A stretch of DNA of 44,451 bases from Paraglomus brasilianum (Eukaryota): NCBI GenBank assembly GCA_910592345.1, contig CAJVPI010000187.1:1-44451 (forward strand), given 5' to 3'. The position numbers were made by a program, and so were the translations under genes. Shown here piece by piece: positions 1-44,451 of this stretch; the stretch's first letter is position 1; each line of letters starts with the position of its first letter. The notes below the pieces were generated by a model that did not search any database, was not told the DNA's origin, and saw only the letters and a program-made list of their open reading frames with translations.

Positions 1-89
1 TAGATTTTTTTAATCTTTGTAATGATGCTTAAGTTGTCAATTGTATCAAATTTATCCAATAAAATTGATTTTTTTTGAACATTGCTTAG

Positions 90-1317
90 TTGTCGTTATA
101 TCGAGACGCACTTGTATTACTATGCAAGTCAAAGAGAGCAGAATGCTAGCTTGATTAATAGCATAGTTGGGGGTCAAATCGTGAGAATGTATGGGCCTAA
201 AGCATCAGGAAAGTCTTCTCGTGCATGGGATGCAATCATGCAACTTCATGAACTTGGATATGAATGTATCTAGTAAGCAAGTTCGATTCTCGACCAAAGA
301 ACATTCTTAATCATCGTAATAATTGCAATAATGAAATCTATTTCCTGAATAGCGTGTCTCTTGAGGGATGTGACGTCAGCAGCACAATGTTCTGGTCACA
401 TTTCAATGGTAAAATCGAACCCGAGGCGAAACTTCCAAAGCCCATTATGGATGCCACCTCCTTCGAGGAGACCTTTGATCGAGGGCATGACAGATGGAGG
501 GGTCGTCAGGTCGTTCTCTTCATAGATGAATTCGATAAACTCCACAACGAAGGTGCAGAGCATAACTGTGAATGGATGCTAGCAACAATTAACAGCATCA
601 GGACTCAAAACAAAAGCGCGATACGTTCCATTGTCGTAATTGGCACCTATGCTATTCTTTCTCTGAACCAGAAAAATGTTTTTTTATCACCCTTCAACGC
701 TGAGAACTTCCAAGCCGCAAATCTTACGAAGCAGCAAATTCAAAATCTCTATAATGAATTTGCAACTGAATGGGATTTCGTTGTAGATTCAAGTGTTGTT
801 GATGACATTTTTGTACTGACTGAAGGGTATGTAAACCACTGCTTTCAGTGCGAAATCTTGTACCGAGTAACTATTTATAATCCATTTCAACAGTCATGCA
901 GGACTCGTTGCTATCTGTGGCCGGTTGATCTATGACACATTGATTGAGCCTGGCTCAAAGAACGTTACTTTGGAAAACTGGAAACAAATCACTCTACGAA
1001 CTTTGGATGATGAAGTCCTTAAATATGGCACATTCCGGAGAATGGTCGATGTCTTGAAAGACTCGAGATTTAAGAATGCTCTGGATTTCCTTCGATCACA
1101 CTTCCTTGGGGCTTTCGACTACTATGTACAACTAGTGGATCCCGAACATCTAAGAATGGCCGGATTCTTAGCTGCTCAAGGTGTTTTACAACCTAGTCCA
1201 ACCGAAAGCGCAACAAAATTCAGAATGTCATCGCCTTTAATAGATCTTTTAATCCGGCGAATGGTCATTCCGCGGGCATATCCCATCTCCTCACTGGGTA
1301 TCGTCCATAGTCAATAA
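90..1317 (+). CDS. Crinkler-associated-like P-loop NTPase (AAA-like); 5' end outside window, 3' end apparently truncated
   Basis: Hand-spliced exons of about 90-271, 353-826 and 894-1317 with GT-AG introns. Walker A GPKASGKS, Walker B VVLFIDEFD, then LTxGHAGLVAICG and FRMSSPL motifs typical of this expanded family in early-diverging fungi. Confidence 0.6.
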
Positions 1318-1919
1318 AGAAATTAACTGGCTTTTATTCATATAATTAACGCGACCGTTTAATAATCGAGCCCATTTTGTAAGTTTCAGAAAAGCGTCTT
1401 GCTTCTAAACAAGTACAATATATAAATAAAATTGCATATCATAATATAATTACTGAAGTGTAGAATTCAGCCATATTAAACTTGTTGAAAACGTGTTTTT
1501 ACTCTTGAGAGCATTAACGGAACGGAAAAAAGCGACAAGCATTAGAAGCACACTTTTGGTGTTGTCAAAGAAGAGTACAAAGAACCTACAGACGTGCAAC
1601 AGAAGACGCTCTGAAAGCTTTCCCTCGGATGACTTACGAAAGCTTTTATATTTTTAACCAGGTTTGAATGCATTTTTTTTTATACTGTCATAGATTGTGG
1701 AAAGGGGAAATCTGTGTGCATGCATATATCATTTTCCTAACTGCATAAGTTGACAGTGAAGTCTTTAATATACTACTTAGTAGTCTACAAACATATGTTG
1801 ATCTTGGACGAGTACTTTGTTTCTGATAAATTAATACTATTTCCAATTAAGGTATTGATACAGAGATGACCCTTTCAATATAAATACTTCAAGGCGGCTT
1901 CTTATGATAGCCTTTATGT

Positions 1920-4900
1920 TTAATCGTCTTTATCCTTCACTATAGATTTGAATGAGAATGGCTCAAACTTTATCCCGGTTCCTTCGTAGAACTTATTATT
2001 AAATTCAACCCTAAGAAGTAAGTTATGCATATGTTAGCAAAAATCACAGTAGAAAAAGAGAGAGAGAGAAGGGAAAAACTCTCAAAACATTTAATGACGC
2101 ACCAGTGCAGACGTAATGCGTGCAGGAAAGCAGACAGTCCTTCCATAATTAGAAGAATTCCAATAGTCAAAGAGAACCATAAGGCAAAAGCAACAACAAG
2201 AGCAAAAGCACCAAGAACTCCAGAAATTCCAAGAACAGTTTTGAGTGTCATATCCCAAAGTACAGCCGACAATTCTGTCAAATGCATAATCATATATGAG
2301 TCAACGTAATATGTTACTTAAAAGTACTTGAAAGTATTTCGAAGGTGGATTACTCACGAGCATGAGCCAGACTCAAAGCCCACAGACGCAAATAACTGGC
2401 TGTATTGGATATGCAACCCAGACAAAATTCAATCGTGTGGATGACTTGATGTATCATATGCTCTCCAAAATCGAATCCCTCCTCTTCATGCATTTCTTCT
2501 GGCATACTACTCGAAGCCCCAAAGTCAATATCTTCCTCCGTCGCAATACTTGTGTCTTCTAATGGACGTCGGTACCCCATAGCCCGTATTTTATGGTGTT
2601 CATGCCGTAGAATGAGAGGTTTTGCGAGAAGCATCCACGGAATACAGATAAATGCAACAATAAGCAACCCAAGTTGCACGTTTGCCTGTAAATATAGTTG
2701 TATTAATATGTAGCTTTTAACAATTAAACACAGAACAAGAATAAAACGTTCCCCGCGTGTCAGAGTAATGCCAAATGTTTGTTACCTGTCCAGGGTAAAG
2801 TTCGTCATCTGGTGCTACTGTTCCCGGTTGCAAAAACATGTAGATCAACATGTTAAGCAAACCAGGTGGACTGTGCCTAATTAGCTGACCATCTGAGTCT
2901 GTCTCAGACCAATTCATAGACCATTTATAAATAATTGTGAAAACGAGGTAACCAAAAATAGACTGCATGAAAAGCATCTGTGGGAGAAATTCGGTCCATA
3001 TGCTCAGTTTCTTCTTGAAGTATGTGTAATTAAATACTGTAAGCGCAATACCAAAGCTCATCTGATGAGAAAAGAATATAATTAATGTCAAGTAATAAAT
3101 GAAGGAAAAAAACCCATCTATACAATTACCTGGATTACACCAAATACCACCGACATTTTCATTTTATACGAATTTATAAAAATCAGACTATTATCAGCCC
3201 CATGCCACGCCTTAAAAAGAGTAAGCTTATTAGTTTAAGACAAGTAAACCCTTTCATAAGAGAGTGACAATATTGCTAACTTCGTAATACATTACCGGAT
3301 CGACACCAAATGGATACACTCCGACCTGTACCGCCTCCACCGCTTGTCCAACTGTATAGTTTTCCGGCCATTGCCATTCAAATCCTGAATCAGCTATTTG
3401 GACAGCGCGTGAGAAAATGTCATTATAAATCAGGCCCGTATATATCGAAAACAAGCCCATAAGTAGTATTATATAGCGGCCACCAAAAAACATTTCAAAA
3501 ATCTGGAGACGTTATAGAGTGTTTAGTTTAGACTCGCATATTGCAGTAGATTCAATAAAGTTTCACAAGAAAATGTTAAAGCTCATCAATACCTCATCCA
3601 ACTTTTCCCTCTCAAATTTCTTTTCGTTAAGGATCAAGTATAAACCTGCGAGTGTTAATAAAAACCCGTGACCAAAATCACCAAACATGACTGCAAACAA
3701 GAATGGGAAGGTGATTATGGTGAACAGTCCAGGGTTAACTTCGCGATACTTTGCTACACCATATGCATCTACTATTTCTTGGAAGCCACTTGTAAATTTA
3801 TTGACGCGATGGAAGGTTGGCGGTTCTTTTGTCGTGCGCAGCTCGTTCAGAATAGCTGATACATTAGATCCAAAATTTTCCTTTGTGACAAATGTGTTTT
3901 TAATAAGATTGAAAAGACAAAATAATGAGTGAACATATTCAAATACTGAATCCATCGTTTTACACCAAGACCTTTCCACTATTTTCCATTTTCCTCGCCA
4001 CCGAAAGACTTACTGTTGCCGTTCTTATTGCTCCGTGTATTTTAGGAAGATCATTTCGAGGACACCAGCCCTCTGCAATCAAGCATTTGCGAGTGACATC
4101 GTAGTTGAAAAGATTCATGGTGTGATAAACCGCCTTCTCTTTTTTGATAATAGTCATCCATGCGGTTAAGTTTTCTGCAATTTTCGTCAACTCCGTTCTC
4201 CGTGCGTTGTTAGTCGTTTGAATGACAGCACTAAGGTCTTCAATTTGCGTTGTAATATCTAAAAGACTTGCGCGCCTTCTGTCGGGACTGTCGTCTACTG
4301 GATAGAGAGTGGCACCCAATGACTCTGATATCTTTCTTATTTTATCTAGCAGTACTTTTCCGTGTGCAAAGATGATAAAAACATTCTTCTCGACAACCTC
4401 ATCCGTTGATGGATCGACAATCGGTTCGTCGATCTCAGCATAGTTGAGGTAGAGATTTCCACGAAGAACACGCCACAAAACACGCTCAAATGTCTGCATT
4501 TTCTTTCGGGGAATAACTCCAGTAACAAATCTGTGTAGCGGTCAAATTGAAATTAAGATTCACATATCAAGTAGCGTAAATTTCTTCTACACTGAGCTTG
4601 CTGCTCACCCGAGATTTAGTTGGTTAAATCCTGTAGTTCCGCTGGGTCCTTGCTCCAAGTCAGCATGCCCTAGTAAAGGTGTGGTTGGCTCATCGAACGA
4701 CTGACGGATATCCTCTTGCCGAGATTCAGCCTGAAATAACTCAAAAGTCAATATTTGCATACTCTGGTCATATCTACAATTCAATTTTGATAAAATTCGC
4801 GAGTCACCTGCTCCAAAAACACGCCTGTCTCTTTGAGTACGTGTCTTTGTTCTGTAAGTCTTAGATAACGCTTCTGCATGCTTTCATAAGAGTTATTCAG

Positions 4901-5537
4901 TTGTGTTATGCGTCGTTCATATACATTTATCTGTTCTTCCAACTCGTCAATTTCTAGCACGCTGCGTGCACGGACTGCCGACGCATCACCAGTAAGCGGT
5001 CGTATTGGAATCTCCAATTTTTCAATTTGGACAGTAAAGAAACCTGTTATCAAATATCCAAGCATAATGTGAACGTTATTAAATCGTAGTAGCCTTAAAC
5101 TTTTAGTCGTCGCATAACAAATAAAGTTTTCCAAATAATTACTAAAGACTATAACTTGCTCGTCTGCAGAGACATGCACCTAATGGTATACATATCTAAG
5201 AATATCAGTTCATAAACACGAGCCTCTTATTGACTACCAATACCAATAGATACTCACGAAGCCGTCTCTCCATTTCGTCGAAGCGTCTGATTTGAGACAC
5301 AAACGCACGTTGGAAGGCATTGACGTCAGGGTTTAGCTGTTCGAACGTTCACAAGAGGTCAAATACAGGTATTTTTTTTTCAAAAGTGTTCAGAAAGGAG
5401 TATGCAACACATACGTCTCTAAACTGAATCAGACCCAACTCTCCCAATTCCGCAACGGTCGGTTGTGCCATTTCCGAGGGAATGTACAGTTGTATCAATG
5501 ACATCTCTTCCGAACGGAAGAGACTAGAATACGTCAT
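1920..5537 (-). CDS. VPH1: V-type ATPase V0 subunit a (Vph1/Stv1), multi-exon
   Basis: Motifs [85 protein letters not shown] at 5537, TAA at 1920-1922. Confidence 0.97.
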
Positions 5538-5661
5538 TTTGAGATAAACGAGCGAGTAGCTACAGAAGATACTAGCAAAGATAGCGGTGCGTAATATATA
5601 TATTCGATGTCACACCAGGAAGCATAATTTTGATTTTGATTATCAAGTTGTTTATCCTGAC

Positions 5662-6254
5662 ATGGATATCTTGCCAGGTGAGAGCAACGTAGATTGGTTT
5701 TACAAATTAAATCACTGCTTATATTCTAAAAGAGTATTATTTTTTTTCCAGTTCTTGAAGAGCGGGAACGCATAGCCGATGAGATATTGACAGATAAGTT
5801 AGCAGTAAGTAGGATGAATACTTTTCTTTACAGAACAATGATTATTGCTATTTGCTAATATCTGAATAGATTGTCGATTATGATAGGAAACGTAATAGTA
5901 ATCGCGAAGCTCTTAATAAATTGAAAAAAGATTTGAAGAATGAAAGTAAAGTTTGGGTTAATTTAGGTGATATGTTTATTAGAATGGAGAAGGACAAAGT
6001 GCAGACACTCGTCAACAAAGGTAAGATTTGATTTTCGCTTTACGATAATTATATTATTTATTTATTATTTTTTGTGTATTATAATTACAGATCAACAACA
6101 TCTCGATAGTGAGATATCGAAACTTCACGAAAATATGAAAGAAAAAAGTGCTCGGCTTGAACAAATTGAAAAAGGAAATGTTGAGAGAATGAGCGGGTTT
6201 AATCTAAAGCCAATTGAAGCGAAAGATATCTACAACATTACTCGGATGAAGTGA
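5662..6254 (+). CDS. PDRG1: PDRG1 (p53 and DNA damage-regulated 1), prefoldin-like subunit, 4 exons
   Basis: Spliced product MDILPVLEERERIADEILTDKLAIVDYDRKRNSNREALNKLKK...WVNLGDMFIRM...DQQHLDSEISKL...MSGFNLKPI matches the PDRG1 pattern (IVDLDxKRNxNRE, FGNMFIKM, DQDHLDKEI, GFNLNPL). Confidence 0.88.
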
Positions 6255-6434
6255 AGAAGAATGTGACGAGAATATAATAACGGTGCTCGGAAATAAGTTT
6301 ATTGGAAACTCATTCAAAGTCTGTCTTGTGACCATGCAGTAGAAATACAACATTTCTCACCGAAAGCAATTACAATCAGCTCGAAAAAGTCAGATAAATA
6401 AATTTCAATATCACCCAACGCGATCCGTGTCACG

Positions 6435-9400
6435 TCATATAATCCGCTCCTTTCTAGGTCTCCCACATAGCTCTGTCCATTCTTTCAATATAGCCTCCTT
6501 AACGTCCAGATGTGATAGCCATCTAAATAACGTTTCGGCGGTATTGCGTGTCTGAGGTTTAACGGTGATGCATCGCAAAAGTAACTCCCGAGATGTCTGA
6601 CCGCGTATAGACTTTTCAATATAGAACCGAATTTGTGCCGCGTCAGAGACGATTCCACGAAGGCTTTTTAAATCAGAGTCAAGAATGCCATCCCAAGGGG
6701 CTTGGCCAGAGAATGTTCGCCAGATTAATACACCCAGTGAGTATATATCCTCAGCCAGTGGATCTATAGGAGTTGGCAATATTCTTTGATCGTTTTTAGT
6801 TCGAGGAAGCGTAGCAATGGACCTACATTTTTAAATTATACAACATAAAGTATAAGCATTATATCCAAATAACGTATATATCTTCATAGTTCAAAACATA
6901 CCTATAAAGGAGATATCCATGATCAGGGCCAGTCTGAATAAGTGGTAAAAGATTTAAAGTCTCTGAGGAGATTTCTTTAACTTTCCAACGCATCACATCT
7001 TCCGGTCTTACGAATTCGGCCTTGCCAAAATCAATAATAACCAGTTCGGGTGTATTGCTTCCATCGAGCAGTTTTTGGTCAGTTCGTTCAGTGACCATTA
7101 TGTTTACCTCGCTCAAATCTCTATGAGCGAACCCTGCATTATGTATTGCACGAACGCCTTTAACCATATCAAGCACTAGTTTGTATTTCTGTTCTGCTGT
7201 TAAATGACGACGACTGTTGAATGCGTAGTCTTTAAGAGTATATTGATATCTAAGTTATAATGTTGTAAAAAAATCAGTTAATGTGATTAATGGATAAACG
7301 AAAATCAAAAAATAAAAGAAAGAGAGCAGAATGAAATATTACGCTCATCCTGTATACAACTTACCTTTTCATTGACAACCCAACAAGCTCATCCTCCGCT
7401 CCGGTATAGATTGATCTGATCTGTCCAGTGTTTTCTACACCTTTAGTTTTACTATGAAAGCGAATTCTTTAAATTTTCGTCCTGCACGTAACTGTGACAA
7501 AATACCGTAATACTTACAGACAACAAACGGTTTCTACGATACGGGCTCCAAATGTCTGTTCGGTAATCTCTTTAAAGTTTTGGACAACATAGCTATCGTC
7601 ACCATGAACATGGAAAACTCTCTTGAAAAATCCTTCAGTCTCCACTTTTAACGATCCCCCCATTGATTGAAAATTCTCAAAGGGAACATTTAGAGCTGCC
7701 GCTTCTGTTATTAGGAATTCGATGGATTCGTAAATAAAACTATCTATTTACATATTCGATCCCCACAACACATCTGTACTATAAACGTACCTAATTTAAT
7801 ACTGCCCATAACACCTTGAGATTCTGTAAGATTGTCTGTGTGTTGCGTCAATCGAAGTGCATCTATGAAAGCATCATGTCTTTCCGGATGTTCTTGTACC
7901 ATATGTTTGGCATATAAGGTTACCTTGTGAGCACTCTTCAGACAGCGATGTTGAAAAGCACTTGACATGATTAAGGTCATGTCTATTCGATCCAATATTA
8001 TACATTTAATCCAGTACCGAACATCGAATAGTTCTGGAAATTCAATTGTCGGCAATTGATGTATGTCACCAAACGGCTTAGCGATTAGCGCTTTACAAGT
8101 AATCTCGTGTATATCATATTTGAATTTAATATCCGACAAAATCAAAAGGATTGCATCAGACTCATCACGACATCGTTGAAGCGATTCGCGACCGCCAGAT
8201 ATGTAAAGTCGAATAAAGTTACGACTTGATTGCGTTGGATCTATACGTCTTGAAGGTATGCTATCCTCCGCATGAATAGAGCGTATAGAGTCTCCATACA
8301 CATCAATCCTCCTGGCAACAGTATCCTTCATTATCCTGTTCAGAGGATTAAACCCTCCACAACTTGCATTAACTTCCGGACGAAGCATATGTTTCAATAG
8401 TCCACGAGACGGAGACTTGTTCTCGTCAGCACTTAGAGTTGAGAGAATGTATATTGGACTTTCAACATGTATGTGGACATCAGGGAAACCCCACTTTATG
8501 TACAGCTCATTAAGTTTCTCGTGTGGTAATTTTAAGACTTCTCGCAGATGTGCTTTCATTGCGGCTGTTTGTTCGCTACCGGGATGCGGTGTAGACATCA
8601 AATATGAGTAATCAATGTATTGGTTAACATCCCACCTTATGAAATCTTCGAGAAATAAAGACATTTTCTTAGCATGGGTGAATATATCTGACTTTTCTGC
8701 AAACGGTCTATGAAAATCCCACGCGTTATACAAAATTTGGCACAAATCTGCATAGAGATCAAGAAGCGATACATAATCTCCAGCCCACAATTTCTTTTCT
8801 GCCGTGGTCAGATCCATCGGCTTCTTTATGACATTATGATATACCGCATATTGTGCGGGAACTGGACTAACAAATTCTACCGCCCATGAATGAGAGAAAA
8901 TTTCATCAAACAAGTATGTACCAACACGTAATATATCCTCTCTATCCCACGGCCAATTTGACAATCCAGTAGAAAGTAGAAAAGCATTCCATTCCTCTGG
9001 GGTCATCAAAGGATCTCTATCGTTCTTTGCCCTTTTATTTCCACGTTTTGACTGATGCTCGGATGAGAAGTCTGCATGCTCACTGCGCAAGTCAAATTCG
9101 CTATCCTTTGCCTTGCGCTTTTGTGCCGTGCTTCGAGATTCCGATGAGTAGTCTAGCGAGTCTTGTCTTACAGGTAACGCTGATGCCTTGCAAATTAACT
9201 CTGACGACTTGTCTGTCTTTTTGTAATCATCGGTTTCAAATATCCACTGACTTATCCGATACGTCTGCGTAGCCGCATCGACTTTTTTCGGAGTTCCTCT
9301 CGTTACTTTTTTGTACGATTTTAAACTGGCTGCATCGGATATTTCCGATGGAGTTATGGGTAAAGATGTCTGAGGGGGGTAATGAAAAGTAGAATGAGGG

Positions 9401-10149
9401 TTTTTATTCGCTATTTCTTCCGACTTTCTATCTGAATATGGCATCATATTCATGTTATAATTATGAGAGGGTAATCGATGAGGAGCAGATGTATTGATGC
9501 TACCCCATGTATTCGTACTGTTTGTATATGACATGTTGCTTCCCATATTATAACTCGACGGTATTAACGCACCATTGGTAACGTATGTGCTAATATTCTC
9601 GATATGCCCAAAAGTATGTGAAGAATGTGAAGTGTCTAAATTAATATCACTGTTAACTTCAGAATTGTAGTATTCTTTGTTACGCCGCATTGAAGGGTCG
9701 ATCTCAATGTCCACTGATTCCGAGTCTGAAGGTTGCGATGTTTGGGTTGTATGTTGATCTAAAATAGTCTGGTATGAATTATGGGCATGTATACCGTTTG
9801 GTACATTGCTAGGATCAATAGTTGTACTTTTTGGCTTCTTCCGCCGAGCAGAACTGTTATCGAGAGCAGGGATGGTGTGCACTAGTGGTAAATTATTCTT
9901 AAGTTTGAGCAAAGCACCAACTACTACACTATCGTCCGGCGACGTTATTTCGTTACTAATGTCAAATCTAGCCTGTTGAATTGGGTCTAATGATGTCTGG
10001 GAGTCCGCTTGATTTACGTCGCCGTTACTAGATCCCTGAGCTTCTATTGGTCTCCGGGATCGCTGTCGAGGTTTGGTAGGGATCCCTACACCAACTGGGT
10101 CAGCTCGGCGACTCTGACGTTTCTTGTCTGTGGTCTTTTGCGGAGGCAT
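6435..10149 (-). CDS. Bromodomain plus C-terminal protein kinase-like fusion protein, 5 exons
   Basis: Exons 10149-7791, 7704-7518, 7451-7365, 7249-6902 and 6822-6435 join in frame. Bromodomain signature (WAVEFVSPV...YHNVIKKPMDL...YADLCQILYNAWDFH); kinase motifs HRDLSEVN, DFG, DIYSLG. Confidence 0.85.
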
Positions 10150-10628
10150 TTTGGTTGGCTTTATTAAGAGACTGGAAAGAACGAGGCAACGACAGTGAGT
10201 AGAAAACTGTTTGCTTTTAGTATGGAGTGGTCAGAGAACATAAATTGATTTTTGAGAATCGTGTAACAATACTAATACCTATTTCTGCCTTCAAAATTAG
10301 CGATCAGTCACATGGAAATATTATTCGCCAGCGAAGCCATTATAGTAAAGCAAAAGCATTTTTAGAGATTAGTCGAACCTTCAATTTGGTTAGGTAAGCG
10401 TCATTTCGTAACTATGGGTATCATTCGTTTATTGTGACTGATCTAAAAATGTAATAGTATTCTAATTGACATTAAATGATCTGTCTATCTTAAAAGTCTT
10501 ATTATTATCTGTGAATATGTTGATAAAGAAGTAATTTTCGTGCTGACGGTATCTTCGGCAAAAGATATAAGATTAGCTAATGCTCGCATTCCTCAAACTT
10601 CCGTTATAATGAAAATAGTCTATTACAG

Positions 10629-11526
10629 CTATTCCGCATATACGACAGTACAAAAACTCATTGCGAGCATCAATAACCACCTAAGTCCTGGATATTCGTT
10701 AATTGCAATCGCAATGTAACCAATATATGGTATAAACCTATAGATCTAATTAGCGCAAATGGAATTATCAACAAACAGTAGAGCATATTACCTACTTACC
10801 CCCTAACTGTTCCAATAATGTCCTCACGTTTAATCCACAGCTGGTCCGTGTAATAAAGGCTTCTGTCATTGAAGTCGATGTTATCGCCCTTGGTCAAAAT
10901 ATACATTGTATCAAGTTCCTTGCTGTAATGAAAATAACTGGTTAGTACATGCCTATATTTCAATGCATCAAAAGCAGACATGCCTTTCATGTATCTTTAT
11001 CACTCTATGGACAATTGGCACAGGACTTTCTTTAACTCGATACGCTATTACGTCCCCCACTTGGATTGGCTCATCGGGTGTGCTAATTAACAACAAATCG
11101 CCTGAGTTAGGAGCAGAATTGAACATGAATATTGCGCATAGAATGCGAGTAATCAAAATCGAGTACTATATTTTCTTCCACCTCTATGAAAAGCTGGTTC
11201 CATACTTTCACTATAGATTTTTTGAGATTCAGCATTAATATATTTATAGCTTCACCAACGCAACAATAAAGACGATGACATCGCACCTAAACACAACTAT
11301 AATAGGACTTGGAGTCTTCATATACACCCCCAAGCTTTTCCATGCTATCAGCGCTGATGCGAAGATTGCAAGGAAACTGAGCAGTATTATCACAAGCTTT
11401 TATTAGCAGTACACAGAATAAACTCGATAGTCAGCTAATGGAGATAGATGAAAGAACAGGCAAAAAACGTACCTTACACACCTGTTTCACAGTCTGCATG
11501 TTTCTATCTCGAAGAAAGTTAAGCAT
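10629..11526 (-). CDS. SEC11: Signal peptidase complex catalytic subunit SEC11-like
   Basis: Spliced SPIIVVFSESMEPAFHRGDL, PIVHRV, LTKGDN, FIPYIG; catalytic Ser/His/Asp present. One intron needs a GC donor. Confidence 0.88.
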
Positions 11527-12431
11527 ATTACACTGCCTTGTCGCATCCAAGACTTCAATTGAATAGTACTAAACGGTTGGACTGGAATTAAAAAGACTAT
11601 CTATCTATGGAGTAAGGTGAATTCTATGCTTTGATTTTGATTAGTATTTAATCTTAATTTCCATGGAATATCATGTGATTATGTCTTGAACGGAGATCTA
11701 ACCACCTTTTTTTAGAAGTTTGACACATTTCTTATACGAAGGCTCTGGTAAGGCACATACTCTAATTCACAACATGCAAAGTGTGGAATACGATTACGAC
11801 TATAATCGTTGGCCTAAAGTTTGGCTACATGAACTGATGAAATAGGAATGGTCAAATTTTACAATTTACACTATTTTTCTTAGTGCTACCATATTCCTAT
11901 AATAATAACGACGATGCCACAAAGTTAATTGGTACAAAAAAGGAAAAATTTAATGTAATGTGTGGAAAGAAACAAACAAGAATAAACCGGTTCAACGTGA
12001 AAATGATTGGGCCTGAGTTTAATATAATATTAAGGGTAGAAATTACATTGATGCATGTGACTATTGTACCGTAATGACGGTTTATACACCTGTCATCAGG
12101 GTTTCTAGCTCACATCTACTAACTTTCTTGCTGACGATAACTTGGTTACAGTACATCAGGCCCCTTAATAGGATTCTTATCTTATTCTAATAGCAAGTGA
12201 TAAATAGTAGTGGGCTGAAAATTATCTCAGAATACGAAGGCTTTTTCATGTGAAATGAAAAAAGTCTTAATTATGTTTTACACCATTGCTTCGCGTAGCT
12301 CACATTATTGACTATTAGATATAGCATTATAGTTGGCGATCTTAGTATCGATGTCATATACTAATGTCAGACCAATCGAATATCGTGTACTAGTACTGCA
12401 CATACGAGCTTATAAGGTTTAATTTCTGTTA

Positions 12432-12871
12432 CCGACTGCCGTTTTATAACTACCATGAATAAGGGCCTACCTTTATCATATGAGGGGGCTCATTTTCATG
12501 AGATGCCCTAAAACAATGAAAAAATGGTCTGCAAATCGCCACGTAACAATTGTTCGCGTTATCATGTTATTACATCATTACGAACTGCGGCGATACTAAA
12601 GTAATATACACAGTCAACCCCGTTTAACCGAAGGACTAAGTAAAACTCCTCTAAACCGAAGGTAAGTTCTAAAACCTCTATATTAAATTTACCCCGATAA
12701 ACCGAATTTACTAATTGACCCGTTAAACCGAATTTCTTAGCATTTCCCACCTAAGTTCCCGACCCATTTCGGTTCACCATGTATATGATGGTGATTTGTT
12801 GATAATCAAGTAGGTGGGGCTGTTACTTCTTAGCCTTATTCATGGAGGACCTTATTCACGGGAGTGTACGG
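12432..12871. mobile_element. Degenerate MITE-like element with a nested pogo-like MITE fragment
   Basis: TA-CCG...CGG-TA ends; perfect 12-bp inverted repeat CCATGAATAAGG (12453-12464) / CCTTATTCATGG (12834-12845). Internal CAGTCAACCCCG end at 12611 followed by four AACCGAA motifs. Confidence 0.55.
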
Positions 12872-15800
12872 TAATTATCTTTTTAAAGACCATCGATACT
12901 TTACATAAAAGTTGCAAAGAGTTCTAGTAACCGATTCCTACCAATCCCAATATAACAATGTATCTAGAATTTTGGGAATAGGGATATATCTGAGTGGGAT
13001 ACAAATGAAGTAAATTTATACTGATATACAATAAATGGTTTTCGGACCCTCCAAGTTGACCGATATTTATGAGACGCGGAATAAGAAAGAAAAAAAGACG
13101 GCTTTGATAATAATTAATTGCAGTTCTGGCGCTGATATCTTGAAATCAGTCAATTTTTTTAAAAAAAGAGTCGAACAAAATTAAGATTAAGTGTTGAACA
13201 TTTCCATTTCATAGCATTTAATCCTAGTTTTACTTAATTGTTTTATTGTTACTAGTTCAACAATATATTGCAAATCTACAGTTGTTTTTTGATAACCATT
13301 GCAATATTTTGTAATAATTGCAATTGCCAAACACAAGTAAAGTCAAAATGGTTGTATTATAAAAAAAACTTGTCTTTATCCAAACTCTTAATTCCATCAA
13401 ATGCCATGCTGAAGCGTACAATATGGCCTTTGCCTCTCAAGAACATTATTAACCTGTTCGTTCGTATTGAATGCCAAATGAATGCACTTTACGCCGGTAC
13501 TTACATGTTGATGAAACGTGAAAAGCGAATATTGTAACAGTATCGTCAAGATTACAATAATAAATTCTATCTCTCATCATAAAATACTTATCTGCAATTT
13601 TCTTTACTATATTTTTTCCTCAAACCTAGTCTAAATCAGATATTCTTGGCAACATTCTTCCGTGTAAAATCTTCGCATAATCCATTCTTGGACTCCTAAT
13701 TCGATTGTAAGGATTAATAGTGCAAAAAGCGTCAATTTAAACGTGCTATTATCTCCAAGGCTTGCAATAGAATTTGCGATCGACTGATTAAGCAACCGCA
13801 TAATCTCTAGAAAGCGCATACAATTTTTTTCCAAAAAATTATTAGAATTGTAGTAACGTTTTTGCCAATTGTCATTTTCGTTTCCATCGTGGTATTCGTT
13901 TTTTATTGCAACACATGCCATTCGTTCTAATGTAAGTGCAATTAATTTCTAACATATTAAGATATGTCTTCGGACAAAGAGGCAATTGTGATTCCAGCAG
14001 TGGAAAGTTTCCTTTCTAGTGCATGCTTCTTTTTAAGACTCAGCTGGTACGCACATAATTCGGCAACTTTTCTCTCGAATTATTTTTGGAAAGAAAAAAA
14101 AACCGCAATTTTAGACTAATACTCGTAGTGAACGTTTTCCTCGGCTATAATTTGCGCCATTATCGCACAGTCACACAAAGATTTTCGGCCCCGTTACACG
14201 GACCGACAAATGACCGCCGAGGGATTGCGCAGCCCGATATAGTAACCAATATCATATATCCTATCATTGACCATTAAATGAATAGATTTACTTTTGGGAA
14301 TAAACCGACCATACCGTTCTCTAGGAAAATGTATAGTGAATGGGTTCAGTAAATTTGGCGACTCGTATACAAGAAGATCTAGAAGTATAAACTGGTTATT
14401 TAAGGGAGAGGTAAAGCTGACTATTACGATCGTAACACTGGTACAGTATAGCCAAACTTGCGCGAATTATTATTATCGCTTGGTAAATTCCAGCTGAAAC
14501 CGCGATTACATTTATTAATCAAACCTTTTTTTATAAATAAGGAATTGATAGTCCCATTATTATGCACCTCAAGGCCAAAGTGGGTGATGCACATTGTGAA
14601 GAATGTCATGTGATCTTGAAAATCATGAGCTCGGTGAAATGGAGAATTCGGGAATATTAGACAAATAATAATGGGGGCCATTAAATAATAATCTTTTGAG
14701 GGATGATCGAATCAAATGCGTGCCTGAATTTGAATTTCTCGATTGGGCAAAACACCAGTCAACAATCGGGAATTAAAACATTGCATATTAACAAATTTGA
14801 TAAATCCCCCCTGAAAAGTCTGTTATAAAGGTGCCATATCAGTAATAGAAGGATGTGGCATGGTGATTTACATCCCATATATTTATTAGCTGCACATACT
14901 AAATCGCGTTTTTTATTTGTATTACCTTTGTGTTCATTACCGAAATAGACAAGAGCGGACATTTGTAATAAATTCTTTCCCCATTCTTTTCGAGAGATAT
15001 GCAACAATTTAGCATGTAATGTATAACAAGCGAATGTTGATTAGCCATACAAATTCCCATCGGTCTGATGGACCCCGTCTATCTACATTCATATCAAGAT
15101 AATGAAACATTTCATCAGCTTGATTCATAGTCCAGTACTCCTTGTTCAATTTCTTCAATCTACCGATTCTAGTAAAGAACCTGGCCAGAATAATTTGTTT
15201 CGTCTGCATTTAATAACGTTTTTTCAAGCTGATTGGATAGATCGACTCGTCTATGTCGTTTGTACTCTCTCATCTATCAAGCCTATTTAAGACAAGATAT
15301 AGATTGATAGTTGACTAATGCTAATAAGTTTAGAACAAAAATATTTTCAGCATTGGCAGGATAATCTTGATCCCTATTGTAAAAAAGAAGAGAAAAAGGA
15401 AACGTCATAGGTAATCAAACTTGGATATGAAATCATCAACATCATGTTCTAACATATTTATTAAATTATCCTTCTGACACTGGTGGAAAGAACTTTTAAA
15501 CATGTCGTTAGATGCCTTAAAGGGATAAATAATGTCACAAGCCGAGAATAGTAAAATTGTTGATCCAAACCCGAACCCCTGACATGTCCCACTTGTACTT
15601 GGCTGAATCGACAAAACTGCTATACTTGGTTACCGACTTCTAACTTTGCTTCCTCTCTTTCCGACTCCTAAAGCCCCCCTCCCCTCCCCTTTACTGGGCA
15701 CATAACACACCTAATTCTATTACTCGAATTATCGTCTTGGTGTTAAACAACGACTTTCTCTTCCCCTTTTACTTATCTAACACCATACCTATCTTTGAAT

Positions 15801-15913
15801 TGTACGTGCTCCGAGGTTGAAATCTCAATCTACCCATTCCTTCACATATCAATCATCGTACTGGAATTTATATAGCGCTTCTTATCTTTTCGTTCTTCCG
15901 TTTAGCGGCCTGA

Positions 15914-18900
15914 ATGGAAATATTTAGTCGAAAGCGAACAGACAACACCGATGGTGGGTCAGGCGGTTCTAGTGGTGTTCGTCAAAAGACTTCGACTACT
16001 TCTTCTGCTCAAACGCTTCCAAAGCGGAGTGTATATGTTAATACTCCTTTGCCGCCAAGCGAGATAGATCATAATGGAGACCCTATTATGTATTTCGTAC
16101 CAAACAAAATACGAACTGCTAAATATACTATTTTTACTTTTTTACCAAAAAACTTGTTTGAACAATTCCGTAGAGTAGCCAATATGTATTTTTTGTTTCT
16201 TGTAATTCTTCAGACTTTTCCGTCTTTAAGTGGTGACGTTTCCCCAGTTATGGCTGCTACACCCCTTGCCACCATTATTATCATAACTGGTGTGAAAGAT
16301 GCAATTGAAGATTGGAAGCGTCGTCAGCAGGACAACACACTAAATAGATCGCTCGCTACAAGACTTTCGGATTGGCAGAACGTTAACGTTACGGATAGTG
16401 GAAATACGTGGAAAAAACGATTATATAGAGCATGGACGACAATCTCTACACTATTAAGTTCAATACTGGATAAAGCCGCTAATAAATCCGATACTAATCA
16501 AAGGAATAGTCCGGACAACAACACATCTTTTGCTGAACAGGGACAAAATTCTTCCAACTTAACAAAGGGAATACCCAAGATAGTAGTAAGAGAGTCGCCT
16601 AATACTAATACTGCTCGTTGGGCTGAAACGCGTTGGCAAGATATTAAAGTTGGTGATATAGTGAAATTAAAAAACGACGACGACATTCCAGCGGATATGG
16701 TTATTTTATCCACGAGCGAGCCCGATGGTTTATGCTACGTTGAGACGAAGAACCTTGATGGCGAAACCAATCTAAAAGTGCGTCATTGCCTTTCGTCAAC
16801 TTCATCCTTTGAGAATGAGGCTGATTATGAGCGAGCGACATTCTATGTGGAATCCGAGCCACCTCATTCCAATCTCTATTCTTACACAGGCGTTTTGCGA
16901 TGGGTCGATGAGAACGGTGTTCAGTCCAACGACTCCAAAGTTGATCCTATTTCAATAAACAATGTCTTTTTGCGAGGCTGTGTTCTCCGTAATACTGAGT
17001 GGGCTGTTGGACTGGTTATTTACACTGGCACTGACACTAAAATTATGTTGAATTCTGGAGATACTCCTAGCAAGAGAAGTCGCATCGAAATTGAAACGAA
17101 TTTTCATGTAGGTTTTTGAGATACTTGCCGTTGATATACGTCATTGGTAGTTTACTATTGCTCACTCGATGTCTCTATTTAGGTTACTATGAATTTTATT
17201 ATTCTTTTTCTCATGTGTCTGGGATCTGCCGTTGCAGACGCTGTCTTTTTTCTGCCACCAATCACTTCTGAAGACTTTTTTGAACCGGGCGACGATGGAT
17301 CAGGAAGCGCCTTTCTCACCTTTTGGTAGGATACAACGATAACTTTTCTTTTACGTTTGATACCCGATCAACTATTAATCTTTCTGACCTAATCGATTAT
17401 AGGGCAAGTCTTATTCTATTCCAGAATATCGTTCCTATCTCATTATACATTAGCATAGAAATGGTCAAGACCGTTCAGGTAAATGTTATCTTTACAGTAG
17501 TATATTGCACGTAATTAAATAGTCACAAATATCCATCATTTTGAACTTTGCAGGCTTATTTCATCCATTCGGATATCGAGATGTATTATGAAAAACTCAA
17601 TCTCCCTTGCGTTCCCAAGACCTGGAACATATCTGACGATTTAGGACAGATAGAATACATCTTTTCTGACAAGACTGGAACACTAACACAAAACGTCATG
17701 GAATTCAAGAAATGTACTATTAACGGAGTAGCATATGGATTGGGTGAGACAGACGCTACACGAGGCGCCAAGCTGCAAGAAAAGTTGGACTCAGGATCCA
17801 ACCCTAGCGATGAAATAGATCTAGAGAATGAGAAAACTATCATGTTAGAGGAAATGTCTAAACTCTATGACAATAGATATCTATCGTCTAACTTTACCTT
17901 CATCGATTCAAGAGTGATGGTTGACTTGTCTTCAGACACCCAACAATCAAGAGCCATCCAAGACTTTTTTTCCGCTCTTGCTTTATGTCATACAGTTCTT
18001 GCAGAGCGTCCGGATGAAAATAAACCCTTTGAACTAGAGTACAAAGCCCAGTCACCTGATGAAGCAGCACTTCTTGGCGCCGCACGCGATGTCGGATTCG
18101 TATTTGTTGATCGAGTTCAAGATACACTGATCATAGATGTGATGGGTGAACGAAAAGAATTTACTCTACTGAACGTATTGGAATTCAATAGTACAAGGAA
18201 AAGAATGTCCGTCATTGTTAGACCACCAGAGGGTGGTGTGGTATTGCTATGTAAAGGCGCTGACAGCGTCATATATGAACGATTGGAAAAAGGACGACAA
18301 TCCAAGTTAAGGGAAGACACCTTGGCTGACTTGGAAATCTTTGCTAATGAAGGTGTGTACTTGTAATATGTTTGCGCTGCAAAATAAATAAATGCTCATT
18401 AACGATTTTATGGTAGGCCTTCGAACCCTGTGTATCGCATACCGTGTTGTTCCCGAAGAGGAATACACTGCATGGTCAAAGAAATATGCAGAAGCAACAT
18501 CAAGTATTAATGATCGAGAAGAGAAGGTTGCAGAGGCGTGCGAAATGATCGAACATTCACTCACGCTAATGGGTGGCACTGCTATCGAGGATCGTCTGCA
18601 AGATGGTGTTCCGAACTGTATAGCAACCCTTTCTACAGCTGGCATTAAAATATGGGTATTGACCGGAGATAAAACCGAGACTGCCATTAATATAGGGTTC
18701 GCATGCAATCTACTCCAAAAGGATATGCTCCTAATAATTGTACATGCCTCTGATAAACAAAATACCGAGAAACAATTAAAAGAGAGTCTTGAAAAGTTCT
18801 TTGGTTCTGGATCAGAGAACAGTTCCCAGAAGCATGCTTTAGTCATTGATGGTGAAACATTGAAACACGCTTTGGATGAGAGCCTGAGCCCATTACTATT

Positions 18901-20767
18901 GGACTTGGGAAAGAGATGTGAAAGTGTCCTTTGCTGTCGCGTCAGTCCTTTGCAGAAAGCTAAAGTCGTGAGTCTAGTGAAGAATGGACTCAATGTTATG
19001 ACTTTATCTATAGGAGATGGTATTAGACGTTTAATATATGTGTGGGATATGTGTGGGATATGTGTGTATTCCGAGTTTTTTTTTTCTAACGATTTACTAA
19101 AAATTCACCTTTAACAGGTGCAAACGACGTAAGCATGATTCAAGAGGCCAATGTGGGTATTGGAATTGCAGGCGAAGAAGGTCGGCAAGCTGTTATGGCT
19201 GCTGATTATGCCTTTGCTCAATTCAGATTCCTGACAAAACTTCTGCTTGTGCACGGGAGATGGTCATATATTCGAATAGCTGAGATGATCTCGTGCTTCT
19301 TTTATAAGAACATTGTATGGACTTTTGCCATGTTCTGGTATCAAATTTGGGCAGGGTAAAAATTTCTTCCTTTCTTAAAGCTCGAGTTGAGACAGAAATG
19401 TAAGAGTTTACTTGATGTTTAACACATATTGTCAACTTATAGATTCAGTGCGCAGTATTTGTATGACTATACGTACATCATGCTATATAATCTTGCGTTC
19501 ACCGCGATTCCCATCATGTATCTCGGTAAGTGGTTACGACCGACAAGTTGATTTTAGCTGATTTCCTACGACGGAGGACTTACGCTTTCTATTTCATTTC
19601 ATTTCAGGTGCCTTTGATCAAGATGTTGATTCCAAAACATCATTGGAATATCCGCAACTTTACAAACGTGGCATATTACAACAGGACTTTACCAGAAAAA
19701 AGTTTTGGCTCTACGTATTGGATTCAACTTATCAGTCGCTCGTCTGTTTCTTCATACCATTCGGTTTTTTACTATACGGGTCATCACACGAAAACGGATT
19801 AACAAGCAATAGCTTAGAAGATTTAGGAACTATTGTTGCTGGAGCTGTAGTGGTGACAACCAATTTATATGTCGGATTGAACACAATGAATTGGACTTGG
19901 ATGGCATTTACGGTTATTGGGCTCAGCATTCTCTCGTTCTATGCATGGGTCGAACTATATGCTGTTTGGTATTCCATTGGATTCTTCAGAGTTGACGAAA
20001 TATTATTCTCGCAGGTTGATTTCTGGCTATCTATCGTTTTGGCTACACTTGTCAGTCTTTTGCCGCGTTATCTGGTGAAATACATATATCAGACATATCA
20101 TCCCATGGACGCAGATATTATTCGAGAGCAAATATTTGCTACGAAGAAAGCAAAGAAAACCAAAACTGTCTTCATTGAAGAAGAGCAAATGCCGATTACA
20201 AGCACTCGGAAATCATCTTTTGAAAACGAAACAGCCATTTCTAGTACCGTATTACCAACCGATGTTGAGAGCGAGGCCTCTTTCACCGATTCTTCCACGT
20301 ATCCGCCGGAACAGGGCACAGCAAGAAAAATACTATCACTCTCGAAGTTACCAGCTTTCAAATTGAAGAACAAGAACCAACGCAAGCCATCGGTCCGTTC
20401 GATCGACCAGCTTATGTACATGTCGACAGGCAGGCGAGAATCTTTCACTGGATTCGCATTTTCTGGGGAAGAAAGTGCATTCGAGACGTTCCGTAGATCT
20501 ATATACAACCCAATACAAAGTCGTCGAAAGCTTCAGAGAGCACACAGCATATCCACTACTACCTCAAGTAAAAGACAGACATTCCTATCAACACTGTCAA
20601 TAGGTCGAAGCCGGACATTACCAACTACACTATTTCGCAGAAGACAGAGTCGTGATCCATCACCAAGCCAGTCGATTAACAACTCAAATAGAGAGAGAGA
20701 CGACAGGCAAATGGACACTACTGAATCTTCTGAAGAAGTGGAGTTATCTGTCATTTCCCGTTCCTAA
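15914..20767 (+). CDS. P4-ATPase phospholipid flippase (Dnf1/Dnf2/Drs2 family), multi-exon
   Basis: [65 protein letters not shown] and C-terminal GFAFS motifs. Confidence 0.96.
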
Positions 20768-21201
20768 TCAATCTTTTTTTATTGTAATCTGAATGTATTT
20801 AATACTATTGTATAGTATTTTTGATTTTCGTTTTCAAGCACTAATTTCTCAAATGTTTACTATTTGAGCTTTGTAATATATACAACAATAAATAGATAGA
20901 TCAAATATTAAACAAATGCGTTCAAGTTTGAAGAAACTCTGATGTCCAAAAATCGCTAGACATTCGAGGCACCCAATAATTCAACTCGCGCTGCGCTTGC
21001 CGTAGCAGTGACTGTAGTACTCGCCGTAGCATTTACTTTTATCCATTCCATCACGTGAAATTAGGACACTTGCTGCTTGCTTCGCTCAAAGTTTGACCCA
21101 TCTTATATAAAGGGGAAAAAAAATCACTCACATTCAACGCAATAGCAGACGTTCCCTTTCTCTTTTATTTGGCTACATTTACAATGAAAATATGTTCCGC
21201 C

Positions 21202-21585
21202 TTACAAGACCGGTCTGTTGGTGCCCTGTTCAGCGTTCAGGTCAAGTTCTTGAATGGATGTTACCAGAGCGTATACAGAAGCCTTGAAAAGAGTATAAAC
21301 TAGTCCAGCCTTTTTCTCAAGAGTCCGTAGTTTATCGACAAGCAAGACGACATCGGTACCATTCATCTGACTAATAGTATGGTTCATCTTTGAAGGGGAC
21401 AGCGTCAACAACAAGGATAATTAGCTTGTAAGAACTGATTGGAAAACAGTATATCTGACCACGTTCACATCGATACATCCTTCCCCAAGATCATGTACCT
21501 TCTCGACATTACTCACGAGGGTTTCATACTCGAATAATATATTGTGCTCAAGGCCGGAGACAGTAGCAGGTTGTTGCAGAGTCAT
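21202..21585 (-). CDS. DAD3: DASH/Dam1 kinetochore complex subunit Dad3, 2 exons
   Basis: Exons 21585-21499 and 21387-21202: SGLEHNILFEYETLVSNVEK|MNHTI...VDKLRTLEKKAGLVYTLFKASVYAL, matching the Dad3 pattern LRxLExKxxLVxTLxKASVY. Confidence 0.88.
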
Positions 21586-21806
21586 TGTGGCGTAGACTTT
21601 GGGCGTAGGAGAGCTGACTCTCTATAAGAAAACAAAAATTTTGATTTGCCCAAACGCGTTACGTCATCGACGAAAAAAGCTGGATGTTCGTCAATCCGTT
21701 GAGTGTCTTGCCTTTAGCAAAACTGCGGCAACTGTCGGTAGTAAACGCCTCCTCTATACTTTGTTATATAAGGTTGTAGAATTGCAACATCAATTCTGCT
21801 TACAAT

Positions 21807-22769
21807 ATGGCAACTTTTACACGAAGAGAAACTGCTGAAATAGAAGAAACAACAACGGAGTCGCACGAGACGACAGATCAAAACAGACCTGAAGTCATCA
21901 TGCCCATACCTATTAGACCAATTAGGGCTACTCCTATTGCTGTTCGTCCCCGGCCTCCGACTCCCAACTCGGAATCACCCAAGCATAAAATGAGAAAGAC
22001 TGAGCGCTCAAGTGATGGCGCTGTCAGCTCGGAAACGGAACAGGATGAGGCATATAGCCAAGCGAATTCAAACAAGATTACCAGACAGGCACAAGAGTCG
22101 AATGACGAGACTGAAAGAATGAATAATTCTACAAGTAGTTCAGCCAACTCGACCAATTCAGCAGCAAACAAAGTTAGCCTTGAGAATCTCACGACTATGG
22201 CGAACGGCGAGCCTAGGAGTGTTGACGGTAATAGCAGAAATAATACAACTAATGTTCGCATGAATAATACACCCGAGATTACGACAAAATACAATGTCGT
22301 CAAAATAGCTCCCAAGATTGCTCCCAAGATTGAGGATAATCGACAATCAGTCATCGATTTTGATAAAATGGTTGACGATAGATCGAAACAAAAGCTATAT
22401 CCATGTCCAAAGTGCGATAGGCCGTTTTCTCGTAAGTTTAATATGGAGTCGCATCTCACTACTCACGACCCACACCGAGTAAAACCATTCTTGTGTGATT
22501 ACCTTGGGTGTGGGCACCGCTTTACGAGAAAACATGATCTGAAGCGTCATGTTAATGGTATTCACAAATGTGAGAAGCAGCATCGATGTCCTCACTGTGA
22601 AAAGACTTTTGCAAGAAAAGATGCCTGGAAAAGACATTCATTTACATGTACCATAAATACTGAAATTCCACGTATGGAGAAGAAGATTGATTCCGATGCT
22701 GTGCGGATAAGTTTATTAGCGAATGCTGATGCTACATCTGTTGTGGCAGAAAACTACGTAAATAAATAA
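21807..22769 (+). CDS. C2H2 zinc-finger transcription factor (3 fingers), intronless
   Basis: CPKC...HLTTH, CDYLGC...HVNGIH, CPHC...HSFTC after a low-complexity N-terminus. Confidence 0.9.
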   Translation: MATFTRRETAEIEETTTESHETTDQNRPEVIMPIPIRPIRATPIAVRPRPPTPNSESPKHKMRKTERSSDGAVSSETEQDEAYSQANSNKITRQAQESNDETERMNNSTSSSANSTNSAANKVSLENLTTMANGEPRSVDGNSRNNTTNVRMNNTPEITTKYNVVKIAPKIAPKIEDNRQSVIDFDKMVDDRSKQKLYPCPKCDRPFSRKFNMESHLTTHDPHRVKPFLCDYLGCGHRFTRKHDLKRHVNGIHKCEKQHRCPHCEKTFARKDAWKRHSFTCTINTEIPRMEKKIDSDAVRISLLANADATSVVAENYVNK

Positions 22770-24098
22770 GACCATCTCGGTGTGTCTATCAAGTTGTTGC
22801 TGTGGTCCTTATTTATTATACTACTTACATCCGTACATGGCCGTGTTGAAGAACTCAATAATGCTTCTTCTTTTGGGGGGGCAACAAGATAGTTAAGAAC
22901 TGTTGGTACAAATACGATAGCTATAGATGTTTACTATTGCTTCGATATGTGTAGTTAGTTGTGAGGTTTAATCAGATAATATTTTAAATTGATAAAATTT
23001 ATTCTCGAACGAAAACAATTAATAAGCATGGTATTCATGATGACATTATATTACATGAGATTGCGTGATATGTATTTGCTTCAATATGGGCTACTCTTTC
23101 TTGACCCGAATAAACCTTCGCGTTGACATTGGGTCATTAATTGACTAGGCATACGATAATAAGCATTTTCAGTATGTACAGAATATTCCATTGATTTTCA
23201 CCTTAATTTAATCTGCTATATTATATATAGAGATTATTACTTGTAAACCACGTTTCCTGTCTCACCTATCCTCCTTGACAAGTAATTAGTTACCAAGAGC
23301 ATACGGCTTTCCAATATCGTGCTTTCCCTTGACTACCGAGAATTAATTGAGAATGGTCCGAACCTGACTCTTACTTCTTTGTGGTTCGGTTTCATCCCTG
23401 CAATTTGAGTCGCATAAGATAACAGACCCAGAGTTGTTCTTAGCAGCATCTGGACGATTGCTCAATCCTATCATACTAGCGCTGGATGAATGTCATTTGG
23501 GAAGTTTAATTGACAATGCTTTTGTTAATGACAGTCAAGATGACACGTTGCTAAGTCAGTTCACGTTGTTGTCATCATACTAGATTAAATTACCAAGCTT
23601 TTGAATTTCATATTATAAGCTGAGATTTCAGTGACAAATTTCGTTATTATTATGAGGTGTTACCAAGTTTCATTAGATGGATCATGTGAATTACACACGC
23701 ACACGTAAATAACAGTGTTAAAAGACGCAAACCGTTTTTTAGCGAGCGAAGAACAAAAACCCGACCAGTGAAATTTCCCACCCACAAGAAACCAAAACAC
23801 ATAAAGAAAAGGAAGACAAAATTATTGATGATTCCGAGTGGGGACCCACCGATTGTTGTGGGAACTCCAAATGTTATCGGGTATATTGTATCGTAATCAA
23901 GAAATACGAGAAGTGAGTACGATTATCTTATTAAGAATATACGTATGGTGGGGTACCTCCTCGGTCCTAAGATCGGTGAAAACCTCTTAGGTTTCTTGGT
24001 TGTTCAGGACTCTTAGCCGACTAACCTGGTCTCATTAACGCACCAATTTTTGAAAACGACTATGACCACAGAAAGCATCACAACATGGATTATAGATA

Positions 24099-24170
24099 CA
24101 CCGGAATCTCTCTATACCGGCCGGACACAGAGAGCTATGCCAACACGTTCGGTATAAACAAGTTTCACTG
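24099..24170. mobile_element. Minimal degenerate MITE
   Basis: TA flanks; imperfect 21-bp terminal inverted repeats ending TATACCG / CGGTATA, resembling other CAGT-ended MITEs in the window. Confidence 0.4.
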
Positions 24171-26789
24171 TACCATGCTTTATATTTATTGAAGTAACAC
24201 CTTTTACAGTATTTTTGTCCTTGTGGCTATCAAACACACAGTATATTAATATGGATCTCATCAGTTTTCACAATTACAGGGTGAAGGAAATGGAAAATGG
24301 TATAACTGCCATGTATGGAATGTAATACTACAACCAAGCTGTAAAGGTAATGGCTGTTGTCAGGTAGTTTTTCTTTATCCTTAACAAACTAGCTTTGATC
24401 TGACCAGTTTTTCCAGCATTTAGATAATACCGAATTATATCATTTGGATGAATTTTTGGGAAAGAAAATTTTGTCAGTTGCAGAGTGGATTGGAAACGTA
24501 GTTGAATTTGGGGCTCTCCGATGATTCAATTTCAGATCTATGAATGCATTCGGATCTACTGCCATCTTCCCCACGCGCGAAGTTGATTACGAAAAGTCGC
24601 TGGATAAGTTGTCATGCCAAGAAAATACTGTCTGGCAATCAAGCGCGACAATTACAAACAAACGTCTCATCACCCGTGTCATCCGTCTAATCACCCGCCT
24701 CTAATGCCCCATCTGTGATATCCAAACCTATATTGGATGCCATATGGTGTAAGACGAATGCATGTTATGGGAGGGATTCACCGTTATAGCCTTTATTAAT
24801 TTTATAAATCCTTGTTAACTCTTTGTATATCAAAAATCTTTATATTGTGCTGCACCATTCTATCCATTTCATATTTGCGATATTAGAATACACCTTCGAG
24901 TGCCAGTGGGCGAAAGCGCTGTTTACAGTACAAACCAGCCAATAATATGTCTCCCACGATATACGATTCGCAGAATTTGACATAAAATCCATTGTACGAA
25001 ATAATTATTAGTAGGAGAAGCCACATTCCGTTCGAAAGTAGCTAAATTCCTCGTGCCGACGATTGTCAGTGCAGTTGTTTCAGCTCTTCAGACGATGTCT
25101 GAGTGACATTGGTGGTCAAGTTTGAGGTATTTCGCTTGTATGTATCAGAAAATAGTTCGCCATGTCCGATTTTAGTAAATAAAATGTGTGGGTTATTGTT
25201 TCCAATTCGCGTACAGTGTATATTACGCGCATTAGATGATCATATGATATTTCATGTGAAGATTATGTACGATTGCATTCGAGGCGCATTACCCCGGGAC
25301 AATTTTCGGGTTTATGCGGAAATTGGCGGGCGATGCAGCTCTATTCCCGCAAGCTCGGAATGATGACGACACAAAGATTCGAATGGACAACAAGCTTTAT
25401 CCACTTGGCAAGGTCAACATTACTAGTATTTGGTTTCTGACTTCTGTTCATTATTAAGTGTGTATTAGTAAAATCTAATCACATGCCGCGCATTTATATT
25501 TAGGGAGGTGCATTACAATAGAAATACTGTTACTATAGATGGGGCTGAAAGCAAAACGTGATAATAACTAAATCATAGGTCCCCTCGTGTTAACCGTGCG
25601 CGGGGGCTTGTACTTAGGGGGTTTGCACTTAGGGAGATCCCACTATATATCGGAATGAAACCTTACATTGATGAAGTCAACTACCTGTAATTTGAACGTT
25701 TAAAGCCGGGATGTTTCTTCTATATTGTTATTAATGTTAAAATACTCTTTAATTCACAATCCAAATATGAAATGCCATTGTAATTTTTGAGCCCAACATA
25801 ATTCGATCGTTCGAGGTATCACTGAAGCAACGTGAAAATCGCATGGCATCGTCGATTTTATCATACCCTGTTTGATATTGCGTAACATGAAATCGAGCTC
25901 TAAATTTTTTTGCAATCCATTATTATTGAAGTTCAATATTACTTAAGGTTTTACGGATTGACATTGAGCATCGAGACTTTAATCAAAAACTAACGCACAT
26001 TAATATTAATTTATCGTAATCGATTAAAACATTTGATATAATGGGACACATTACATTGGTTTTTGCGCGCACCTACAAACTGTTTCAATCGAATATCCGC
26101 AGTATCGCAGAAATATAGGAAATTTCACCGTTCACAGTATGCTTGTTAAATGAAGTAGTAAATCAAACAGCCATTACCATTGGTTCATTATAATTAGGCT
26201 GACTAAAATTTTGACCTCTGAAACAGTTTTACAGCATGTCGTCATTATGACTACGTATTTGCAATTAGGGGACGACCTTTTATTTTAGACTTTGATAAGA
26301 ACGGTTGATCAGATAATCCGATATGCACAATGTAACGAGATAGTACTGAAACAGCAAAATGCAAATGATTATTTATTATTATTACCGTTCCAGCCGACCC
26401 TCCCAATAGTCACGTATTCGATTACGTACGTTACACTATTGATTGTTGAATGATTTTCCCTTTAGTGACAGCCCTGCAATAATGATAATGAAGGTTTTTT
26501 GCGATAACCGTTTAACCGGATTTTCCTGTAACAGGACCCGTGTGCAGAAGGTTGCATTTGGATTGCTTTATGAGGGTTACATGCCACCCGCCATTGTACG
26601 TATATAGAAAACTCTTTTTTTTTTTGCACTATTTGAAAACATAATAATTAATAGAATTTAATCTCTCCTCCATCTCGTTAGAAAATGAAACCTTATAAAG
26701 GGAATTTGGGGCCAACCATCTATCCGAGTAACATACTCGGGGTTTCTTCTACCCTCAACTCGGTAACGATCAGCGCCCCCAAATAAAAA

Positions 26790-26797
26790 TCACGTGA
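26790..26797. promoter_or_regulatory. Palindromic E-box TCACGTGA about 240 bp upstream of MTHFR
   Basis: Matches the Cbf1-type site found in yeast MET promoters, but the same motif also occurs at about 21051, 37523 and 43470. Confidence 0.3.
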
Positions 26798-27034
26798 GAT
26801 GTATCTATATGCAGAGTAGTCTGATAAATGAAATCATGATCTTATCTTACCCGCCCCCAACCTTGGAAAGCAAATTTTAAAAAAAATTTTTTTTGGTGGA
26901 AACCAAAGTTGCTACAAAAAGACCGCATTCCCCATTCATTAGATGCATTGCATTGTACCAATAGACAATACGCATTGTAAACTATAGCCATATCACCATA
27001 AAACAAGACAATATTCATATAAATTAGCATTAAT

Positions 27035-29681
27035 ATGAAAGTAATATACAAATTACTTAAGGCTATTGAGGAAGATAGACCCTACTGGTCTTTCGAATAC
27101 TTCCCTCCAAAAACCCAGCAGGTGAAGTATTTTCTAGCGCATTACAGCAAACAGCATATCTGAGCCGTATAACTGAACGCGTCGTCTGTGCAAACTGACG
27201 AAAACGAGGGAATTCAATTACCCCCCCAGGCGACTATATCTTGAGTTGCATGTCACTTGTGTTTGATACCCCAGCAGACGACACAGCTTTTGCCCGATAA
27301 TCATTCTTTCCCATCCTTGCTGTTTTCTTCTACATTGTTCGAAATTGCTCATGATATAACGGTTTGATTATACTAGGCGGTGCAAAATCTCTATGATCGT
27401 ATGGAACGGATGTATAGACTGGGGCCCGAATTTATCGATATAACATGGAACGCTGGCGGAGGCTCGTCGCATTTGACAACAGAAATTACTGCAATAGCAC
27501 AGTCGGTGTACGGATTGGAGACGATTATGCATCTGACTTGTACCAATATGCCAAAAGAAAAGATTGAAAAAGCTCTCAAGGTGAGTTAATTGTCTTTCAA
27601 TATTTATTTGGCGATAGATTTTCCTTATTTGGTATATGCTGGTAGTATGCAGTGTGCACTAATTCATCTCATTTATTTAACATTTCCGATTTAATAGGAT
27701 GCAAAGGAAGCCGGATGTCAGAATATTCTTGCTCTTCGTGGCGATCCACCCCGTGGACAGGAGCAATGGGAAGCATGCGAGAATGGCTTCTCCTATGCCG
27801 TAGATCTAGTCAAGTACATTAGAGAACAATACGGAGATTATTTCGGCATTTGCGTAGCTGGTTATTGTGAAGGTCATACTGATAATCCGGATAAGGAAGA
27901 CGATCTACGCCGATTGAAGGAGAAGGTGGACGCGGGTGCAGACTTTATTATCACTCAACTGTTCTTTGACGTAGATCTGTTCTTAGAGTGGGTAAAGAAA
28001 TGCCGTGCGATTGGCATCACCTGTCCAATAATTCCAGGCATTATTCCCATTCAGAACTATGCTGGTTTTAAAAGAATTATTGCTCTGTGCAAGACCATTG
28101 TTCCTCAATATATCTTGGAAGATTTGGAACCTATCAAGGAGGATGATGCAGCCGTAAAAGAATACGGTATAAAACTGACTGTGGAAATGATAAAGAAGAT
28201 GTATGCCCATGGAATCAAGGGCTATCATTTTTATACTATGAATTTAGAGAGATCAACCAGATTAATTCTCGAGAAGTTAAACTTTGTGCCACCTATAGAA
28301 AAAGCCAAGCCGTTGCCTTGGGTTCCAGTACGTATATTAGACTCTGCTACTACTACTATTAATATAACTGTTTTATTACTCACGTAACATGTGTATCTCA
28401 TATTACTTTTTCCCCCCCCAATAGAGTCTGGCTGCAAAACGCAAAAAAGAAAACGTACGGCCAATATTCTGGCGAAACCGAACGAAAAGTTATATCGCGC
28501 GTACTGAAGCCTGGGATGAATTTCCTAATGGCAGATGGGGTGACGCATGTTGACCCGGTATGTAATACTTTTGGTTACGCATCACGATTAGTATTTTCAT
28601 CATTATCTAATTTGATATTGCCGCTCAATTATTTAGCTTTTGGAGAACTAGGTGGCTATGGAATATCACTGAAGCATACGGTAGGTTTCGTAGATAATGA
28701 TATTATCATTCAGCTTTTCTGAAACGAGTAGTACTGACATACCTTATTCTTACAGAAACAGGAAGCGATTGATCTATGGGGAGATCCACAAACAATTACA
28801 GACATTTTTGATCTCTTCGTTCAATACTGCAATGGAGAATTGCAAGCATTGCCGTGGTCTGATCAAGCATTGGCAGAGGAGTCGAGTGTCATAAAGGACA
28901 ATTTGGTATACATTAATTCATTAGGCTATCTGACAATAAATTCTCAGCCCGCCGTCAATGGTGTTCGTAGTGATCACAAGGTTTTCGGATGGGGGCCTAA
29001 GAATGGTTATGTGTATCAGAAGGTAGAGTGTTGAGACTGTAGCAATGATAAAGTTGGAATAATATCGACTGTTGGTTAACTTGCTCCCCCCCCCCCCCAA
29101 TTTTCAGGCTTATCTCGAATTTTTCGTGGCACCAGCAAAGATTGATGCGCTGATAGCAAGAATAGAGTGTGATCCTAATATAACTTATTATGCCGTAAAC
29201 AAACAGGTTATCATTCGTTTATTATTTCTTTACATGTCGATTAACGTTTAATTGAATGTTTTCTAATTTTCGGCTTGTCCTTGTTAGGGTGACCTAAAGA
29301 CAAACACTCAAAGTGATGGCCCCAATGCTGTTACGTGGGGTGTATTTCCGGGTAAAGAAATAGTACAACCAACAATTGTCGAAGCCGTTAGCTTCATGGC
29401 ATGGAAGGTATATATATACACTGTCGTTATGGAATAAATCGCTCGCTTGTATTTCTCACATTGTTTTTGATTGAAACTAGGACGAAGCTTTTGACCTCTG
29501 GAGCGAATGGTCGAAATTATATGAAGAGGGTTCCGGGTCTGCAAAGTTAATTAGTGACATTGCGGAAAACTGGTATTTGATCAACATAGTGCATAATAAT
29601 TTCCATGATAAGGACAGTATTTTTGAAATTTTTGAGAAAGATGACGGATTAGATGATGATTTAGTTAATGCTGGTCGCTAG
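27035..29681 (+). CDS. MTHFR: Methylenetetrahydrofolate reductase (Met13-type), 9 exons, 594 codons, with an in-frame TGA at codon 350
   Basis: Exons 27035-27121, 27377-27580, 27698-28327, 28425-28557, 28637-28680, 28756-29022, 29108-29206, 29288-29407, 29481-29681. Motifs [76 protein letters not shown] at 28551-28553. Confidence 0.95.
27181..27282 (+). ncRNA. Candidate structured RNA in MTHFR intron 1
   Basis: Perfect 8-bp closing stem GTCGTCTG/CAGACGAC enclosing further stems, inside an unusually long 255-nt intron. Confidence 0.5.
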
Positions 29682-30506
29682 ATTTTGGAACTATTCTGCA
29701 ATATAAAGACAGATATTTGAAGCCGACCAGTTACATAATAATGCGTGACTATGTCTGCATAGGGAGATATAGTCTGACCCGATAATGTGATGATCATATT
29801 TTTTTTCAACAAATTCCTATGAATTCATTAAAAACGGTCAAAAATGTTCTAATTTTCATGAATGGCCAATTATTTCGTCAGGGGCAGTGTCCAAATTATA
29901 ATACGTGCATGTTAAAGTAACAACTATGTTTACTATATTATACTCCCGTTTTTGTCAGTTGCAAATAAAGTTTATTGTCAAAAGATAATACTAATTTTAT
30001 GATATCGACCATCAACGCTTACAACACATCTTACTCTGTCGACAATACTTTGGGATCCCTATCTGTCGATTACCTTTGTCTTGTTAGTTCCAAGCAATAT
30101 ACGTACTGTGAATCGGGTGACACTGAAAGTGAAAATAATCAATCCTCTGTCCCAGTGACTAATTGAGATTAAATAATATTTTAGCATCGCAGCGACATCG
30201 CAAAAAATATAGATCAACTCTGCATACGTACGTCGACAATGTCTTTCCAGACACGAATACATTCACAACATTTTCATTACCGTCTCCATCTTCACTAGCT
30301 ATGAATATGAAGCGAAAGCTTGATTATTACGTGTATTAAAACACACGTGAACGCGCCTTTAAATACGTTTATGATCATTTACTAGTGTGACTCCATCTAA
30401 TGTCCTCCATGAAGGCAAATACATCCCGCCGTCCCGCAACATGTCCTCCGTTCGTACAAGGGGGATGGTTCTTGGGGCGATCGATCTTAAAAAACAAAAT
30501 AAAGAA

Positions 30507-31026
30507 AAAAACCAGGTTAGTACATCCATGGGCCGGATGGTGGCCCCGACGACCCGATACTGGAACGGGATAATTGATCACACTCCCTTCGCCGGCACAA
30601 GGAGTGTGATTGCACTCCAACAAACGGAGGGTGACCTTCACATGTGGAAGGGGTGGGTGCACTTCAACAGAGTGAAGGGTGAAGATGACACATCCGTGAC
30701 TCGGATGACGACTCTCATAGCGAGAGGGTAAAAAAAAAATACACATCCACAAAGGAGGCACATAAAAAACCAGGTTAGCACATCCATGGGCTGGATGGTG
30801 GCCCCGACGACCCGATATTGGAACGGGATAATTGATCACACTCCCTTCGCCGGCACAAGGAGTGTGATTGCACTCCAATAAACGGAGGGTGACCTTCACG
30901 CGTGGAAGGGGTGGGGCACTTCAACATAGTGAAGGGTGAAGATGACACATCCACGACCTGGATGGTGACTCTCATTTGAGCAAGAGGGTAAAAAAAAAAA
31001 GCACACTTCCACAAAGGAGGCACATA
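30507..31026. repeat. Two tandem ~258-bp GC-rich direct repeats built from short spaced palindromes
   Basis: AAAAACCAGGTTAG...GGAGGCACATA occurs at about 30507-30764 and 30765-31026 with few differences. Confidence 0.92.
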
Positions 31027-31379
31027 ATGCACTTTCATGGAGAAAGGTGAACTGTCATGCAACCAAATGAAAGGTCGCGAAAAAAGCCGCCTGTGCATCA
31101 CGTAAGGCCTAATTTTACCACAGTTGAAAGTTACGAATCAAGAATCCTGCAACACGACGAGCACAACCAGCAGCAGCAATAGTAATATAAGCGTCTACCT
31201 TCCACTTGGTCTTCTCTCGTTGGTGCACGTTGGTGTTTGATGGGGGAAAAAATTTACCTATTCCAACGGGACGCGGAGTAGTTTATATTTATGCCACACA
31301 GCAGGTGCCACAGTTCAACTAAGCGCCACAATCATTATCAGCGCCACGCAGTTCAATTCCTTGTAAAACCGATGATACA

Positions 31380-32880
31380 ATGTTCTCCATCTTTCGAAAA
31401 TATCGCGAGACTGCACTTGGCAGTCGTAATGGAAAATCGATGTTTGAGCACTTAAATTGTATAGTCAAAGAATACAACAATTCAGGTTGGAGTAAAGCGG
31501 CGTTGCAAGAATTTGACGATACTGGAAAGGCATTTATACTTTGTATTGTAACGGGTCTTATGTATCGAGTGCATGAGAAAATTCCACAAACGCGCGAGTT
31601 ATGTTATAGGACGCCTCGGCTTCATTCGAACTCCTTAACACATCGATTACTCTCCTCTATACTAGCTGCGCAATCGGTTTGGGCTATTTATAACTTCAGA
31701 TGAACTCGAGAAAATTATTGAAAACGATTCTTCCTGAATATAGTCAAACCGATACGAGTGGCACCGGCCATTTTATCGGTATAATCAGAGGCCTTCTTTA
31801 TAACAGTACAATATAATAGGACTGATTCGTGTAAACGAAATTTATCGGTATAAAGAATATCGGTATAAAGAGGTTTGACTGTATGCCTTTTTTCGGACGC
31901 GGCCCAGGTAGATCCGATTGTTTTTCTCACGAATGATTCAATAAGAATCATTAATGAATTTTAAGTTGAACTCAAACTCGATGAATAAGTTCCCAACGAA
32001 TTTTATAGCCGTTATATTATTATTTCTTTGTTCTTTACCTAATTCCTTATCCTTTTCCGATCGAAATTTATCGCAGGGATCCACCTTCTATGCACTTTTC
32101 ACATTCTTCAATCGTTTTGGAGATGGCTTCATGATTCGAAACACTATATTAATATTAAGAAGGAGGATCGAGCACTTATAATGAGAAGATAAAGAAAATT
32201 CTTTATGCATCATCAGGTCCGGAGATGGATGCGCATTTTAATGATTTTAAGAATGCTTATTACGATTATCCACTTCTACGAAAACATTTTGAGCTCTTGT
32301 GGGAGCATCGTCAATTTTGGGCACTATCTTTTCGAGTTGGATTGCCTGCGCGCGGAAATAACACAAACAACTACGTTGAATGAAGTTTCGGCATCTTAAA
32401 AGATATAATAAGAAAGCGTATAATTTAGTACAAGTATTTCAGTTTGTAGTAACAAAATGGAGAGATTTTACGAGCGGAGACTGCTTGGAATTGCGTATAA
32501 ACATCCTGGACACTTACGTGTTGCAAACCGTTTTTTGGGGAAGGAATTCTGTTAAAGAAACGAATTTTCAGTTCTTAGTACAAGCCAAGATGATATTTTC
32601 TATATTGTGGACAGTGAATTTGGAACTTGTACTTGTCTTGTTGGGGTATCCGGAGCGCCCGCAAACATCAGGGAGCAGTTGCAATGAAATATCACGTTGC
32701 AATACTTAACTTTATACCTTTGAAGATCGTATGGTATATGCCTATGTTGCGCTTGGTAAGTGAGATTGTAGTTTAAAAATGGTTGTAAAATGTATTTGGA
32801 CTTACTATCTTCTTTAGGTTTACCTCAGAAAATATTTCCTTCTATGCGTCATTACGAGCAAAATCCACTCTGCAGGATCA
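31380..32880 (+). pseudogene. Decayed MULE-like transposase with SWIM zinc finger
   Basis: Frameshifted fragments KAFILCIVTGLMYRVHEKIPQ, DASASFExLNTSITLLYTSC, FITSDELE, EYAFFGRGP, and VDSEFGTCTCLVGVSGAP(C)KHQGAV (CxC...CxH). Confidence 0.72.
31741..31881. mobile_element. 141-bp Tc1/mariner-pogo-like MITE with TA target-site duplication
   Basis: Ends TAGTCAAACC / GGTTTGACTG; TA at 31739-31740 and 31882-31883. Removing it restores CCT GAA TAT GCC (PEYA) in the host relic. Confidence 0.8.
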
Positions 32881-34717
32881 AGGATTTACATCGTAAAGTA
32901 GTTCCCTTAATAATGTTCTTGACAAAAACATTGAATGTGTGATGCTACGCTATAAACGTATTCTCTCCTGAATTTCTGCATTACCCCCGACGGTGCAGTA
33001 ACACCAGCGCGCATGGTACAAGCATCCTCACAGCAGCGGTACAAGCAGTACTGTAGCAGCACTTAGTGCTGACATGTCTTCTGTAGGAGTTGATACGTGT
33101 CTATTTTGATGTTGTGTCCATTTTGTTACCAACCCAAAATTTGGGAAAATGAAAAACCGGAACAGAAACAGGAACATTAAACGAATAGAATCTTATTGTT
33201 TCTACTGCAATAATTTATCAAACAATAAAGAAACCCCACTTTATTTGGCAGGAGCTTATGAGCACCTACCGCCCTTTTAACTTACCTCCTTGCCAAATCT
33301 GTCAGCACCCATAGTTAATGAACATAGAATTGCGTAATCGAACAAGCATATCTATTCGCAGGCGTTTTTGGTTAGCTTCGTAAGCAAATCCATGTTGGAT
33401 TTTAATTCAGACGTCTAAATCGAAAATATATTACCATATTAATATGATTTCGATATTCACTCATACCGAAAATAAGCACATGCACCTGACAGTTAAATGG
33501 GAGTGCTTATTGTCATAAACATGCCATCCTAGGCCAAAAGATATGATCGATTGGATTGCATTATATCCTATTAAAGGTTTATGATTGAAACATCTTGCTA
33601 ATGAATAGGATAAAAACAAAAAGTTTGATGTTAATGGAAGTGGTTTACAACCCTTTTTTTCAATGTCAACACCGTAGACCACAATGGTAATCGTGCTCAC
33701 ACAAGAATTTAATATCGAAAGTCTACCGCTGAAGGTTTGTTGGTTTTGAAGATATGTCAGTTTTCGATCTGATCAACTGTACTAATGGATTGTTTTATTA
33801 TTCCAGAGACTGTGTAGATAAACGTTACAGAGACAACTGGTTCGCCTCTGCAAATAACTGTTGTTTTGATCATGTATTTTAAAGAGTGCTTAAACGTTTA
33901 GGCTCTAAACAATGGGAAGTTTGTGAAAAGTTGCCCTACGAGTTGAAAGTTGGCTTTTAGAGGCTATGTATTACGAAAGAACAAAAGGAGTACGTTTGGA
34001 CGATTACGTTTCCAGCTTTTTTGCTAACATCTGATATTGTATAAGGCTTTACGTCTATATTGTTCTGTTTGTGACAAGACTTTAAATACTTCAATATTAT
34101 TCTAATCGCCAACGCTGGTATTAATACCGCTAGTAATAACAATAAGTTCTCGGTATCCAGGCTGTTCTATTGGTATTTCCTCATCACTATGATGGCACGG
34201 ACATTAACACGTCGAGAAAAAATTTTATGTTTTGTTGGAGTTTTGCGTTCCTTTATTAGTTTTTATGTTTCTTGGCCCCTGAAGCTGATAAGATTTTTTA
34301 TTGTAACACCGGTTATGTACGGGAACAAAAAGTAACGCAATCAAGCCTATTACTATCAATAGACGTAGTGTTTTACAGAAAATTGTACATTGTCGTTATA
34401 AAATATTCTGCGTTAGTGAATCGTGGATAGATCCGGGCTGCCATCTTGATGAGTTATGTATGTAATGGTAGGAATAACACGCGATAAATCTCCAAGGAGT
34501 TTACAGGAAATGTGATTAAAGTCTATGACGACCTCATCTAATTTGAAGTGAGAACACCGTAGGAAATATCAAGACGGATTTAACAGAGAGCTTTTGCCTG
34601 CTATCCGATATAATCGAATATTTTCGCGAAATATTACTTGGGAATCGATACGTTATGGTTAAATTAAATCAAAAGATGGTAGATGGCCATTTATTTTCAG
34701 CTTGTTCAGTGCGTTGA

Positions 34718-34802
34718 TCTTGTTCAGCAGCTTTTTGATATAACTCAACCGCTTTTGTTCATCTTTTTCTACTCCAATTCCATTTTCATAACATATAGCA
34801 AT
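34718..34802 (-). pseudogene. Single SEL1-like repeat fragment just downstream of the PheRS stop
   Basis: IAICYENGIGVEKDEQK, then after a 1-nt shift AVELYQKAAEQ: the SEL1 consensus. Confidence 0.75.
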
Positions 34803-34814
34803 CGTCTTAATGAA

Positions 34815-37235
34815 CTACAGATTAACTTCTTCTTCCTCCGCATGAGCTTCTCTCCCCATCTTTTTATCTAGTCGGCAGATTGGATTACTTTGAATCATGG
34901 CAAGGTTAACCTTATGGCCGAGTAGCTAGTGAAAAGATTCACAATTATATGTTATTTCTATGTTTATACGTCAAGTCGCGTGTTAAATTTGATAAATCAT
35001 ATTTACCTCTCGAATGTTATCAATTCCATACTTGATCATCGTTGGTCTTTCCAAACCTAACCCCCAGGCTATCACGCGTACATCTGGATCTAATCCCATA
35101 GGTTCTAACATCTCCGGACGGAACATTCCAGAGTTACCTATTTCAACCCATTTCTTAAGCCCTAGAGAGGCCAGAGTTAGAGCGATTAGAAATTTTTAAA
35201 AATCAAAAAAGTGTCGGGTTAGGATAACTGAACAACGGCAATACCGTAATGATAAGAAAAGATTTCCATGCTCGGCTCCGTATATGGATTATACGCAGGC
35301 TTAAAACGAAGATCCTTGACACCTGTATCAAATTATTATGATTAAGCAAATTCCACCTTGAACACGCAAAAAAAAAAATACATTGGTTTATACAAAGTTT
35401 ATGTACACACCCATTTTCCCGAAAAAGGTGTTCATAAATCCAATTAGATCTCCTAACGTTAAGCCTTTGTCAGCTATGACACCTTCTATTTGATGAAATT
35501 CTGCCAAATGCGTTGCGTCGACACTTTCATTGCGAAAAACTCTATCGATTGAGAAATACTTGGCAGGTCGAAACTCCTCCTGATTCGCCAGCTTGTAAAG
35601 CATAGCAGAAGACACTGCTGTCGTATGTGTGCGCAGTATGAGTTTTTCTGCTTCCGCGATCTGCCAGTCGTATCCGTATCCAATCGATCCGTAGCCTCCC
35701 ACAGAGTGAACTCGTTTGACACGTTCCAAATAGCCTGCAGGAAACTTTGTGCTCCTTGCAGGATCTGACAAACGATAAAGCAGTTAGCCCGATAAAGACT
35801 TATAATATGAAATCTCACCGCCACTTCTAGTTCTTTATCACATATCCTTTACCTTTTAAGAAAAAGGTGTCGTGAGCATCACGTGCAGGATGTTGTTGTG
35901 GCTGGAAAAGTGCATCAAAGTTCCAGAAGGATGATTCGACAAATCTATTTGTAGGCATTTCTTCAAACCTTTTTTTTTGTTGTTATCAAATTTCATAATT
36001 TAGGGTGATTGTAGAATTCAGTAGTTAAAGACATGCCATCAACACGCAGTCATACCCCATTTCAAGGAAAATCTGACGAAATTCTTCGCGAACCTTCATC
36101 AATGGATGCAAATGACCACCCGATGGAGGTACGCCCAAGGCATCGAAGTTGTATTTTTTAAACTGGGCAGATTTCCATTCTCCGCTGGCGAAGAGTAGTT
36201 GTTAGATGACGGTTATTGGGTTGTTCGAATAAACAAAAGTCTCAAGTAAAATATGCGATAAAGTGAAACTTGCTTCCCACATTATACCTATACATATAAA
36301 CAAACACGCATACGTATATATATTATATACCTTTGGAGCATTTCGAACGTTACATCGGTAGCATACTTCTCGATGGTTAACGAGAATTTAGGTCCTTTAG
36401 AAACGGAATAAGAAACAAGCTTGCTAATAAAATAGAAAAAAGGTAAGAATCCGTTCGTAAAGCAATTATGCTCGCGAAAGCAAAACGTACATTTTGTCGC
36501 ATAGCTTTCTTCTTTTGAGCTCGGCAAGAACCTTTTTATCGGGATGCGTCTTTGTTGTTGAGATAGCCTCAAGGTCTAGACGCGTTTGATCTACAACAGA
36601 CTCTACCTACTCGCGAGATAAATAGATCAATAAGATTTCATGAATAAACCCATACATAGTGTCGAATAACCTTCAACTTACAGCTCGAAAAAGTCTGTTA
36701 TCTTTCTTTGTAATCCATTTATTCTTGAAAGCTTTTCCCTGGCCGATTTTTGCGGCCTCTCCTAAGAGTCCCTGTCAAACAAACCATGAGAACAGATTAA
36801 CAGCAAGATTCTTGCTTAGGAAGATTACAAACAAGATCACAGCAAAATACTTTACTTGTAGCTCTGATATTGAAATTCCAGTTTCTCCGGAAGGAATCGC
36901 TTCAAAGACCTTAACTTCGTAACTCCCAGTGTTCGCCATCTCTTTACCCTCTGCAGTCAATGTCCATATTTCACTCTCGAGTGCGTCGTAAACGATCATC
37001 TATATAGCCGTTCCATTGGTAATGAGACTATCAAGAATTTAGAGAAGACTTGTTCGAATTCCTCAACATTCATTTACAACAAAACGCTAACCTCTTTGAG
37101 AGCTAAACTGTTGAGTGCTGCGTACAACGCCAGCTGATCCGGCTGTTTTCCTTCTGCATTAGTAAGCTTTCCAGTATCGGGAATGGTGTTCTCTTTATCG
37201 AGCGTAGAAAGGATCAGACTTTGTAATTCTTCCAT
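34815..37235 (-). CDS. FARSA: Cytosolic phenylalanyl-tRNA synthetase alpha subunit, multi-exon
   Basis: [88 protein letters not shown] at 37235, TAG at 34815-34817. Confidence 0.97.
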
Positions 37236-38293
37236 TTTAACAATTATTGAAATGTAGATTTCTGATCAAGAATATAAATACACACAAAAAAGGGGTGGCG
37301 CATCACGGGATTGTCCAATAGCCGGTCCATTTTGTAAAGTTCGACGTTTAATTAAGATGCTCCTCAAATTCAATTGCCCAGAACTACATTCAAAGATGAC
37401 GCAATAAATTACTTCACACTTGACGAGTTTACTTGCACAAATACTCGTGAGCAAAGAGTCCGGTAATTCGGCAACTGGAACTTTGCTAGATTCTCGTATT
37501 TTGAATAATTTCCAAGAAATATTCACGTGATTGTAAGTTCCGATAATTTGCACGCGATTTCCCTGTATAAAATATCAAATGTAAACTGTTCATTTGAACG
37601 TTTCAGACCTTTATATTTACTTGTAACTACTTGATAACGACAAGATTGGAGTATTCTGCGGAACAGAATGTGATAGTAAAAATTTCATTGTTCGAGCGTG
37701 CGTCGAAGTATTGAATTGTGCTTAATAGTGCACTCATCAAATACTAACTTCCCGAATCAACGAATCGAAATTTAGTCGCCCTTTTTAATCATTGAATAAA
37801 GAAACAAATCAATAGCTTGTTCTGATAAATTCTCTTCTTCTGGTTCAAAACTAGCACCATATAATGATATGGTATTTTAAATTTGTATAATAGCTTAATC
37901 CTAGGTTAACGATCCAGAATATCGAATAATATGCCTCTAACGCCTTAATTGAATTAGCGCCTTGTTTAAAGTTAGCTGACAATATCCGAAATATAAACTA
38001 ATTATTTTAGTCAACTCGAGTATTGTCAAAAAATTCTTCCCGCCCGATGGTTTGTTAACTTGCCATAATAATAATAATAATAGATATCTCATTTTATTGC
38101 AATGTTTAGAAATGCAATATGCATGATTATTTCTGACTATTATAATACGTTAGTTACTATATGATAATACATTGCTTAGGTCCTATTAGGATTGAGGTGA
38201 TGAATTATAATATTATGTCTTCTGCAAGATAAAGATTTATAAATTATTATCTATGCAATTAGATATTTTGTTTCTATTCGATTGAATTATATT

Positions 38294-40303
<2,010 letters not shown>

Positions 40304-41325
40304 AGCACTCTCGAAAGTAAAGGATAGCTAGTGAAGAAACCAGGAGGCACGCTTAGTCAAATAGTGTATTAGTATGATTTTTCATAAGCACAATTCATCG
40401 CCATACAATACTAACTGCTTTTGATTTTTCTCTGATGCTTATTCGTGAATTTTTTCCTAATCTTTTTTCCAGTAGCGCTAACTTTCAAATACACATTTAT
40501 AGCAATTTCCTCTGTAGATCTTTACAAGAAATCTTGTAGACGTAGTACCCGCCCATCGAGGAGCGCTTTTATAGCAGAATACATTTGCTTCCGTCATTCT
40601 TTGATCATATTTCCCATGTGGCAAAATCGTGCAAAAATTCATTGTAATAATAATAAACAGTATGTCATAGTCAACAAAAGAGACAAAATTTAATTTCGTG
40701 TGAAAAATAAATTGGATGCACGGAAATATATACATTTATCTCACAAGCTATAACGCTAATCGTTAATCGATACATGCTATCAACCTTTCTCTTCAAACTA
40801 ACGAATTTGTTTACATTTAATGGCATTCCCTTATTTTCGATGACGTTCACCCAGCTTTAAATATCTCGTATTGGCGTTCTTCTCAAAAAATTTTGATAAG
40901 ATTATGCCCAATTTCCATGCATCCTTGTATACGTATCCGTTAGAAGTATATCTTATTGTTATTGCAGTTTGCGATGGATGCAAATCAATTCTGATAATAG
41001 AGCGTGCATACTCTCCTCAGCGTATATCATATACTAAATGGAAATATCTTTTTCCCATCTATCCTTTAGTCGATCCTTTTCTAGAACGTAATTGCAAACT
41101 GGACTTATGTGCTCCTGGTATCATCCATCCTTGGTTACGTCAGTGATGAGGTAATCCTTATTTGTCCGCTTATTATTTCATTGCCTCGCATTTGTTCGCA
41201 CGTAAATTCCCTGACTGTCTGGCCGCAAGTAATGAGTTTACTTCTCCTGTAAATCCTTCAGATATAATTGTACCATCCCTGGCGTGCATTACTTACAACA
41301 AACATTTTATGATGTTTCACCAAAC

Positions 41326-41484
41326 CAGTCAACCCTCCTTATAGTCACCCCTCTATAAGCACATCACACTATGAGAACCAAATATCAATTACTATTACTA
41401 TTGAACTTATTAAAAAACCTCTATATAGTCACCTCAACAAAATTGCATTGTTCCCGACAATGTGACTATAAGGAGGGTCGATCA
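41326..41484. mobile_element. ~160-bp MITE
   Basis: Terminal inverted repeats with a perfect core ACCCTCCTTATAGTCAC / GTGACTATAAGGAGGGT and a CAGTC left end. Confidence 0.7.
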
Positions 41485-41890
41485 TGTGGCACCTACAACT
41501 TTTGTTTTGTTCTATTTTCGGTCATATTTTCACATGTACCGATCATGTAAATACGCCATTTTGGTATTTCTGTTTAGAAATAATAAGCAGCTTATTCTAA
41601 AAATAGCTCACCTTTTTTGTGTGGTTGTAACGGAATAACTATGTTAAAATGAAAATTCGGTTTTTCGACAAAAAGTATCAACTATTACTATAGTATTTAT
41701 ATTGAAATCAAATTTCTTTTAACAAATGATGTTAGCGTCAAACGAGGTAATATATCGTAAAACTTTACGTTAAAGGGAGTATTGTAGCGCTATCTTAATT
41801 GAGAATATTATTGCAACCATTCACCGTAAACGCTTTCTACCAAATTATTTTTAAACTTTCAAGCAATAGATATAATAAACTAGTATTTAC

Positions 41891-41945
41891 CCGCCGCTTT
41901 TCCCGTGCATCCGCCGCTTTCACCGTCATGTACCGCTTTTCCCGT
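41891..41945. repeat. Three ~20-bp tandem copies of CCGCTTTYMCCGT
   Basis: ccgccgcttttcccgtgcat / ccgccgctttcaccgtcatg / taccgcttttcccgt. Confidence 0.8.
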
Positions 41946-43150
41946 AACAATTCGGATTATTATCATGGTTATTTAGGTTAATTGTTAAGCAAATATGATT
42001 TTTTGATTTATGACCAATAATAAACATGTATTTGGACGACTCTCTCTTAAAAAGATCCGACAGTATTGTTACAGCCGGATTATTCAAGGGTTTGCAGATC
42101 ACGACGGATACTCGATTTATAACCAGTTATATGCTCTTCAAAAAGACACTCTTCTTTTATTTATCAACAGAAAATATGTTCGTCCATCTCGACTCAACTG
42201 TGCATGTTATCGAAGTTCATTATGGATCATCACTCCCTGAACACCAAATATTTAAAGCTAAAGGAATATTTCTTAACTTTGCAAGCGAACCTATTGCCAT
42301 CCGCTTTAGAGTTTATGTGCCCAAAACCCGATTGGTCGCCCATGACGTCGTTGAACTGGCTGAGGTAATAACATTAATAATATTACCGTACGTATACAGT
42401 AGATTACATAAACCTTTACGCAAACCACTATTAATATTAATGGTCCTTTTTGCAACGCATCCCGCAGGTCCAACCGTTCAATTCTCAAAAAATTTCTCCC
42501 ACGCTCGAAATTGGGCTACGAAGGCTCGGCACTAATTAAATCTCTAGTTCAAGTTTGTAAAAATACGACAATATTCGCAGTGCAGGCCATACAGTACGTC
42601 TCTGGTACGGTTCCGCAATAAAACTCGCAGAACTTGATATTGTCACAATTCTGACAAAAGAAATCTTGCAAGTATTCATCGTTGGCGAGTTAGATATTAG
42701 ATATATATATAACAATAAGCTCTTTATGATTTCGACCTTCCCTTCGTCAATATCCCGTGACCACTCGACCCCAACCCTTATCGGAAAAAACATGAGACTG
42801 TTAATATTAATCCCCACATCAGAAACCTCAATAAAACCGTCAAGACACTGATTTCATATCCACAAGAAAGAGCGAAAATCCCTTAAGCAGGAAAAGCCAA
42901 TAGAGCTAAGAAAAGGCAATTACGCTCGAACCAATCAAACAAATTGCAAGTTTGACATCAACGAAGCTGAACTTACCCCCGCATAAAGAATAGAGACTAC
43001 TACGTATGCTATATATTTTATATATTAAGTACTTAACAACATATTATGATCAATAAACAATCATAATTACAGTTCTGACACCAAGCCCCCACATAAATTC
43101 TAACCTAATTATTAAGCATATTTAGTCAGCATTTGTTTCACGTAAAAGTA

Positions 43151-43633
43151 CAGTCAGACCTCTTATACCGAAATGTCGGGATAATGAGGAATGATAATGA
43201 GATGCCGCTATATAACGTAATATTACAAACAAATACAGTAAAAGAGTTGACTAATCAGTAACAAATGAGTCTATTCGTTTAATCTATTCGACTTTGTTTT
43301 GCTATGCAATTCCACAATGCACGAAAGGCTTTACTGCGCCTTTAGTAGAGAAGATTTTGAACTACCTTTATCATCAACATTCTCTTTGTCTGCAGGAAGA
43401 AATAATTTCATCGTCTGTTTCTTCCTAGCGAATCATCTGCTATACAGCCAATCATTATTCTATTTTTGATCACGTGAAAACTTGTAATTAGTAGCCTATG
43501 CAAAAATCCTTGGTATCGAATCAGTGACGGTATAACTATTACAGAAGATTTCGTTATTATTATAACGAGTTTTTACTAATTAAAAATGGGGGAAGCAGGT
43601 AAAACGAAAATTCGATATAACGAGGTTTGACTG
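43151..43633. mobile_element. 483-bp pogo-like MITE with TA flanks
   Basis: Left end CAGTCAGACCTCTTATACCGAA; right end reverse-complemented CAGTCAAACCTCGTTATATCGAA; TA on both sides. Confidence 0.72.
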
Positions 43634-43706
43634 TAGTACAGTAATCCCATGTAGATATCTACACAAAAAATTTTGACCTTCGTCGTACGGGGCCTTGTTT
43701 TTAATC

Positions 43707-44451
43707 ATGACTTCATCAACAGCAACACCGACGACATCCCAATCTGTCATAAGAAACATTGGGGCTAATTCTAATGTGACTGATCTTTTAGAGAAAATTG
43801 CCTCACTCATCGATACATGCGAATTTCAGTCGGCACACACATTATGTACAAGAGCGTTGAGCATTGAGCCAGAGAATACCCAATTGTTGGAGACAACAGG
43901 CACCATAGAGTTAGAATTGGAAATGTATGAGCAGGCGAAAGAGGTAAATTTTAGTGATTTGCCTTGTGTAAAGAAATCAATGCATAATATATCCAATACG
44001 AATGCTTCTTTTCACGTTTCTACTAGCACTTTGCAAAAGCAATATCAATATCCCCAACCAAAGGCTATTCGAAATATATGTACATGGGACAAATGAGTGA
44101 AGGCCTTGATTCTGTGAGATATTTTCAAAAAGGCGTAGATTTGATGAGTAATGAATTAATCCAAGTAGAAGGCAACTTGGATGAAGCAAAGACGCTACGT
44201 CGGAAAATTTCAAGTGCCTTATGTTCCATGACGGAAATATATTTGACTGATTGTTGGTAAACATACAGACTCGATAGTTCTTGATAACAATGTCTTTATG
44301 TTTGTTCTAAACATTTTCCTTTTCCCACCCGACTGATTAGTTTTGAACCAGATGCTGAAATGAAGTGTGATCTATATTTAAATCAAGCATTAGATGTTGA
44401 TAATGAAAGTCCCGAAGTGTATCAGTTATTGGCATCTGTGAGACTTTCGCA
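43707..44451 (+). CDS. ACL4: TPR protein, ACL4-like (assembly chaperone of Rpl4); runs off the window
   Basis: LCTRALSIEPEN, KYMYMGQMSEG, ALCSMTEIYLTDC(C)FEPDAExKC, PEVYQLLASVRLS. Confidence 0.8.

Follow-up and report, generated by a model that had tools for sequence, protein, structure and literature searches.

The first intron of the MTHFR gene in this window (the whole stretch of 44,451 nt that was analysed) is spliced at its distal acceptor. The reading we favour, tentatively, is that it is an ordinary long first intron whose nested stems are likely to serve as a housekeeping zipper, looping out an internal acceptor that is probably dormant, with no sign of ligand sensing. The limits of the intron, its distal splicing, an internal branch-like site followed by an AG, and stop codons on either unproductive path were all observed directly; the zipper is a matter of predicted pairing.

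The MTHFR gene and the splicing of intron 1

The gene is of the MET13 type and runs on the forward strand from the ATG at 27035 to the stop at 29681, with nine exons and eight introns. Its exon-3 translation is 95% identical to that of Paraglomus occultum (P0001) and 79–84% identical to those of other named arbuscular mycorrhizal (AM) fungi, and the Pfam domains PF02219 and PF21895 (catalytic and SAM-binding regulatory, respectively) were found on P0121 and P0001. The host is a Paraglomus-like AM fungus. The features of the gene and of the splicing of intron 1 are as follows.

27035..29681, + strand: MTHFR gene, catalytic plus SAM-binding regulatory domain (translation, homologues, Pfam, RNA joints)
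27035..27121, + strand: coding part of exon 1, 29 codons
27122..27376, + strand: intron 1, 255 nt, phase 0, GT at 27122 to AG at 27376 (sequence and RNA joints)
27100..27299, + strand: unspliced exon-1/intron-1 contig of run X4, depth 8.9 (run guessed to be RNA, may hold DNA)
27161..27163, + strand: in-frame TGA reached on retention of intron 1 (translation)
27194..27199, + strand: internal branch-like ACTGAC (sequence), mostly unpaired in the fold ensemble
27221..27229, + strand: internal cryptic acceptor CCCCCCCAG (C7-AG, AG at 27228-29; sequence)
27242..27244, + strand: TGA after the cryptic AG, inside the hairpin GCGACU/AGUUGC (translation)
27348..27352, + strand: likely distal branch CTCAT, its A 25 nt from the intron end
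27374..27376, + strand: productive distal acceptor TAG (joint in six of eight runs)

Intron 1 is long for its gene, as the initial annotation had noted: the seven other introns measure 73–117 nt. It also has a GC content of 0.43, and of 0.43–0.50 in its core inside an AT-rich gene, against 0.28–0.33 in six of the seven others and 0.45 in the remaining one. The internal branch-like site, the AG that follows it and the premature TGA beyond were likewise found in the sequence and its translation as first described. If used, the internal acceptor would give an intron of 108 nt and a message reading GCG ACT ATA TCT TGA, with a stop at codon 34; the stretch between the two acceptors (147 nt) is in frame, yet contains stops. 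Retention of the whole intron leads to a stop at codon 43, which lies earlier in the intron than the stop reached through the cryptic acceptor.

The internal site resembles the true acceptors of the gene, the hexamer ACTGAC being identical to the likely branch of intron 5 and C tracts being present in introns 3 and 6. The acceptor contexts in intron 1 are CCCCAG/GCGA (internal) and UACUAG/GCGG (distal). An internal cryptic site of such grade (branch plus pyrimidine-YAG) is uncommon, not rare: among 5000 shuffles, 5.9% contained an equal one by a strict definition and 16% by a loose one, and 21 of the 348 tiles cut from the window did so too. An origin of the site by duplication of the acceptor region was rejected (p = 0.96), as was descent from a small transposon whose terminal repeats would be the core stem: no target-site duplication could be made out by eye, and the window has no further copy.

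Transcript evidence came from 8 of the 24 listed runs, all examined as assembled contigs with a depth of about 5–20. RNA contigs join all eight MTHFR introns. For intron 1, the distal joint skipping 255 nt is present in six of the eight runs (X1, X2, X4, X13, X16 and X22), confirming the distal TAG as the productive acceptor; X10 has a loose end compatible with this joint and the X5 contig ends short of it. Between the two junctions 27121>27230 and 27121>27377, only the distal one was seen in these eight low-depth contig sets. The zero count for a joint to the internal acceptor at 27229 cannot show absence at such depth and is weak evidence, because contigs lose rare forms and nonsense-mediated decay (NMD) would deplete the product.

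The unspliced contig occurs in X4 alone (1/8 runs), where it stands beside a spliced contig of depth 11.1. It passes through the internal AG and carries an additional C in the pyrimidine tract of the cryptic site, which is tolerated in that strain and leaves the predicted fold unaltered. The same strain shows no substitutions in 178 nt of the intron against two in 207 nt of exon 2, too few for significance. The end of this contig at 27299 (with no loose end) and the lack of an intron-1 contig in the other seven runs are evidence neither of absence nor of a transcript end. A peptide reading through from exon 1 is also recorded from two ENA contigs, which may be of RNA or of DNA. The unspliced X4 contig fits unproductive splicing.

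Predicted structure of intron 1 and its donor

The features below are all predicted; the donor hairpin and the zipper-like outer stem were absent from the initial annotation.

27095..27132, + strand: 12-bp hairpin, exon-1 AAUACUUCCCU paired across the donor AG/GUGAAGUAUU (slash at the splice site), probability 0.98
27146..27156, + strand: 5' arm of the zipper-like outer stem, pairs with 27318-27328
27181..27189, + strand: 5' arm of the core stem, GUCGUCUGU, pairs with 27274-27282
27230..27249, + strand: hairpin GCGACU/AGUUGC directly 3' of the cryptic AG, probability 0.95–0.99
27274..27282, + strand: 3' arm of the core stem, GCAGACGAC
27318..27328, + strand: 3' arm of the zipper-like outer stem

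All of the complementary arms that had been named are present in the sequence, but the fold that they make could not be set apart from chance. Compared with shuffles, the fold of the whole intron is ordinary (z = 0.02), and that of the core is borderline: the 102 nt from 27181 to 27282, with ends chosen on the helix, give z = −2.46, and the strongest local fold over the full intron has p = 0.04 for a span of 110 nt, 0.29 for 70 nt and 0.22 for 130 nt (400 shuffles each). A perfect 8-bp Watson–Crick stem appears in 29% of 2000 shuffles, and no repeat copy of the intron was found in the window. A count of long stems, which had given P = 0.005–0.015, was discarded because its thresholds had been set after the stems were seen; threshold-free stem scores against shuffles and real tiles give P = 0.10–0.93. 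The borderline p-values for features of this intron are all post hoc.

The individual helices fared unequally. The hairpin GCGACU/AGUUGC is predicted with near certainty, and the core stem GUCGUCUG/CAGACGAC has a pair probability of 0.68–0.91, falling to 0.20 with full flanking exons, while GGGAAU/AUUACCC reaches only 0.05–0.13. The helices CAAAC/GUUUG and UGAC/GUCA, which had been proposed to bury the internal branch point, are minor in the ensemble, at 0.11–0.14 and 0.18–0.24, respectively; such branch-burying helices have a probability of 0.11–0.24 in intron-centred folds and of 0.03–0.05 with full exons. The branch-burying model lies at −23.7 kcal/mol, 3.5 above the MFE of −27.2, and within the core, burying the branch by force costs 2.3 kcal/mol or more over the MFE. 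A riboswitch of any class acting here would have two folds of nearly equal energy, one hiding and one exposing a splice signal.

The donor hairpin pairs 27095–27106 with 27120–27132, making the donor of intron 1, by prediction, the most occluded of the eight in the gene, a degree of occlusion matched by 3% of 1500 shuffles. A pairing of exon 1 with GAGGGAA at 27206–12, which would free the donor, was tried and rejected (probability 0.0, 12.8 kcal/mol above the MFE). The outer stem depends strongly on the state of the splice signals. Its probability is 0.93 when both the donor and the distal 3' end are kept single-stranded (the core stem then being at 0.92 and the hairpin 27230–49 at 0.98), against 0.09 unconstrained and 0.0 with flanking exons. 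It encloses the core stem and has 8 core pairs and linkers of 24 and 23 nt, 47 nt in all. A zipper stem in yeast is described as one of at least 6 bp with 42–85 nt linking the donor, the stem and the branch point (PMC12350175), and the outer stem falls within these sizes, its branch point being a likely one and the stem predicted. The further criterion is at least 70% helix confidence from probing together with an effect on splicing; the values here are predicted probabilities only. Among 400 shuffles, 9.75% produce some zipper and 3.75% produce one with at least 8 bp; the constrained MFE is unremarkable, with 39% of shuffles as low. Opening the internal site costs 8.4 kcal/mol, a value matched by 32.5% of shuffles.

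There are precedents for such an arrangement. Introns of Saccharomyces cerevisiae are reported to contain zipper stems, as well as others that cover cryptic 3' splice sites (PMC12350175), and intron 1 is like these introns in its length, in a stem of at least 6 bp and in stems adjoining a cryptic acceptor; it differs from them in that its stem is predicted, holds only with the splice signals open, and belongs to an AM fungus. On the zipper reading, once the splice signals are open the outer stem would enclose the core stem and the hairpin 27230–49, so that the donor would come close to the distal branch point while the internal acceptor is looped out. The exon-1 hairpin, in burying the donor, is predicted to slow donor recognition. 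Slow splicing would leave some intron-retaining transcripts, which through their stop at codon 43 would pass to NMD, and this loss would be a fixed cost and not a regulated switch. Retention of first introns with premature stops and NMD is described as common in Yarrowia (PMC2911113). The distal joint in six runs, the unspliced X4 contig and the predicted fold that survives the additional C of X4 also count in favour of this reading. Occlusion of the internal site would be only partial because the internal branch itself is mostly unpaired. The low probability of the outer stem in unconstrained folds, its loss with exons and the lack of enrichment in threshold-free stem tests argue against the zipper, as do the unremarkable constrained MFE and cost of opening the internal site.

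Intron 1 in relatives

Direct searches for relatives of the intron gave little. The core-stem pattern was found at 116 loci in metagenome contigs, none of them MTHFR by tblastn and none the intron by blastn, and the exon-1/donor patterns and the protein had no match in viral or GTDB contigs. An indirect source was provided by erroneous peptide predictions in which translation continues past exon 1 into intron sequence; 44 such peptides were listed, one being the window's own. In eight of these, exon 2 can be recognised by eye after about 50–90 nt (one is from a named aphelid and the others read as Mucoromycota- and Basidiomycota-like); the remainder either end before this could be judged or are ambiguous. 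One peptide, P0129, has an exon 1 identical to that of Rhizophagus proteins and runs for 53 codons without reaching exon 2, and its intron is therefore at least 159 nt long. In addition, among 26 named proteins of Glomeromycota there are 4 incomplete models whose first residue falls exactly at exon 2. Judged by these read-through peptides and exon-2-start models, intron 1 occupies an old position and may be of considerable length throughout the AM fungi.

The similarity between the intron part of P0129 and the intron in the window did not amount to evidence of homology. Local alignment of the back-translated peptide gave p = 0.11–0.15. An anchored pair-HMM gave p = 0.005–0.07 against whole or 190-nt shuffles, a signal lost under block-shuffled controls (p = 0.10–0.16 against 25-nt block shuffles and 0.06–0.15 against block-shuffled peptides); we read it as a shared composition gradient.

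Ligand sensing, small RNAs and regulated splicing

Searches for known RNA families were negative. Against Rfam 15, with E up to 10, the intron gave only unrelated matches of 12–18 bits, none at the gathering threshold, and no riboswitch or snoRNA family was matched; among the known riboswitch classes (TPP, SAM, SAH, THF, ZMP and others) there was no covariance-model match. The motif UACAGA(G/A)A, which at 3' splice sites controlled by METTL16/METT-10 overlaps the acceptor within a stem-loop, is absent from both acceptors of intron 1; it stands instead at intron 5. No paper on an intronic switch in MTHFR or MET13 was found in the literature searched, which consisted of main texts, with most subscription journals outside its scope.

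Box C/D snoRNAs are marked by RUGAUGA (the C box) towards the 5' end and by CUGA (the D box) towards the 3' end, and box H/ACA snoRNAs have the layout hairpin-H-hairpin-ACA with pseudouridylation pockets. In intron 1, the closest approach to a C box departs from it at two positions, and the D-like boxes downstream are only UUGA, CAGA and similar. No Watson–Crick complement to rRNA of at least 10 nt was found at k = 10–13 among words common to at least 3 of 17 eukaryotic rDNA loci (18 of 51 fetched loci, chosen by length, less one duplicate; non-AM eukaryotes, with partial LSU). The sole 10-bp match, to SSU, uses 2–3 G-U pairs and lies inside the most stable hairpin. The atypical C/D snoRNA suggested in the initial annotation lacks canonical boxes, an Rfam match and a complement of at least 10 nt to the rRNA words shared by these loci. 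An H-like AAACGA is present at 27202 and ACA at 27281 and 27283, and the pairing predicted for the core stem cuts across both hairpins that an H/ACA snoRNA would form here.

The suggestion that the 102-nt core is an aptamer for SAM, SAH, folate or ZMP controlling the choice of acceptor has some points in its favour: the host gene encodes a SAM-regulated folate enzyme, and the core, closed by a stem and made up of several (p = 0.04 for a single span), lies across the cryptic branch and AG. The closest known systems are the fungal TPP riboswitches of Types I–III (PMC5882874, PMC3597705), which share with intron 1 a gene of a cofactor pathway, a structured intron of 200–400 nt and a stop on the unproductive path; the size of intron 1 lies within the 200–400 nt of the Type III introns (PMC5882874). 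These switches are described as acting through alternative donors, Type III being defined by a pair of alternative donors that enclose an in-frame stop and precede the TPP aptamer (PMC5882874). Unlike them, intron 1 would switch acceptors, has no match to the TPP aptamer and only one donor joint in the eight runs, and lies in a gene outside thiamine metabolism. The MET13 family itself has a proposed SAM/SAH riboswitch, a conserved 53-nt hairpin in the 3' UTR of Debaryomycetaceae and Metschnikowiaceae, which the source describes as having support from covariation and as binding neither SAM nor SAH (PMC8216456). Like the fold of intron 1, it is a structured RNA element of this gene family; the structure in the window is intronic and predicted. 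An alternative pairing of 27235–45 with 27348–58, the region of the likely distal branch, is possible but has a probability of 0.0 and costs 7.5 kcal/mol over the MFE (in folds without pseudoknots), and the branch-burying state is also of low probability. With no Rfam match either, we consider such an aptamer very improbable, and with it the broader proposal of a new non-TPP riboswitch for SAM or folate in AM-fungal MTHFR, switching between the productive acceptor and the poison acceptor or retention, which is just as doubtful. None of the intron-1 features at p = 0.03–0.10 bears on ligand binding. The length and GC content of the intron would be accounted for if it instead hosted a small RNA, be it an atypical snoRNA of the C/D or H/ACA type or some other stable RNA, and a stem-closed domain of about 100 nt with H-like and ACA elements is consistent with this, as are the atypical intronic snoRNAs with poor boxes reported in fungi (PMC5640933). 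The box mismatches, the lack of a complement of at least 10 nt to the shared rRNA words, the core stem pairing across both would-be hairpins and the negative Rfam search make this improbable. Both the riboswitch and the snoRNA readings are unsupported and unlikely.

Regulated unproductive splicing is the proposal that a protein, or SAM-dependent methylation of the RNA, reads methyl-cycle status and directs transcripts through retention or the internal acceptor to NMD. Its model is sams-3 intron 2 of Caenorhabditis elegans, controlled by METT-10 through m6A at the 3' splice site (PMC8208822), which shares the methyl-cycle context and the three-isoform layout: a productive distal acceptor, an upstream cryptic acceptor and a retained form, the last two with premature stops. 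The depth of the unspliced X4 contig, near that of the spliced one, is in keeping with this, as is the length of the intron in the Rhizophagus-like P0129 compared with the eight peptides in which exon 2 follows sooner. The donor of intron 1 has A at +4, placing it in the class sensitive to U6 m6A, and sensitive introns are described as having exon ends weakly recognised by U5 (PMC8163875); exon 1 ends in CAG, close to consensus, which by extension from that source would protect it. Control of worm sams-3 requires UACAGA(G/A)A at the acceptor (PMC8208822), and, unlike sams-3, neither acceptor of intron 1 carries it, use of the cryptic site is unseen and the gene is MTHFR, not a SAM synthetase. 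Retention in one run of eight, the internal joint in none and the non-significant similarity of P0129 against block shuffles also argue against regulation, which we regard as unlikely. A fold without function, in which the intron grew through a GC-richer stretch that brought stems and a cryptic acceptor with it by chance, accords with the whole-intron z of about 0, the presence of an 8-bp stem in 29% and of the cryptic site in 6–16% of shuffles, the threshold-free stem scores and the lack of a repeat copy in the window. Set against it are four separate features each near p = 0.03–0.10, the GC content of the core in an AT-rich gene and the substitution-free intron stretch of strain X4, where the differences are too few for significance; we hold this explanation to be rather unlikely.

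Were a riboswitch present after all, it would bring a second ligand class to eukaryotic riboswitches, the cited literature naming TPP alone for fungi and plants, and would place an RNA-level brake on MTHFR besides the SAM-binding domain of the enzyme. If the zipper reading holds, intron 1 would join the structured first introns that conceal a cryptic acceptor, a modest addition, though from the AM fungi, a group with little work on RNA structure so far.

Acceptor of MTHFR intron 5

The acceptor of intron 5 of the MTHFR gene reads UACAG|AAAC (28751–28759). This sequence matches, letter for letter, the METT-10/METTL16 motif of the acceptor that is regulated in worm sams-3, and it occurs only once in the whole window. 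In mouse, 916 of 403,563 acceptors carry such a motif (PMC8208822), and this rate puts the chance of finding one among eight introns at ~2%. A weak stem (MFE −3.2) is predicted at the acceptor, in which part of the motif is paired; when the motif was held open in folding, no fold was predicted. Of the 15 arbuscular mycorrhizal (AM) fungal proteins aligned, 8 have K or R as the first residue of exon 6. RNA contigs from all four of the sequencing runs compared for this intron (4/4) show it spliced.

In-frame TGA in exon 4 and the opening of exon 2

Exon 4 contains an in-frame TGA at 28551–28553, where the homologous proteins P0001 (Paraglomus occultum) and P0122 have Ser and where P0121 skips the six surrounding residues. 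The longest exon-4 contig of each of four runs carries a one-letter difference over 28425–28556, and one contig of run X10 has a Ser codon in place of the TGA. The TGA is thus likely to be either a nonsense allele or a mistake in the assembly.

The first codon of exon 2 (27377–27379) is GCG, giving Ala as in P0001; nearly all other fungal proteins among the matches listed, P0122 included, have Gly at this residue. The same triplet also lies directly 3′ of the internal acceptor in intron 1. Four AM fungal gene models (P0019, P0024, P0026 and P0123) are partial and begin exactly at the start of exon 2, from which intron 1 may be a frequent break point for assemblies or gene callers.

Other loci and database matches

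Downstream of the gene, at 30375–31137, reading frames on both strands overlap and encode repeated blocks of peptide, a pattern that suggests a tandem or interspersed repeat. A reading frame at 21780–22769, with a long low-complexity region followed by C2H2 zinc fingers, is probably a transcription factor gene. Eukaryotic rDNA contigs were seen inside dozens of GTDB prokaryote assemblies (L117–L167; at least 51 stretches, ~220 estimated) and are contamination.
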